Origin: Thermoproteota archaeon
GTDB lineage: Archaea; Thermoproteota; Thermoprotei; Thermofilales; B9-G17
Length of the DNA: 64,000 nucleotides
Assembly (NCBI GenBank): GCA_029258885.1
Contig: JAPDJW010000001.1
Location: 64,001 to 128,000, forward strand
Direction: 5' to 3'
Positions 1 through 64,000 of the stretch are shown here, piece after piece. The position numbers were made by a program, and so were the translations under genes. The notes beneath the pieces are model-generated. The model ran no database searches. It was not told the DNA's origin and was given only the letters and a program-made list of their open reading frames with translations. How positions within the stretch are numbered: position 1 is the first letter of the stretch; every line of letters starts with the position of its first letter.

Positions 1-136
1 CATTCTTTTCATAACATTTACCAAGTCGAGGACGGCATCTCTATCTTTTCTTTGCATGTTCCACCCGCTACTATATTATCGATTAACAAGGTTAATTAGT
101 GTTCTTACCTATTTAATAAGCTGATAGCGCTGTGAT

Positions 137-1000
137 GTGAGGATTATGATAGCTGTAATTCCGGTGGCTGGACTAGGTACCCGGCTGTTACCTTCGACGA
201 AGGAGCAACCCAAGGAGATGTTGCCTGTCTTTGCAAGGAATTCAAGCGGTACCATAAGCCTTAAGCCCACAATACAAATAATATTCGAACAACTGTTTGA
301 ATCGGGAATAAGGAATTTTCTCTTCGTAATAGGTAGGGGTAAGAGAATAATAGAAGATCACTTTACCCCGGATAGAGGCTATTTAGAGTTACTTGTCAAG
401 AGAGGTAAAATTACGAAAGCTGAGGAGCTGAAGCAATTTTACAACATGATAGGTAGTAGCTTTATCGCTTGGGTGAACCAGGACGAGCCCCTCGGCTTCG
501 GTGATGCGGTCCTAAGGAGTAAGCATCTAGTAGTTAATAGCGAGTTTATGGTTCATGCAGGAGATACTCTGATACTAAGCTGCCGTAATCATATTGTGGC
601 TTTAATCGAATGCTTCAAGGACATGCATGCTGATGCCGTATTCTACGTTAAGGAGGTGGATGATCCGAGGAAATATGGTGTAGTAATTCCTGCTGAAAAA
701 TCTGGAATAGGCGATGTTTTCAAGGTTAAGGGAGTTATTGAAAAGCCTGAGGTCCCGCCCACTAATCTAGCGATACTACCTATCTATGTCTTCAAACCAC
801 TAATATTCAAAGCTTTAGAGAGCATAGAGCCTAGCTCTAGAGGCGAGCTGGAGCTGACCGATGCCATACAAAAGTTGATAGATTGGGGCTGCAATGTGTT
901 TGCACGAAAAATTCCTAATGGTGCTTTGTGGATTGATATAGGGACTCCTGAAACGTATTGGATAGCATTAAAGAAAACGTATGAATTAGCGAAGCAGTAG
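137..1000 (+). CDS. galU: Sugar-1-phosphate nucleotidyltransferase (UTP--glucose-1-phosphate uridylyltransferase-like)
   Basis: N-terminal AVIPVAGLGTRLLP..K..PKEMLP motif, Q.EPLGFGDAV and EKP motifs. Confidence 0.8.
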   Translation: MRIMIAVIPVAGLGTRLLPSTKEQPKEMLPVFARNSSGTISLKPTIQIIFEQLFESGIRNFLFVIGRGKRIIEDHFTPDRGYLELLVKRGKITKAEELKQFYNMIGSSFIAWVNQDEPLGFGDAVLRSKHLVVNSEFMVHAGDTLILSCRNHIVALIECFKDMHADAVFYVKEVDDPRKYGVVIPAEKSGIGDVFKVKGVIEKPEVPPTNLAILPIYVFKPLIFKALESIEPSSRGELELTDAIQKLIDWGCNVFARKIPNGALWIDIGTPETYWIALKKTYELAKQ

Positions 1001-1007
1001 TCAGCTT

Positions 1008-2789
1008 TTATTCCTTTACTGAGCTAATAAGTTCTCTATAGTTTACTAGCTCCTTATAGTAGCATATCATTTTCATGAATTTCTCTTTATCGATGTAGCC
1101 ATGGGGCGATGGTACTTCGAAAATCCTGTCGGGAATTATCAGCTTGTCGATATCGAAGCCATTAATTATCTTGAACTTCAATTTTTCTCTATGTATTTTC
1201 TGTCCTATCGAGAATAGCTCTTCGACTTCGTGCTCTTGTCCTAAGACTTTTAAAGCTTTGGAGACCGTTTCGGGCGTGTATATTCCTCTGGAGAATAAAC
1301 ATACAACTAAGCTAGTTAATACTTGACGCCACTCCTCCTCCTCCAATAGCTTCTCTACGTACTCCTTCCCGTAAACGTTCTTTCCTAAATTCTTCTGGTC
1401 AAAGGAGTATCCAGCCATATCCAGGTGACTATGCCTAGAGCCTAGTAGTAATCCGAGATGGCCTAATGGACCTGTATGGTATCCCGCCATCTCTAAACCA
1501 CCGAATTGTAACGCATATTCTTTCCCTCCATATTTCTCCGATGCATACTTTACACCTTTAGCTAATGCCGCATATAGTTCACCCCTTTGATACGCTATGT
1601 TTTCGATAATTTTCATGTAAGTCTCTGCGTCTCCCCATCTAGGCTCTAACCCCAGAGTATCGTCCTTACTTACCAATCCTCTCTCGTAAGCCTCAGTGAG
1701 CCACGCGAGAACTACGCCAGTGCTCATGGCGTCGAGGCCGTACACGTCGACCTTATCTATCAGTAGTAACATGTCAGTTGGATCGTTTATGCCGAGCATT
1801 GTACCTAGAGAGTATATGGGCTCATAATCGTAGGAAACAAATATAGTCTGTTTAAAGTATGGCTCATCTTCGTAAGGTATCGTCACTGCAGCTAGGTGAA
1901 TACAAGCTACTGGACAGTGAGCGCATGAAACACGCCTACCCAAATACTCCTCAGCTAAGTTCTCACCGGATACCTTATCAGCGTTTTCGAAAAAGCTCTG
2001 TTGTAGATTCCTAGTGGGCAGGGCCTTTATTTTATTAAGAACCCTTATATTCATTGCAGTGCCTAAATCATGGTACTTCTTCATGGCGGCGGTTTCAACA
2101 GCCTTCCTATATATCTCGTCGTAGAGTTTCCTGTAAAGCGTTTTCTCCTTAACAGGTATACTTCTCTTTCCCGAGATAACGAACGCCTTAAGCTTTTTAC
2201 TTCCAAAAACCGCTCCCAGCCCAAGTCTTCCGAAGTGTCTATATGTTTCCGTCACCACACATGCGTATCTAACGAGATTCTCTCCAGCAATGCCAATACG
2301 CATTATACTCCTAATTCCCGATCCCGGCTCAACCTCCCTAATAATCCTACCTACGGTATGACTTGAACGCATGCCCCATAATGTTTTAGCGTTCCTGAAG
2401 TAAACCCTGTCACCGTGGACAGCTACATATATGGGTATATCGCTAGCACCCCTAAGGACTATTGCTCCATAGCCAGCCAACCTAATAGCTACACCGCTCC
2501 TGCCGCCAGCGTGGCTCTCACCCAGGTTTCCGGTAAGCGGGCTTTTGAACATAGCAACAGTTTTAGACGCCATCGGAAAGACGCCGTTTAGAGGCCCCAC
2601 AGCGAAAACTATCACATTTTCAGGTCCTAGGGGATCCGTCTTACTGCTAACTTCCTCACTCAATAGCTTTATTGCAACTCCCGTTCCTCCGATATTCTCT
2701 TCAAAGAGTTCAGGCCTATTTTCAACCCAATACCTTTTCCTCGCAAGATCTATATATAATACCCTAGCTAAGGTATCCATCCTCCTCAC
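1008..2789 (-). CDS. Aldehyde:ferredoxin oxidoreductase family (W/Mo-pterin) catalytic subunit
   Basis: KSPLTG...ESHAGG, GRLGLGAVFGSKKLKA, CAHCPVAC, EYE-like DYEPIYSLG and D..GLD motifs. Confidence 0.92.
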   Translation of the reverse strand: MRRMDTLARVLYIDLARKRYWVENRPELFEENIGGTGVAIKLLSEEVSSKTDPLGPENVIVFAVGPLNGVFPMASKTVAMFKSPLTGNLGESHAGGRSGVAIRLAGYGAIVLRGASDIPIYVAVHGDRVYFRNAKTLWGMRSSHTVGRIIREVEPGSGIRSIMRIGIAGENLVRYACVVTETYRHFGRLGLGAVFGSKKLKAFVISGKRSIPVKEKTLYRKLYDEIYRKAVETAAMKKYHDLGTAMNIRVLNKIKALPTRNLQQSFFENADKVSGENLAEEYLGRRVSCAHCPVACIHLAAVTIPYEDEPYFKQTIFVSYDYEPIYSLGTMLGINDPTDMLLLIDKVDVYGLDAMSTGVVLAWLTEAYERGLVSKDDTLGLEPRWGDAETYMKIIENIAYQRGELYAALAKGVKYASEKYGGKEYALQFGGLEMAGYHTGPLGHLGLLLGSRHSHLDMAGYSFDQKNLGKNVYGKEYVEKLLEEEEWRQVLTSLVVCLFSRGIYTPETVSKALKVLGQEHEVEELFSIGQKIHREKLKFKIINGFDIDKLIIPDRIFEVPSPHGYIDKEKFMKMICYYKELVNYRELISSVKE

Positions 2790-3184
2790 CTCTCCTCAAT
2801 TTCCAGTACACCGTGGGGACAGTAATTAACACAGTATCCGCAGTGAGTACAAATTATGGGCTTATTTGCAACATTATCCCAGAATATGGCACCAATAATA
2901 CATGCATTAACACAGGAGCCACAGCCTATACATTTATCAGGTATAAGCGTAACTCCACCACCTTTTCTTGGAACGAGAGCATCCACAGGACAAGCCTTAG
3001 CACAGGGAGGATCAGTGCATGCACGACAAACAACGACCGTAAACCCCCTCTCAACGCCTCCAACGCTCCTCACGATAATAGCGCTTCTCTCTAAGCCGCC
3101 ATCCCCAAACCTCCTACTACAAGCAAACATACATAACTGGCATCCAACACATCGATTCACATCCACAACAGATATTCTAGACAA
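2786..3184 (-). CDS. 4Fe-4S dicluster ferredoxin-like subunit, coupled to the AOR gene
   Basis: Four CxxCxxCxxxC-type clusters; 4-nt overlap with the AOR start. Confidence 0.92.
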   Translation of the reverse strand: MSRISVVDVNRCVGCQLCMFACSRRFGDGGLERSAIIVRSVGGVERGFTVVVCRACTDPPCAKACPVDALVPRKGGGVTLIPDKCIGCGSCVNACIIGAIFWDNVANKPIICTHCGYCVNYCPHGVLEIEER

Positions 3185-3301
3185 AATTTCTCACCCCATC
3201 CCTCAACAACAAACTCAAATAAATTATTTACCCTGAATAAGCCAAGTAGGCAGACACTTAAAACGAAAAATTTAAGAAGAATATAAAGAATATCTATTCG
3301 A

Positions 3302-3376
3302 GGGCCCGTAGCTTAGCCTGGCCGGAGCATCCGGCTGATAACCGGAAGGTCGTGGGTTCGAATCCCACCGGGCCCA
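3302..3376 (+). tRNA. tRNA-Ile(GAT)
   Basis: GGGCCCG/CGGGCCC acceptor, TCCGG-CT GAT AA-CCGGA anticodon arm, TTCGAAT T-loop, no intron. Confidence 0.97.
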
Positions 3377-3466
3377 CCTCCTTACAAATAACAGTTAAAT
3401 AGAAGGACTCCCACCCCACCTATTTTCACATAAAAGTAGAGTAAACAATATAAGGAGGAAAAAGGA

Positions 3467-3474
3467 TTTATATA
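3467..3474 (+). promoter_or_regulatory. TATA box of the rRNA operon promoter, with purine-rich BRE upstream
   Basis: GAAAAAGGA-TTTATATA; predicted start near G3495/G3496. Confidence 0.6.
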
Positions 3475-3626
3475 ATGCCCCGCAACCCTCCGGCGGCCCA
3501 GTCAGATAGGGGCGTATCGCTCCGAAATGAAAGACTGGCCTCCGGTTGCGGGGAAAGCCTCACACTCACGATGTGGATCTAAGCAACCCAGCCCTAGAGA
3601 AGGGGGCTGGACGCTTAGATCCGAAA

Positions 3627-5213
<1,587 letters not shown>

Positions 5214-5273
5214 CATGTAATGCAACCCGGGAGGTAACCTCTCGGGTGAAGGGCACGAATTCTAAAGATGTGT

Positions 5274-8494
<3,221 letters not shown>

Positions 8495-8545
8495 ACGGGG
8501 AAATGTTTTTAAATAGCTTTCATTCCCTTTTCTGTAGGTTAAATC

Positions 8546-10126
8546 ATGTTTAGAGAGGTTTATCAGGAGATATATCTCCCGGATTCGACGGCTATTACGT
8601 CGGGTATACTTAGGCGTTGGGTAGATGAGGGTAGGATTGAGGGTAGGATTGCTATTCATTCTCTACTAGTTTCATATTTTGAGGATTTAGCGAGGAAGGG
8701 TATGAGTCAAGGCTTTATTGGGTTGGAGGAGCTTGGGCTTTTAAGAAAGTCCTGCGAAGATAGGGATGGTGTTGAGATTGAGGTTGTTAGGGATATTCCT
8801 CAAGGCTATAGGGTTTCTAGAGACTTAAATGTCGATGAGGTTGTTAGAGAGCTTGCAAGGGACTGGAATGCTACTGTAATTACGTGTGATAGGATACAGT
8901 ATAGGACATGTATTGCTTCTGGCGTTAAGGCATTGTTCTTAGGTGATGAATCTAGGGACGGCTTTCTTATTGAAAAGTTCTTTGATGATAAAACTATGTC
9001 TGTTCATCTGAAAGAAGGCGTTATACCTTATGCTAAAATAGGCACTCCCGGGAAGTGGAAGTTTAAGCTTCTGGATTCAAAGCCTATTTCTAGAGCTGAA
9101 CTTGAGGGTATAGTTAGAAACATATATGAGGTTGCCAGGGAATCTAGGGACGCCTTCATTGAGGTTGAGAGGCCTGGCTCTACAATAATTCAGATTAAAA
9201 ACTATAGGATAGTTATAACTAGACCTCCTTTCTCCGATGGATTGGAGGTAACGGCTGTTAGGCCGGTCATTAAGCTTAAGCTTGAAGACTATAATTTACC
9301 TAAAAAATTGATTGTGAGGCTGGAGGAGAAGGCGGAGGGTATTCTAATAGCTGGCGCTCCTGGAATGGGTAAAACAACTTTCGCCCAGGCACTAGCGGAA
9401 TATTACATGAGAAAAGGAAAGGTAGTTAAGACCGTGGAGTCCCCAAGAGACATGCAGTTGCCGGATGAAATAACACAGTATTCTAAGAATTACGCTACAT
9501 CAGAGGAGATACATGATGTACTTCTGCTTTCGAGGCCCGATTATACGGTTTTCGATGAGATGAGGGATACTAAGGATTTTGAGCTCTACACGGATTTGAG
9601 GCTAGCTGGGATTGGATTAATTGGCGTTGTACATGCAACTTCAGCTATAGATGCTATTCAGAGGTTTGTAGGGAGAGTGGAGCTTGGAATGATTCCGTCC
9701 ATAATAGATACGGTGATATTCATCAAGGATGGCGCCATAAACAAGGTATATGAGCTGGAGACTACGGTGAAAATTCCGTATGGATTAAGGGAGGCGGATC
9801 TAGCAAGGCCGGTGGTTGTAGTAAAAGATTTTCTTACAGGAAAACCTGAGTATGAAATGTATGTTTTCGGCGAGAGGACATTTGTTGTCCCCATAAAGAG
9901 GTACGAAAGTAAAGAGGAAAAACGTATAAGGAGAAGTATAGAGAAGATTATCCGTAGATATATTCCGGATGAAAGCATTGATATAGACGTGCTTAGCGAG
10001 GGGAAGGTAATTATTTCAATAGACCCGGAATATTTGCCGATTATTATGGGAAAATTCAAGAAGAGGATAGATAGAGTCGGCAAAAGGCTGGGGGTCGATA
10101 TAGAAGTAAGGCCTAAATTATCTTAG
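8546..10126 (+). CDS. PIN-domain / P-loop ATPase / KH protein (PINA-type Holliday-junction branch-migration ATPase)
   Basis: N-terminal PIN (YLPDSTAI), Walker A GAPGMGKT, RPDYTVFDEMR, C-terminal KH-like region. Confidence 0.88.
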   Translation: MFREVYQEIYLPDSTAITSGILRRWVDEGRIEGRIAIHSLLVSYFEDLARKGMSQGFIGLEELGLLRKSCEDRDGVEIEVVRDIPQGYRVSRDLNVDEVVRELARDWNATVITCDRIQYRTCIASGVKALFLGDESRDGFLIEKFFDDKTMSVHLKEGVIPYAKIGTPGKWKFKLLDSKPISRAELEGIVRNIYEVARESRDAFIEVERPGSTIIQIKNYRIVITRPPFSDGLEVTAVRPVIKLKLEDYNLPKKLIVRLEEKAEGILIAGAPGMGKTTFAQALAEYYMRKGKVVKTVESPRDMQLPDEITQYSKNYATSEEIHDVLLLSRPDYTVFDEMRDTKDFELYTDLRLAGIGLIGVVHATSAIDAIQRFVGRVELGMIPSIIDTVIFIKDGAINKVYELETTVKIPYGLREADLARPVVVVKDFLTGKPEYEMYVFGERTFVVPIKRYESKEEKRIRRSIEKIIRRYIPDESIDIDVLSEGKVIISIDPEYLPIIMGKFKKRIDRVGKRLGVDIEVRPKLS

Positions 10127-10254
10127 TTTCATTAACTATACTAAATTTATAAGGTGAAATAGTATAGCATGTGGTATCTAAACGTAAAGCATAATTATGA
10201 GAGCTACCCTATGCCTTATAGGGATTGCTCTTCTCAGTAAAGTTAGGTGTTGGC

Positions 10255-11205
10255 ATGGCTGTAAGAACATGCAGGAACTGTATCCATTATTCACCATCCA
10301 CCGGATTTTGCCTAAAACTTATGAGGTTCATCAGTGATCCAAATAATCCTCCATGTATAGGTGTTCAAGCTATATCACCAAGCATCAATCAACAAGTAAG
10401 CAATCCTGTTGTACAAACAGTAAGCGAAGATCAAGATCTAGGTGCTGTCGTAATTAGAGGGAAGCCTAGATATGATAGGGTATATGCTAAAACGGGTATA
10501 GAGCTCCTGGATAAGTTGCTCGGTGGAGGATTTCTAAGAGGAAAAACGTATCTTGTGGCGGGAGAGACGGGGTGTGGAAAAACTATTTTCTCTCTTCAAT
10601 TTCTCGTTTATGGAGCGTTAAACGGGGAGCCTGGAGTATACTTAGCGATAGATGAACCCACAGAACATCTACTACGAGGTATTAAGAGGCTTGGATGGGA
10701 CGTAACCGAATTGATAGAGGACGGTAAACTGTTATTCCTTGACATGCGAACGCATTTCAGCAAAATATATATGAAGGAGGAGAGAAAGAAGATAGAGCCT
10801 CGTTTCATTATTGAATCAATAATCAATAATATTAGGAAGATTAAAGCTAAGAGGCTAGTGATAGACCCCGTTGCACCTCTAATGTATGGTGGTTCAACCG
10901 ATGTATTATATGCAAGGGAGTTCTTAAGAGAAATGGTGTTTTCTCTGGAAAAGCTCAGGACTGTTACCACAATAATGACCAGCGAAATACCGAGTGGAAG
11001 CAATAAACTTAGTCGTTTCGGAGTAGAGGAATTTCTTGCCTCAGGTATAATAGTTCTATCTCTAAATGAGATTAGGGGGAGGATCCTAAGGGTAATGTAT
11101 ATCAGGAAGGCCAGATGGGCGCCTGTACATCCATGCAAATATGTCTTTGAAATTGTGCCAGGTAAAGGTATAGTATTGAAGGGACCGCTTGAGAATTATG
11201 TTTAA
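10255..11205 (+). CDS. Single-domain KaiC/RAD55-like ATPase with N-terminal Cys-rich extension
   Basis: GETGCGKT, RLVIDP, EEFLASGII, IRKAR motifs; ATG 10255 follows an AGGTG RBS (track start 10225 is probably too early). Confidence 0.85.
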   Translation: MAVRTCRNCIHYSPSTGFCLKLMRFISDPNNPPCIGVQAISPSINQQVSNPVVQTVSEDQDLGAVVIRGKPRYDRVYAKTGIELLDKLLGGGFLRGKTYLVAGETGCGKTIFSLQFLVYGALNGEPGVYLAIDEPTEHLLRGIKRLGWDVTELIEDGKLLFLDMRTHFSKIYMKEERKKIEPRFIIESIINNIRKIKAKRLVIDPVAPLMYGGSTDVLYAREFLREMVFSLEKLRTVTTIMTSEIPSGSNKLSRFGVEEFLASGIIVLSLNEIRGRILRVMYIRKARWAPVHPCKYVFEIVPGKGIVLKGPLENYV

Positions 11206-11436
11206 GAGCTAGTCTATGAATGCTGAAAGCATAGCTGTTGTAATAAAGTATAGAGTCAATGGCGTTCTTGATAACTAATATATTTCAACTACTACTATTG
11301 GGGGCCGTAATAGGTCATATTAAAATAGTAATGAGTGTAGCATGATAATAATAGGAAAATATTAGGAGAATATTAGGCAGTATTGCGATATCGACAGTAT
11401 TTAGGGTATTTTAATAGTTAGGCAGAGATAAAAACC

Positions 11437-11808
11437 ATGTTATACAAGAAGAAGCATGATAAGGTGCCCTATAGGAGTTATAATGATCTCAAACGATTGG
11501 TACTTTATGCGTTAATGAAATTGGTGAAAAAGGCTAAAGGAAGTTGTGTAACCTTTACTAGCAAGAAAATAGCCATTACGGCAGGTTTACCCGTCCAACC
11601 TATTCTTCTAACGGTTATTAGAGATATACTGGATGGACTATGTGATAATAAGCTAATTTTAAGGTATAGTAAAAGCAGTCACGGAATAAAATATATGATC
11701 GTTAGTACAAGTCCTCTCTGGAAATACCTTAAGAGTCTAAGCGATTTCCAGGAGGTAGAAGTATATAAAATCGAGAAAATAGGTGAAGTAGCTATTTCAA
11801 CAAAATAA
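11437..11808 (+). CDS. Putative winged-helix DNA-binding protein
   Basis: Basic 123-aa protein with helix-turn-helix plus wing pattern (SCVTFTSKKIA...IKYMI..TSPLW). Confidence 0.55.
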   Translation: MLYKKKHDKVPYRSYNDLKRLVLYALMKLVKKAKGSCVTFTSKKIAITAGLPVQPILLTVIRDILDGLCDNKLILRYSKSSHGIKYMIVSTSPLWKYLKSLSDFQEVEVYKIEKIGEVAISTK

Positions 11809-11881
11809 CATTTTCTATCCTAGGTAATAAAACTAATATTGCCTTTTTCCTATAGATAGAAGGCTCACATTAGGTGGTATA

Positions 11882-12250
11882 ATGGAATTTAAAGGTATCT
11901 TGGAGAGGATAGAGCCTAGATCTCCGGAAAGAGTTACTGCGTTAATTATTAGATCTATAGATAAGCGAATTGAAATGGAGCTGGAGGTACCTAATGCTGT
12001 CTTAAACCTTTTAGATAAAGCTAAGCTTAAAGAGGGCGCAAAGGTTAGCGTAAACATTTCTAAGAAGGGATTAAAGGCTGATGAATGGGAGTTATTAATG
12101 AATGGTAACTTATACCTGGCAAAGGAAAGCGAGGGTGTACGTGTATACTTCGTATCTTTAGGTGGATTAAGATGCCGAATAAGATCTGCTAGAAAGCTTA
12201 GATGGAAGCTCATGGATAAGCTCTATGTAGGTCTAAACTTTATAAAATAA
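11882..12250 (+). CDS. rpoG: RNA polymerase subunit Rpo8/RpoG (Rpb8 homologue)
   Basis: LMNGNLY...VSLGGLRCRI matches the Rpb8 signature (YxMxGxxY...SFGGLLxRL). Confidence 0.8.
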   Translation: MEFKGILERIEPRSPERVTALIIRSIDKRIEMELEVPNAVLNLLDKAKLKEGAKVSVNISKKGLKADEWELLMNGNLYLAKESEGVRVYFVSLGGLRCRIRSARKLRWKLMDKLYVGLNFIK

Positions 12251-12414
12251 CTAGCAACATCTATCGCCTAGGAGTAAAATTATTTTTCGCTATTTCATGG
12301 TCTAAATAAATTTTCTAGTGAGTTTATATGCTTGGTGGCAATACCCATATTAAAGTGATGAACATAATGTAAAATAAAATTATGCTTATGAAATAATATC
12401 GAGCGTGAAGTTTC

Positions 12415-12708
12415 ATGGTGTCGATGAGTGATGTGCAAAGGATTAGAGATTGGGCCTTGGCAAATAACTTTAGAGTAGTTTTCTCCTTCGAAAAATACCC
12501 ATACGTGTTAGTCATAGATCGTGTAATACATGCCAGAGATAATAACGATGTTGTAGTAGATTGGTCCAAAGCATTTGGATCAAAACTTCCACATCAAGTC
12601 CTCTCCAGTCTAAAACTCAGAAGAATAGTCATCTTAAGAAAAAACATAGAAATTATGTTCTTCAATAGCCTAACTAAATTCATGTCACATGTCAGGGAGC
12701 AGAAGTAA
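12415..12708 (+). CDS. Hypothetical protein
   Basis: 97-aa ORF filling an intergenic gap; no motif recognised. Confidence 0.55.
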   Translation: MVSMSDVQRIRDWALANNFRVVFSFEKYPYVLVIDRVIHARDNNDVVVDWSKAFGSKLPHQVLSSLKLRRIVILRKNIEIMFFNSLTKFMSHVREQK

Positions 12709-12712
12709 AACG

Positions 12713-12786
12713 TGGGCCCGGTGGGATTCGAACCCACGACCCCCGGGTTATGAGCCCGGTGCTCTACCTGGCTAAGCTACGGGCCA
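12713..12786 (-). tRNA. tRNA(CAT), most likely tRNA-Ile2; position 1 encoded as T (U1:C72 mismatch)
   Basis: TGGCCCG...CCGGG-CT CAT AA-CCCGG...CGGGCCCA; acceptor G2:C71, G3:C70, C4:G69 and U12:A23 as in tRNA-Ile; the anticodon stem has three G:C pairs but the D-arm is elongator-type. Confidence 0.9.
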
Positions 12787-12893
12787 ATAATATAAAGTTG
12801 ATAATATAATTTAAGTTTTTCTCCATAGCTAATGTATGTCGAGACATTAATTAATATATAAGCTCCACAGAAGTATTGACGAGGAACTTAGCT

Positions 12894-14483
12894 ATGAGCT
12901 TCGAAATAATAGATAAGGATCTATTAGGTAGAATAGGCAGACTATACACTAGCCATGGCGTTATAGAGACTCCTGCAATAGCGCCAGTTATAAATCCGGC
13001 TAAGATGACGATTAGCCCAGATACCATCGTGAGGATGGGCTTTAAGCTGATTATGACAAACGCATACATAATTTGGAAGAGATTTGGGCTGCTTGGAGTA
13101 GAGATGGGCGTGCATGGACTTCTAGGAGTGAAAACGCCGATAATGACGGATTCCGGTGCTTATCAATTGATGGAATACGGTGAAGTGGATATTGACCCGG
13201 ATAGTATATTAGAATATCAGGAGGATATAGGCAGCGATATAGCCGTAATTTTGGATATTCCTACGCGATATAATACCCCCAGGGATGTTGTTGTAGAGGA
13301 GGTTAGGGAGACTATTGATCGGGCTATAAATGCCATAAAAAAGAGGAGAAGAAACGATATCTTACTAGTTGCTCCTATCCAAGGGGGTATATACTATGAT
13401 GTAGTTGAAGAGTGTGCAAGAGAGCTTGCAAAATATGACTTCGATGTGTATGCTATAGGGGGGCCGACTCAAATAATGGCCATGTACAAGTATAATGAGC
13501 TTGTCGATTTAATTATGCATGCGAAGATGAACATTCCTCCAAATAAGCCTGTACATCTCTTTGGAGCTGGAAATCCTATAATGTTACCTCTTGCTGTTGC
13601 TCTAGGAGTAGATCTCTTCGATTCAGCAGCCTATGCCTTATACGCAAGGGATCTAAGATACATGACTAGTACAGCCATTATCAGGTTTGAGAGGCTAAGC
13701 TATTTGCCATGTAATTGCCCCGTGTGTAGCAAGTACAGCCTAGATGACTTAAAAAGCATGCCTAGGCGGGAGCTTGAGCAAAAAATAGCATTACATAATC
13801 TATACGTAATTAAAAGGGAAATAGATGTCATAAGGAACAGAATAAGGGAGGGTAGTTTATGGGAATATATTGAGCTTAAGGCTAGGTGTCATCCAAGACT
13901 TATGGACGCTCTAGCTGAAATAGGAAAATACAAAGATTACATAGAAAAGTTTGATCCTGTAACCAAGCCGAATGCTAGAGGAATTTTCATATATGATATA
14001 CTATCGTATAACAGACCCGAGATCGTAAGGTTCCGAAAAAGGCTTATGTCTAACTTAAAGTTAGATGAAAATATAACCTTGCTGCTACTACCGGAAACTT
14101 TTGAAAAGCCATTTCATAGATCGAAATATATAGTAGAGATCATTAACATGGTAAGGAACTGTTTGAATAATGAGAAAATTAAGGTTATGATTTACTGTAA
14201 AGGTTTTGGTTTAATACCGCTAGAAATAGATGAACTCTATCCCTTATCACAGTATGAGGCTACCCTGAATATTTCGCTTGACGAAGTAAGCAATATCACT
14301 AATTTTATTATAGAGTATGTTGTAAAACATAAGAAGTCTATTAAAACCCTAGCTATAGTAGTTGATGAGAATAGGTGGCCGAAGATTTTTTACGAGCGCC
14401 TCAGTGAGAAGCTTAAAAACTCGGTTAAAATACTCTTCTACAGGCTGTCGAATTCGGAAGGCTTTATCGAAAATATTGAATGA
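12894..14483 (+). CDS. tgtA: Archaeosine tRNA-guanine transglycosylase
   Basis: TDSGAYQ, HLFGAG, DLFDSAAY, CxCxxC...H zinc site; ATG 12894 preferred. Confidence 0.93.
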   Translation: MSFEIIDKDLLGRIGRLYTSHGVIETPAIAPVINPAKMTISPDTIVRMGFKLIMTNAYIIWKRFGLLGVEMGVHGLLGVKTPIMTDSGAYQLMEYGEVDIDPDSILEYQEDIGSDIAVILDIPTRYNTPRDVVVEEVRETIDRAINAIKKRRRNDILLVAPIQGGIYYDVVEECARELAKYDFDVYAIGGPTQIMAMYKYNELVDLIMHAKMNIPPNKPVHLFGAGNPIMLPLAVALGVDLFDSAAYALYARDLRYMTSTAIIRFERLSYLPCNCPVCSKYSLDDLKSMPRRELEQKIALHNLYVIKREIDVIRNRIREGSLWEYIELKARCHPRLMDALAEIGKYKDYIEKFDPVTKPNARGIFIYDILSYNRPEIVRFRKRLMSNLKLDENITLLLLPETFEKPFHRSKYIVEIINMVRNCLNNEKIKVMIYCKGFGLIPLEIDELYPLSQYEATLNISLDEVSNITNFIIEYVVKHKKSIKTLAIVVDENRWPKIFYERLSEKLKNSVKILFYRLSNSEGFIENIE

Positions 14484-14589
14484 AAAGCTATCACTCTATA
14501 ACTTCAAGATAACTTTTAAATAATTGAGTTTACGATGCATATTCTAATTAGAGAAAGCTTATATTAAGGAACTATTATACATTTTGATG

Positions 14590-14663
14590 GGGCCCGTAGC
14601 TTAGCCAGGTAGAGCACTGGGCTCTTAACCCAGGGGTCGCGGGTTCGAATCCCGCCGGGCCCG
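14590..14663 (+). tRNA. tRNA-Lys(CTT)
   Basis: Complete cloverleaf, CTGGG-CT CTT AA-CCCAG, G1:C72, no intron. Confidence 0.97.
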
Positions 14664-14794
14664 CATATTTTTCATATATGTGAAAAGCAATATCTAAAGT
14701 ATTAAAAAAGTTTAGCTATCTGGAAATAATAACTTAGTAAAGTTTATAAAGCATGGTTTTAAGGAGTAGCTCCTCAAGTTTTGAAGAGTGTTAA

Positions 14795-15244
14795 TTATTG
14801 ATTCGCTTGTGTTAAACTTTGCTCTTTACGAAATTCTTCAAACAACTTTTTTATTCTCTCTGCCATAGGTCCTGTTCCCTCGACCCCCTCATCCGTAATC
14901 CTAATCCTATCCATAACCATTATGGCCCTTGCTTCGGGGTAGTATTTAACCATCCGTGGAAATACTTTTTCTAATCTTTTAGCAAAGCCTTCAAGGTCTA
15001 ATGGAGGAACTTTAGTATAGATTTCAGAAATCACGTGTTTCATTATAAAGACTCTGGCGTATTTTTCCCCCTTATCATCCTCGGCCTCTTTCAGAACTAC
15101 ATCCTGATTAGTATCGTAACCTAGTAGTGTGCCAGTAAATGTTCGTCCGTTAATAGTCCTAACTGATATTACCTTATTCAGAAGAGAGGCCATCTCACTA
15201 TTATACCTCTTCGAGGGTGTTAAAATCATGCTCACGTTACTCAC
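14795..15244 (-). CDS. Sm-like protein with C-terminal domain (SmAP3)
   Basis: Sm1 motif GRTFTGTLLGYD..QDVVL, Sm2 motif, about 70-aa extension. Confidence 0.85.
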   Translation of the reverse strand: MSNVSMILTPSKRYNSEMASLLNKVISVRTINGRTFTGTLLGYDTNQDVVLKEAEDDKGEKYARVFIMKHVISEIYTKVPPLDLEGFAKRLEKVFPRMVKYYPEARAIMVMDRIRITDEGVEGTGPMAERIKKLFEEFRKEQSLTQANQ

Positions 15245-15361
15245 CTTTGCTTATATACTCCCAATACTATATTAAACGTTTCTGAATTATCTGCAAAAGC
15301 TACAAGTAAACGTTAACGTTAAAACTCAGAATTAAAAATAAGACTTAAAGAGGAGAGATGC

Positions 15362-15577
15362 ATGAGTCCAAGCGAGAAAGTGTGCTCAATTAAAGGATGC
15401 AGTAATCCATCGGTCAAAACAATCTCTCTCGAAATGTATAGGAAATCAGGGTTAAATCTAGAATTAAAGGATGATATTAGAAGGAAAGTCCATTTATGTA
15501 GGGAACACTATAAGGAATATAAGAGATTTATTAAAAAGTATCTAAGGCTGGAGAGATGGAGACTATGGAGAACATAG
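15362..15577 (+). CDS. Small putative zinc-binding protein upstream of polB1
   Basis: CSIKGC...LCREHY; overlaps the polB1 start. Confidence 0.65.
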   Translation: MSPSEKVCSIKGCSNPSVKTISLEMYRKSGLNLELKDDIRRKVHLCREHYKEYKRFIKKYLRLERWRLWRT

Positions 15578-18072
15578 GAGAGAAGTTTAAGGAGGTTTTT
15601 CTTCTTCTGTCAGTAGCATATGATGGTAATGCAGGTAAGGCTTATTTAAAATTATACGATGTAGCTAATAATACCATTAGGGTATGGTATGACAGTTCTG
15701 GACATAAGCCCTATCTTCTCACAAACCTCTATCCGGAAGAGATAGCTGATAGATATCCTCAAGTCATCTCTCATCCGGGCTTTGACCACATGGAGGTTGT
15801 TAAAAAGATGGATGTACTTCGAGATAGGGAGATATTCTTGACAAAAATAGTTGCCCGTGATCCTCTCTCAATAGGAGGATCTAGGAAATCTATAAGAGAG
15901 ATCCTGCCTAGGACCTGGGAGGCTAGGATTAAGTATCATTTATGCTATATATATGATACTCAGTTGCTACCGGGAATGTTTTATGTGATTAGGAATGGTA
16001 TGCTCGAAAGGGTAAGGATTAGTATACCATTGGATGTTAAGAGGAAGGTAGAGGGCATATACTCAGAAAAAGAAACAGTAAAGAAGGCTTATGATTGGCT
16101 GGAGCTCTTTCAAGCTCCAATTCCCTTCATAAGAAGGATAGCTCTTGATATAGAGGTATATTCTCCTGTACCGGACAGGATACCTAACCCTAAGGAGGCT
16201 AATTATTCCATAATAGCTGTAGCCTTTGCTGCAAACGATGGCTTTAACGAGGTGGTCATTTTAAAAAGAAAACATGAAAAAGAGGATTATATTGCATCGT
16301 CATCCTATAATGTGAGATTCTTTGAGGACGAAAGAGAAATGTTGCGTTATGTTTTTAAGGTAATTGAAAGCTATCCTGTAGTTCTAACATTTAATGGCGA
16401 CAATTTTGACATGCGTTATCTGTTGCATAGGGCTAAGTTACTGGGCATAAAGGACGAGGAGATACCTCTTCATGGGGGAAGGGACGAGGTAAACTTAAAG
16501 AGAGGTGTTCACATCGATCTTTATCGTTTCTTTAATAACCATGCAATGCAGGTATATGCCTTTAGCAACAAATATCAGGAGACGAAAACACTGGACACAA
16601 TATCCCAAGCATTAATAAATGAAGGAAAAGTGCATATAGATAAACCGATATCAGAGCTTTCATACCAGGAGCTAGCGAACTACTGTTACCAGGATGCCTA
16701 TTTGACACTTAAATTAACCACCTATAATAACGACTTGGTGATGAAGCTGATTATTCTGCTAATGCGTATCTCGAAGCTTCCCATGGAAGATATTATACGT
16801 CATAGCATTTCGCACTGGATCAAAAGTCTTATGTATTTTGAACATAGGAAAAGGGGATACTTGATACCTAATCCTGAAGACATAATGAGCATGAAGGGAA
16901 AAACATATACTAAGGCTATAATCAAAGGTAAAAAGTATCTCGGTGCAATAGTTATTGATCCGCTTCCCGGTGTATTCTTCAATGTTATAGTCGTGGATTT
17001 CGCGTCACTTTATCCATCCGTCATAAAAAGGTGGAATTTGTCATATGAAACTATCCTTTGTCCACATGAAGAATGTAAGTCAAACAAGCTTTTCGGACTT
17101 CCCTACTGGGTGTGTAAAAAGAAGAGGGGTCTAATAGCCGAAATTGTAGGCTTTCTAAGGGACTTCAGGGTCTTCATATATAAACCATTAGCTAAAGATC
17201 CGAACATAAATGAAACCTTGAGGAAGCAATATGACGTAGTTCAGCGTGCGCTCAAGGTTTTCATAAATGCAAGCTACGGCGTCTTTGGAGCTGAAACCTT
17301 TCCCTTATATTGTCCCCCCGTTGCTGAAAGCACAACTGCGTTGGGCAGGTATGCAATCTATTCCGCGATAAAGAAGAGCGAGGAGGAGGGACTTGTTGCA
17401 CTTTATGGCGATACCGATAGCCTCTTCATATGGAATCCCAAAAAAGAAGACCTAAGTAAGGTTATAGAGTGGGCAAGGACAAATTTAGGAATCGATCTAG
17501 ACATTGATAAAAGATATAGATACGTGATACTGAGTGGGTTAAAGAAAAACTACCTTGGAGTAACAGTGGAGGGTAAGCTAGATATCAAGGGGCTTGTAGG
17601 TAAAAAGCGAAACACACCGCTATTTATCAAAGAGTTATTTAGCGATGTTTCCCATAAGCTATCGAAGGTCGAGGATATAGGGGATATAGATAAAGTGCTG
17701 AAAGAAATAATTGAATTAGTAAGGGAGAGCTACTATAAACTTAAAAACAAACATTATTCTCTGGATGAGCTTGCCTTTAGAGTAGCATTAACGAAAAATT
17801 TGTCTGAATATAATAAGACAACACCACAGCATGTTAAAGCGGCTAAGCAGTTAAAGAGATTTGGTAAAGAGATAGTAGTTGGGGATATAATCAGTTTTGT
17901 GAAGACAAGGGGTAAGGAGGGAGTTAAAGCTGTTCAACTAGCAAGAATAGATGAGGTTGATGAAACCAAATATATTGAGTATATTGAGACGACATTCAGA
18001 CAAATACTTGAAGCCTTAGGCGTAAACTTCGATGAACTACTGGGTACTTTTCACATAGATAAGTTTATGTGA
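15556..18072 (+). CDS. polB1: Family B DNA polymerase, PolB1
   Basis: DIEV exonuclease I motif, DFASLYPS, K..xNxxYG, YGDTDS; PolB1-type N-terminus. Confidence 0.95.
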   Translation: METMENIGEKFKEVFLLLSVAYDGNAGKAYLKLYDVANNTIRVWYDSSGHKPYLLTNLYPEEIADRYPQVISHPGFDHMEVVKKMDVLRDREIFLTKIVARDPLSIGGSRKSIREILPRTWEARIKYHLCYIYDTQLLPGMFYVIRNGMLERVRISIPLDVKRKVEGIYSEKETVKKAYDWLELFQAPIPFIRRIALDIEVYSPVPDRIPNPKEANYSIIAVAFAANDGFNEVVILKRKHEKEDYIASSSYNVRFFEDEREMLRYVFKVIESYPVVLTFNGDNFDMRYLLHRAKLLGIKDEEIPLHGGRDEVNLKRGVHIDLYRFFNNHAMQVYAFSNKYQETKTLDTISQALINEGKVHIDKPISELSYQELANYCYQDAYLTLKLTTYNNDLVMKLIILLMRISKLPMEDIIRHSISHWIKSLMYFEHRKRGYLIPNPEDIMSMKGKTYTKAIIKGKKYLGAIVIDPLPGVFFNVIVVDFASLYPSVIKRWNLSYETILCPHEECKSNKLFGLPYWVCKKKRGLIAEIVGFLRDFRVFIYKPLAKDPNINETLRKQYDVVQRALKVFINASYGVFGAETFPLYCPPVAESTTALGRYAIYSAIKKSEEEGLVALYGDTDSLFIWNPKKEDLSKVIEWARTNLGIDLDIDKRYRYVILSGLKKNYLGVTVEGKLDIKGLVGKKRNTPLFIKELFSDVSHKLSKVEDIGDIDKVLKEIIELVRESYYKLKNKHYSLDELAFRVALTKNLSEYNKTTPQHVKAAKQLKRFGKEIVVGDIISFVKTRGKEGVKAVQLARIDEVDETKYIEYIETTFRQILEALGVNFDELLGTFHIDKFM

Positions 18073-18081
18073 AAAATATTT

Positions 18082-18492
18082 CTATTCCTCTATGGGCGAT
18101 GATGCTAGCTTGGCGTATTCGATTGTTTCATCCTTTATCTTTTCATTAATATATGGCGTGACTATAACTACACTTCTTATTTCTATTTTATCTTCTCGCC
18201 ATACATTATCATATGATATTTCATACATTGGAAGACTAATGTAAGCTTTATCTCTGCTTCTTCGAAGGTTGTATTTGCGTAGAATATTAAACATGTCCTT
18301 GGGTAGAGGTAAATCAAGTTCAAATGTTTGTTCTTCTTTTGTAACAATGAAATCGGAAGCTGATGGATCCCATAGATTTAGTAGTTCTGATACTAGCGAT
18401 TTAACGGTTAGAGGTAAATTATCGTATTCTATCAACTCTATTTTCTCGATGCTACCTCTCTTACTATGTACTATAAGTAACTTTTCTTTCAT
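18082..18492 (-). CDS. Conserved crenarchaeal hypothetical protein (DUF2286-like)
   Basis: WDP..SDFIV and YEISYDN.W pattern, from recollection of the family. Confidence 0.55.
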   Translation of the reverse strand: MKEKLLIVHSKRGSIEKIELIEYDNLPLTVKSLVSELLNLWDPSASDFIVTKEEQTFELDLPLPKDMFNILRKYNLRRSRDKAYISLPMYEISYDNVWREDKIEIRSVVIVTPYINEKIKDETIEYAKLASSPIEE

Positions 18493-18803
18493 GTTTTTCC
18501 CTCTCTAATCTTCTCCTCTAAGATATCTTTCGCTTTAATATAATCTATTTTGCCTTTCTTATTCAGAGGAAATCTCGTCATTACATGCTCTATTTTACCA
18601 TCCTCATATTCTATAAATATCTGAGGCAAATCTATTCCACCAATCTCATCACGTTCACCATATTTAATTAGGAAATCCCAGTCTTCGTCAAGTACCTGTA
18701 ATTCTAAGTTATATGCATCACATATTTCTCTACATAATCGGACAGCCTTAGACTTTAAAGGATCATATTCGGCTGTTGCCAAAATAACCCTTCTAACCGC
18801 CAT
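18489..18803 (-). CDS. Thioredoxin/glutaredoxin-like fold hypothetical protein
   Basis: CREIC and DEIGGIDLPQIF motifs. Confidence 0.55.
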   Translation of the reverse strand: MAVRRVILATAEYDPLKSKAVRLCREICDAYNLELQVLDEDWDFLIKYGERDEIGGIDLPQIFIEYEDGKIEHVMTRFPLNKKGKIDYIKAKDILEEKIREGKT

Positions 18804-18913
18804 GATACTTTTATGCTCACTAGAGTAATATATAGCTTTTCATACACGCTAAAAACTATGAAACAGTCTCTATAGGTGGAAACATTTAACTATTTCCTAT
18901 GGACTTATATTAT

Positions 18914-19010
18914 GGGCCCGTGGCCTAGTGGAAAAGGCGGCGAGTTTTCCCGTAAGCCTGCGGATAGTGTAGAAAGCCGCAGAGCGTGGGTTCGAGTCCC
19001 ACCGGGCCCA
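18914..19010 (+). tRNA. tRNA-Arg(GCG) with two introns: 29/30 (18943-18955) and 37/38 (18964-18974)
   Basis: Removing both gives GCGGC-CT GCG GA-GCCGC; BHB central helices GCGG/CCGT and CTGC/GTAG. Confidence 0.9.
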
Positions 19011-19119
19011 TTTCATCATTAATGATATGCTTTTGATGAATATGTTCTACAAAGATTTAGCGAACGACATTGGCGAGGAAAAGTTTATTGGCAACGCCGA
19101 ATTTTACATTTTGGTTGCT

Positions 19120-19548
19120 ATGTCGTCGAAGGAGTTCCCCTATAATTATGAGGAATTACTTGAAAGAGCGTATAAGCTTTTGCCGAAGAAGGTTACTGTA
19201 AGAGTTGAGAGGTTTAAAGTACCGAGGCCAGAGGTAGTTATTAGTGGAAAAAGAACTTTCATCCAGAACTTCAAACAAATATGCGATATATTAAATAGGG
19301 ATCCGAAAATAGTATTAAGATATCTGCTTAGAGAGCTCGCGGCGCCAGGCGTACTTGAAGGAAATACAGCCGTAATTATGGGGGAAAAATCCGAGCGTGT
19401 AATCAGATCTATAATCGATAGGTTTGTAAAGGATTACGTAATATGTCCTGTATGTAAACAGCCTGATACTTCACTGGTTAAGGAGAAGAAGATGATGTTC
19501 ATAGTATGCATGGCCTGTGGAGCGAAATCTGCTGTCAGACCTATATAG
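19120..19548 (+). CDS. eif2b: Translation initiation factor 2 beta subunit
   Basis: YEELLERAY, RFKVP, NF..I...LNR, CPVC...CMACG; ATG 19120 preferred over 19027. Confidence 0.93.
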   Translation: MSSKEFPYNYEELLERAYKLLPKKVTVRVERFKVPRPEVVISGKRTFIQNFKQICDILNRDPKIVLRYLLRELAAPGVLEGNTAVIMGEKSERVIRSIIDRFVKDYVICPVCKQPDTSLVKEKKMMFIVCMACGAKSAVRPI

Positions 19549-19619
19549 CCTGGATATATTAAGGGTTTTAATAATTGTCTTTATATATTATGGCCTGGAT
19601 ATAGTATCTTGGTGGTTTA

Positions 19620-20372
19620 ATGGTAGCTAGATTTGTCTTTGGGGATGCTAGAGAGTGGAGGTATATTGTCGATAGCCTAGCAACACTCATAGAGGAAGCT
19701 AATTTCATAATGGACCCTACGGGGTTAAGGCTTAGAGCATTAGATCCTTCGAGAATAGCTATGGTTGATTTTATGCTCCCCTCAACGGCATTTGAGGAGT
19801 ACGAGTGTGATGAAGAGACGCGAATTGGTGTGTCGTTCGACGACCTAAATAAGATCTTAAAGAGAGGGAGGGCAGACGAACGCCTCGTGTTTGAGGTAGC
19901 AGAGGATCGTCTTAGAATCAAGATCATAGGTAAGATTGAGAGAATATTTTCGCTGCCATTACTAGACATAGGTGGTGAGGAGTTAAAGCGGACGCCTAAA
20001 GTATCCTTTACTGCAAGAGCGCGTATGCTCAGCGATACATTATATGATGCCATTAAGGATGCAACATTAGTGAGTGATAGCGTGAAATTTTCAGCCAAGC
20101 CTGAGGAATTTATAATCTATGCTGCTAGTGATAAGGGAGAAATAAACGTACGTTTCACGGAGGAGGGAGGTGCACTAATAGAATATGAAGTTTCTGAACC
20201 CGCTGAGGCCGTCTACAGTCTCGGATACCTCAATGATATCCTGAAAAAAGCGAATAAAGTATCAGATATGGTATTAGTTGAATTTGCAACAAACAATCCA
20301 TTATCGCTAACGTTCGATGTTGTAGGCGAAGGAAAGCTAACATACTTCCTTGCTCCTAGAATGGAAATGTAA
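19620..20372 (+). CDS. pcn: PCNA sliding clamp
   Basis: ALDPSRIAMVD, YSLGYL, YFLAPR. Confidence 0.95.
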   Translation: MVARFVFGDAREWRYIVDSLATLIEEANFIMDPTGLRLRALDPSRIAMVDFMLPSTAFEEYECDEETRIGVSFDDLNKILKRGRADERLVFEVAEDRLRIKIIGKIERIFSLPLLDIGGEELKRTPKVSFTARARMLSDTLYDAIKDATLVSDSVKFSAKPEEFIIYAASDKGEINVRFTEEGGALIEYEVSEPAEAVYSLGYLNDILKKANKVSDMVLVEFATNNPLSLTFDVVGEGKLTYFLAPRMEM

Positions 20373-20391
20373 CAAGGAAGATAAATGAAAT

Positions 20392-21441
20392 ATGGAAGAG
20401 ACGGTAATTTTTACTCTAGAGGATAAATTTAAGTATCCCTTTACTGCACAGGCCAGAGACCATATAAGAAAATTAAATTTTTCAATAGATGACCTAGCAT
20501 TACCCATTGGAAGAACAGTGCTTTCACTAGCTAAAAAACGTATTTTAGACGCAATTAGAAGGGAGCCATTTGCTAAGGCAGAGCCTAAGGATATAGACTT
20601 GGAAATAGGTCTTCTATCTTTTCCAACGTCCATTATAATTCTTGCTCAAGTAAGCGATGAAAGATTAGTAAGAGTATTTGCTATTTATGAGTCAAAAAAA
20701 GTTAGAAATTTTCTAGAGGAAGAAAATACCAGAAAGATAGTATATATTGCCAGAAATGGGTTGGGATGGGATATAAGAAGTGGCTCCAGAAAATTTAATT
20801 TAGCGATAAGGTTCCATTATTACCTGACGTATCAACCAGAGTATTTAGGAAGCTGGAAGCTTGTTAATAAGGTACTTCACGATGGCTATGTTCTAATAAC
20901 GAGACATGAGCTAATAAGACTAATTGAGGAGTTTTCTAAAAGATACATAATTAAGGCTTGCAACGAAGCCAGAATAAGCAGACTTCCGGAATCATTATCC
21001 ATTGCAATTGAAGAGATTAGCAGGGAATGGGCTAGTGTTCGAGCAAAATATGAGTTACCAAAAATATTATCTCGAGTAGATGAGAACGAAGTGTATCCCC
21101 CATGTATAATCAATCTGCTAAATCTTGTAAGGAGAGGAGAAAACATACCTCATTCTGGGCGTTTTGCGTTGGCAACTTTCATGTTAAACATAGGCAAAAG
21201 CGTAGATGAAGTTATAGATCTCTTTAGAACAATGCCTGATTTCGACGAAAATAAGACTAGATATCAGGTTGAACATTTAGCTGGACTTCGCGGGTCTAGG
21301 ATAAAGTATAGTACATTTAAATGTTTAAATATGAAGTCTCTCGGTCTCTGTGTAAAGGATTGCAAGGATATAAAACATCCACTTCAGTATTTTTATAGAA
21401 AAATAGGGAGGAAATATGGATCCAAAAAAACTAATGTTTAA
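20392..21441 (+). CDS. priL: DNA primase large subunit
   Basis: PPCI...H.GRF.LATF...PDFDE.KTRYQVEH, Fe-S cysteines. Confidence 0.93.
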   Translation: MEETVIFTLEDKFKYPFTAQARDHIRKLNFSIDDLALPIGRTVLSLAKKRILDAIRREPFAKAEPKDIDLEIGLLSFPTSIIILAQVSDERLVRVFAIYESKKVRNFLEEENTRKIVYIARNGLGWDIRSGSRKFNLAIRFHYYLTYQPEYLGSWKLVNKVLHDGYVLITRHELIRLIEEFSKRYIIKACNEARISRLPESLSIAIEEISREWASVRAKYELPKILSRVDENEVYPPCIINLLNLVRRGENIPHSGRFALATFMLNIGKSVDEVIDLFRTMPDFDENKTRYQVEHLAGLRGSRIKYSTFKCLNMKSLGLCVKDCKDIKHPLQYFYRKIGRKYGSKKTNV

Positions 21442-22669
21442 CTGCTTTAAGAGATATTACCGAAAAAACCCTGACATAGTAGTCCCTAACAATATTAAGC
21501 AGAGAGAATTCGGTTTTATCTTATTCATAAACGATGAAATGATAAGGCATACGGCTTTTCCAAGTAGAGAAGAGCTAGTAAAGTATTTGAAAGAAAAAGT
21601 TCCGAGGCATGCATACTACTCTACTGCATACTACGTGGATCCGTCAGCTCCGGATATGGCCTCTAAGGGCTGGTTAGGGGCAGATCTAGTATTTGACATA
21701 GATGTGGATCACATACCGACCGATTGCAAGGCTGATCATGATTTTTATCTGTGTCAGGACTGTGGAGGTATATCTATATCGGGCGAACAGTGCAGTGTAT
21801 GCGGGTCCAGTCGCATTAAAAAGGTGACGTGGGTATGTGAAAGATGCTTAGACGTTGCAAGGGAGCATGCACTAAGACTTATAGATATCCTAATTTCAGA
21901 TTTTGGTTTTAGCTCCAATGAAATTGAGATAGTTTTCTCGGGACATAGAGGTTATCATATACATGTGCAAAATAAGGATATTCTAGAGCTGGGGCAAGAC
22001 GGCAGGAGGGAGATACTTGATTATGTTAGAGGCGAAGGAATAGATTTTCGTTTTCTGCCTGGTTTTAACATACCGAGAAAGGGCAGTAAGTCTATTAGCG
22101 CCAGTATAGATTCGAGAGGTTGGCCCGGAAGAATAATGAGATCCCTATATAATATCATTCTTAATTTAAACGAAAATAACTTTCATGAAATATTATCTAG
22201 GGAGATAGAAAGAGATGACTTAGAGTATATACTAGAAAATAGATCATTCTTCTTGGAAGAATTGGAGAACCCAGATAAAGGATACGTAAACCTGCTTAAA
22301 CTGAGGAGGAAAACACTTTTAGCACTGCTAGAGTCGGCCGTAGATTTTTCTAAAGTTATAGTCGACGAAAAGGTCACAATAGACACTAAAAGACTGATAA
22401 GACTGCCTGGTTCTCTCCATGGAAAAACTGGTATGGCTGTTAGAAAAATTTTGTTCTCTGACTTAGAAAATAAGAGTCCTGTTGACTATGCCATAGTATT
22501 TGCGGAAAATGAATACTTCAAGATAAAGGCTAAGTTCTTTCCAAGGCATATCCTCGACTTTAAGATAGAAGATAAAAAAGGCAATGGCTATATTGTCGTA
22601 CCGAAATACATAGCTATATATCTTATAGGAAATGCTAGTGAAATAGTGGAGGCAATTGAAGTTATATAG
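21416..22669 (+). CDS. priS: DNA primase small subunit
   Basis: REFGF, ADLVFDID, FSGHRGYH, D.KVTID.KRLIRLPGSLHGK; Cys-rich zinc insertion. Confidence 0.94.
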   Translation: MDPKKLMFNCFKRYYRKNPDIVVPNNIKQREFGFILFINDEMIRHTAFPSREELVKYLKEKVPRHAYYSTAYYVDPSAPDMASKGWLGADLVFDIDVDHIPTDCKADHDFYLCQDCGGISISGEQCSVCGSSRIKKVTWVCERCLDVAREHALRLIDILISDFGFSSNEIEIVFSGHRGYHIHVQNKDILELGQDGRREILDYVRGEGIDFRFLPGFNIPRKGSKSISASIDSRGWPGRIMRSLYNIILNLNENNFHEILSREIERDDLEYILENRSFFLEELENPDKGYVNLLKLRRKTLLALLESAVDFSKVIVDEKVTIDTKRLIRLPGSLHGKTGMAVRKILFSDLENKSPVDYAIVFAENEYFKIKAKFFPRHILDFKIEDKKGNGYIVVPKYIAIYLIGNASEIVEAIEVI

Positions 22670-22684
22670 AGGTGTTAAGACGAT

Positions 22685-23206
22685 ATGATTAACGATAAGG
22701 TTACTGAGATATTAAAGGAATTAACGAGGACCTTATTAAGGGAGTATGAGGAAAAAAAGTTGATTCAATTAGATAGGTATTTCTATCAACGCCTAATGAA
22801 GTGTATTTCAAAGCTAAGGTCTTCTCCTACCGATGAAATTAAATTACGTGAGCATTTAATTGATTTTCTTACAAAAAGATTTCGTGAACTTATTACAGTT
22901 AGAATGTGTAAGGCTATGTATTCTTATGCGTTAGATGGGAGCATAGAGCGCAATTTTTTACTTCCAGAGGAAAAACAAATATTAGATATAATATTAGGTA
23001 AAATAGAGAAGCTGGTACAGGGACAACGCATAGAAATCCATGGTTTAAAACGCGAGTATAGGATCGTCAGATTCCTAAAACCGTATCCAAGGTTCGTAGC
23101 AAGCGATAGCCTTAGTTATGGCCCCTTCGCAGCGGAAGACATAGCCTTCATTCCCTCATCTGACGCTAAAGACCTAAAGGAAAGAGAAATAGTAGAAATA
23201 ATCTAA
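22685..23206 (+). CDS. GINS subunit Gins15 (Gins51)
   Basis: Helical A-domain (R..K), LLPEEK, C-terminal B-domain (YGPF.AED); canonical position after priS. Confidence 0.8.
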   Translation: MINDKVTEILKELTRTLLREYEEKKLIQLDRYFYQRLMKCISKLRSSPTDEIKLREHLIDFLTKRFRELITVRMCKAMYSYALDGSIERNFLLPEEKQILDIILGKIEKLVQGQRIEIHGLKREYRIVRFLKPYPRFVASDSLSYGPFAAEDIAFIPSSDAKDLKEREIVEII

Positions 23207-23302
23207 CTACTTTATCAGTAAGAGATGTGTTATAGTGAATTTTACCCGAGCCTAGAGAAAACTTTATCCAATAGTAATTCGATATAGGGATAAACCGAAA
23301 CG

Positions 23303-23635
23303 GTGACAGTCATGGTTAAGTTTTGCCCTAAATGCGGCGGAATAATGTTAAATAAGGGCGGTTCAACAGTTAAATGTATAAGCTGTGGTTACGAGGAAGT
23401 CGTAGGAGAATCCGGTAGCAATGTAAGGATAGTTAGACGTAATAAGAAGAAGGAAATCGTAGTCATTGAGGAAGAACCGCAGGTCAGGTTACTACCTAAA
23501 ACTAACATAACATGTCCTCGCTGCGGCTTTAATGAGGCATACTATTGGGAAATTCAGACGAGAAGCGCTGATGAGCCTGCAACGAGGTTCTTTAAATGTG
23601 TAAAATGCGGTTATTCATGGAGAGAGTATGATTAG
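23303..23635 (+). CDS. tfs: Transcription factor S (RpoM/TFS)
   Basis: FCPKCG...CPRCG...QTRSADEPATRFFKC. Confidence 0.95.
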   Translation: MTVMVKFCPKCGGIMLNKGGSTVKCISCGYEEVVGESGSNVRIVRRNKKKEIVVIEEEPQVRLLPKTNITCPRCGFNEAYYWEIQTRSADEPATRFFKCVKCGYSWREYD

Positions 23636-23714
23636 GAGAAGGAATCGCATGTTAGCATTGCCGAAGTCCTAGCGAAAGCTTAATAAGACGTAGTTCTATA
23701 AGTGATGTACTGTT

Positions 23715-25919
23715 GTGTCATACTTACGAGAAATAGAAGTGATTACTATGAAGATGCTTAAGAAAGGCATTAATTTCATGGGAAAAAGCGTCAAAAAATT
23801 CTCCCTAAGGCTTTCGGATCCTAGCATTATCCTGTTTTCAACATTAATTCTCATATTCTCATTGGCAGTAATTATTAGATCCATACCACTTAAATGGGGG
23901 CTATTTTTAACGGAATTTGACCCCTACTACGAATACTACCTAGCCAAAAAAACGCTGGAAAAGGGGGTTCTATGGTGGTTCCAGTATTCTCCCTCTCAGA
24001 GGGAGTTTGATACTCTCTTCTGGTATCCTTATGGCAGAGATTTAAGGCGTACTAGTCAGCCTGGAGTGCCAATACTTGTAACACTAATTTACATTTTCCT
24101 TAAAACTATAGGTCTGACCGTTACACTCTTGGCAATCCATGCCTTTCTCCCAGTCGTAATGTCTGGACTAAGCGTGCTATGCATTTATCTGTTATGTAGG
24201 AAGGCTTTTAATAGCTATACCGGTCTCCTAGCAGCACTAATTTTATCCATTAATACAGCGTTGCTCGGTTCAACTACTTTAGGTAATGTTCACGACGGCA
24301 TGATAATTCCGCTAATGCTATTAACATTCTATTTCATGCTTAAAGGGTTTGAAGGCAAACCAATTATATGGTCCGTATTAGCAGGATTAAGCTTAGGATT
24401 AATAGTACTAATATGGGGGGGCTTTCTTTACGTATGGAATTTGGTAGCATTATACTTTCTGGTATTGTATCTCACTAATAACCTTGACAGAAATATGGCG
24501 GAAACATACATTATTATCGATTTAATCGCGAAGTTTTTCATTATAATTACTCCGAGACATGGCATCAGGGTTGCGTTAACTTCACTATATGCACTATTGC
24601 CACTAGTGACTTTAGTTGCTTGTACCTATTATCTGTTGCTTGAAAAACTGGGAGAGGAGAAGTTTAAAGGAGCAACATTTAGGCTGCTCATAGTTGTTGC
24701 CGCAGGTTTACTAGTAATAGCGGGATACTATACTGGTTTCTTCGCCAAAATAGCTGGAAGAATAATGGCCATTATAATACCTTCCGAGAGAAACCCGATT
24801 ATAGAGTCGGTTGGCGAGCACAGAATTCCTACATGGAGCATGATTTTTCTAGATTACAACGTATTACTGATTTTCTCTCTCTTTGGCCTTTACATAATTC
24901 TCAGAAAAAGAAAGGTTAAGGATATCCTGATCTTACTTCTATATCTCTCATCTCTTTATGCAACAAGCTCAATGTCAAGACTATCAATTCTTTTCAGTCC
25001 AGCCTGCGCAATATTAGCAAGCGTAGGCTTCTTTTCCCTTGCGGATAAACTATATTCAATGTATAAGGGCGAGGTAATACTACCTCGCAAAAGGCTTCAG
25101 GAATTTAGAAGAGAGCACGTAGTTTTAACATTCATCGTAGTAACATTAATATTAGTTACATCATTCGTTACGACCAACGCATTAGATTATTGTCATCAGC
25201 CAGCGCTAATACTTACATCCAGTCTTCCAATGAGAGATACAAGCTATGAGTCGATTGACTGGATTTCAGCTCTCGAATGGATGAGGGAAAATCTTCCTGA
25301 GGATGCCGTAATTGCGTGCTGGTGGGATTATGGCTACTGGATTTCTGTAAACACTAATAGAAGTACTCTTGCAGATAACGGTACGTTAAACACCACGCAG
25401 ATAGCTGAAATAGCCAGAGCTTTTCTATCCAATGAGACAGAAGCATTAAAGATATTCCACAGTTTAGGTGCCACGCATGTTGTTGTTTTTGAGCCATTCA
25501 GATCACTCCAGGGATATGATGTCTATGGCATGCCCGTGTACTTCCCTGATCCATACGGTCATGGAGACTTTGGAAAGAGCTATTGGATGGCTAAAATAGG
25601 AGGCTTAGATCCCGATAAATATCAATATGTAACGACAGGACAATTAAGAGGTCTCTTAATACCAGCTAACAATAAGGAGGCTCTTTCAGCTACTCTATAC
25701 AAGTTACTTTTCGTTAAGACTGATAGAAGGAGATTATACATATTTGAGCCTTTAGTCTGGAATTACTTTCCATCGACGTGGTGGAGCGGAAACCCGATAT
25801 ATAGCATAGAATCGCCGAAGTACTTTGAACTAATATATGCTTCCTATCCAAATAACTGGGTACTAGTATTCAGAATAAACTATGAAAAAGCTAATATGAC
25901 GAGCCCGACTAGAAAGTAA
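23715..25919 (+). CDS. aglB: Oligosaccharyltransferase AglB/STT3
   Basis: EFDPYY, multiple transmembrane helices, SV.EH, WWDYG, DNGT. Confidence 0.93.
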   Translation: MSYLREIEVITMKMLKKGINFMGKSVKKFSLRLSDPSIILFSTLILIFSLAVIIRSIPLKWGLFLTEFDPYYEYYLAKKTLEKGVLWWFQYSPSQREFDTLFWYPYGRDLRRTSQPGVPILVTLIYIFLKTIGLTVTLLAIHAFLPVVMSGLSVLCIYLLCRKAFNSYTGLLAALILSINTALLGSTTLGNVHDGMIIPLMLLTFYFMLKGFEGKPIIWSVLAGLSLGLIVLIWGGFLYVWNLVALYFLVLYLTNNLDRNMAETYIIIDLIAKFFIIITPRHGIRVALTSLYALLPLVTLVACTYYLLLEKLGEEKFKGATFRLLIVVAAGLLVIAGYYTGFFAKIAGRIMAIIIPSERNPIIESVGEHRIPTWSMIFLDYNVLLIFSLFGLYIILRKRKVKDILILLLYLSSLYATSSMSRLSILFSPACAILASVGFFSLADKLYSMYKGEVILPRKRLQEFRREHVVLTFIVVTLILVTSFVTTNALDYCHQPALILTSSLPMRDTSYESIDWISALEWMRENLPEDAVIACWWDYGYWISVNTNRSTLADNGTLNTTQIAEIARAFLSNETEALKIFHSLGATHVVVFEPFRSLQGYDVYGMPVYFPDPYGHGDFGKSYWMAKIGGLDPDKYQYVTTGQLRGLLIPANNKEALSATLYKLLFVKTDRRRLYIFEPLVWNYFPSTWWSGNPIYSIESPKYFELIYASYPNNWVLVFRINYEKANMTSPTRK

Positions 25920-25924
25920 GGTTA

Positions 25925-26095
25925 TTAGCAGTCAATTAGATTTTTAATTAGTTTTCTTCTATACTTTCCCCATCTATCCTCGGGAGAAAACCTAGCTGGA
26001 TGGGGGGATCTAACCGGCCCACCACATTTTGGACATTTATCTATACTTAAAGTATAGCGTCCGCATACCGTACATTTTCTTATTTTTCCTCTCAT
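25925..26095 (-). CDS. nop10: H/ACA RNP protein Nop10 (not in the ORF track, 56 aa)
   Basis: Manual translation MRGKIRKCTVCGRYTLSIDKCPKCGGPVRSPHPARFSPEDRWGKYRR. Confidence 0.93.
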   Translation of the reverse strand: MRGKIRKCTVCGRYTLSIDKCPKCGGPVRSPHPARFSPEDRWGKYRRKLIKNLIDC

Positions 26096-26104
26096 TCTCT
26101 GCCC

Positions 26105-26914
26105 TTAAGTCTTTATTCGCTTAAAACTAAAGGAACAACCATATTGTTTTGCTCTTTCTTCCATAATTTTCAGCATGGCTGATAGGACCTTTTCCACAAT
26201 CTTGTAATCAGGTCCTTCGAGGTCTATTTTATATCTGGGGGCTCCTTCTGTGTATATACGTGTTTTTACTTCCTTGAATTGTTTAGCCACTTTCTCACCG
26301 TCAAGTAGGACATTTTTTATGGCTATGATGCCATCCGATTTTAAGCTTCGCAAAATTATGATTCCGCTTACCTTAGCTGTTGGCAGTTCAATATATGCCT
26401 GGGCAACTTCAACAGCTACCTTAGCCAGGTCTTCAGGTATGTTTAAGCCCTGAAATGCCTTTTCGCCATATCTAGCGGCGTTTTCAAAACCAGCGTAAAT
26501 CTCCCCATAATAATCCTCAAGCTTCCATGCAAGATTTCTACAAACATAATCCAGACTCTTACCTGTTTTCTTAGCTATCAATTCAATGAGTTTCACAGCC
26601 CTCTGATACCTCTTCCATTCTTTTATCTTAGCTTTTCTCTCGGATTTATCTACACGTTTTAATGATACATCAACATGACCTTTTCTGGAGTCCACACGTA
26701 TAACTTTGAAAACTCTCTTCTGCCCTTCCTTTAAAACTTCTCTTATACCCTTAAACCATGATCTCGATACCTCATTTAAAGGACAGTATGCCTCCATTCC
26801 ATCGTATTCATCTAAAGTAACAAACGCTCCATGCTCAAATATTTCGGATACTGTTCCTATAACAAGCTCATTTACTCTAGGATACTTTCTTCTCCTTATC
26901 AATTTATGATCCAC
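26105..26914 (-). CDS. eif2a: Translation initiation factor 2 alpha subunit
   Basis: S1 domain (YP...ELVIGTV), KGHVDVSLKRV, GAPRY. Confidence 0.95.
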   Translation of the reverse strand: MDHKLIRRRKYPRVNELVIGTVSEIFEHGAFVTLDEYDGMEAYCPLNEVSRSWFKGIREVLKEGQKRVFKVIRVDSRKGHVDVSLKRVDKSERKAKIKEWKRYQRAVKLIELIAKKTGKSLDYVCRNLAWKLEDYYGEIYAGFENAARYGEKAFQGLNIPEDLAKVAVEVAQAYIELPTAKVSGIIILRSLKSDGIIAIKNVLLDGEKVAKQFKEVKTRIYTEGAPRYKIDLEGPDYKIVEKVLSAMLKIMEERAKQYGCSFSFKRIKT

Positions 26915-26915
26915 C

Positions 26916-27113
26916 CTACTCGAGATATTTTATAATTTTAGCCTTAATTTCAGTTTTTCCGCCCTTCGGTAATGCAAGAATCGAGTTACATACTAAACAT
27001 CTTACGACTGAGGCAGCGTGATCAAAAATTATCTGCTCGTTTTCACACTCAGGGCATCTAACAAGTACAAACTTACTCTTAGGCTCCGGGATAAGTATCT
27101 TTTTTTTCTTCAT
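26916..27113 (-). CDS. rps27e: Ribosomal protein S27e
   Basis: P.PKSKF..V.CPEC...C.VC...P.GGK. Confidence 0.95.
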
Positions 27114-27114
27114 A

Positions 27115-27402
27115 TTATTTTACCACCTCGACTATTTCAAGCTTTTTTAACCTTATGCCTTCCTTCATCAATATATATCCACATTCCTTACACTTAAGCT
27201 TAAGAGTCTGCTTCTTAGTAACCTTCGCTGTCCTCTTCTGCTCCGGTTTCCTCTTAGAACCATATCCTTTCTTTTTTGCAGCATATCGTCTTTCGCCCTG
27301 TGCTAGTTTTCTTCTCTTGCCAGGCTTATAGAGCGAAGCTATATGTATTGTATGTCTTCTACAACGAGGACAATATGTTCTAATCTCCTTGGGGAACTTC
27401 AT
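27115..27402 (-). CDS. rpl44e: Ribosomal protein L44e
   Basis: MKFPK..RTYCPRC..HT.H, GYG, KVTKK..L.LKC..C. Confidence 0.95.
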
Positions 27403-27592
27403 GCCTATCACTTGTTTATAATATTTTCCACCTTGAATCTACTTATGCTCTTGTATTTATTTTTGATGCTCGAGCAGATGAATTCTAGCACGTATTCTTT
27501 ATCGGCATTAATAAATTTTATTTACTTCTTTACTTCTTTATTATGATACCCTCTATGTTGCTTTGATAATCGAGTAAGTTAGTGGTGATGTT

Positions 27593-27862
27593 ATGTCAAA
27601 GAGAATTGAGAAAAGGTTAAGGATTAGACGGAAGCCAGATGTTAAAGAAGGCTGGGCTAAAATAAATACAAAAACCAGAGACTTACTTAACTTAAGCGGT
27701 GAATTGGAGGTAGTTGTAGGAGGAAAGAAGAGGTTTAGATTTAAAATACTAGCATTAGATGACATTCCTCCAAACGAGGTATGGTGTAACGAGGAAGAGC
27801 TACGGAGATACGGTATAGCGGATAATACTATAGCTACTTGTAGAGCACCTTTATACGGGTAA
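27593..27862 (+). CDS. Small hypothetical protein resembling a stand-alone double-psi beta-barrel (CDC48 N-domain-like)
   Basis: Beta-rich pattern, WAKIN...L.L.GELEVVV and EVW.N..ELR..GIAD. Confidence 0.5.
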   Translation: MSKRIEKRLRIRRKPDVKEGWAKINTKTRDLLNLSGELEVVVGGKKRFRFKILALDDIPPNEVWCNEEELRRYGIADNTIATCRAPLYG

Positions 27863-27864
27863 TG

Positions 27865-28380
27865 TTACTCGGCTACTATCTTTATGTAATGTTTTGTCAG
27901 ATGCTTTATAGCCTTTTCAATCAAGGATATCGACTTCGATAACCTATTATAATCTCTCCTCGATACACGGACCATGTATTCGGATGTTCCGTCCGGAAAC
28001 CATATAATGCTTAATCCTAAAATTCTAGCTGGATATATCAGCTGTGAAATTATATTTTTAATATCGGAACTTTTCCTAACAATTTTTACGTTTCTTTCAA
28101 GTTTTCTCTCTAAGTACCTAACAATTTTTCTCCACAATTTCTCTGACATTTCTTTGGAATCCGTTATTAACATAAATATTGTGTTGTCAACCTGATACGA
28201 CTTGTGAAACACAACGTCTTTTAGCTGTGGATATTTATTTTCAAGCAATACTAGATGATGCGATATTTCTATATCTATATCGTTTATCTTGCCCTCATCA
28301 TATAATTTTTGACATTTAGCGCAGAGTATCCTTGTTTTTGCATCGAATATACATATTGGAGTTTTTACCGTCTTAACCAC
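27865..28380 (-). CDS. NusA-like KH-domain protein with N-terminal Cys motif
   Basis: PIC.FD.K..ILC.KC, L..PARILG...W.PDG. Confidence 0.8.
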   Translation of the reverse strand: MVKTVKTPICIFDAKTRILCAKCQKLYDEGKINDIDIEISHHLVLLENKYPQLKDVVFHKSYQVDNTIFMLITDSKEMSEKLWRKIVRYLERKLERNVKIVRKSSDIKNIISQLIYPARILGLSIIWFPDGTSEYMVRVSRRDYNRLSKSISLIEKAIKHLTKHYIKIVAE

Positions 28381-28660
28381 CCTTTGAAAGTTTTATGGTA
28401 ATCGTACTTATTCTTCTAGGTGCACCGTGAGCATCCGGTAATATCTCACTACCAAGCTCTATCTTATCAATTTTTACATCTCTCATATAGTATCGGCGTA
28501 GTCGCTCGACTACATCAACAGCCTTTGATATATTCTTACCCCTAGCCATGATAATTATTTCATTTTTCCCTTCATGAAATATCGTTAAGCACGCCAGTAT
28601 ATATCTGTCTATAGTCTTACTTCCTATCAGAACAGTTCCTTCGATAACCATCTTCACCAC
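28373..28660 (-). CDS. alba: Alba chromatin/RNA-binding protein
   Basis: IG.K....Y..A, ARG.NISKAVDV, ISTI.I.L. Confidence 0.9.
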   Translation of the reverse strand: MVKMVIEGTVLIGSKTIDRYILACLTIFHEGKNEIIIMARGKNISKAVDVVERLRRYYMRDVKIDKIELGSEILPDAHGAPRRISTITIKLSKGG

Positions 28661-28754
28661 TTTACAATAACCTTTCCCTATGCTCTTATACTGTTTATGG
28701 ATATTTCCTTAAGAATTTTTCCTCAAAGAGGAAAGTCAGTATGTTTTGTTTCAA

Positions 28755-30197
28755 TTAGGGCAAATTCTTGTACATATAAAAGGAGCATGGATATTTTCTA
28801 TATCCTAACCGCCTATAGTAGTCGCGTACTCCTATTCCTGAGATTACGAAAATACGTTTCTTATCGAATTCTTCGTAGGATATTCTTTCAGCTTCATGTA
28901 GGAGTTGTCTACCATACCCTCTGTGCTGCCATCCTCCAGTATTTCTCTCCCCTACTGGTATGGATGGACCATAAACGTGGAGTTCTCTTACGATAGATGA
29001 TTTTTCATCGATCTCTTTTCTAATACTATCTGTGGAGGGTATCCTTAACCTTAGGAATCCTATAAGTATTTCATTTCTAGTATCTTCAAACGATAGAAAT
29101 ATCTCTATTCCGTCGCTGGCCGTATATTCTATTCTGGTCATTTTAATATTGTCTGGATCTGGAACCTTTCCTTCTCGAAGCATTTTATGCCCTACTTCTC
29201 TACACCTTATACATTTACATTTCATTCCTTTTCTTAGCATGTATTGCCTTACAACCTGCCTTAAGTTCCCTATTTTACAACCTGCGGCTACATATTCAAT
29301 TGGTATATCTCGCTGTATCCGCATTATTCTGACGTATTTAGGAACCAGTGCTTTCATTTTGGCTATAAGATCCACAAGCGTGACATCATCATATGCCTTA
29401 TACTCGCCCTTCCTCCACATTTCATATAGCCTCGTTCCGGGAATAACAAGTGTCGGATAGATTTTGAGCATATCCGGTCTGAAGTTAGGGTCATCAAATA
29501 ATTTTTTCATCATATCCAGGTCTCTCTTAAAGTCTGATCCTGGAAGACCAGGCATAATATGGTAACATACCTTAAATCCCGAGTCCTTCAAGTGCTTTGT
29601 CGCTATAATTGTATCTCTAACGGTATGTCCCCTTCTCACAAGCCTTAGTACATCGTCGTAAATTGATTGCACTCCCAACTCCACTCGGGTAACTCCGTAC
29701 CTAAGGAATCTTTCTATATGGTGGGGTTTAGCCCAATCCGGACGTGTTTCAATAGTCATGCCAACGCATCTAACATTTGCCTTCTCGTTTCTCCTGATTG
29801 CATCATCCAGATATACCCATTTCCTCTTTTTAGCTCTCGGAAATCGGTTCATAGCCTCAAGAGCCTGCGTTATAAACCACTCCTGGTAATCCAGAGGGAA
29901 CGAGGGAAATGTACCCCCCATAACTATGAGTTCCACTTTAGATGGAGTATGTCCCATTTTTACATACTGAAGCAATCTTTGCCGTACCTGCTCGTACGGA
30001 TCGTAATTTAATGCTTTAGCCCTTAGTACTACAGGGGATTTCTCCACATAGCTTTGCGGCGTTCTCCAGTCAGTGCCTCCGGGACAATAAATGCATTTAC
30101 CATGAGGACATGGAAAAGGTTTTGTCATAGCTGCAACTATAACTACTCCGGAAATAGACCTGACGGGCTTCTTAACCTTTTTAATCGTTTTCAACAT
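28755..30197 (-). CDS. elp3: Elp3 radical-SAM/KAT tRNA U34 carboxymethylase
   Basis: CPHGKCIYCPGG, ETRPD, RVELGVQ, VRELHVYG, QHRGYG. Confidence 0.95.
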   Translation of the reverse strand: MLKTIKKVKKPVRSISGVVIVAAMTKPFPCPHGKCIYCPGGTDWRTPQSYVEKSPVVLRAKALNYDPYEQVRQRLLQYVKMGHTPSKVELIVMGGTFPSFPLDYQEWFITQALEAMNRFPRAKKRKWVYLDDAIRRNEKANVRCVGMTIETRPDWAKPHHIERFLRYGVTRVELGVQSIYDDVLRLVRRGHTVRDTIIATKHLKDSGFKVCYHIMPGLPGSDFKRDLDMMKKLFDDPNFRPDMLKIYPTLVIPGTRLYEMWRKGEYKAYDDVTLVDLIAKMKALVPKYVRIMRIQRDIPIEYVAAGCKIGNLRQVVRQYMLRKGMKCKCIRCREVGHKMLREGKVPDPDNIKMTRIEYTASDGIEIFLSFEDTRNEILIGFLRLRIPSTDSIRKEIDEKSSIVRELHVYGPSIPVGERNTGGWQHRGYGRQLLHEAERISYEEFDKKRIFVISGIGVRDYYRRLGYRKYPCSFYMYKNLP

Positions 30198-30913
30198 TTA
30201 TTTACCACCGCAACACATACATAATTTTGCGGGAAATATTTTGATCTTAATTTCATAGTATATATACGCTCTATAGTTAAACCATTGATGCTGGAAACTA
30301 AGCGTCTTAATTCGCCTTTAGAAAAGAGATGGTAATATCTTTTTAACGTCCTGCCCATATGGCGCCATTTTACATAAGCATCACCTATTTCTAAAGCCCT
30401 TCCCGTCAGGTATGTTGAGATAACTCTAACTATGTGCCTCGGCTGATATCTCGACCAAACAGTTATTACTACTATTCCCCCCTTTACACCTACTCTTACA
30501 ACATCTTCCAATACTTTTCTTCGAAACATGTTATATGGTATATGATGTAAGACAGCTATTAAGAGAATACCTTTCGCGATATTATCCCTTAGAGGTAGCG
30601 ATAGAATATCTGCAACTATAACATCTAAGTTGGCATCAAGCTTACGTCGTTTCGCCTTTCTTAAAGTCACTTTACACATATTATATGCTACATCTACAGC
30701 TAAGACTCTATGAGATCTAGCCAATACTAAGCTATATCTCCCAGTACCAGCACCAAGATCAATTATATAGCGATCAGGCTCTATCCTAACAATATAATCC
30801 ATCAGTTCACTCCAAATTTTACCTCGAGTTCTATCATAGCTAAAGTAGATTCTCTCAAATACATCCTTGATATTTTTTCTAACTATTTCGTAGTATTCTT
30901 TGGCTGAGTACAT
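30191..30913 (-). CDS. Class I SAM methyltransferase, Trm9/ALKBH8-like
   Basis: DLGAGTGRY, IAVLHHI...R...GG...ITVW, RYYHLF..GEL; overlaps elp3. Confidence 0.75.
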   Translation of the reverse strand: MYSAKEYYEIVRKNIKDVFERIYFSYDRTRGKIWSELMDYIVRIEPDRYIIDLGAGTGRYSLVLARSHRVLAVDVAYNMCKVTLRKAKRRKLDANLDVIVADILSLPLRDNIAKGILLIAVLHHIPYNMFRRKVLEDVVRVGVKGGIVVITVWSRYQPRHIVRVISTYLTGRALEIGDAYVKWRHMGRTLKRYYHLFSKGELRRLVSSINGLTIERIYTMKLRSKYFPQNYVCVAVVNKC

Positions 30914-30971
30914 ATCTCTCTATTTTCTATACTCTCTGTACCAATTTCCGAGTCAACTATTAAAAATATTT

Positions 30972-32381
30972 TCAGCGATTATTCCTTATCTTCACTACCT
31001 CCTTCTCAAGAATAGTTATACTCTCTGTCAGTTTCATAACATGTTTTTCAAGGGCCTCTAATCTTAGATTAAGTTCTTTCATATCACTCTCTTCTGCTGA
31101 TGTCCTCTTTTTTCTGTCAACGAATCTCAGCTTGTTTTTCGTACTTTCTAGGTACGGTTCTCTTTCTATAGCTTTCGGTATGTATATTTTTCTAAGTTTG
31201 CCGTCCTTCAATACTAATGCTTCTCCTACCCTCAAGTCTAGGGGATTTATATTATAGTTACTAGGCAATCCCATGCTTTCTATTTCCTTTCCGTGAAGTC
31301 GATGCATTACAACTATTCTAGAGTTTTTTATTATACTTTTAGCGGTTTCGCTGGGGAATTGAGATACGGCGATAATTAACTCGCCGAATTTCCTTAGTTC
31401 AGCAAATATTCTTTCACCAATGCTGGGTTGTGAATCCAGTCGTCGATAGGGAATAATGTTCCATGCCTCTTCTATTACAGTAGCATGCAACACCTTATTT
31501 GATATGGGACGTAAATGTGAGGCATAATCGTATAGTAGTTTGAGAAGTATTAAAACGAAGAGTTTCCTCGAGTAGATGCTTCTAAATACGCTCAGATCAA
31601 TCAATACATTCTCTTCAAAGAGTACGTTTACATCATATCCACCGCCAAATGCCTTTCCTGCTCTTCCCTCGCTAAGGCTACTTAGCCTTCTCCTAAGCGC
31701 CATTTTAATTTCATTATCATAAAAACTTCTTATGGGTAACCTCTCTATAACATGAAGCAACTCGCGTATAGTCGGCTCTCCATATTTGTTAAATGCCTCT
31801 GTTAATGCAACTTTTAACATATACTTTTGCGGCTCAGATAGCTTATATACGTCGCCGAAAAGATCCACTAAAAACTCTATGTGCTCCGTTAAGTCACCAT
31901 ATGCCTTATAGAGCGGATTTATAGCAAAGTTCTCACCCGGAATTAAGACCTTAAAGAAATTAGAAACATATGGATAATACTCTCCATGCCAGTCGAGCAC
32001 AAGCGTGGGAGTAAGTCTGCTAATTTGGTTTAAAATAAATTTTACGGTGTTGGATTTTCCGCTTCCCGTAGATCCGAAAAGACATATGTGCCCTGGTTCA
32101 AGTTTCATTACTACAGGAAAAATTCCGCTGAAGCCTAGCAAGATTCTACTGCCCTTAGAGAAAATTCTCCTATATAAATTAATCATAGTATTTTTACTTA
32201 ATATAATTGGTATTAAAATACATAAAATAAATAGGTATAAAATATATTCTTTGTAAGAGCTTAATAAAGTTCCTCCGTTGCCGATATATGATAAGAATTT
32301 TATGTTTTTCAGAGAAAATATGACCATTAAAGCTATAATACTCCATAAGATTCTAGTAGGAATATTGGTATTTTTCATCAA
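30972..32381 (-). CDS. HerA/FtsK/VirB4-like (DUF87) ATPase with N-terminal transmembrane segments and C-terminal coiled coil
   Basis: HICLFGSTGSGKS, LDWHGEY, IEEAW, ELRKFG, SQ. Confidence 0.8.
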   Translation of the reverse strand: MMKNTNIPTRILWSIIALMVIFSLKNIKFLSYIGNGGTLLSSYKEYILYLFILCILIPIILSKNTMINLYRRIFSKGSRILLGFSGIFPVVMKLEPGHICLFGSTGSGKSNTVKFILNQISRLTPTLVLDWHGEYYPYVSNFFKVLIPGENFAINPLYKAYGDLTEHIEFLVDLFGDVYKLSEPQKYMLKVALTEAFNKYGEPTIRELLHVIERLPIRSFYDNEIKMALRRRLSSLSEGRAGKAFGGGYDVNVLFEENVLIDLSVFRSIYSRKLFVLILLKLLYDYASHLRPISNKVLHATVIEEAWNIIPYRRLDSQPSIGERIFAELRKFGELIIAVSQFPSETAKSIIKNSRIVVMHRLHGKEIESMGLPSNYNINPLDLRVGEALVLKDGKLRKIYIPKAIEREPYLESTKNKLRFVDRKKRTSAEESDMKELNLRLEALEKHVMKLTESITILEKEVVKIRNNR

Positions 32382-32502
32382 TACTTATTAATAAAATGGT
32401 TTATAGAAGTGTAGCTTACAAGGGTAGCACTAATAATATTAGGGAGGACCCAAAATAGAGTTTTCAATATAAGTATAGGAACATTAAGCTAAAGAGGGGT
32501 GT

Positions 32503-33051
32503 ATGATGAATAAAATAAAGGGTGTGCTGTACGACGACGGCGTAATAGTTTGGGACATTGAGAGTGCAAAGATGCTTTATAAGAATGGTTTTTATGGTAA
32601 ATATTTGGGGGTTAGAAAGGCTAAAGAGCTGGAAATGGATAAGCCTCTTCAGCTTTCTCTAATTGAGGCAGTCTATTTATTTGAGAAAAATATATTAGAG
32701 GTATATCTCGGAGGAAGAAAGCTCTCATACTATGAGTTAAGAAAAATAGCCTCCTCTAAAATACTGCTTTTCGAGGACATATACATAGTTTATAAAGATC
32801 TGAGGGATCGCGGCTATGTAGTAAAATCTGGCATGAAGTTCGGAGCTACATTTGCCGTATATGAGCATGGCCCTGGAATAGATCATGCGCCTTTCCTTGT
32901 ACATGTGCTTTCTTTTGAAGACGAATTGGATCCTCTAGAGATCGTGAGAGCTGGTAGGCTCTCACATTCGGTTCGTAAAAAATTTGTAATAGCAGTAGTA
33001 GACCCGATATCGAGAAAACCTTACTACTACATTTTTAAGTGGTTCGGTTAA
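32503..33051 (+). CDS. endA: tRNA splicing endonuclease, catalytic subunit
   Basis: LSLIEA.YL, VYKDLR.RGY.VKSG.KFG, catalytic Y/H/K in VYEHGPGIDHA...RKK. Confidence 0.93.
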   Translation: MMNKIKGVLYDDGVIVWDIESAKMLYKNGFYGKYLGVRKAKELEMDKPLQLSLIEAVYLFEKNILEVYLGGRKLSYYELRKIASSKILLFEDIYIVYKDLRDRGYVVKSGMKFGATFAVYEHGPGIDHAPFLVHVLSFEDELDPLEIVRAGRLSHSVRKKFVIAVVDPISRKPYYYIFKWFG

Positions 33052-33762
33052 CTATAATTTATTCAGTAATATTAGTCTGAAATCACTTACCGTATCTTCT
33101 ATTATATCCGAGGTATCCTCTAGCATATCGACTATTTCCTTTATAAGTATCGTTTGATGAAGGAGCTTCATTGTATCCAAGATTGCGAAGCTAGTTTTCC
33201 TATATTTCTCATCAATGTCTCGTTCCAAGTTTTCTATTTTTTCACAAAGTGTGAGGGAGTGTGGTGGATTAACTATTAGGGAGGAGGTCATAGCTATAAA
33301 CGTTTTAACCATTATTGAAAGGCTATCTAGAAGATCTAGTATGGAGGAGCTAATTCTTGTATCTATCTGCCATCCCTTTGTAATATAGTATTCCAGCCTA
33401 TACATAATGCCGAGCACTTTATCAGAAACGCTATAAACCTTGGCAGTGATTCTTATCCATTCCTCTTTATTCATTAATGCAGGATAAGTCTTAGAGATAT
33501 ACGCAAGAACATCTTTTCGAAGAATTTCGATTTCAGACTTTAGATCCTTTGCCTTATTGATAATTTCTGTCATACCGTTTTTCTCTATACTATTAGAATT
33601 GGTAACGATGTATCTCACTAATTCTAGCATATCGCTTATTTTTCGTGTTTCATTCACTATTATTTCAGCTATCCTATCGCCAGCTATCGCTATGATTCTG
33701 CCTCCTTCTACGTCTTCTCTATTCAGTTTCTCCATATCTTCCCCACCAACATTAACTTCCAA
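33052..33762 (-). CDS. DUF47/PhoU-like phosphate transport regulator
   Basis: All-helical, LE.DID..YR and E..DMLEDTSD..ED. Confidence 0.75.
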   Translation of the reverse strand: MEVNVGGEDMEKLNREDVEGGRIIAIAGDRIAEIIVNETRKISDMLELVRYIVTNSNSIEKNGMTEIINKAKDLKSEIEILRKDVLAYISKTYPALMNKEEWIRITAKVYSVSDKVLGIMYRLEYYITKGWQIDTRISSSILDLLDSLSIMVKTFIAMTSSLIVNPPHSLTLCEKIENLERDIDEKYRKTSFAILDTMKLLHQTILIKEIVDMLEDTSDIIEDTVSDFRLILLNKL

Positions 33763-33895
33763 TAAGATTATATATTTAGCGTTCTTCGACGGAGGCTAAA
33801 GCCTCTATTTCTGTTTCAGCTACATAAGTATTCCTGAAGATAAACTTATATCTAAGTGCTAGAATTTCATCAGATAACTGAGCGGGGAGGATAAA

Positions 33896-34402
33896 ATGCC
33901 ATTAAGGCCGGGACGATGCTATAGACACTTTGGAACACCACCTTATACTCGTAAGGAGTACATTAAAAGTATACCTCCAGTCATGATTCCAAAGTTTGAC
34001 CTAGGCAACTTGAAAGGAGATTTTCCGGTCATAGTAAAATTGGTATCCAAGGAGGCCGGTCAAATACGTATGAACGCAATCGAGGCGGCTAGGATAATAT
34101 CGCATAAATACTTGGCATCAAAGGTAGGTGAAAATAACTATCACTTAAGGATAAGCATCTATCCTCACCACATTTTAAGGGAGAATAAAATGATGGCAAT
34201 GGCAGGAGCCGATAGATTGCAGGATGGCATGAGAAAGGCTTTCGGCACTCCAATAGGCAGGGCTGCTAGGGTTAGGGCAAACCAAGTATTGATGTATGTT
34301 AGAACATACCCCCAAAATATTGATAAGGCTAAAGAGGCGCTACGTAGAGCATCATCAAAACTACCTATTCCATCAAGAATAGAAATAGAATATCCTTCCT
34401 AA
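33896..34402 (+). CDS. rpl10e: Ribosomal protein L10e/uL16
   Basis: RPGRCYR, EAAR, YPHHILRENKM...GADRLQDGMR.AFG. Confidence 0.96.
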   Translation: MPLRPGRCYRHFGTPPYTRKEYIKSIPPVMIPKFDLGNLKGDFPVIVKLVSKEAGQIRMNAIEAARIISHKYLASKVGENNYHLRISIYPHHILRENKMMAMAGADRLQDGMRKAFGTPIGRAARVRANQVLMYVRTYPQNIDKAKEALRRASSKLPIPSRIEIEYPS

Positions 34403-34444
34403 AATAATATGGTTGTTATTAGAAGTACCTAGGGATTTGGAAGG

Positions 34445-35158
34445 ATGATATCCGCCATACATAGAGATAGGGTTAATATTTGTACAAAGATATGGAGTAG
34501 CATAGTAAAAGGCGATATATCGAGCAGGAAAAAAGCTAGGAAAGTATTAGCTACAGAATATAAGAAAAACAGCATTGAACCACTAAGAGGTAGATCCAAG
34601 ATAGATCTGGCAGACAAAGAGCTAATAACGTTATATCTCGTAGGAAAGTACGGCCTAGGATTATATAAGGAATACCCACTCGTTTTTAAGAAAATATTCA
34701 GTAAAGAGATAGTATTCGAGGAGGTATTAAACAAAATATTAGAGCATCCTGAAAAGGCGGAGGAAATACTCAAGGAGACTTATGGCAACAAATTAAACGA
34801 AAACATAATTTTTAGAATAATTAGGCTATGTTTCACAGCAATTGTCCTAGGTTTTAGAAGCGAAGACGACTTAGTTAAACTGGTAAGTATCTTAAAGAAA
34901 GTTTTCCCGGAACTACGTAAAAGATTTCTTAGCTTCATAAAATTCTACGTTGCATTTAGGATAGCCGAAAGAATAGTGGGGGGCGAACTTAGGAATAGGA
35001 TAGAGAAAGAGGCACTAAAACACTCCTTATGTATAAAATTTGGAGAAGAAAAATGTGCTCCATCCGATGATTTCATAAGATACATAGCAAAGGAGGTACT
35101 AAAGGGCGAGGAATACAAAATCAATAGGGTTTTCAAAACTGAGATAAACGTGATTTAA
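34445..35158 (+). CDS. Conserved crenarchaeal hypothetical protein (DUF2192-like)
   Basis: P.RG....D..DKEL.TLY.VGKYGLGL; family from recollection. Confidence 0.6.
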   Translation: MISAIHRDRVNICTKIWSSIVKGDISSRKKARKVLATEYKKNSIEPLRGRSKIDLADKELITLYLVGKYGLGLYKEYPLVFKKIFSKEIVFEEVLNKILEHPEKAEEILKETYGNKLNENIIFRIIRLCFTAIVLGFRSEDDLVKLVSILKKVFPELRKRFLSFIKFYVAFRIAERIVGGELRNRIEKEALKHSLCIKFGEEKCAPSDDFIRYIAKEVLKGEEYKINRVFKTEINVI

Positions 35159-36207
35159 CGAGTAAGAATAACAATTCTAGGGTAAACGTCACCCTGTCTA
35201 ATTCTAAATTGATCTAGTACTGTAAACCCTAGATTTTCCGCTATATCCCTTATATTCTTCAACGATAATAGACAGGCTATACCTCCAGGAAATATTATGT
35301 TGCTCAATGCCTTAAGAAATCTTCTAAGGAACCTTTTCGACAATCTTATTCTAATACCGTAAGGTAGGTTTGAAATAATGTACCTAATTTTCACTCTAAA
35401 TAGTTTATCCATCAAAGTCGCATCGGAGACTATGAGATGCATCCTAGAGTATACGCCAGCCGCTAAAGCGTTCGTTTTCGCTCCGAGAACGTGCTTGAAG
35501 TTTATGTCTATTCCTATAAAATCGGATCCACATAGATCGTTAGCTGCTTCAATAAGTATAGTTCCGCTTCCACATAGAGGATCTAGAACTCTTTCTCCAT
35601 TCGATGGGTTTGCCAGAATAAACATGGAATATGCTATTATAGGATTAAGGGATGAAGGATGAATGTAAACTTTATATCCTCTATCCCTAAGCGAAACCTT
35701 GTATCCTGTAATATCTATGCATAGAAGAAAATGTTTCCGAGAAAATTCAGCATAGAAGGTTACGTCAGGATTATCTAAAATTACTGTGGGAGCAAAGCCA
35801 TAGTGTTTCTCCAAAATTTCAATAATTTTCTGACCCAGCAATCTAGCCAGCTCGCTTGAGGTTTGCTCCATTGTAGCTAGCTTATTAACTGAAACCCTAA
35901 AGCTCATAAATGGACTTATGTATTCGTGAAGCGGAATACTGCTTAAGCTAGAAATGAGTTCGTTAACATTACATGTTTCTTCGTTAAGGCGTACTTCATG
36001 GAGAATTAAATATATTTTTTCAACGGTTTTAACGTTGCGACACAATAAGTTAATAACGTTATCATCCTTTACACAACAAAAAACTCTGCCGCTCAGGCTG
36101 CTATAATGTACCTCCGTAATACTGTCTCCTAAGAGAGATCTGATCTCTCTAGCCACTATTTTCTCTAAACCCGGTACTGTAGTCAAAAGTAACTTAATCA
36201 CGAGCAT
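35155..36207 (-). CDS. THUMP-domain tRNA guanine-N2 methyltransferase (Trm14/Trm11 family)
   Basis: TTVPGLE, THUMP region, LDPLCGSGTILIEAA, NLPYG. Confidence 0.85.
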   Translation of the reverse strand: MLVIKLLLTTVPGLEKIVAREIRSLLGDSITEVHYSSLSGRVFCCVKDDNVINLLCRNVKTVEKIYLILHEVRLNEETCNVNELISSLSSIPLHEYISPFMSFRVSVNKLATMEQTSSELARLLGQKIIEILEKHYGFAPTVILDNPDVTFYAEFSRKHFLLCIDITGYKVSLRDRGYKVYIHPSSLNPIIAYSMFILANPSNGERVLDPLCGSGTILIEAANDLCGSDFIGIDINFKHVLGAKTNALAAGVYSRMHLIVSDATLMDKLFRVKIRYIISNLPYGIRIRLSKRFLRRFLKALSNIIFPGGIACLLSLKNIRDIAENLGFTVLDQFRIRQGDVYPRIVILTR

Positions 36208-36595
36208 ATATGTAACTTAGAACCTTTAAAAAATGTTCATTAACAAATACTAAAATTTCCTCATTGCTCACGCTCTGAAAGTTATGGATCAGTATGCATG
36301 CAAATAAACCTGCTAGAACCCTTTGAAAATTCACATTGTCCATTGAAGCCTTCTCGATAACCATCAACCTATAGTCATCCATGTTTATATGAACTCCTTC
36401 AAAGACGTTAAGCCAATTATCATTACCCCTAAAATATTCATGAAAAGAGATTATAACCTCCTCCGGGAGAGAGAGACCACGTTTTAAGGCAAATGATGAA
36501 ACATAACGGGCTATCCTGCTAACCTCTTCCTTAAATACTTCGGATACATTACCTAAGATAGATAACATGATGTTCATTCCTAGTTTAGTTACCAA
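36194..36595 (-). CDS. Hypothetical protein
   Basis: 133-aa ORF overlapping the downstream methyltransferase start. Confidence 0.55.
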   Translation of the reverse strand: MVTKLGMNIMLSILGNVSEVFKEEVSRIARYVSSFALKRGLSLPEEVIISFHEYFRGNDNWLNVFEGVHINMDDYRLMVIEKASMDNVNFQRVLAGLFACILIHNFQSVSNEEILVFVNEHFLKVLSYIYARD

Positions 36596-36663
36596 AGATC
36601 ATTATTAAATCCATTTCTCTTCAGCCATAAAGCTTTTAAATCCTCGTAGTACTAAATAATCGA

Positions 36664-36755
36664 GGGGCCGTAGCCCAGCAAGGCGACAAGCCCTGGAAAG
36701 GTAGGGCGTCCGGCTCCAGACCGGAAGGTCGGGGGTTCAAATCCCTCCGGCCCCA
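36664..36755 (+). tRNA. tRNA-Trp(CCA) with an 18-nt D-loop intron (36681-36698, position 17/17a)
   Basis: TCCGG-CT CCA GA-CCGGA; BHB with central CCAG/CTGG and bulges CA|A and AA|A. Confidence 0.92.
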
Positions 36756-36771
36756 CCTTCTCGAAACAAAG

Positions 36772-36845
36772 GCCCCGGTGGCCTAGGCTGGTAGGGCACC
36801 TGCTTGGTAAGCAGGGGGTCGCGGGTTCGAGTCCCGCCCGGGGCT
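36772..36845 (+). tRNA. tRNA-Thr(GGT), 16 nt after tRNA-Trp
   Basis: GCCCCGG/CCGGGGC, CCTGC-TT GGT AA-GCAGG. Confidence 0.96.
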
Positions 36846-37196
36846 TCTATATTGTACAAAGGATCGTGAGAACAGGCGCTAAAGTACCCCATAATATTCA
36901 AAGATAAATGCAGACAGTCACTGATTTAGAAAGGCTAGATAAACAGGGAAAAAGATAACTCGATTTATTTTTCCGAGAAAAATATAACTTAAGAGTATAC
37001 CATTATGTGAACAACCGAATTAATATATAAATGGGATTTATCATTTTTAGATGATGATGAATTTCGGCAAATAGGCGCTTTTCGAAGAGTTTACGGCCTT
37101 AAATATTTTAGCCCCTCTTTTTCTGCTTTTGTTTGTTGTTTCGCGTTAAACTATAACCAACTATATTTATACCTAATAATATTATGTGAGCAAGGC

Positions 37197-37286
37197 ATGA
37201 TATTAATTCCGTTAACATTCAAGATGTATAAAAGAGCTGTTAAAACAGCCGAAAGAGAAGGATTGAAATACTTGATGCCAGTGTAA
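37197..37286 (+). CDS. Possible 29-aa small protein or gene remnant (MILIPLTFKMYKRAVKTAEREGLKYLMPV)
   Basis: Synonymously diverged inverted copy at 37091-37129; see findings. Confidence 0.3.
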   Translation: MILIPLTFKMYKRAVKTAEREGLKYLMPV

Positions 37287-37426
37287 TAATTTTCTCACTC
37301 AAGCAGACTTAGAGATTGCCTTACTACTTCCTTACAAAAGGTCACTTGGAAGATGTTGCTTTAGAATTATTTTCCTTTATGCCCTTTGATCTTTTGTTAT
37401 ATGGTGTCTCATTTACCAACGATATT

Positions 37427-37747
37427 TTATTGTTTCTTTTTATAGGGATACCTCATGTATCGCTTACATTTAAAACAGTATATAACTACATGCGGTTCTC
37501 TCTTCTGTCTTAACCTAACTCTACAGTTAAAGCCCGGAATTAATAATTGTTTGCAATGCTTACATATCCTCCTTTTTAATTCTTTTGGAATTCTAACGTT
37601 TGTTCTCCTGGAAATTCTTAAGGCTATATCTATGTACCTTTGCCCCAGCTCTCTATTTTCCCTATATATTTTCTCCGCCATCGAAAATAGAATTTCTATT
37701 CTCTGCCTCGCTATATCTCTAATAAATTTTCTTCTCCTCTCTTTCAA
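37427..37747 (-). CDS. rnp4: RNase P protein component 4 (Rpp21)
   Basis: IA..RI..LF..A, RY...A..IS.R...RIP..LKRRICK.C...L.PG...C..C. Confidence 0.93.
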   Translation of the reverse strand: MKERRRKFIRDIARQRIEILFSMAEKIYRENRELGQRYIDIALRISRRTNVRIPKELKRRICKHCKQLLIPGFNCRVRLRQKREPHVVIYCFKCKRYMRYPYKKKQ

Positions 37748-37828
37748 GCCATCTCCCTACTATTCTGGTACTCGTCTAAGAGAAAGTTTTAAATAACGTT
37801 CTCATAAATTTTCGCAGGGGGTCTTATA

Positions 37829-40309
37829 ATGTCTGTCCCTAGGGAAAAGAGGCTAGTCTTATGGTTTGAGGAATTAAGTAAGGATGATGTACCATTAGTT
37901 GGAGGTAAGAATGCAAATCTCGGCGAAATGATTAACGCCGGAATACCGGTACCACCGGGTTTCGCCGTAACAGCTTATGCATACAAACGATTTATAGAGG
38001 AAACAGGCATTAAGGATAAGATCTATGAGATTCTAAGAGAGGAGATAAAGGAGGGAAAGCCTGAAGAATATCAAAATGCCAGCAAGAAAATTAGGGAGCT
38101 AATTGAAAACACGAAGATTCCCGAGGATATCGAGAATGCCATTAGGGAAGCGTATAGGGAGCTGTGTAAGAGAGTTGGAAAAGATGAGGAATTCGTGGCT
38201 GTAAGAAGCAGTGCTACGGCCGAGGACCTTCCAGGCGCAAGCTTCGCTGGTCAACAGGAAACATACCTAAACGTAAAGGGAGAAGACGAGGTCGTTAAAA
38301 AAGTACTTAAGTGCTGGTCGAGCCTCTTTACTCCCAGAGCAATATTTTACAGGGAAGAGAAAGGCTTCAAGCATGAAAAGGTCCTTATAAGCGTAGCTGT
38401 CCAGAAGATGGTTAATGCTAAGGCAGCTGGAGTAATGTTCACGATACATCCAGTAACTGGCGATCGTGACAAAATATTGATTGAAGGAAATTGGGGTCTA
38501 GGAGAAGCTGTAGTAAGTGGATCTGTTACACCGGACGAGTGGGTCGTTGACAAGAATACCCTTGAAATATTAGAGAGAAGAATAGTCGAGAAAACCGTTG
38601 AATACATAAGAGATCCTGTCACAGGCAGGACTATTCATGCAGAAGTCCCTCCGGAAAGGAGGAAAGTTCCGTGTCTAACAGATGAGGAAGTTAAAAAGCT
38701 AGCAGAGCTTGCCAAGAAAATAGAGGAACATTATAAGCATCCACAGGATATAGAATGGGCCATTGATAGAGATCTGCCTTTTCCAGAAAATGTTTTCATC
38801 GTACAATCTCGACCGGAAACTGTATGGAGCGTTAAGAAACCCGAGAAGGCGGAGGAGGTTGAGGTTAAGGTTACTGAGGAAAAGAAGGTCGTTGTAAGGG
38901 GTCTGCCGGCTAGCCCAGGCATAGCTTGGGGTAAAGCAAAGGTAGCATTCTCTCCCGAAGAGGCAGCTAAGATAATGGAGGAGGGAGATATCCTGGTTAC
39001 CGTGATGACCAATCCAGACTGGGTACCATACATGAGGATTGCCTCAGCTATAATTACAGATGAAGGCGGTATGACCTGCCACGCAGCTATTGTCAGTAGA
39101 GAACTAGGTATACCAGCAATAGTTGGAACAAGAGAAGCCACTAAAGTCATGAAAACGGGCGAAACATACACTGTCGATGCAAAGACTGGAGTAGTATACG
39201 AGGGTCTCGTAGAAGAACTTGTAAAGGTCAAGGAAGAGAAGGCTAAGCCTACACTTGAAGGCTTACCACCTATAGAACTCGTAATCAAGCCACCAACAGG
39301 AACAAAAATCTACATGAACCTAGGAGTACCGGAGAAAATAACCGAATATAAGGATCTACCTTTCGATGGAATAGGCTTAATGAGGATAGAGTTCATACTG
39401 GCAAGCTACATAGGAGAACACCCACTATATCTGCTTGAAATAGGCCAGGGAAAGAAGTTTGTCGACAAGCTAGCTGATGGAATAGCTATGGTTGCCAGAG
39501 AGATCTATCCGAGACCTGTTGTCGTTAGATTGAGCGACTTCAAGACGAATGAGTATAGGCAGTTGAAAGGAGGAGAAAAGTACGAGCCACACGAAGATAA
39601 TCCAATGATCGGATGGAGAGGAGTAAGCAGATACATAAGTCCACAATACGAGAAAGCCTTCAGGCTAGAAGCTAAAGCAATACTTAAAGTTAGGGAGGAA
39701 TACGGCCTTACTAACGTATGGGTGATGGCGCCCTTCGTAAGAACTCTATGGGAAGCTGAGAAATTCATCAAGCTCCTTACAGAGGAAGGCTTAGAAAGCG
39801 GAAGAGACTTCAAGATATGGGCAATGGCAGAAGTTCCCAGCGTAATATTCCTTGCGGATGAATTCAGTAAATATTTCGATGGATTTAGCATTGGATCCAA
39901 TGACCTAACACAATTAACGTTAGGAACCGACAGGGATTCTGCCATTCTTCCTAAGATAGATAAGAGATATTTCGATGAGAGAGATCCTGCAGTAAAGAGG
40001 GCAATAGCGATACTTATAGAGAAAGCACATAACAACCCCTACAAGTACTGTACAGTATCGATATGTGGGCAAGCTCCATCAGTATATCCGGAATTCGCAG
40101 CATTCCTTGTTAGACAAGGAATAGATAGCATCAGTGTAAATCCAGACGTAGTGGTACGGACAAGACACCTAGTAGCGGCAGTAGAAAGAAGAATATTGCT
40201 CGAGAAAGCTCTAGGCGTAGAACACTACGACGAAGACCTAGGATGGGTACTCGAGCTCAAAAGCAAGAAGACAACCAAGTTTAAACCGCGTAGAATAGAC
40301 GAAATATAG
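37829..40309 (+). CDS. ppsA: Phosphoenolpyruvate synthase
   Basis: VGGK.ANLGEM, VAVRSSATAED, GG.TCHAAIVSRELG, EDNPMIGWRG, FSIGSNDLTQ. Confidence 0.96.
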   Translation: MSVPREKRLVLWFEELSKDDVPLVGGKNANLGEMINAGIPVPPGFAVTAYAYKRFIEETGIKDKIYEILREEIKEGKPEEYQNASKKIRELIENTKIPEDIENAIREAYRELCKRVGKDEEFVAVRSSATAEDLPGASFAGQQETYLNVKGEDEVVKKVLKCWSSLFTPRAIFYREEKGFKHEKVLISVAVQKMVNAKAAGVMFTIHPVTGDRDKILIEGNWGLGEAVVSGSVTPDEWVVDKNTLEILERRIVEKTVEYIRDPVTGRTIHAEVPPERRKVPCLTDEEVKKLAELAKKIEEHYKHPQDIEWAIDRDLPFPENVFIVQSRPETVWSVKKPEKAEEVEVKVTEEKKVVVRGLPASPGIAWGKAKVAFSPEEAAKIMEEGDILVTVMTNPDWVPYMRIASAIITDEGGMTCHAAIVSRELGIPAIVGTREATKVMKTGETYTVDAKTGVVYEGLVEELVKVKEEKAKPTLEGLPPIELVIKPPTGTKIYMNLGVPEKITEYKDLPFDGIGLMRIEFILASYIGEHPLYLLEIGQGKKFVDKLADGIAMVAREIYPRPVVVRLSDFKTNEYRQLKGGEKYEPHEDNPMIGWRGVSRYISPQYEKAFRLEAKAILKVREEYGLTNVWVMAPFVRTLWEAEKFIKLLTEEGLESGRDFKIWAMAEVPSVIFLADEFSKYFDGFSIGSNDLTQLTLGTDRDSAILPKIDKRYFDERDPAVKRAIAILIEKAHNNPYKYCTVSICGQAPSVYPEFAAFLVRQGIDSISVNPDVVVRTRHLVAAVERRILLEKALGVEHYDEDLGWVLELKSKKTTKFKPRRIDEI

Positions 40310-40418
40310 AAGGCTATTTTTGGATTTCATTTTCATGAATTATTTTTGAACTGTTTTTCTGCCCGGTTTCATAGATAAATTTATATCTTTTAGTGATACT
40401 AATGAGCGGGGTGATCCT

Positions 40419-40598
40419 TTGGCTTCAAGTATTACCGTGCCCATATGTTCATCGTGCGGCAGACCTATCCCACCACATGAGAGAGGCGTAAAATTTAGAT
40501 GTCCAAACTGCGGCGGCACCATTATATGGAGATGCAGTAAGTGCAGAAAACTAGTTAATAAATACATGTGTCCTAAATGTGGTTTTGTAGGGCCTTGA
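40419..40598 (+). CDS. Small Zn-ribbon protein, DUF1610 type (not in the ORF track, 59 aa)
   Basis: TTG start; CSSCG...FRCPNCG...WRCSKCR...YMCPKCGFVGP; canonical position before EF-1beta. Confidence 0.88.
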   Translation: MASSITVPICSSCGRPIPPHERGVKFRCPNCGGTIIWRCSKCRKLVNKYMCPKCGFVGP

Positions 40599-40604
40599 GG
40601 GAAG

Positions 40605-40886
40605 GTGGATAAGATGGCTAGATTAATAGTTACCGTAAAAATTATGCCGAGCGATATAAACGTTAACTTAAAGGACGTCTATGAGCAATTAAAGTCTACC
40701 CTTCCTAAGGAATATTCAGTGTTAAACTACGAAATAGTGCCGATAGCCTTCGGTCTAAAATCACTGCTAGTAAATATTTCGATGCCTGAGGAGAAAGAGG
40801 GAGGAACAAGCGAGTTAGAAGACATAATTTCCAATATGGATAACGTGCAAAGCGTAGAAGTACTTAGAGTATCTAGAACCTTCTAA
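40605..40886 (+). CDS. ef1b: Elongation factor 1-beta
   Basis: K.MP...VNL, PIAFGLK.L, EGGT..LE. Confidence 0.93.
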   Translation: MDKMARLIVTVKIMPSDINVNLKDVYEQLKSTLPKEYSVLNYEIVPIAFGLKSLLVNISMPEEKEGGTSELEDIISNMDNVQSVEVLRVSRTF

Positions 40887-41042
40887 TTTTCTTCACGTCA
40901 TATTCAGCGTTTGCACCCTACATCATCCTAAAATCAGTCGAATAATAGTTAATTTTACCAATATTTATACCTATACTTTAGATACGTTTCATAACGGGGG
41001 ATGGAGAAGTTATTAAGGAAGTAAGCATAAAATACCGAGGGG

Positions 41043-41951
41043 ATGCTAATGCAGGTTGTCGGCGGTCCTGCTGCCAATGGTCTCGATGAAAAGATAGCTA
41101 AGCTACTAGGACTTAGAAAGGTAAATATAAAACATAAAGTCTTTCCGGACGGTGAGTCCTACATTAGAATTCTCGATAACCTAGAGGATGAAGTAATACT
41201 TGTACAATCCTTCTATCCTCCACAAGATAAGCACATAATAGAATTCTTGCTCTTGGCGGATACTTTGAGGGACCTAGGTGTCAAAAATATTATTGGTGTA
41301 GTACCCTATCTTGCATATTCAAGGCAGGATAAAAGGTTTTTAAGCGGTGAAGCTATCAGTATTAAAACTATTTTAAGACTAATTGAATCCGTGGGAGTTA
41401 ATATTTTTATAACTGTAGACATACATAAAGAGGCCAGTCTCTCATTCATGAATATACCAGCATATAATTTGAATCCCGTGGAAATTATTGCTAAATACCT
41501 TATTGAAAACTTTAGCTTCAATAATCCGCTGGTGCTTTCCCCGGACAAGGGTGGACTCAAAAGGGCTGGCGAGTTAGCTAAGCTATTATCGACTGACTAT
41601 GATTACATCGAAAAATCTAGAGATAGAATTACTGGAGAAGTAACGGCAAAGCCTAAAACCCTAGAAGCTAAGGGAAGGGATGTAATTATAATCGATGATA
41701 TAATAAGCACTGGTGGGACAATAGCTCTTGCAACAAGATGCGTTAAAAGTCATGGAGCCAGAAAAGTATATGTAGTATGTACTCATGCCTTGCTTATTGG
41801 CGATGCAGCTAAGAAAATATTTAACTCTGGCGTCGATGTACTGCTTGCAACGGATACTGTCCCATCTCCATATTCGAAGATCTCTGTAGCACCTGTTATC
41901 ATAAATATGATAAAAACCATACTTGGTGAAAAAATACGGGAGTCTGGCTAA
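41043..41951 (+). CDS. prs: Ribose-phosphate pyrophosphokinase
   Basis: FPDGESY.R, PY.AYSRQDK, SPDKGG..RA, DDIISTGGT. Confidence 0.95.
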   Translation: MLMQVVGGPAANGLDEKIAKLLGLRKVNIKHKVFPDGESYIRILDNLEDEVILVQSFYPPQDKHIIEFLLLADTLRDLGVKNIIGVVPYLAYSRQDKRFLSGEAISIKTILRLIESVGVNIFITVDIHKEASLSFMNIPAYNLNPVEIIAKYLIENFSFNNPLVLSPDKGGLKRAGELAKLLSTDYDYIEKSRDRITGEVTAKPKTLEAKGRDVIIIDDIISTGGTIALATRCVKSHGARKVYVVCTHALLIGDAAKKIFNSGVDVLLATDTVPSPYSKISVAPVIINMIKTILGEKIRESG

Positions 41952-42961
41952 CACCAATAATCCCACGAAAGAAAGTAAGGTTAAAATTTTTAAGCAATAA
42001 AATCCTGGCTATAGATGCATACAATACATTATACCAGTTCCTAGCGTTAATTAGAACCCCTCTAGGCGAGCTATTTAGAGATGAAAAAGGGAGAATTACA
42101 TCTCACCTAATAGGCCTTGTATATAGGACAATAAGGCTAATATGTGATTATAATATAATTCCAGTTTTCGTCTTCGATGGAAAGCCGCATCCATTGAAAA
42201 TAAGGGAGCTAAAGAAGAGACAGGAAGCTAGGAAAAAAGCGTATGAAGAATGGAGGAAGCTTCTTGCTGAAGGTAGATATAGAGAGGCGTTTTCTAAGGC
42301 TGTTGTATCAGGTCGTTTAACAACCGATATGGTTAATGATGCTAAGGTTTTGCTTGATTTGCTTGGTGTGCCTTGGGTTCAGGCGCCTTCTGAGGGTGAG
42401 GCTCAAGCTGCATATATGGCTTTAAAGGGCGATGTATGGGCAACAGCAAGCCAAGACTACGACTCCCTACTCTACGGAACACCAAGACTTGTGAGGTATG
42501 TTACGTTGACTGGTTTCGAGTACCTACCAAGCAAAAGAATGGTGAAAAAATTAGTTCCCGAACTTATAGAGCTAGAAGTTTTACTGGAGCATCTTTCTTT
42601 GACGAGAGAACAGTTGATAGATGTAGCTATATTAGTAGGGACAGACTATAATGAGGGGGTAAAAGGCATTGGACCTAAAAAAGCGTTAAAACTCATTAAA
42701 AAATATAAAAAGATAGAAAATTTACCTTATAAAATATTAAGCGAGGTATGTAGTAATTACGATGAGATTAGGAAAATATTCCTGAACCCTGAAGTAACAG
42801 ATGATTACATTATTTGTCTAAGAAAGCCGGATATCGATGGACTCATAGAGTTCCTATGCGATGAGAGGGGCTTTTCTAAGCGCAGGGTTAAGGTGGCAAT
42901 AGATAGGTTAAATAAAGCTACTTCTATGTATAGGGGAAAACAATTAACTTTATCCTTCTAG
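41936..42961 (+). CDS. Second flap endonuclease 1 paralogue; full length only if translation starts at ACG 41936
   Basis: Frame is open from ACG-GGA-GTC ((M)GV) through IDAYN.LYQFL, TSHL.G, FVFDG, EGEAQ, SQDYD, GTDY; in-frame TGA at 41927; GGTGA RBS 7 nt upstream. Confidence 0.85.
   Translation, partial: TGVWLTPIIPRKKVRLKFLSNKILAIDAYNTLYQFLALIRTPLGELFRDEKGRITSHLIGLVYRTIRLICDYNIIPVFVFDGKPHPLKIRELKKRQEARKKAYEEWRKLLAEGRYREAFSKAVVSGRLTTDMVNDAKVLLDLLGVPWVQAPSEGEAQAAYMALKGDVWATASQDYDSLLYGTPRLVRYVTLTGFEYLPSKRMVKKLVPELIELEVLLEHLSLTREQLIDVAILVGTDYNEGVKGIGPKKALKLIKKYKKIENLPYKILSEVCSNYDEIRKIFLNPEVTDDYIICLRKPDIDGLIEFLCDERGFSKRRVKVAIDRLNKATSMYRGKQLTLSF
42329..42492 (+). repeat. 164-bp exact repeat, copy 1 (copy 2 at 57588-57751), inside the two FEN1 genes
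   Basis: Base-by-base identity from ATGGTTAATGATGCT to CCAAGACTTGT. Confidence 0.95.
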
Positions 42962-42979
42962 TAGTATATTATTCAGAAG

Positions 42980-43372
42980 ATGGTGAATAATTTGGGGGAA
43001 GGAGTTAATGTGAATATGAGCAGTGAAAAAGTAATAAAGAAAATGGCAAATTTGCTTAGGGCTGGGGCTACTCTTCTAAGTTATTCATGTCCTATATGTA
43101 AATCTCCATTGTTTAGGCTTAAAAGCGGAGAAGTAATATGTCCAAAATGTGGAAAAAGAGTATTTATCGTAAAGGATGAAATGGAGGAAAGGAAGGTTTA
43201 CTTAGGTTTAATGCTAAAGAATCTCGAGGAGACAATTCTTTCAAAAGTCAATGAGATTAACCTAATAATAAGTAAAAGGAATGTAGATGAGATAGACGAC
43301 TATGTGAAGTTACTCATCGATTTACTTGAAGTTCTCGAAAGAGTAACCAAATTATCTGAAAGAATTAGGTGA
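42980..43372 (+). CDS. UPF0148 / SSSCA1-like Zn-ribbon protein
   Basis: KMA.LL..GATLL...CP.C..PLF.L..GEV.CP.C. Confidence 0.8.
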   Translation: MVNNLGEGVNVNMSSEKVIKKMANLLRAGATLLSYSCPICKSPLFRLKSGEVICPKCGKRVFIVKDEMEERKVYLGLMLKNLEETILSKVNEINLIISKRNVDEIDDYVKLLIDLLEVLERVTKLSERIR

Positions 43373-43376
43373 ATAA

Positions 43377-44087
43377 ATGAAAGATTATAGTCGAATAAGC
43401 CCTAAAATTGATGAATTTAAGGTATATTATGATGAAGAACATTGGCAATTACTTAAAAATTTAAGGAGGAATGCTCGTAGGGTCATGTATGTGCTCTCTA
43501 AACATAATATTAACACAGTCCTCCATGGTAGTGTTGCAAGGGGGGATGTGAATAAAGACAGTGATGTAGATATGGCGGTCTTGGATCTTATATCGCCATC
43601 CATCATTGAAACTATTCTCGACCTTTCAAATGTTAACATAAATTATAGAACGATAATTCAAGCTACTCCAAACAGCACGCCGAAACTATATTACCACTTA
43701 CATGGTAACGTCATTCTAGCGGTACCATTGGGAAAATTAAGTAGGCTAGAGAGGGAGTTTTACAAGTTTGGAGGAGAGCTGGATCTTAACGGATTAATTC
43801 TGAATCGTAGAGTTCCTGGAGTCAATAAGAACCTAAGGTTAGTTCTACCAACAGAGTACGGTCATATTGAGAAGTCAATAATTGGAAGAGAAGAGGAGGT
43901 TGCCAGAACATTAAATGTATCCATGGATATTATACGCGAGAGGATAAGAATGCTCACAAGAAGAGAATCCATCGGTAGGACGGGTGTCTTTATAAAGAGG
44001 GTCTTAAACCATAATGAAAGTGTTAATGATGTAATAAAAGAATTAATGAAGAAGAGTCCGGCCTTTAGGCGAAAAGTAGACTTATAA
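43377..44087 (+). CDS. Predicted Pol-beta superfamily nucleotidyltransferase
   Basis: HGSVARGDV..DSDVD motif, FY.FGG, RVPGV.K.L. Confidence 0.8.
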   Translation: MKDYSRISPKIDEFKVYYDEEHWQLLKNLRRNARRVMYVLSKHNINTVLHGSVARGDVNKDSDVDMAVLDLISPSIIETILDLSNVNINYRTIIQATPNSTPKLYYHLHGNVILAVPLGKLSRLEREFYKFGGELDLNGLILNRRVPGVNKNLRLVLPTEYGHIEKSIIGREEEVARTLNVSMDIIRERIRMLTRRESIGRTGVFIKRVLNHNESVNDVIKELMKKSPAFRRKVDL

Positions 44088-44145
44088 CATCTTTGCGGTC
44101 TTCTGAGTTATTGTAATGATGATGTCGATTCATCGCAGTAAGTTA

Positions 44146-44823
44146 TTACGCCGTATAGATATGCTCATAAGCACATAATATCCGAGAGATAACTATCCAT
44201 GTTTCTAGTGTTTCTTTGAAGATAGATACTATATAGTCGGCTTGTTCCCGTATTTCCTGACTTATGTTTCCACGCTGAAAACCACCTATCAATATCAGTG
44301 GATTATCGCCTATAGGAAATTTTTTAGCTAGCTCGTGAACAGACATTTTCTTGCCTTTCTCGTCCAGTAAGATTACAGTTCCCGGCTTAACATGACCAAT
44401 TAAATCCTTTACGGACATCTCTCTAATCCATAAGAGAGGACTTGAACTATTAGGCGGAACCTTACCTTTATCTAATAGTTGTTCCATTAAGCCGACGAAC
44501 CTTATATAGTTCTTGGGAATCCTTGTGGAAGGATCAATAAATACTACTTTTCCATCATATGTATGTACGTATATTCTAAGAAGTGCCATTTTATTTAAGG
44601 GGGATCCAAGTGCTTCAAGTAAACAGAAATGCACTATGTCGGGTCTCCCTCTCTTATTGAAGTCCTTCAAATTCTTCATTGCGTGGTAATGAAAGGAGAT
44701 ATCCAGCAAAACCTTACTTGGTTTCTTACCTCTTTTCTTAGCATATCTTCGAATCAGGGGATGTTTACTTATTTCCTTAGGTACAAGTTCAAGCCCAGAT
44801 TCTACTAGACATATATGTAACAT
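44146..44823 (-). CDS. nep1: rRNA pseudouridine N1-methyltransferase Nep1
   Basis: L.ES.LELVP, H..AM, RGRPDIVH..LL, R.P.NY.RF.GLMEQL, IGGF.RG; true start 44823, not 45060. Confidence 0.93.
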   Translation of the reverse strand: MLHICLVESGLELVPKEISKHPLIRRYAKKRGKKPSKVLLDISFHYHAMKNLKDFNKRGRPDIVHFCLLEALGSPLNKMALLRIYVHTYDGKVVFIDPSTRIPKNYIRFVGLMEQLLDKGKVPPNSSSPLLWIREMSVKDLIGHVKPGTVILLDEKGKKMSVHELAKKFPIGDNPLILIGGFQRGNISQEIREQADYIVSIFKETLETWIVISRILCAYEHIYTA

Positions 44824-44866
44824 GCAATTAATATTATTAGAAAGGTGATTTATATACGGTGACGAA

Positions 44867-45898
44867 ATGATAATCCTCGGAGATGAACAGACGTTACTTA
44901 ATGAACGCTTTCTAATAGGTTTAGTAAAAAAATACGGCGAACTTTTTAACCTATTTTCTCTACCTACGCTAATTTCTTCCTCATTAAAAAAGTCTTTAAA
45001 AATTTTCCCACATAGCATAATTAAAGTGATAAACAATGAGAAAATTTTAATTCCATACATTTCTTCCGAAAAAGATACCTACATTGACATGTTTAAAAAG
45101 TTAAAAAATAAAGGATATGGTGAATATCTAGTCCCAACTATAGCTGCCATAGGGTTTGCTGAATGGTTTGATTTTATAGAGCTTTTTCATAGCTTAGAGC
45201 CAGAGTTTATTCAACTGAATGTAATTCCTCCATACTATCTTGGCGGTTTATCATATTTTATCGATAATTTTTCTGGTTTTATCGCCGAGTTGAGGGAGAT
45301 AACCAATATAAAATTCCTGATTAAGCTTCCATTTGAGGTGTTATTCTCAAACAAATTGGCGAAAATACTATCATATGGAAGAGGCATTTTTACGTGTTAC
45401 AATATAAGCTTCTCTGGAAGCGAGGCAAAAGTTATTACCTTTAAATTGAGGCCAGAATACACGGACTTATTTCTTTCATTTCTTAAGAAAGCGAATCTTA
45501 ATAATATCGGTATCTCAGCTGATATTAGAGACCTTAAGCAATTACATAGAATGCTGAAGCTGAACGTAGATACAATAAGCATTCCGTATGTGTCTAGATC
45601 TATTATAGGTGTCCTTAAAGATTTAAATAAAGCTGAGCACGTTGAAGCGTCATCTATCATTAAGCTAAATCTTTCTAACGCAAAGGAACTTAAGCTAATC
45701 GTAGATCGAGATAAATGTGATAAGTGTATGGGTGAATACCTATGCATTAATTTCTGTCCATTCGAGGCAATTTCACTTAGAAACTCCTATCCATTCATAG
45801 ATAATGTCTCATGTACAAAATGTTACGTTTGTCTAAATATCTGTCCAAGAGATGCTATCTCGCGAGAATATAAGGTTCATATCAGTGTAAGCGATTAG
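44867..45898 (+). CDS. Degenerate DHODH/PreA-like barrel with C-terminal 2x[4Fe-4S] domain
   Basis: IQLNVIPP, IKLP and IGISADI resemble ELNxSCPN, VKL and GxGGI; CDKC...C...CP and CTKCYVCLNICP. Confidence 0.5.
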   Translation: MIILGDEQTLLNERFLIGLVKKYGELFNLFSLPTLISSSLKKSLKIFPHSIIKVINNEKILIPYISSEKDTYIDMFKKLKNKGYGEYLVPTIAAIGFAEWFDFIELFHSLEPEFIQLNVIPPYYLGGLSYFIDNFSGFIAELREITNIKFLIKLPFEVLFSNKLAKILSYGRGIFTCYNISFSGSEAKVITFKLRPEYTDLFLSFLKKANLNNIGISADIRDLKQLHRMLKLNVDTISIPYVSRSIIGVLKDLNKAEHVEASSIIKLNLSNAKELKLIVDRDKCDKCMGEYLCINFCPFEAISLRNSYPFIDNVSCTKCYVCLNICPRDAISREYKVHISVSD

Positions 45899-46128
45899 AG
45901 ATATGTGCGGTCAATTACATGAATTAACCTTAAATTCTTCTTAACGGGCTCTACGTATATGATTTTCCTAAGTTCAAGCTCCATTAGTGCTCTGTTAAGG
46001 TCCTTGAGAGTTACTTCCTTGCCATATAGTTTACGAAGTTCTTTTAAGAGTTCACTATCTCTAGCAACGCCGCTTCGCTTTCTCCTCAATATATCCAGAA
46101 TAATTACAGTTAGTGGCGCGTACATCAT
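45895..46128 (-). CDS. Small winged-helix-like protein downstream of cdc48
   Basis: D.EL...L.....DLN.ALM.LEL..II.V pattern. Confidence 0.6.
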   Translation of the reverse strand: MMYAPLTVIILDILRRKRSGVARDSELLKELRKLYGKEVTLKDLNRALMELELRKIIYVEPVKKNLRLIHVIDRTYL

Positions 46129-46134
46129 ATAACC

Positions 46135-48345
<2,211 letters not shown>

Positions 48346-48555
48346 TCAAAAACACCAAGCTAATTTTGCTTCAAATCACCAAAATAGTAGTGGACAATAG
48401 CAGTATTTAAGGTTAATGTTAAAGGTAGAAATAGTTTAATCAGATTTGGTACCCTACATCATAATTCAGTCTTCTACATTCATCACGACTATGTATTACT
48501 ACTAATAAGCTTGCTAATAAACTTTATAAAGTTGGAGTGAAAACTTATATTCTGA

Positions 48556-48658
48556 GCCGGGGTGGCCTAGCCATCTGATCCACAGGGAACCAGACTAGAA
48601 TGGTTAGGGCGCCGGACTCATAATCCGGAGGGCGTGGGTTCGAAGCCCACCCCCGGCA
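48556..48658 (+). tRNA. Elongator tRNA-Met(CAT) with a 28-nt D-loop intron (48573-48600, position 17/17a)
   Basis: GCCGGGG acceptor, CCGGA-CT CAT AA-TCCGG; BHB with central CTAG/CTAG and bulges CC|A and AA|T. Confidence 0.92.
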
Positions 48659-48917
48659 CTTGTCTAGTCTCTATCTTTATATTTTCATCAATTTTCCTTA
48701 TAATTTCTAAGACTTTATTTTTATCTCTAGTATTTTGTCTGCTAAGCCACAGAATAGCTGCCCGGTTGAAATACGGTTCTAGTAGAATGATTGCTATGAA
48801 CTTTTCTCCATCGCCGACTATGTATTCATATGCATGCATCCTTACGAAATATCCATGCTTTTTAAGCTGTCTAAGCAGTCTAAGGCGGTTTTCCTGAAGA
48901 GCAAATTTTGAGTGCAT
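48618..48917 (-). CDS. Hypothetical protein; 3' end overlaps tRNA-Met in antisense
   Basis: 99-aa ORF with protein-like composition. Confidence 0.55.
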   Translation of the reverse strand: MHSKFALQENRLRLLRQLKKHGYFVRMHAYEYIVGDGEKFIAIILLEPYFNRAAILWLSRQNTRDKNKVLEIIRKIDENIKIETRQVPGVGFEPTPSGL

Positions 48918-48988
48918 TTTATCCCAATACTTACCAGGATATTACTTAAACAATTTACCTGCTAAGCTTTATAAGCATATACTGTCTA

Positions 48989-49462
48989 TTGATGACCATG
49001 AGTGAAGTAGTTATGAGCGGCCTTAAGGAAGATTTTCTAAGGAATTTTAATGAAAAATTTAGGAGAATGTATGCTAAATATAACGAAGCGGTCAATAGGC
49101 GAGACTACGATGAAGCGATAAAGCTTGGAAAGGACATGTTAAATGATCTGTTAGCCATAGCGAGAAAATACATATTAGAAAATCTAAATAACCCAACGAT
49201 TAGGAGCCTAGTTGAAGATATCTTGACATACCACGAGAAGAACCTTGGCTACGTTGAAGGGACGGAAGAAGCTATTGAAGATATTCCACTTCTATTCACA
49301 TTTGAGGCTAAAGAAAGAATACTCTCGACATTAGCTCCAAGTATTCAGGAGCTATTCAGCTTTATATTAGGGGCTCTTCTTGTATTAGCGGATATAAGAA
49401 GCACTACTTTTTATAGGAGAAAGGAGAACACCAATAAGGACAAATTACCTAAAATAGTATAA
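48989..49462 (+). CDS. Hypothetical all-helical protein
   Basis: 157-aa ORF, TATA-like TTTATAAG upstream, no motif recognised. Confidence 0.7.
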   Translation: MMTMSEVVMSGLKEDFLRNFNEKFRRMYAKYNEAVNRRDYDEAIKLGKDMLNDLLAIARKYILENLNNPTIRSLVEDILTYHEKNLGYVEGTEEAIEDIPLLFTFEAKERILSTLAPSIQELFSFILGALLVLADIRSTTFYRRKENTNKDKLPKIV

Positions 49463-49466
49463 TCGG

Positions 49467-50450
49467 TTAAAGTGGAGGATGAACTTTTATTCTGTCTTTG
49501 CCCTTTAAATTTATCCATCTTATGAACTCTTCGTTTGGCGGCATCTTTTCCCAAAGCTCCTTTCTCCTAGCTTCAAGCAACATGTTATCCATGCCTCTGT
49601 ATTCAGCCATCGTAAATACTTTATTTTCACTTTCTCCACTTTCTATAAAAGCGGAATTCAGCCTGTCCTTCCACCCTAGATCCCTTAGTGTGTGATGACT
49701 TAATATCACGATATTCATCCTTCTTATCAACTCAATCATATTCTTCATACCTCTTTCGATGTCTGCCATACTCACTTTTTTCCCCTCAAGGTACAGTGGC
49801 GGTCCTCCAAGAATTAAAATATCAGGTCTTTCTTCAATTATGTATTCTAACGCGTTGTGGTCCATGGGACCTTGTATATCCGATGCATGCACTACTTTTT
49901 CATCGTCAAATATTACTGTTGTCATTAGAACCCATCCAAGGCGTGTCCCTGGTGGACCGTGAGGAAATGGCTTAGAAAACTTAACGATAGTATCGCCTAT
50001 CCTTATAGTCTTGCCATCTACCTGAAGTATTTTATACGCCTTATCCTTAATAGCTTCATAAAGATATTTTGCTCTTACCATTTGCCGGTAGTTTATGTTG
50101 TTGCTAAAATCTTTCATTAATACTATTTTATCTCCATATATCTCCTCGTATGTATCTTCACGCGTCCATTCGTACCAGCTCGGAAAACTGGGCGTATAGT
50201 GATCCAAATGATAGTGGCTGATAATTACAACCTCGGATAGCCTAGAGTAATCTAGTATTCTTTCTCTAGCTTCTCTTAGCTTGATAAACTCCGACGGATG
50301 GGGAGGTAGCCCGTACCTGCGGGGAGCAAGGGAGACTCCCGCGTCAATTAGTATCCCTAGGTCTGGAGTTTGTACATAGACCGACATACTTCGAACTCCC
50401 AAGCTCTCGTCGGCTAGTGGCACTACTCTTATTTTACCCAAGGGAATCAC
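49467..50450 (-). CDS. Metallo-beta-lactamase-fold hydrolase (UPF0282-like)
   Basis: ESLGVRSM, ISHYHLDH, FPHG, HASDIQG, SHH.LRD. Confidence 0.85.
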   Translation of the reverse strand: MIPLGKIRVVPLADESLGVRSMSVYVQTPDLGILIDAGVSLAPRRYGLPPHPSEFIKLREARERILDYSRLSEVVIISHYHLDHYTPSFPSWYEWTREDTYEEIYGDKIVLMKDFSNNINYRQMVRAKYLYEAIKDKAYKILQVDGKTIRIGDTIVKFSKPFPHGPPGTRLGWVLMTTVIFDDEKVVHASDIQGPMDHNALEYIIEERPDILILGGPPLYLEGKKVSMADIERGMKNMIELIRRMNIVILSHHTLRDLGWKDRLNSAFIESGESENKVFTMAEYRGMDNMLLEARRKELWEKMPPNEEFIRWINLKGKDRIKVHPPL

Positions 50451-52840
50451 CCAAAGAAATCAAAAAGTGAAGCTTGCCTTCTTCCGGCTAATAGCTGGTT
50501 TTCTGATATGCCGAAATATCCTAGAATTCTTATAGCAACAGGAATTATCTGTTTCTTAATATAGTAGTCAATATCAAGTTCATCCATATCTTTTACAAAA
50601 ACGTATGGTTCAGCTTTATCCGCTAGCCTTCCACCCGGTCTCTTAACTATGACATAACCTATCTTATCGCCTACGGTTAATGAATAACCAGCCGCTAGCA
50701 GTTTTCTAGCTGCAACTACGTGCGCTGCGCTGACCTCATATTCTGAAAGCTTCTTAGTTATTGATTTCCAGATAATTAGCTTATCCATCGGGATTTCTTT
50801 CCCCCTAAGTTTTTCAATAACCTCATGCACATACTTAACTGCAGGAGCAGGGTCTTTTTTCGTAAGCACTATCTTTATTATTTCCTCCTGTACCTCTTTG
50901 GCTAGCTCGGTCCAATCGCCGCGAATAGCTTCTAGGCCAACTACGTCTATTCTTCCATCACTTAAAAGGCCACAGTATCTTTTTTTGGCTTCAGTGAAGA
51001 AAACCCTAATGTATATCTTATCAGGCTTTATCTCTAAGCCAAGCTTTTTATTAACTTCCTCAATAAAGCGTTTAACCTTATCCTTATCGTACTTGATGAA
51101 TATGCTATCGGTATCTCCGTATATGACTCTTAACCCCATCTTCTTGGCAAGTTCTATTGTTTCCCTAATCGTTTTCCTACCCCAGGCGGTCGTTGCCTCG
51201 GCCACTTCACGTTTATACCATCTAGCTCCGACCCATCCACAGTATCCATAGGTAGCGTTTGCGATAACCTTTATAGCTCTTTGTCTCTCATAGAGTATCG
51301 TATATTCGATGCTCGTAGGATCCAGCTTCTTCATCTGCTCTTTAATCATCTTCCTGAATTTCAATAGTCTCTCCAGCACCTTCTTGTAGAACCCTGGTGG
51401 CTCTTTCAGAAACCTATGGCCGACTTCAGGAGCTATATTAACTTTGCTTGGATCTACTTTCTCGTAGGGGGGAACGTAAGTATCAGGTGAAATATTCTTC
51501 GAAATCATTATATTCGGATATAGTGATGAGAAGTCAAGCACAGCGATATTCTCATGAAGGCCGGGCTTCGGCTTGAGGACAATTGCACCCCTATAAGGTC
51601 TATACGGTCTTTCAACTCTATTAGGGACAAGCTCGTTGAACTTGTATGCCTGTCTCATTAAGTGCCACTCGACTCTGTATCCGACCGAAGCAGAGCCTAC
51701 TTGATCGAGTGGAAGACCAACTATGCTTGAGAGTTGTATGGCGAAGGGAAGAAATTTATCAGCGAGGCCTAAAATACTTTCCACATCATCAATAGCATAC
51801 CTTATCAGCGTCTCCCTCTTCGCGGGATCATCCCAATACTTGTATATGTCGATTCCAGGAATCAGTATTCTCTCATTTTTCTTCTTTACTCCGAGATACT
51901 CAGCTATGTTTTCAAGAGTTTTAACTTTTACTTCATATATATCCTCAGCGAAATCATAAAGATCTACGTTAGCTCTTCCTATTATCGATATATGACCATA
52001 TACGCTCGTCGCTGGCTGTGCTCCTGACCTAGCTACAGAAAGCTTCAGTTTTAGAGCTTTACATCTCTCCAGCAGGTAAGGCCAATCAAATCCATTACAG
52101 TTATAACCCACTATCACGTCAGGGTCGTATTTATTCAAGAATTCTGTGAATCCTTTAATGGCGGATGCATCATTTTTTCCATCTGCGGTGAACACTTTTT
52201 TATCTCCATTATTTGTCATTACAGAAATTACTATGACGGGATCTCTCTCCGGCTTTGGTGTTCCAAATTTATTATAGCATTCTATATCAAAGGCAAGGAC
52301 GCGTAAAGGGGGAACTGTGGTCTCATCGCTTCGGCGTAAGTCTCCTTTCAATACATAGACCTTATCAATCCTCCACTTTTCAGGTACTTCTATCTCTTCA
52401 ACGTCGGCTATATGCCACGTTGAAGGATAAACGTCTTTATCAATCATGTATCGCATGTAGAACCGTATATCCGCTTCCAGTACGTCCTTTATTCCAGGCA
52501 ATTTCTTAACGGCTTCTCTTAAGTTCGGCACTATTGTTGGTATCTGGCATGTAATTTTAATAACGTCTATGGGCTTGCCGTAGAATTTCTTACTAACTAC
52601 TTCAACATTTAATATCTTGTACTTAGGTTCAAGCTTTTTAATTTTACTAACAACCGACTGCGTTTCAACGCCTTTTTCTGGAACGGCATAGAAGTATGGC
52701 CTAAAAGTTCTATCTATGACGACAACCCTATTACCGTTATCGTCAATACCCCACATTCTAATTTCAGGTATGCCATCCTTAGATATGTCGTAATTTATGT
52801 CTAGCAACCAAAACTTTATTTGTTTCAATATGCTCCCCAT
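50447..52840 (-). CDS. polB3: Family B DNA polymerase, PolB3
   Basis: FDIEC, DFSSLYPN, K..ANA.YGY, YGDTDS, C-terminal PIP box QASLFDFF. Confidence 0.96.
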   Translation of the reverse strand: MGSILKQIKFWLLDINYDISKDGIPEIRMWGIDDNGNRVVVIDRTFRPYFYAVPEKGVETQSVVSKIKKLEPKYKILNVEVVSKKFYGKPIDVIKITCQIPTIVPNLREAVKKLPGIKDVLEADIRFYMRYMIDKDVYPSTWHIADVEEIEVPEKWRIDKVYVLKGDLRRSDETTVPPLRVLAFDIECYNKFGTPKPERDPVIVISVMTNNGDKKVFTADGKNDASAIKGFTEFLNKYDPDVIVGYNCNGFDWPYLLERCKALKLKLSVARSGAQPATSVYGHISIIGRANVDLYDFAEDIYEVKVKTLENIAEYLGVKKKNERILIPGIDIYKYWDDPAKRETLIRYAIDDVESILGLADKFLPFAIQLSSIVGLPLDQVGSASVGYRVEWHLMRQAYKFNELVPNRVERPYRPYRGAIVLKPKPGLHENIAVLDFSSLYPNIMISKNISPDTYVPPYEKVDPSKVNIAPEVGHRFLKEPPGFYKKVLERLLKFRKMIKEQMKKLDPTSIEYTILYERQRAIKVIANATYGYCGWVGARWYKREVAEATTAWGRKTIRETIELAKKMGLRVIYGDTDSIFIKYDKDKVKRFIEEVNKKLGLEIKPDKIYIRVFFTEAKKRYCGLLSDGRIDVVGLEAIRGDWTELAKEVQEEIIKIVLTKKDPAPAVKYVHEVIEKLRGKEIPMDKLIIWKSITKKLSEYEVSAAHVVAARKLLAAGYSLTVGDKIGYVIVKRPGGRLADKAEPYVFVKDMDELDIDYYIKKQIIPVAIRILGYFGISENQLLAGRRQASLFDFFG

Positions 52841-52858
52841 AGGGTATATGTACAGGTG

Positions 52859-52939
52859 GCCCGCTCTGTCTCGGACCCGGGTGTCCCGCTTTTCATGGTT
52901 TATCGAGCGGGGACCTAAGGTCCGACTCTTTGAGCGGGC
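52859..52939 (-). ncRNA. 81-nt GC-rich hairpin (structured polB3 leader or sRNA) with a K-loop-like apex
   Basis: GCCCGCTC/GAGCGGGC, TCGGACC/GGTCCGA and CCCGCT/AGCGGG stems; TTTAAGTA box 20 nt upstream on the minus strand. Confidence 0.55.
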
Positions 52940-52996
52940 AATATAAAATATACAACGTATACTTAAATTTCTTATCGAAAGTAGAAGGATGGGGCT

Positions 52997-54370
52997 ATGA
53001 GAAAGGCTAAAGCGTGGCTTGATATATATCTAGGCCTAAAGGCCTATATATCAGATACCAATGGCATAGGTGGTTGCATAAAGACTGTGCCTGATGATTT
53101 TATAGTTGAGGAAATAGATCCATGGGGGAAAGTAGTTCCGGGAGACTTTTCAGCTTCTCCTTCTACATCGCATGTCGAGGCTACGGATAGATATTTATGG
53201 TTTATATTAGAAAAGAAGGGCATCGATACGATAAGCGCATTAAGGGTAATAGCCAAGGAGATAGGTGTAAGTTATAAAGTTTTCTCGTTTGCTGGACTTA
53301 AAGATTCCAAGGCCTTAACTTATCAGCTAGTCTCGACAACAATACCCTATGAGAAGATCTCGAAATTTAAAGACCGCTACGGAAAAATATCAATTAGAAT
53401 AATAGGATACAGACCTTTTCACAGTAGACCCGGTATGCTCTATGGAAATAGATTTACAATAATAATTAGAAGAATATTTCTGGAAAAAGATGCAATACTA
53501 AATAGGATTAATAGGATAATGCAAGAGATAAATGAAGCAGGGGGTGTGCCTTCATATTATGGCTATCAGCGGTTTGGTACAATAAGGCCGAATACACATA
53601 TAATAGGGAAGTATTTAATTCTCGGAAAATTTAAGGAGGCTGTTTTCGAGCTAGTGGCAAAAGCTTACCCTATGGAGAAAGATGAGATAAAGGAAATTAG
53701 GAATTATATAGCGGAAACAGAGGACTACAAGAAAGGCTTTGAAATGTTTCCGAGAGCTTTAAGTCACGAAAGAACGGTGTTGGGGCATTTAGCCAAGAAG
53801 CCAAAAGATTACTTGGGAGCTTTAAGAAAGCTACCTTTAAGTATAAGGAAGCTTTTCGTCGAGGCATATCAAGCTTATATATTTAATAAAACCCTAAGCA
53901 AGCGACTTTTGTCTGGATACTCCATAGTATACCCATTGATTGGAGATATTGTGGGAATAAAGAGGGGAAATGAGGTAAGTGGAATAATAATAGCCAGCGA
54001 GGGTAATTTAAAGACTTTAAAAGAGTTAGTTTCCCGTGGCAAGGCAGTATTATTGTTGGATGTTCCAGGCTATAATACGCAAGCAAGAGAAGGAGTGCAA
54101 TATGAAATATTAAAAGAGGTCCTGGATGAAGAGGGAGTTAAACTAGATAATTTTAAAGTAAAGCATATGCCGGAGGTATCCTCTAGAGGGTATCATCGCT
54201 TAGCGTCATTTCTTCCTGAAGATTTTAAGGTTCTAAGGGTATGTGAGGACGATATGCATAGCAGCGCGTTCATGGTATCTATCAGATTTATTCTGAAAAA
54301 GGGACTGTATGCTACCGTTTTTCTTAGAGAAATTATGAAGCCCAGCGATATAATAGAGTCAGGCTTCTAG
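52997..54370 (+). CDS. truD: tRNA pseudouridine(13) synthase
   Basis: DFIVEEI, FAGLKDS.A.T.Q, GNRF.I, PSYYG.QRFG, G.YAT. Confidence 0.95.
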   Translation: MRKAKAWLDIYLGLKAYISDTNGIGGCIKTVPDDFIVEEIDPWGKVVPGDFSASPSTSHVEATDRYLWFILEKKGIDTISALRVIAKEIGVSYKVFSFAGLKDSKALTYQLVSTTIPYEKISKFKDRYGKISIRIIGYRPFHSRPGMLYGNRFTIIIRRIFLEKDAILNRINRIMQEINEAGGVPSYYGYQRFGTIRPNTHIIGKYLILGKFKEAVFELVAKAYPMEKDEIKEIRNYIAETEDYKKGFEMFPRALSHERTVLGHLAKKPKDYLGALRKLPLSIRKLFVEAYQAYIFNKTLSKRLLSGYSIVYPLIGDIVGIKRGNEVSGIIIASEGNLKTLKELVSRGKAVLLLDVPGYNTQAREGVQYEILKEVLDEEGVKLDNFKVKHMPEVSSRGYHRLASFLPEDFKVLRVCEDDMHSSAFMVSIRFILKKGLYATVFLREIMKPSDIIESGF

Positions 54371-54518
54371 TCTTAATATCATCAGCTATTGTTTATGCTT
54401 TTTCCTCGTCAACTAAAGAACGATGAAAAATATTATAAGTATCTCCCCAGAAGATAGGATTAGATAATTAGCGTAAACAATAGGGATAGCGATAAGCTCT
54501 GATTAAGGGATTCTGAAA

Positions 54519-56900
54519 ATGAGGCGAAAGGATCTTATCAAATACATACTTGAGAAGCTGGAGGTAGCAAGGGTAAATAATCATAGGATAATGGTTGTGT
54601 TTACGGGGGAATCTTACGATAAAAGCTTAAAGATAGTGGCATTGCTAATGAAGCAGATAGCTAAACATGCACTTTCAAGAATAAATCTCCTATATGTTTA
54701 TCATGCTTTCTATGAGGATAGCGTTTTAAGAAGGGATACATTTTCAAGTCTGCTTTCAAAAACTAAAAAGGTAGCTATTCACTATGTATCGTATCATGAG
54801 GCTGGTAAGGTACTGGGTTTAACGTTTGATCATTCAGTATTAGATCTCTATAACAACCTTGAGCCTAACGATATCGGGAAGCTTATCGGAGTAACAAAGG
54901 GCGGGGGACTTATAATATTATTAACGCCCGACTTTAATCATTGGCTTAATATAACTACTAGATTTCAACAAACCTTAACTACGCATAAATACACGACGGC
55001 GCATTTAAGGCGAATATTTGTTAGAAGATTCATTAACAAGCTTTTCCAGCACGACGGGATCATGATATATGATGTTGATAAAAATAAAATATTGAAGGAA
55101 TTAAAGATTGAGAAACGTGCATTTAAGAAGAGAGAGTTAAAGTTTCCTCAAAAAGCAATTTTCCCCTATAAAGTATATTCGATGGCATTAACTCAGGATC
55201 AAGTCGAGGTTATTCATATTTTAGAAAGGCTCTATGAGAAACCTGAAAAGAAGGTCGCTGTAGTTATAACAGCCGATAGGGGGAGGGGTAAATCATGCGC
55301 CGTCGGCATAGCATTGGCGGCCTTGGCTCACAAGTTGAGAAGAGCTAAAGGTAGAAGTAAGATAATTGTAACAGCACCTAACGAGAGTAATGTCCAGCCC
55401 TTATTCGGTTTACTCATAAGAACGCTTGAGGAATTAAACTACAACGTGAATATAGATACCAGGGAGGATTATATTGTCTCAGTTAAGTGTAAGGGTATAG
55501 ACATAAAGTATTATTCGCCAATAGATGCCATTAGGACTGCAGGAGATATAATAGCAGTAGACGAGGCAGCTTCATTACAAGTACCGATGCTATATCTAAT
55601 ACATAGGAAATTTAATAGAGCTATTTTCTCTTCAACCATACACGGCTACGAAGGTGCAGGAAGAGGATTTTCCGTTAGGTTTTTGTCGACAATAAAGAAA
55701 GACGTAGATACAATTGTTATAGAGTATGATATGGAGGAACCAATTAGATACGCAATAAATGATCCCATCGAGGCATGGCTTTTCGATACACTACTGCTTG
55801 ATGCAGAGCCATTAACGCTTTCAGAGGATGATTTGAAAGATATAGAGGCGAGTAATTATCAGTACATTAAACCTGAGTATGAAAACTTCTTCCTAAAGCA
55901 GGAAGATAAGCTAAGGCAATTCATAGGAATCTATATTATGGCACACTACAGGAACAATCCCAATGACCTAGGCATGATGATGGATGCGCCACACCACGAT
56001 GTCAGGTACATTGAGTTGCCCTCCGGAAAAATTATAGCATCCATAGAGTTAGCTGAAGAAGGTGATATAGATGAGGAGCTAGCAAGAGAGCTAGCGAAGG
56101 GAGCATGGATTGCTGGAAATATTATACCTGATAGATACATCAAACATTATAAGGTGTTAAGTTTTGGTAAGAGAATTGGATGGCGTATTGTCAGAATAGC
56201 TGTTCATCCATCTGCTACAGATATGGGTATAGGATCCAAGGCTTTAAGCTTTATAGAAGAGGAGGCTAAGGCACGTGACTACGATTGGGTTGGTGCAGGC
56301 TTTGGAGTAAATAGGATCCTTCTTAATTTCTGGCTTAAAAATGGATATATTCCAATACATATTAGTCCCGATAGAAATCCGGTAAGCGGGGAATACACAG
56401 TAATAGTCTTGAAGCATTTAAAGGAGGATGTGAAAAGATACATAATTTTTGCTAATAGGGAGTTTAGGAGAAAACTGCTGAATTCTCTACACGAACCTTA
56501 CCATGATCTTGATCCTGAGGTAGCTCTAATGCTATTGGATGTTCCATACACGGATGAGCCGATAGAAAAACTTGAACTTTCGGATGCTCAGATCGGCAGG
56601 CTATTATCCTACTCGTGGAGCACGATGACCGTCGAGAACTGCATGGATGCCGTAACGAAACTCGTAAAACACTATTTCTCCGACACATCTCCGGACAAAC
56701 CACAATTGTCGAAGATGCAGAAACTATTGCTAATAGTTAGGATACTTCAGGCTAAATCTTGGAGGTATACGTGTGAGGATCTAGGACTATCCCCAGCTCA
56801 GGCGATGTCGTTACTGAGGGAAACCGTTAGAGCATTGACTTCACATTATTTGGATGTAAAAAGCAAGGAGGAAGCAGAAAGTTTCGCTATCGAAGTATAA
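54519..56900 (+). CDS. tmcA: tRNA/rRNA cytidine N4-acetyltransferase (TmcA/Nat10)
   Basis: TADRGRGKS, DEAA, STIHGYEG.GRGF, EPIRYA..DP.E.WL, RIAV.P. Confidence 0.93.
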   Translation: MRRKDLIKYILEKLEVARVNNHRIMVVFTGESYDKSLKIVALLMKQIAKHALSRINLLYVYHAFYEDSVLRRDTFSSLLSKTKKVAIHYVSYHEAGKVLGLTFDHSVLDLYNNLEPNDIGKLIGVTKGGGLIILLTPDFNHWLNITTRFQQTLTTHKYTTAHLRRIFVRRFINKLFQHDGIMIYDVDKNKILKELKIEKRAFKKRELKFPQKAIFPYKVYSMALTQDQVEVIHILERLYEKPEKKVAVVITADRGRGKSCAVGIALAALAHKLRRAKGRSKIIVTAPNESNVQPLFGLLIRTLEELNYNVNIDTREDYIVSVKCKGIDIKYYSPIDAIRTAGDIIAVDEAASLQVPMLYLIHRKFNRAIFSSTIHGYEGAGRGFSVRFLSTIKKDVDTIVIEYDMEEPIRYAINDPIEAWLFDTLLLDAEPLTLSEDDLKDIEASNYQYIKPEYENFFLKQEDKLRQFIGIYIMAHYRNNPNDLGMMMDAPHHDVRYIELPSGKIIASIELAEEGDIDEELARELAKGAWIAGNIIPDRYIKHYKVLSFGKRIGWRIVRIAVHPSATDMGIGSKALSFIEEEAKARDYDWVGAGFGVNRILLNFWLKNGYIPIHISPDRNPVSGEYTVIVLKHLKEDVKRYIIFANREFRRKLLNSLHEPYHDLDPEVALMLLDVPYTDEPIEKLELSDAQIGRLLSYSWSTMTVENCMDAVTKLVKHYFSDTSPDKPQLSKMQKLLLIVRILQAKSWRYTCEDLGLSPAQAMSLLRETVRALTSHYLDVKSKEEAESFAIEV

Positions 56901-56963
56901 TTTTCTCATCTTTCGGTTAAATAATGTTCTAGGGAAGGCTTATGGCATCCAAACTCGTTATAA

Positions 56964-57191
56964 TATTCTACTCAATACATAAGTGCAAAATGGAATCCTA
57001 TGCTTAGAGCCCTATCGGGGAATGGGAGCTATGCTCCAAGCCCTATAGGGCTAAACGTAGATGGGAGAGCTGTGCCGTTGCCCTCGACGGCCACCCGTGA
57101 CCCCATAGCCCTACCCAAAGGGCTATGGACGAAGCGGAAGTCCCTACCGCAAAAACAAATTTATATAGGATAATGCGGTAGGGATAAACGG
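56964..57191 (+). mobile_element. Probable remnant of the 3' end of an IS200/IS605 tnpB gene with omega-RNA-like structure
   Basis: Open frame YISAKWNPMLRALSGNGSYAPSP.GL.VDGRAVPLPSTATRDP...LWTKRKSL resembles Thermoprotei TnpB tails (from recollection); five hairpins in a GC-rich island. Confidence 0.5.
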
Positions 57192-57197
57192 AGAATC

Positions 57198-58229
57198 ATG
57201 GGAGTAAATCTTAAGGATTTAGTACCGCGTAAGGAAATAGAATTAGCGTATTTATCTGGGAAGATTATAGCAATAGATGCCTATAATGCACTATATCAGT
57301 TTTTAGCTACTATTAGGCAGCCTGATGGAACGCCTCTAATGGATTCCAGGGGTAATATAACTAGCCATTTAAGCGGATTGCTTTACCGTACCGTTAATTT
57401 CTTAGAGTTGGGTATAAAGCCTGTATACGTATTCGATGGAACACCTCCCGAGTTGAAGAGCGCTGAAATTATGAAACGTATACAACTGAAGGAAGAGGCT
57501 ATGAAAAAATATAAGGAAGCATTGGAGAGAGGAGATTTAGAGGAAGCTAGAATATATGCACAGCAGACATCTAGGCTCACGGATAGGATGGTTAATGATG
57601 CTAAGGTTTTGCTTGATTTGCTTGGTGTGCCTTGGGTTCAGGCGCCTTCTGAGGGTGAGGCTCAAGCTGCATATATGGCTTTAAAGGGCGATGTATGGGC
57701 AACAGCAAGCCAAGACTACGACTCCCTACTCTACGGAACACCAAGACTTGTTCGAAACATCACGATTTCGGGCAGGAGGAAGCTCCCTAGAAAAAATGTA
57801 TACATTGAGATTTCTCCTGAATTAATTGAATTAAAGAACGTCTTAGAAACTCTTGGAATAACAAGGGAACAATTGATAGCAATAGGTATCCTCTTAGGGA
57901 CGGACTATAATCCGGGTGGGGTAAAGGGTATAGGACCTAAGAAGGCCTTAAAATTGGTAAAACAGTATGGAACCATAGAGAAGATAGTCCCGATAGTTGG
58001 GAGAAAAGCTTTTCCTGTTGATCCATTAGAGATAGAGAAAATATTTCTTAAACCTAAGGTTACTGATAATTATACTTTAACATGGAAAGAGCCTGACGAG
58101 GACGGTTTAATAAGTTTTCTATGCGATGAACACGACTTCTCTCTTGAAAGGGTTAGGAAAGCCGTGGAAAGAGCTAAGAAGGCTATGGCCGCAACGATGA
58201 GGCAGGCGAGCCTAGAGACATGGTTCTGA
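57198..58229 (+). CDS. fen: Flap endonuclease 1 (canonical)
   Basis: MGV, IDAYN.LYQFL..IRQPDG.PL, EGEAQ, SQDYD, GTDY, PIP box QASLETWF. Confidence 0.96.
57588..57751 (+). repeat. 164-bp exact repeat, copy 2 (copy 1 at 42329-42492)
   Basis: Base-by-base identity. Confidence 0.95.
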
Positions 58230-58690
58230 ATAATTATTGGTATGCAATTGAAGTAGTACACGCGTATGGACACCCCAACGTTAAAGCTACGCATAGATCT
58301 ACATTCGAGATAACGAGGGAAAGTTTTCTCACGGAAAGGGGAGACTGTATAATAGCCGTAAACGCAGATAAGGCAGTTAATGATTTTTCCGAAAAATTTA
58401 AAAACATATGTAGGAATGAGAACAGTATAATAATAATTTTACTTCTGGCGGATTCGAATTTTGATGTTATCATTGCAAGAGGACATAGGTTTCTTAAATT
58501 ATCCAGTAATATCTCCATTGTAGTTAGGAAAAGCGAGTTTATTGATGAGCGTACGCTCGCAGTTTGCGCTTCAAAGGCTGCAAGGGATCTTAAGCGTGAC
58601 TTAGTGATAATGCTCAGGAATCCGAACATCCTACTGAAGGCTATACTAATAGCCTTTGCTCCGAAGAAAAGTGGGCCCGGTGGGATTTGA
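58220..58690 (+). CDS. DUF371 family protein
   Basis: A.GHPNV.ATH.STFEIT.E..LT..GDCII...ADKA, S..RKS..ID.RT. Confidence 0.85.
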
Positions 58691-58771
58691 ACCCACGATT
58701 CGGGCTCAACCTTCCTAAGGCTGAGACCCCCGCCGTGTGAGGGCGATGTCCTACCGCTAGACCACGGGCCA
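58672..58771 (-). tRNA. tRNA-Val(CAC) with a 28-nt variable-loop intron (58699-58726, position 46/47); position 1 encoded as T (U1:C72)
   Basis: TCGCC-CT CAC AC-GGCGG; BHB with central CGGG/CCCG and bulges GG|T and AA|T; spliced variable loop GGGTC. Confidence 0.92.
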
Positions 58772-58783
58772 AAATAAGTATTG

Positions 58784-59560
58784 TTATGTTGCTATATAAC
58801 TTTTGCGAGAACATCTTCCTGTTTCTTCGCAAGCTATTTTTTCGCGTATTTGTCTAGCTAAGCCTAAAATAGTTTGAAGTTCGTACATATTTATCAATGA
58901 TCTTCCAAGAATACGCTTTATGACTAGTTTCGTTTTCTGTCTTTTAGACACCGCTAGCTTCAAATGATCCAGTATATCATCAATGAAGCTATAGAACCTA
59001 GATAATCCAATATTGTTTTCTCGGATCGCTATTAGTCTGCCTTTCCTCATGGGGAGCGTACTTTCATAATATATGAATTTGAATATTTCATAAAATATTA
59101 TGGTGGCAGCATGAGATAAATTCAAGATAGGGTACTCCGGATTAGCTGGAATTGTAACTATTATATCGCATAAGGCTAGTATATCGTTTGTAAGTCCTAT
59201 ATCCTCTCTTCCGAAAATTATAGCTACTTTACAGTCGTCTAAGGATAGAAGCTTTAAAGCTAATTCCTCTGGTGTAATTGCCTGTCGAAGAATATTCTTT
59301 ATTCCTCCTTTCTTACCTGTAGTTCCCACAATATAGTCTACTCCTGCCAAGGCATCTTCTAGTCTTTCGACGATAACAGCTTTTTTTAGGATATCATCGG
59401 CATGAACAGAATACACTTGTGCTGTTCTACCCAATCTAGCGAGAGGTGAAACTATATACAATTCGCTTAAACCAAAATTCTTCATATTTCTTGCTACGTA
59501 CCCTATATTTATTTCAAAAAGAGGCTGGTAAAGAATAATTCTAATATTCTTCAATTTCAA
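58784..59560 (-). CDS. trmJ: SPOUT tRNA C32 2'-O-methyltransferase (TrmJ family)
   Basis: NIG.VAR.MKNFG, FGRED.GL, IPA...YP.LNLSHA. Confidence 0.88.
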   Translation of the reverse strand: MKLKNIRIILYQPLFEINIGYVARNMKNFGLSELYIVSPLARLGRTAQVYSVHADDILKKAVIVERLEDALAGVDYIVGTTGKKGGIKNILRQAITPEELALKLLSLDDCKVAIIFGREDIGLTNDILALCDIIVTIPANPEYPILNLSHAATIIFYEIFKFIYYESTLPMRKGRLIAIRENNIGLSRFYSFIDDILDHLKLAVSKRQKTKLVIKRILGRSLINMYELQTILGLARQIREKIACEETGRCSRKSYIAT

Positions 59561-59564
59561 GGAG

Positions 59565-59765
59565 CTATAACCTCTTTACCAGTGATATTAATGCAACTAT
59601 TAAAAAGGCTATAGCTGTTAACGTTAAGCTTCCGGTTATCAGGTAAACTATTAGGGCTACTATGAGGGCTGGAAGAAGTAGTATGATTACCTTTACTATT
59701 AGAATGAAGATTAGTAGAGCTATTATGAAGAATATACCCGCCAATATTATTTCAATTATCATCAT
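59565..59765 (-). CDS. Small hydrophobic membrane protein
   Basis: 66 aa, almost entirely hydrophobic. Confidence 0.6.
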   Translation of the reverse strand: MMIIEIILAGIFFIIALLIFILIVKVIILLLPALIVALIVYLITGSLTLTAIAFLIVALISLVKRL

Positions 59766-60024
59766 GAACTTATCCTTGATACAAGTATATAAGTATGGCG
59801 CGGTCTCGAACTATATTGTAAACTGCATGCTCTGATCTCTATCGGGAGAAGTTCTAATGTTTGCATTTCTCTCCAAGCTATTGTCGGAGGGAAATAGCAC
59901 TATAATTGAGGTGAAAAAATAGAGTATGGATCCTAGCGTAGTGGATCTTCTATAAAGAGCAAGAGTAAATCTAATATATCCTTTAATCAAAATAAGCCTT
60001 CAGTAAGATAGCAGGTAGCAATGG

Positions 60025-60894
60025 GTGAATATATTGACAATATATGAAATAGCTGTTAATATAGCCTTAGGAATACTTTTTTCACTACTCATAGGGTTAC
60101 CGTCCTATAAAAAGGGATACGTGGATAAATCGGGTCTATTAACAGCAATGATTGTCGGAACACTCGTCTTCGTTGGGGGATGGCAATACTTCATAGTAAT
60201 TCTGGCTTTCTTTATATCCTCAAGTAAAATTACCAAATATAAATATGATATAAAGCTTGCAAGGCAGGCAGCTGAGAAATGGGCAGGGCGGTCATATATG
60301 CAGGTCATAGGGGCTGGCGGAGTAGCTGCATTGATGGGTTTAATACTTTTCCTCTTAAGGATATTCGAACATAGTTCGATGCCCGAGCTTATTGTTTACG
60401 GGCTTCTCGGAGCTATAAGTGCATCAAATTCAGATACGTGGGCCGTTGAAATAGGAGCATTATCGAATGAGGAGCCTGTACTCATAACTAATCCAACTAG
60501 AAGGGTTCCCCATGGAACTAGTGGCGGCGTAACGAAGCTCGGAGAGCTAGCAAGTTTCCTAGGAGCAACATTTATAGCAATAGTAGCAGCATTAATACTT
60601 TTCATTTTCCCCGACAGTATATTGCCAAATGAACCTTTACTAGTAGCAAAAATTTTCATAATAACATTTATTTCGGGTTTTATAGCTGAAAAGATAGATA
60701 GTGTGCTTGGAGCTACGGTACAGCTAAAATACTGGTGTCCTAAGTGTAATAAGGAGACTGATAACAAGATACATAAATGCGGTACAAAAACTAGATATTA
60801 TAGGGGGTATCGTATCATAACAAATGAGGTTGTAAATATACTGTCTACTACCGCTGGAGCGCTAATAGCAATATTTTTAGGAATGCTAGTATAA
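60025..60894 (+). CDS. DUF92/TMEM19 family membrane protein
   Basis: FF.SSS..TK, R...QV...GG, DTWA.EIG, G.SGGVT..G, DS.LGAT.Q, NE.VN. Confidence 0.88.
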   Translation: MNILTIYEIAVNIALGILFSLLIGLPSYKKGYVDKSGLLTAMIVGTLVFVGGWQYFIVILAFFISSSKITKYKYDIKLARQAAEKWAGRSYMQVIGAGGVAALMGLILFLLRIFEHSSMPELIVYGLLGAISASNSDTWAVEIGALSNEEPVLITNPTRRVPHGTSGGVTKLGELASFLGATFIAIVAALILFIFPDSILPNEPLLVAKIFIITFISGFIAEKIDSVLGATVQLKYWCPKCNKETDNKIHKCGTKTRYYRGYRIITNEVVNILSTTAGALIAIFLGMLV

Positions 60895-60974
60895 AGGTAC
60901 TACAATTAAGGCGCTATATTTCACCTACATGAGTCTCTTCGAGATGGTATCTCTATATTATTTCATCTTAACAA

Positions 60975-61421
60975 CTAATAAGAAGTTCTCTCTTTTAAGA
61001 TTCTAACTAAAAGCAGAATAGCCATAAAATTGGATGTTGTACTTACAATTAATGCCTCCAATATTCTGTTTATTAATAGAAGTAAAAATGAAGAGAATGA
61101 TAATGAGGATGTTAGGGCGATGTAAAGCAGATATGCTGGTATTGGCTTACATCCGATAAATATTAAGTTCTTCATGCCTTCCAAACGAACTGTTTTCTTT
61201 ATGGCATATTTTCCATCAGGTAATCTTTCTATAAGTTCCTCTTTCTCTAAAATTTTCAGATGATAAGCCGCCAAACTCGGACTGCTTAAGTTAAGTTTCC
61301 GCTGAAGCTCCCTTATTCCAATAGGTTTACCATGCATTAACATGAATTCGTATATTTTTACCGTCGTCCTAGAAAATTGCTTTTTAGTTCCTTTAGCCCT
61401 CAACTTCCCACTATCTGCCAT
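60975..61421 (-). CDS. Winged-HTH regulator with C-terminal transmembrane helices
   Basis: IG.RELQR.L.LSSPSLA.YHL..L followed by two hydrophobic segments. Confidence 0.75.
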   Translation of the reverse strand: MADSGKLRAKGTKKQFSRTTVKIYEFMLMHGKPIGIRELQRKLNLSSPSLAAYHLKILEKEELIERLPDGKYAIKKTVRLEGMKNLIFIGCKPIPAYLLYIALTSSLSFSSFLLLLINRILEALIVSTTSNFMAILLLVRILKERTSY

Positions 61422-61737
61422 TTTTAACTACCTGTAAAAAAGAGATAACAGCTGATAAGATTATCTATGGATATTGAAGTAGTAACTAAAAGCGCTTTCT
61501 CATATATATCTCTAAATAACCTAAACACAGTTTATCATGTTATTTTATATGGGTAAGGATGTAGACCCTTGTTTTATAGCTGTATATTTGTAAGGATATA
61601 AAAGAATGTTTTTACTTCCTGCTGTGCGTTAACAGGGTTTACGAGATCCTAGCTTTATAGTACTGATTTTAAGCTTCGATTAACCTATAAAATATTCTCG
61701 GCGTGAACGAAAGATAAATATATGTTGACTAAGAACA

Positions 61738-62151
61738 ATGAAGCCGATACTTAGTTTAAAACGTGATACTATGAGGGTTCCTCGTTCATTTCACGATAAA
61801 GTAAGACGCTTAGTCCAGGATATCATTTCAAGCGAATATTTTAATTACTTAGTAGTAGCATTAGCAGCACTGCTTATGAGCGGTGTGATATACGCGGTAG
61901 TGGAGCAACCCAGGGTAATGTGGGGGGATGTTTTCTTTTATCCGAGTACGCTAGGGCAGACATGGGCAGAGGTTATTATAATAGCTATGAGCTATATGCT
62001 CTGCTTTATAGGAATGTACTTAATATATAAGTCTCATAGGTATCTCTATGAACCTAAACATGCTAGTATTATGATGATTGTAGGAACATTGATACTATTT
62101 GTCTCATTAGTTCTTCTCATGATAATATATGGCGTAAAGAGAGGGTGGTAG
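61738..62151 (+). CDS. OST3/OST6/OSTC(DC2)-like three-TM membrane protein
   Basis: LLMSGVIY.VVEQP...GQ...E......L..IG...I..S...IG...L.VS..L.....K pattern aligns by eye with OSTC/OST3 C-terminal transmembrane regions. Confidence 0.65.
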   Translation: MKPILSLKRDTMRVPRSFHDKVRRLVQDIISSEYFNYLVVALAALLMSGVIYAVVEQPRVMWGDVFFYPSTLGQTWAEVIIIAMSYMLCFIGMYLIYKSHRYLYEPKHASIMMIVGTLILFVSLVLLMIIYGVKRGW

Positions 62152-62804
62152 ACTTACGCGGAAAAGAGATGGACAAGAGCTTTTTCTCCGTCTATCTTGT
62201 GTATGGCTATAATAATTTGGTTAAGTCGCTTGTAGCACTTCATTTAGGAGCAACTTTATGTAGTCTCTTAAGCGAATATGATATGCTGTTTATATCACCA
62301 GCAAAGTACCTGTCAAAGCACCATCTACGTATTTTATCCTTATATGGAATAGAGAAGCATTTTTCATTTATCCTAATGGAGGATCCTCTCGATCAGTACA
62401 ATATAGTAAATAGCTTACTACTTTTCTCATCAAGAAAGAATCTTATAGTAATACTAGATAATTTCACGATATTTCCTCTAAGAATCTACGGAAGTAGAAG
62501 GTTGAACCTAAAGTCTCAAAAGGCGTTTGTAGAACAGGCAGCAATGATCAAGCATATTAGTAGGAAAAACAATACGCCATTCATTTTAACAGCACCTGAG
62601 CATGGCGATAAACCCATGTACTGGCGTTTTATAGAAAAATACGTGGATCGACTTTATAGAGTTTCCATAGATGGAGAAATCGTGAAATTGACGATAGTTT
62701 CAAAAGATCTCTCTTTAATAGGGAGTTACGAGCTTGGAGAAATAGAGGATTTAGTTCAAGAAGATTTAAGAAAGCTAATGGTGAATATACTTGAGAGATA
62801 TTAA
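62145..62804 (+). CDS. Degenerate RecA/RadB-fold protein
   Basis: YLVYGYNNLVKS (decayed Walker A), IVILDN (Walker B-like). Confidence 0.45.
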   Translation: MVDLRGKEMDKSFFSVYLVYGYNNLVKSLVALHLGATLCSLLSEYDMLFISPAKYLSKHHLRILSLYGIEKHFSFILMEDPLDQYNIVNSLLLFSSRKNLIVILDNFTIFPLRIYGSRRLNLKSQKAFVEQAAMIKHISRKNNTPFILTAPEHGDKPMYWRFIEKYVDRLYRVSIDGEIVKLTIVSKDLSLIGSYELGEIEDLVQEDLRKLMVNILERY

Positions 62805-63450
62805 AAACCTGCTTCGTAACTCTAAAGTTTTAATAGTCATAGGTGACTACAAGGAATATCTAAAGCTAGATAAACTTATGGCTTTTCTTAGTTTGAAAGA
62901 TACAGAAGTTGTGCATATAGAAGATTTAGCTAAATTTAACCTAAGTTTCTTTGATATTATTTTAAGTACTAGAAAGATAGACTGTATTGAAGCGGATAAT
63001 GTGATTGTCATTAAAAATACCTTTCATACGTTGCTTGACATAGTCAGAGTATTGACTAACAAAGAGCGTTTGTCAAGGATTGTTTTAGGCTTAGACCCTG
63101 GAGCAAGCAAAAGCGGTATCGTAATTTTAGCGGATGGGGTATTAATTTACTCTTGTTCCATCAACAGAGAAGCAATTGGTAAAATTCGTGAGATATTATC
63201 AAGCCTAGCTACATATAAAAACGTTGATAAAATAACATTAAGGGTAGGTTTTCAAGGCTTAGATGTTTTAGCGGATTTTCTTAAGGAATCAGTCATTGAA
63301 GGAAATGATTTTATAGAGTTTGAGGTTGTGAATGAGGCTGATGTAAAGTGGATGAAAGATATCTATAAGGAGGTATTTAACGACCCGGATATCCTTTCAG
63401 CTTTTGTAATAGCTTCAAGCAAGGGGAAGCCCTACGAGAAAAGCACTTGA
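62791..63450 (+). CDS. Protein with a C-terminal YqgF/RNase H-like domain
   Basis: VLGLDPG.SKSG...VVNE...D.DILSA..IA..G acidic triad. Confidence 0.55.
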   Translation: MRDIKNLLRNSKVLIVIGDYKEYLKLDKLMAFLSLKDTEVVHIEDLAKFNLSFFDIILSTRKIDCIEADNVIVIKNTFHTLLDIVRVLTNKERLSRIVLGLDPGASKSGIVILADGVLIYSCSINREAIGKIREILSSLATYKNVDKITLRVGFQGLDVLADFLKESVIEGNDFIEFEVVNEADVKWMKDIYKEVFNDPDILSAFVIASSKGKPYEKST

Positions 63451-64000
63451 TGTATTCGCATAAGTTCGGGACCTGTTGTTTCGTCACCAACTATAGCACC
63501 GCGACTGTTGGCTATAATACCTAGTTTTATATATGGACTTCCCCTGTTGATTGTTCCTACATCTGCCTTCACATGTAGAACGCTTTCCAATATCTCTAGT
63601 TCATCATCAGAGGCTAGGGGATGAACTAAAGCTCCTCTATTGGTTGCAATAGCTATAGCACCTACTAGTGGAGAATTGGCCAGCTCCATGGATACAACTT
63701 CAACATTAAGGGTATCAGCTATTTGTACTCTTTCTTTCTTGCTAAAGAGAGGAGATATGATAGCGCCCCTATCATTTACTAGTATCATGTTTCCGATAGC
63801 AGTTTTCTTGCTGTTAAATACTGTCAGTCTATAGCCTAGTTCGTTAAATGTCTCCTGTAGATATTTTAGTTCTTCATCCGTTACTATAGAGGGTATTAGA
63901 GCCCCATAGGAGTTGCTTACAATAAATATCCCCAATAGTGAAGATCTTGCAATGCTACATCTCAATGCTTTAGTTTTAAGCACTCTCTTTATAGCCTCAT
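63432..64000 (-). CDS. eif6: Translation initiation factor 6, 5'-truncated by the window edge
   Basis: IGN.IL.ND.GA, VG.....TN.G.LVHP, GT.N.G......G..ANS.GA.VG..TTGPE; frame is open to position 64000. Confidence 0.93.
   Translation of the reverse strand, partial: EAIKRVLKTKALRCSIARSSLLGIFIVSNSYGALIPSIVTDEELKYLQETFNELGYRLTVFNSKKTAIGNMILVNDRGAIISPLFSKKERVQIADTLNVEVVSMELANSPLVGAIAIATNRGALVHPLASDDELEILESVLHVKADVGTINRGSPYIKLGIIANSRGAIVGDETTGPELMRIHQVLFS

Follow-up and report, generated by a model that had tools for sequence, protein, structure and literature searches.

The gene for tRNA-Ile2(CAU) lies on the minus strand of the window, a 64,000-nt stretch of DNA that is one piece of the metagenome-assembled draft genome, in 26 contigs, of an uncultured archaeon from a hot vent. 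The genome is 2.1 Mb in size and 99.9% complete, with archaeal 16S and 23S rRNA. The sense strand of the tRNA starts T-GGCCCG-TA, such that the 5' strand of the acceptor stem, T-GGCCCG, faces a 3' strand of CGGGCCC-A. Positions 2-7 form six perfect G/C pairs with positions 66-71, and the base at position 1 is a T opposite C72 (12714), which results in a U1:C72 mismatch with G1 not encoded. T1 and the G2 that follows it make up a pyrimidine/purine, initiator-like step. An earlier sequence-only reading of the window had pointed out the U1:C72 pair, and the two strands of the stem bear it out. Its comparison with intact neighbours also holds: tRNA-Ile2 was said to match tRNA-Lys through the D-arm, and positions 2-28 are identical to those of tRNA-Lys(CUU), which, like tRNA-Ile(GAU), starts with GGGCCCG. 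The same defect was claimed for a tRNA-Val gene of the window, and is found in tRNA-Val(CAC) (Table 1).

Table 1. Coordinates of the features discussed; positions without a contig prefix are those of the window, and G000 denotes the genome of this archaeon.
Feature	Coordinates	Strand	Remarks
tRNA-Ile(GAU)	3302..3376	plus	Intact comparator; acceptor stem as in tRNA-Ile2
tRNA-Ile2(CAU)	12713..12786	minus	74 nt, intronless (ARAGORN; Rfam tRNA, 65.7 bits); 12786 is position 1 and 12713 is A73
Unpairable T1 of tRNA-Ile2	12786	minus	Opposite C72; G2 next
BRE/TATA-type promoter of tRNA-Ile2	12807..12821	minus	GAAAAACTTAAATTA; end of motif core to T1 25 nt, to G2 26 nt
tRNA-Lys(CUU)	14590..14663	plus	Intact comparator; acceptor GGGCCCG/CGGGCCC
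tRNA-Arg(GCG)	18914..19010	plus	tRNA-??? (cccg) in ARAGORN, tRNA-Arg(GCG) by hand; intact acceptor stem
tRNA-Trp(CCA) and tRNA-Thr(GGU)	36664..36845	plus	16 nt apart, no promoter between; D-loop intron in tRNA-Trp
Elongator tRNA-Met(CAU)	48556..48658	plus	Intact GCCGGGG/CCCCGGC acceptor; D-loop intron of about 28 nt; partial Rfam match at 48592-48650, missed by ARAGORN
tRNA-Val(CAC)	58672..58771	minus	Intron-bearing; T-GGCCCG against CGGGCCC-A, i.e. T1:C72; promoter motif 23 nt upstream of T1
Initiator tRNA (CAU)	G000:C15:8470-8544		A1:U72
tRNA-His	G000:C1:34994-35065	minus	G-1 (opposite C73) and 3' CCA encoded
Thg1-family protein	G000:C2:186889-187683		264 aa
Locus of the Thg1-family gene	G000:C2:185425-188796		L001
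RNase P RNA	G000:C3:46453-46758		Full-length, archaeal
tRNA-Val(UAC) / tRNA-Val(GAC)	G000:C2:375824 / G000:C2:347371		Identical promoters and upstream spacers; introns shared too
Two tRNA-Glu genes	G000:C3:131649 / G000:C2:377966		Identical promoters and upstream spacers
tRNA-Ser(UGA) / tRNA-Ser(GGA)	G000:C3:23600 / G000:C2:422154		Identical promoters and upstream spacers

The unpaired T is a genuine base. Position 12786 is spanned by long contigs of three further studies (X4, X8 and X9), which have neither a change nor an indel there; all of their differences fall outside that position, and no insertions or deletions are reported for them. A JGI metagenome contig (L264) carries a tRNA-Ile2 gene and promoter identical to those of the genome. 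T1 is confirmed by these independent assemblies and is not a homopolymer or assembly error.

Three tRNA genes with a CAU anticodon are present in the genome: the initiator, the elongator tRNA-Met and the gene at 12713-12786. Given that the elongator is encoded at 48556-48658, the gene under study is not the Met elongator, and its acceptor stem and D-arm match those of tRNA-Ile(GAU). Agmatidine on tRNA-Ile2 is made by the enzyme TiaS, the agmatidine synthetase, which the genome encodes (PF08489, 116.6 bits, in a 483-aa open frame). The gene is assigned from its sequence as tRNA-Ile2, by exclusion of both Met types and with TiaS present. In 773 long ORFs of the genome, AUA is the commonest Ile codon: it accounts for 58% of the codons for Ile and for 5.3% of the total. 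The possibility of an intact second copy had been raised, and a search for one across the genome found none, the other two CAU tRNAs being the initiator and the elongator. Therefore, with TiaS encoded, AUA so frequent and the other two CAU genes lying elsewhere, this is the sole tRNA-Ile2 and must be functional.

Defective tRNA genes in the genome and its relatives

The tRNA inventory was built from a whole-genome Rfam scan, to which ARAGORN contributed one extra Ser gene, for a total of 45 tRNA genes. ARAGORN recovered just 27-40 tRNAs and mis-assigned introns and anticodons, and the anticodons were parsed by hand from the Rfam matches. Tabulation of the 1:72 pairs, as the sequence-only reading had proposed, revealed a systematic defect at positions 1-3: when the acceptor stems are parsed, 13 of the 45 genes have one to three unpairable leading 5' bases opposite an intact, G/C-rich 3' strand. 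The mismatches are restricted to these positions, and all pairs further in are intact. The remaining 32 genes have perfect 7-bp acceptor stems that are almost all G/C. By comparison with 0 of 169 tRNA matches in four relatives, the defective fraction of 13/45 is highly significant (Fisher p = 3e-10).

Seven of the genes lack a single base: Ile2, Arg-CCU, Val-CAC, Arg-UCG and Ala-GGC have a T at position 1, and Lys-UUU and Gly-UCC a C. Four have 2-nt defects, namely Ala-CGC (AC), Arg-CCG (TT), Pro-GGG (AT) and Arg-UCU (GT), the last of which reads GT-GCCCG and is counted as a 2-nt case with a formal mismatch at position 2 alone. Two have 3-nt defects: Gly-GCC reads TTC where GCG is needed, and Pro-CGG reads TAT where GGG is needed. 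Since the missing bases of Gly-GCC are G-C-G, addition of G alone would be insufficient, and templated polymerization is required. In all 13 genes the wrong bases resemble the A/T-rich, promoter-proximal spacer, unlike an acceptor stem. Each gene is a single-copy isoacceptor, and about 25% of codons in long ORFs have no reader other than this set; therefore, pseudogenes are excluded.

The tRNA genes of this archaeon are rich in non-canonical and multiple introns, which are found in the D-loop, the anticodon stem, the variable region and the T-arm. The tRNA-Arg(GCG) gene of the window, for instance, is interrupted twice, by an intron in the anticodon stem and by another that follows position 37. 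Pairs of Val, Glu and Ser genes share upstream DNA (Table 1), which points to recent duplication followed by a change of anticodon.

The tRNA sets of five relatives were also parsed. The only other member of the family, from a sister genus (G001), encodes one Thg1-like protein (TLP), and 5 of its 39 tRNA matches are defective, all of them by 2 nt: Ile2 (TT-GCCCG), Val-CAC and Arg-GCG with TT, and Val-GAC and Val-UAC with CT. The other four relatives belong to the same order, and none of their tRNA matches is defective, both where a TLP is present (G014, 0/41; G026, 0/45) and where one was not found (G008, 0/43; G004, 0/40). Ile2 and Val-CAC are defective in both members of the family, and the rest of the affected set differs between them. 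Between the Ile2 orthologues of the two genomes, three stem pairs (27:43, 29:41 and 50:64) have changed at both bases in a compensatory manner, so the genes evolve as working tRNAs.

Mismatches at position 1 were surveyed for the GGGCCCG acceptor class and for the Gly and Pro acceptor classes throughout the taxonomic class (120 genomes), and a sample of 401 genomes of the phylum was also searched for the GGGCCCG-class pattern. Multi-gene defects were found in this archaeon and its sister genus alone, both in the 120 genomes and, for the GGGCCCG pattern, in the phylum sample. Sporadic position-1 mismatches, confined to one gene or two in each genome, are seen in G025 and G085, where a TLP is present, and in G225 and G295; in the last of these, a CAU tRNA reads CT-GCCCG. 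Sporadic N1:C72 mismatches also occur where a TLP was not found, with two in G101 and one each in G103 and G104. Two broader scans were set aside. An order-level pattern that did not include the T-loop gave matches in G/C-rich relatives that are due to chance and are not tRNAs, and a broad DNA pattern scan gave, among the matches listed, mostly chance matches in G/C-rich bacteria and few usable archaeal tRNAs. Also among the matches listed are a C1:C72 pair in an Arg-CCG gene of Vulcanisaeta sp. JCM 16159 and another in an Arg-GCG gene of a Pyrobaculum MAG, as well as bacterial genes that read AGGCCCG ... CGGGCCC, with A1:C72 (L159, L180, L191 and L205). The bacterial carriers are CAU tRNAs in a Saccharibacteria MAG and in alphaproteobacteria, and a Lys-UUU in a Dehalococcoidia MAG.

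A TLP is present in 67 of the 120 genomes of the class. Its presence is permissive for the defect and not diagnostic of it, given that the protein is common in the class and is also found without defective genes. Because the affected family consists of two genomes, the co-occurrence of TLP and defect carries no statistical weight.

A scan of vent metagenomes with the body of the Ile2 gene returned three versions: the T-GG of this archaeon, a TT-G version of the type found in the sister genus, and an intact GGG in related organisms. Together they form an apparent erosion series, from GGG to TGG to TTG, as read from these sequences. The loss of paired bases from the 5' ends of tRNA genes is a systematic and lineage-specific erosion. 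Since single 1:72 mismatches occur where a TLP was not found, the 1-nt case of tRNA-Ile2 is persuasive mainly in the company of the 2-nt and 3-nt cases and of its own 2-nt orthologue in the sister genus.

Promoter geometry and the Thg1-like protein

A motif search showed that a BRE/TATA-type motif, with consensus GAAAAnTATA, precedes nearly every tRNA gene of the genome. Upstream of tRNA-Ile2, CTTAAATT is followed by 21 nt, T1 and then G2, in agreement with the 22-nt spacer to G2 that had been described from the letters of the window. All 13 defective genes have a BRE/TATA motif of their own, which ends 22-26 nt before position 1. The spacer from motif to position 1 has a median length of 24 nt in the 13 defective genes and 27 nt in 25 normal genes (Mann-Whitney p = 2e-5); these statistics omit Pro-UGG, Ser-UGA and Ser-GGA, for which the motif finder mis-placed the promoter, and Tyr, for which its score was poor. 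When measured to the first templated base, the distance in the defective genes is 26 nt, and that base is a G in 12 of the 13. The base just before it is a pyrimidine in 13/13 defective genes and in 7/32 normal genes (p = 1e-6). A, the commonest base at position -1 of normal genes, never precedes the first templated base of a defective gene (p = 6e-5, with G excluded).

Archaeal initiators usually consist of a pyrimidine/purine step that lies at a set distance from the TATA element. We infer that the transcription start of the defective genes coincides with the first templated G or lies no more than two bases away. For tRNA-Ile2, the distance from motif to G2 is equal to that in the intact GGG version from the environment, consistent with a simple substitution of T for G1 that would have moved the start to G2, in line with the sequence-only reading. 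Elsewhere in the window, the tRNA-Trp(CCA) and tRNA-Thr(GGU) genes are probably co-transcribed, to judge from their close spacing. If so, the 5' end of tRNA-Thr would need an endonuclease such as RNase P.

The sequence-only reading had found no Thg1 gene in the 64-kb window. This is correct, and a profile search with PF04446 of the kind it had proposed located one intact Thg1-family gene elsewhere in the genome. The protein scores above the cut-offs for both PF04446 (Thg1, 98.5 bits) and PF14413 (Thg1C, 34.3 bits). Its best solved relative is the TLP of Methanosarcina acetivorans (5axk), which it matches over the full length with 187 bits and E = 4e-54, as compared to about 76 bits for each of the tRNA(His) guanylyltransferase chains 3otb and 7cv1. 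By sequence, the protein is nearer to the archaeal and bacterial TLPs than to eukaryotic Thg1. Its DG and SDE motifs, which we take to be the catalytic carboxylate motifs of the Thg1 family, align identically to those of 5axk.

An identical TLP is encoded on nine metagenome contigs from several metagenomes, where it adjoins the genes for PheRS. A search for related loci among genome contigs, with the TLP protein as the sole query, found none. In the genome and on contigs L252-L257, the TLP gene and the genes for PheRS alpha and beta point away from each other; a DUF72 gene directly follows the TLP gene, and genes for a HerA-like protein (DUF87) and NurA come next on the opposite strand. The neighbourhood is kept on all metagenome contigs that bear the identical TLP.

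Unlike most tRNA genes of the genome, the tRNA-His gene encodes its 3' CCA, and it encodes G-1 as well, so the TLP may not be needed for tRNA-His. The genome also contains an RNase P RNA (Table 1).

Completion of the 5' ends and its alternatives

Taken from gene content and sequence, the probable explanation is that the TLP completes 5'-short tRNAs after transcription, by templated addition. The sequence-only reading had proposed such an addition of G1, and the checks from its list that were applied, on the base in other assemblies, the 1:72 pairs, the Thg1 gene and a second copy, all favour it. The precursor would either start at the first templated G, which is G2 in tRNA-Ile2, or bear an unpaired 5' stub of 1-3 nt that RNase P or another nuclease would remove. 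The mismatched bases would then be part of the promoter spacer or of a very short stub. The TLP would add the missing bases in the 3'-5' direction by Watson-Crick pairing, with C72 as the template and, in other tRNAs, positions 71 and 70 as well, to rebuild the 7-bp G/C acceptor stem seen in all other tRNAs of this archaeon. A 5'-triphosphate end spares enzymes of the Thg1 family the step of activation by ATP. A transcript that started at the templated G with its triphosphate would thus require neither a nuclease nor ATP activation. With about a quarter of codons dependent on the 13 affected tRNAs, the archaeon could not do without such completion.

It is unlikely, although less so than the other alternatives, that there is no repair, and that the tRNAs function either with their encoded mismatches or with a stem shortened to begin at the first templated G. 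The sporadic N1:C72 mismatches of G101, G103 and G104, where a TLP was not found, and the A1:C72 CAU tRNAs of some bacteria indicate that a lone mismatch at 1:72 can persist without a TLP and may be tolerated, and the RNase P whose RNA is encoded could leave U1 in place. However, such tolerance sits poorly with the perfect stems that the other 32 tRNA genes keep. Two genes would lose three of their seven pairs and four would lose two, in tRNAs that are the sole readers for a quarter of codons, and multi-gene defects are confined to the family that also has the TLP. Restoration of the bases by some route other than the TLP is improbable, be it another enzyme or reiterative transcription, in which the polymerase slips on a CC template at a GG start. 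Slippage would suit six of the seven 1-nt cases, which start with GG after the mismatch, a context where one G could be added, and the promoter spacing places the start near that G. It cannot, however, produce the G-C-G of Gly-GCC, and it is unlikely to yield two or three G residues from a single G followed by C, as would be needed for Arg-CCG, Ala-CGC, Pro-CGG and all five genes of the sister genus. In addition, a dedicated templated 3'-5' polymerase is encoded in the genome.

The abundance of non-canonical and multiple tRNA introns lends some interest to the idea that the 5' bases are encoded elsewhere, either in a micro-exon further upstream, separated from the gene body by a non-canonical intron, or in a split or permuted gene, a type known in the class. 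This is very improbable, given that the BRE/TATA motif 22-26 nt before position 1 in all 13 genes leaves no room for an exon and a bulge-helix-bulge, and that the 3' trailers have no common sequence. An exon of 1-3 nt would be too short to form the helix that the splicing endonuclease requires. The draft state of the genome, assembled from a metagenome into 26 contigs, might suggest a sequencing or assembly artefact, and decaying pseudogenes might look similar, but the chance of either is close to nil. The JGI contig and the contigs of the three other studies agree on the base, and the 13 genes bear differing wrong bases, which is not a homopolymer effect. As for pseudogenes, there are no second copies, the stems show compensatory evolution, and the genes are conserved in the sister genus.

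Completion by the TLP can be compared to several known systems. In Nanoarchaeum equitans, transcription of tRNA genes is leaderless and the genes encode complete acceptor stems. The promoters of the present archaeon similarly lie at a fixed short distance, and the start may coincide with the mature 5' end or adjoin it. Unlike N. equitans, this archaeon encodes a full-length RNase P RNA, and its tRNA genes include at least one tandem pair with close spacing. The addition of G-1 to tRNA-His by Thg1 involves the same superfamily and, as is proposed here, addition of G in the 3'-5' direction at the tRNA 5' end. The proposed addition differs in that it would take place at positions +1 to +3, in tRNAs other than tRNA-His, and from a template.

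The closest parallel to the gene pattern is the 5' editing of mitochondrial tRNAs in Acanthamoeba castellanii, Dictyostelium discoideum, chytrid fungi and Physarum, in which the TLP of Dictyostelium, DdiTLP3, refills positions 1-3 once the mismatched bases have been removed, and in which the set of edited tRNAs varies among species (PMC6471195, PMC5041481, PMC4284800). In the archaeon, likewise, mismatches are confined to the first three 5' positions and the 3' strand is intact; many tRNA species are affected in each of the two genomes, in sets that differ; and both genomes encode a TLP-type 3'-5' polymerase. In contrast to the mitochondrial systems, the genes lie on an archaeal chromosome and serve the main translation apparatus of a free-living organism. 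A further difference is that the wrong bases are spacer-like and the promoters lie 3 nt nearer than those of normal genes; therefore, precursors may start short, such that a separate excision nuclease would be unnecessary.

Archaeal TLPs repair 5'-truncated tRNAs in vitro by addition that is templated by Watson-Crick pairing, and Rao et al. (2011) disfavoured a role in editing since 5' mismatches were not known from any tRNA gene of Archaea or Bacteria (PMC3061083). A preprint from 2025 describes the function of TLPs as unknown where a predictable source of truncated tRNAs is absent (PMC12632743). In the literature searched, which mostly lay outside subscription journals, no paper was found that describes 5' mismatches in tRNA genes of Archaea. 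The TLPs of M. acetivorans (PDB 5axk-5axn) and Bacillus thuringiensis are without a known natural substrate, whereas the present archaeon, whose protein is a full-length relative of the M. acetivorans TLP and is predicted to have the same chemistry, offers candidate substrates that can be predicted.

TLPs are widespread in Archaea and Bacteria, and the two genomes of this family supply 13 and 5 essential tRNA genes without a normal encoded stem. Through these genes, the role of prokaryotic TLPs becomes directly testable. It is proposed, tentatively and with more doubt than completion by the TLP as such, that a free-living archaeal lineage has come to rely obligately on 3'-5' RNA polymerization for about a quarter of its decoding, by way of eroded genes, transcription from the templated G and completion by the TLP. 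If true, 5' tRNA editing would reach beyond the mitochondria of protists, to the primary translation machinery of a prokaryote. With the affected genes, a set of natural substrates would then be in place for the first time for a prokaryotic TLP, and they would exemplify, outside of organelles, the kind of editing ratchet seen in mitochondria. In that event, the GGG, TGG and TTG versions of the Ile2 gene would be a natural series on the evolving dependence upon a repair enzyme.

Follow-up and report, generated by a model that had tools for sequence, protein, structure and literature searches.

The closest known system to the tRNA genes described here is the 5' editing of mitochondrial tRNAs in Acanthamoeba, Dictyostelium, chytrid fungi and Physarum. 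In this process, mismatched nucleotides at positions 1-3 are removed, and the gap is refilled by a Thg1-like protein (TLP), DdiTLP3 in the case of Dictyostelium (PMC6471195). In vitro, TLPs from archaea and bacteria restore missing 5' ends on tRNAs of any isotype by Watson-Crick templated addition, with kinetics measured on 5'-triphosphate transcripts (PMC3061083, PMC6471195). The prokaryotic enzymes occur widely among archaea and bacteria, and their natural substrates have been termed unknown from 2010 to 2025 (PMC3061083, PMC6471195, 10.1101/2025.10.12.681950). Leaderless tRNA transcripts are a feature of Nanoarchaeum equitans, in which RNase P is absent and transcription starts with a purine, preceded by a pyrimidine, at a fixed distance from the promoter. 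In tRNA-His, archaeal TLPs add G-1 opposite C73.

Here we describe tRNA genes of a deep-sea vent archaeon, a free-living thermophile, that have much in common with the mitochondrial systems: non-pairing letters are found only in the first three 5' positions of many isoacceptors, the 3' template strand is intact, the affected set varies between lineages, and a TLP-type 3'-5' polymerase is encoded. Unlike in mitochondrial editing, these genes are located in the chromosome of a free-living archaeon, with no organelle involved. In addition, judging by promoter spacing, the mismatched letters are apparently not transcribed; in this reading a 5' nuclease step would be unnecessary, and as the substrate would carry a 5' triphosphate, so would ATP activation. 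The proposed reaction is the one performed in vitro by Methanosarcina MaTLP (5AXK), Bacillus thuringiensis BtTLP and Ignicoccus IhTLP, that is, Watson-Crick filling of positions 1-3; however, whereas the natural source of truncated tRNAs for those enzymes is unknown, the archaeal genome would itself supply obligatory substrates. Outside mitochondria, no natural source of truncated tRNAs for TLPs appears to be known, and the archaeal pattern seems to resemble mitochondrial editing in a new setting. The fixed promoter distance, the purine start and the pyrimidine at -1 are shared with Nanoarchaeum, but transcription there begins at position 1 or -1, whereas here it would begin 1-3 nt inside the tRNA, and an RNase P RNA is present. 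The enzyme family and the chemistry are those of G-1 addition to tRNA-His, except that the proposed addition completes the normal stem of non-His tRNAs. A literature search, of incomplete coverage, found no published case of tRNA genes without their 5' nucleotides in archaea.

The window, that is, the whole stretch of 64,000 nucleotides that was analysed (G000:C3:64001-128000), belongs to a metagenome-type assembly of 2.10 Mb in 26 contigs (the genome under study, G000), with a marker-gene completeness of 99.9% and an rRNA G+C content of 63-64%. The order is represented in our collection by 41 species genomes, and the family by the genus of G000 and one other genus, G001. The tRNA census of G000 comprises 45 genes, 43 of them Rfam tRNA matches and 2 found otherwise, and all acceptor stems were read by hand. 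Anticodons were also read by hand, and the isotype calls of ARAGORN were not used. With default settings, this program misses the tRNA-Val(CAC) gene because of an intron in the variable region; when introns are allowed, it assigns a wrong isotype, Pro(agg), to this gene and mis-types many others of G000. The features of the locus and of the related loci are collected in Table 1.

Table 1. Features of the tRNA-Val(CAC) locus and of related loci. Positions without a contig label refer to the window.
Feature	Position	Strand	Basis or remark
tRNA-Val(CAC)	58771-58672	minus	Rfam tRNA match, 48.7 bits; cmscan marks pair 1:72 as non-standard
tRNA-Val(CAC) as encoded, G2 to discriminator A73	58672..58770	-	Rfam match and sequence
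Canonical position 1 of tRNA-Val(CAC), a T that cannot pair with C72	58771..58771	-	Same letter in independent contigs
Anticodon CAC of tRNA-Val	58739-58737	-	Sequence read by hand
Intron of tRNA-Val(CAC), about 29 nt, non-canonical site in variable region	58700..58728 (approximate borders)	-	Insertion relative to the Rfam model, and fold
BRE/TATA element aaaagttatata of tRNA-Val	58793..58804	-	Best PWM score (13.8) among the tRNA promoters of G000
T-rich stretch cttttctt directly 3' of A73 of tRNA-Val	58664..58671	-	Sequence
Upstream SpoU-type RNA methyltransferase ORF	58784-59560	-	
DUF371 ORF	58220-58690	+	
CAT tRNA with T12786 opposite C72	12713..12786	-	Same T-GGCCCG / CGGGCCC-A ends and same 22-nt TATA spacing as tRNA-Val
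tRNA-Ile(GAT)	3302-3376		
tRNA-Trp with D-loop intron	36664-36755	+	Loop CCA in comparison with the Rfam alignment; tRNA-Ser(gga) according to ARAGORN
Archaeal RNase P RNA, type A	G000:C3:46453-46758		Score 153 bits
Single Thg1-like gene of G000, 264-aa product	G000:C2:186889-187683		PF04446 and PF14413
DUF72 (PF01904) gene	G000:C2:187686-188399 (L193:6687-7400)	+	
Genes of G000 with 1 nt missing (7): CAT (Ile2-like), Lys(TTT), Gly(TCC), Arg(CCT), Val(CAC), Arg(TCG), Ala(GGC)			
Genes of G000 with 2 nt missing (4): Ala(CGC), Arg(CCG), Arg(TCT), Pro(GGG)	Pro(GGG): C2:396156	Pro(GGG): -	
Genes of G000 with 3 nt missing (2): Gly(GCC), Pro(CGG)			
Pro(GGG) with 5' defect in a control genome	G011:C1:850770-850893 (locus L166)	-	AT-GGCCG against CGGCCCC
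Val(TAC) and Val(GAC)	G000:C2:375824-375927 and C2:347371-347474		Near-identical paralogues
Ser(TGA) and Ser(GGA)	G000:C3:23600-23685 and C2:422154-422239		Near-identical paralogues
Arg(GCG)-like gene of a Desulfurococcales MAG (JALWZC010000024.1)	L181:4333-4401	-	gggTGGCCCG against CGGGCCC

The tRNA-Val(CAC) gene begins with T58771-GGCCCG and ends with CGGGCCC(58673)-A58672, which gives an acceptor stem of 6 bp (GGCCCG/CGGGCC) with C72 (58673) unpaired. The preliminary description of this DNA had reported a tRNA-Val without G1, with U opposite C72, as well as a 22-nt promoter spacer and a run of T before G2. The sequence and the non-standard flag of cmscan confirm the former, and a direct count confirms the latter: exactly 22 nt (58792-58771) separate the last A of the TATA element from G58770, and the four bases preceding G58770 are T. 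A transcript from G2 to A73 is predicted to fold into a cloverleaf with the 6-bp acceptor stem and an extra hairpin (-46.6 kcal/mol, z = -2.65). The intron forms a 9-bp hairpin closed by GGG/CCC and is absent from intron-less orthologues in other genomes. CCA is not encoded at the 3' end. Archaeal transcription terminates at oligo-T, and by analogy the T-rich stretch that follows the gene is likely a terminator. The neighboring ORFs overlap the tRNA locus on both sides: the last six codons of the SpoU-type methyltransferase gene contain the tRNA-Val promoter, and the final 19 nt of the DUF371 ORF overlap the 3' end of the tRNA gene.

The tRNA-Val stretch is present in 20 public DNA runs from 17 studies of hydrothermal-vent and marine-sediment metagenomes; the same search turned up no RNA run. 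Independent contigs from four of these runs, which come from different studies and are not likely source samples, were compared over positions 58560-58900. Long contigs that cover 58677-58900 show 0, 0 and 1 differences, the single difference being located in the intron, and the other contigs, over 58560-58699, show none. Because three independent metagenome assemblies agree on these letters, T58771 and C58673 are real, and neither an assembly error nor the sequencing error in the CCC run that had been considered earlier accounts for the mismatch. A redundant intact gene had been considered as well, and a scan of the G000 assembly for any CAC anticodon arm next to a T loop found no second Val(CAC) gene. 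A functional gene without an encoded nucleotide 1 is the best explanation of these observations. Val(UAC) might cover GUG codons, so that tRNA-Val(CAC) alone need not be essential.

A second case is located in the same window. The tRNA with the anticodon CAT, in which T12786 is opposite C72, had been described as sharing both the defect and the promoter spacing of tRNA-Val, and this is borne out by the identical ends and the 22-nt spacer. It shares its acceptor and T arms, letter for letter, with tRNA-Ile(GAT), and it is probably tRNA-Ile2. In the remaining six tRNAs of the window, pair 1:72 is normal, as previously stated; this follows from the Rfam matches and from stems read by hand. One gene of the window that ARAGORN calls tRNA-Ser has the CCA anticodon of a tRNA-Trp and an intron in the D-loop (Table 1).

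The proposal that the missing G1 is a systematic feature holds well beyond the two genes for which it was made: 13 genes in G000 and five in the sister genus are affected. In each of the 13 genes, among the 45 of G000, the non-pairing letters occupy position 1, positions 1-2 or positions 1-3 only, and the rest of the stem is perfect. The 3' acceptor strands (CGGGCCC, CGGCCGC, CGGCCCC and CCGGTCC) do not differ from the strands of intact isoacceptors or orthologues, and a compensating change at position 72, 71 or 70 occurs in none of the 18 affected genes of G000 and G001. The tRNA-His gene of G000 encodes its G-1. Repair of Gly(GCC) requires the addition of G-C-G, and that of Gly(TCC) at least G1, plus C2 if transcription starts at G3. 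Because C at position 2 is required by Gly(GCC), and by Gly(TCC) in the case of a G3 start, untemplated addition of G is ruled out. Across 773 long ORFs, the codons read by affected single-copy genes occur at the following frequencies per thousand: ATA, 53; GCT and GCC together, 36; GGT and GGC together, 32; AAA, 29; AGG, 26; AGA, 24; and GTG, 11. The affected set thus includes the sole decoders of very common codons, so that the affected genes must be functional rather than dead.

In the genome of the sister genus, five of the 39 tRNA matches show the defect, each with 2 nt missing, namely, the CAT tRNA, Val(CAC), Val(TAC), Val(GAC) and Arg(GCG); no defect occurs in its Gly, Pro and Ala genes. 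The Val(CAC) orthologue, which reads tt-GCCCG, thus shows the same kind of defect, in line with the earlier reading, which had called for a survey of orthologues. Both genera have the defect in Val(CAC) and in the CAT tRNA, with 1 nt missing in G000 and 2 nt in G001. The trait is therefore family-wide, with affected gene sets that differ between the two genomes. The G001-type Val(CAC) was found again in three metagenome contigs, and a related Val(CAC) gene on a fourth contig, behind a similar promoter, has its GGGCCCG intact. In four control genomes from other families of the same order (G005, G009, G011 and G014), a single real 5' defect was detected among 164 tRNA matches. The contrast with 13 of 45 in G000 (Fisher p = 5e-9) is indicative only, given that related genomes are non-independent.

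The base composition and promoter distance at the 5' ends of the affected genes follow a regular pattern. In all 13 affected genes of G000, the first pairing base is a G that follows T or C; the conservative probability of a pyrimidine before the first G in every case, with G excluded by definition at the preceding position, is 9e-4. Intact genes of G000, for comparison, have a purine at -1 in 21 of 28 cases. Between the TATA octamer and the first pairing G there are 21-25 nt, most often 22-23 nt, in the 12 affected genes that were scored, and 22 nt by hand count in Pro(GGG). From the TATA end to position 1, intact genes mostly have 23-25 nt. Strong TATA matches before long ORFs of G000 form a sharp peak 22-23 nt upstream of the ATG, as expected for leaderless mRNAs, and the leaderless tRNA genes of G005 agree, with 21-23 nt between TATA and position 1. 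In the metagenomic relative whose Val(CAC) is intact, the TATA element is 2 nt farther from GCCCG than in the affected G001 form, so that 23 nt still separate it from the first G encoded in the stem. The combination of a pyrimidine followed by G at the first pairing base with a TATA spacing of 21-25 nt suggests that position 1 is probably not transcribed. In the case of tRNA-Val, the polymerase probably starts at G58770, with T58771 as position -1, outside the RNA. The earlier expectation that the promoter spacing predicts a start at G2 is upheld to this extent, the 22 nt of tRNA-Val matching the predicted start spacing of G000.

A candidate enzyme is encoded in the genome. The search for a Thg1-like protein suggested by the preliminary description yielded one such gene with intact catalytic motifs. 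Its product scores above the cut-offs for PF04446 (98.5 bits; cut-off 29.2) and PF14413 (34.3 bits; cut-off 26.3) and matches the solved Methanosarcina acetivorans TLP (5AXK) with E = 4e-54. The carboxylate motifs RVDGKGF (D35) and FSDEISF (D82, E83) are conserved, and these three acidic residues are the same in 5AXK. G001 also encodes one Thg1-like gene. Across the order, TLP genes are present in 23 of the 41 genomes, including families with complete tRNA genes (G005, G009 and G014), so that the enzyme is required by the model but is not diagnostic of the trait. The genes for the PheRS alpha and beta subunits are located upstream on the other strand, and HerA/NurA downstream; no nuclease or pyrophosphatase partner is evident in the neighborhood of the TLP gene of G000. 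The DUF72 gene that begins 2 nt past the TLP stop codon is probably co-transcribed with it.

Defects limited to 5' positions 1-3, an untouched template strand and the lack of compensation form a pattern that suits TLP refilling. Templated 3'-5' refilling of the missing 5' nucleotides by the TLP is the best explanation and, in our judgement, a probable one; we infer the start site, the nucleotide addition and the involvement of the TLP from the sequence. According to this model, the BRE/TATA promoter of tRNA-Val would direct initiation at G58770 (G2), and the primary transcript would be leaderless, with a 5' triphosphate and without G1, T58771 never being transcribed. The splicing endonuclease and a ligase would excise the intron from the variable region, the 3' trailer would be trimmed, and CCA would be added. 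The single TLP would then add one G to the 5' end, with the unpaired C72 as the template, restoring the 7-bp acceptor stem and producing the 5' end GGGCCCGUGG in place of the genomic TGGCCCG. The same route would serve the 12 further tRNA genes of G000 that lack 1-3 nt, and Gly(GCC), as well as Gly(TCC) if started at G3, would receive a templated C at position 2. More tentatively, about a quarter of the tRNAs of this family may be made through obligatory 3'-5' polymerisation: transcription would start 1-3 nt inside the tRNA, and the TLP, making use of the 5' triphosphate, would rebuild positions 3 to 1 on the 3' strand, with no involvement of RNase P, a nuclease or ATP activation.

Alternatively, the tRNA could work as encoded, either with the U1.C72 mismatch kept or with a G2 start, a 6-bp stem and a 5-nt 3' overhang. 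Some tRNAs tolerate one mismatched terminal pair (bacterial initiator tRNA carries C1.A72), the transcript from G2 to A73 still folds as a cloverleaf, and a mismatch-tolerant tRNA would suffice for cases of 1 nt such as tRNA-Val. Moreover, the location of the tRNA-Val promoter within the end of the SpoU-type ORF makes read-through transcripts with U1 possible, and the presence of an RNase P RNA in G000 does the same for a leader-containing route. However, six genes of G000 lack 2-3 nt, and all five of G001 lack 2 nt, so that stems of 4-5 bp would result in a thermophile with an rRNA G+C content of 63-64%; the identity pairs of tRNA-Gly at positions 1-3 would be lost; and selection for pairing would favour compensation at positions 72, 71 and 70, which is never observed. 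We therefore consider this reading unlikely, and function with a 6-bp stem, one of the two possibilities offered earlier, is disfavoured, given the 4-5 bp stems of the other genes and a position 72 that is never compensated. Slippage of the RNA polymerase on a GG start (reiterative initiation), a phenomenon well known at homopolymeric starts in bacteria, could add G without a 3'-5' polymerase. It would also suffice for the 1-nt cases, and seven of the 13 affected genes of G000, tRNA-Val among them, start with GG and need GGG. Nonetheless, slippage is unable to make the G-C-G of Gly(GCC) or to place a G before C2 in Gly(TCC), and it could not extend a single-G start, which is found in 11 of the 18 affected genes: six of G000, including Ala(CGC), Arg(CCG), Arg(TCT) and Pro(CGG), and every affected gene of G001. 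It also provides no length control, and ragged ends would be expected; we regard it as quite improbable.

It appears very improbable that the missing nucleotides are encoded elsewhere, in a tiny 5' exon behind a bulge-helix-bulge intron or in a split, trans-spliced 5' piece, as in other unusual tRNA genes of this archaeal group, even though non-canonical introns are common in G000. The 21-25 nt upstream of all 13 affected genes are A+T-rich and directly preceded by a normal BRE/TATA element, with the strength and position seen in intact tRNA genes, which leaves no space for an exon or a pairing leader, and no G-containing helix is visible upstream of 58771. The one gene that lends itself to such a reading is the Pro(GGG) of the control genome G011, which lacks a TLP; there the gene reads AT-GGCCG and is preceded closely by a GGGG hairpin. 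It is extremely unlikely that the gene is silent or in decay, or that the C/G run contains an assembly or sequencing error. The assembly is of the metagenome type and in 26 contigs, and Val(UAC) could in principle read GUG; but independent assemblies from other studies are identical, Val(CAC) is single in a 99.9% complete genome, the cloverleaf and the promoter are pristine, the G001 orthologue has the same type of defect, and sole decoders of very common codons are affected.

If refilling by the TLP is indeed the route, the genes of G000 and G001 would be the first natural substrates of a prokaryotic TLP to come from a cellular rather than an organellar genome, which would suggest that TLPs originally served to mend the 5' ends of tRNAs transcribed without a leader. 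The genes constitute a defined set of candidate substrates, 13 plus five genes that need 1-3 nt, with templated C included. Under this model, a genome with a repair enzyme can afford to lose the 5' ends of its core translation genes, the ratchet proposed for mitochondrial editing would extend to a free-living thermophile, and leaderless tRNA transcription would be linked to reverse polymerisation. A practical consequence concerns annotation, because gene finders for tRNA and automated pipelines will give such genes wrong scores or overlook them.

A search of G000 for type-T RNase P RNA (RF02357) found none, which matters little given that type A is present. Archaeal RNase P RNA was not found in either of the two genomes of family f5 (G005 and G012) or in those of genus g12 (G014 and G018). 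In G005 (loci L194-L228), which is 99% complete, the tRNA genes are leaderless in layout: the gap between TATA and position 1 is 21-23 nt in 32 of 41 tRNA genes, and a pyrimidine is found at -1 in 38 of 41. Family f5 is, in this respect, closer to Nanoarchaeum than G000 is. This may be a second lineage that, like Nanoarchaeum, transcribes its tRNAs without leaders and lacks an RNA-based RNase P.

The single defect among the control genomes, in the Pro(GGG) gene of G011, is the same as that of Pro(GGG) in G000. G011 is a closed, Thermofilum-like genome without a Thg1-family gene. Just upstream of its Pro(GGG) gene is the GGGG-containing hairpin caGGGGtaccgaaaaCCCTG, and a TATA box is absent at the usual distance; this gene may contain an intron at position 2/3 behind a 2-nt exon.

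A global scan of 185,579 species for the intron-less form T-GGCCCG...CGGGCCC, that is, for one acceptor type with T at position 1, matched four stretches and yielded no convincing further case. The match in a Thermococcus MAG is a tandem-repeat artefact, and two others, in low-coverage contigs of bacterial MAGs, are unconvincing. So is the fourth, in a Desulfurococcales MAG, where ggg directly precedes the matched stretch. This Arg(GCG)-like gene, in which a T looks as though inserted after the GGG run, is the sole archaeal match of the scan without a trivial explanation.

Two pairs of tRNA genes in G000 differ mainly in the anticodon. Val(TAC) and Val(GAC) share a 23-nt upstream segment and their introns, and in Ser(TGA) and Ser(GGA) about 30 nt of upstream sequence and the introns are identical, which points to recent duplication followed by anticodon shift.
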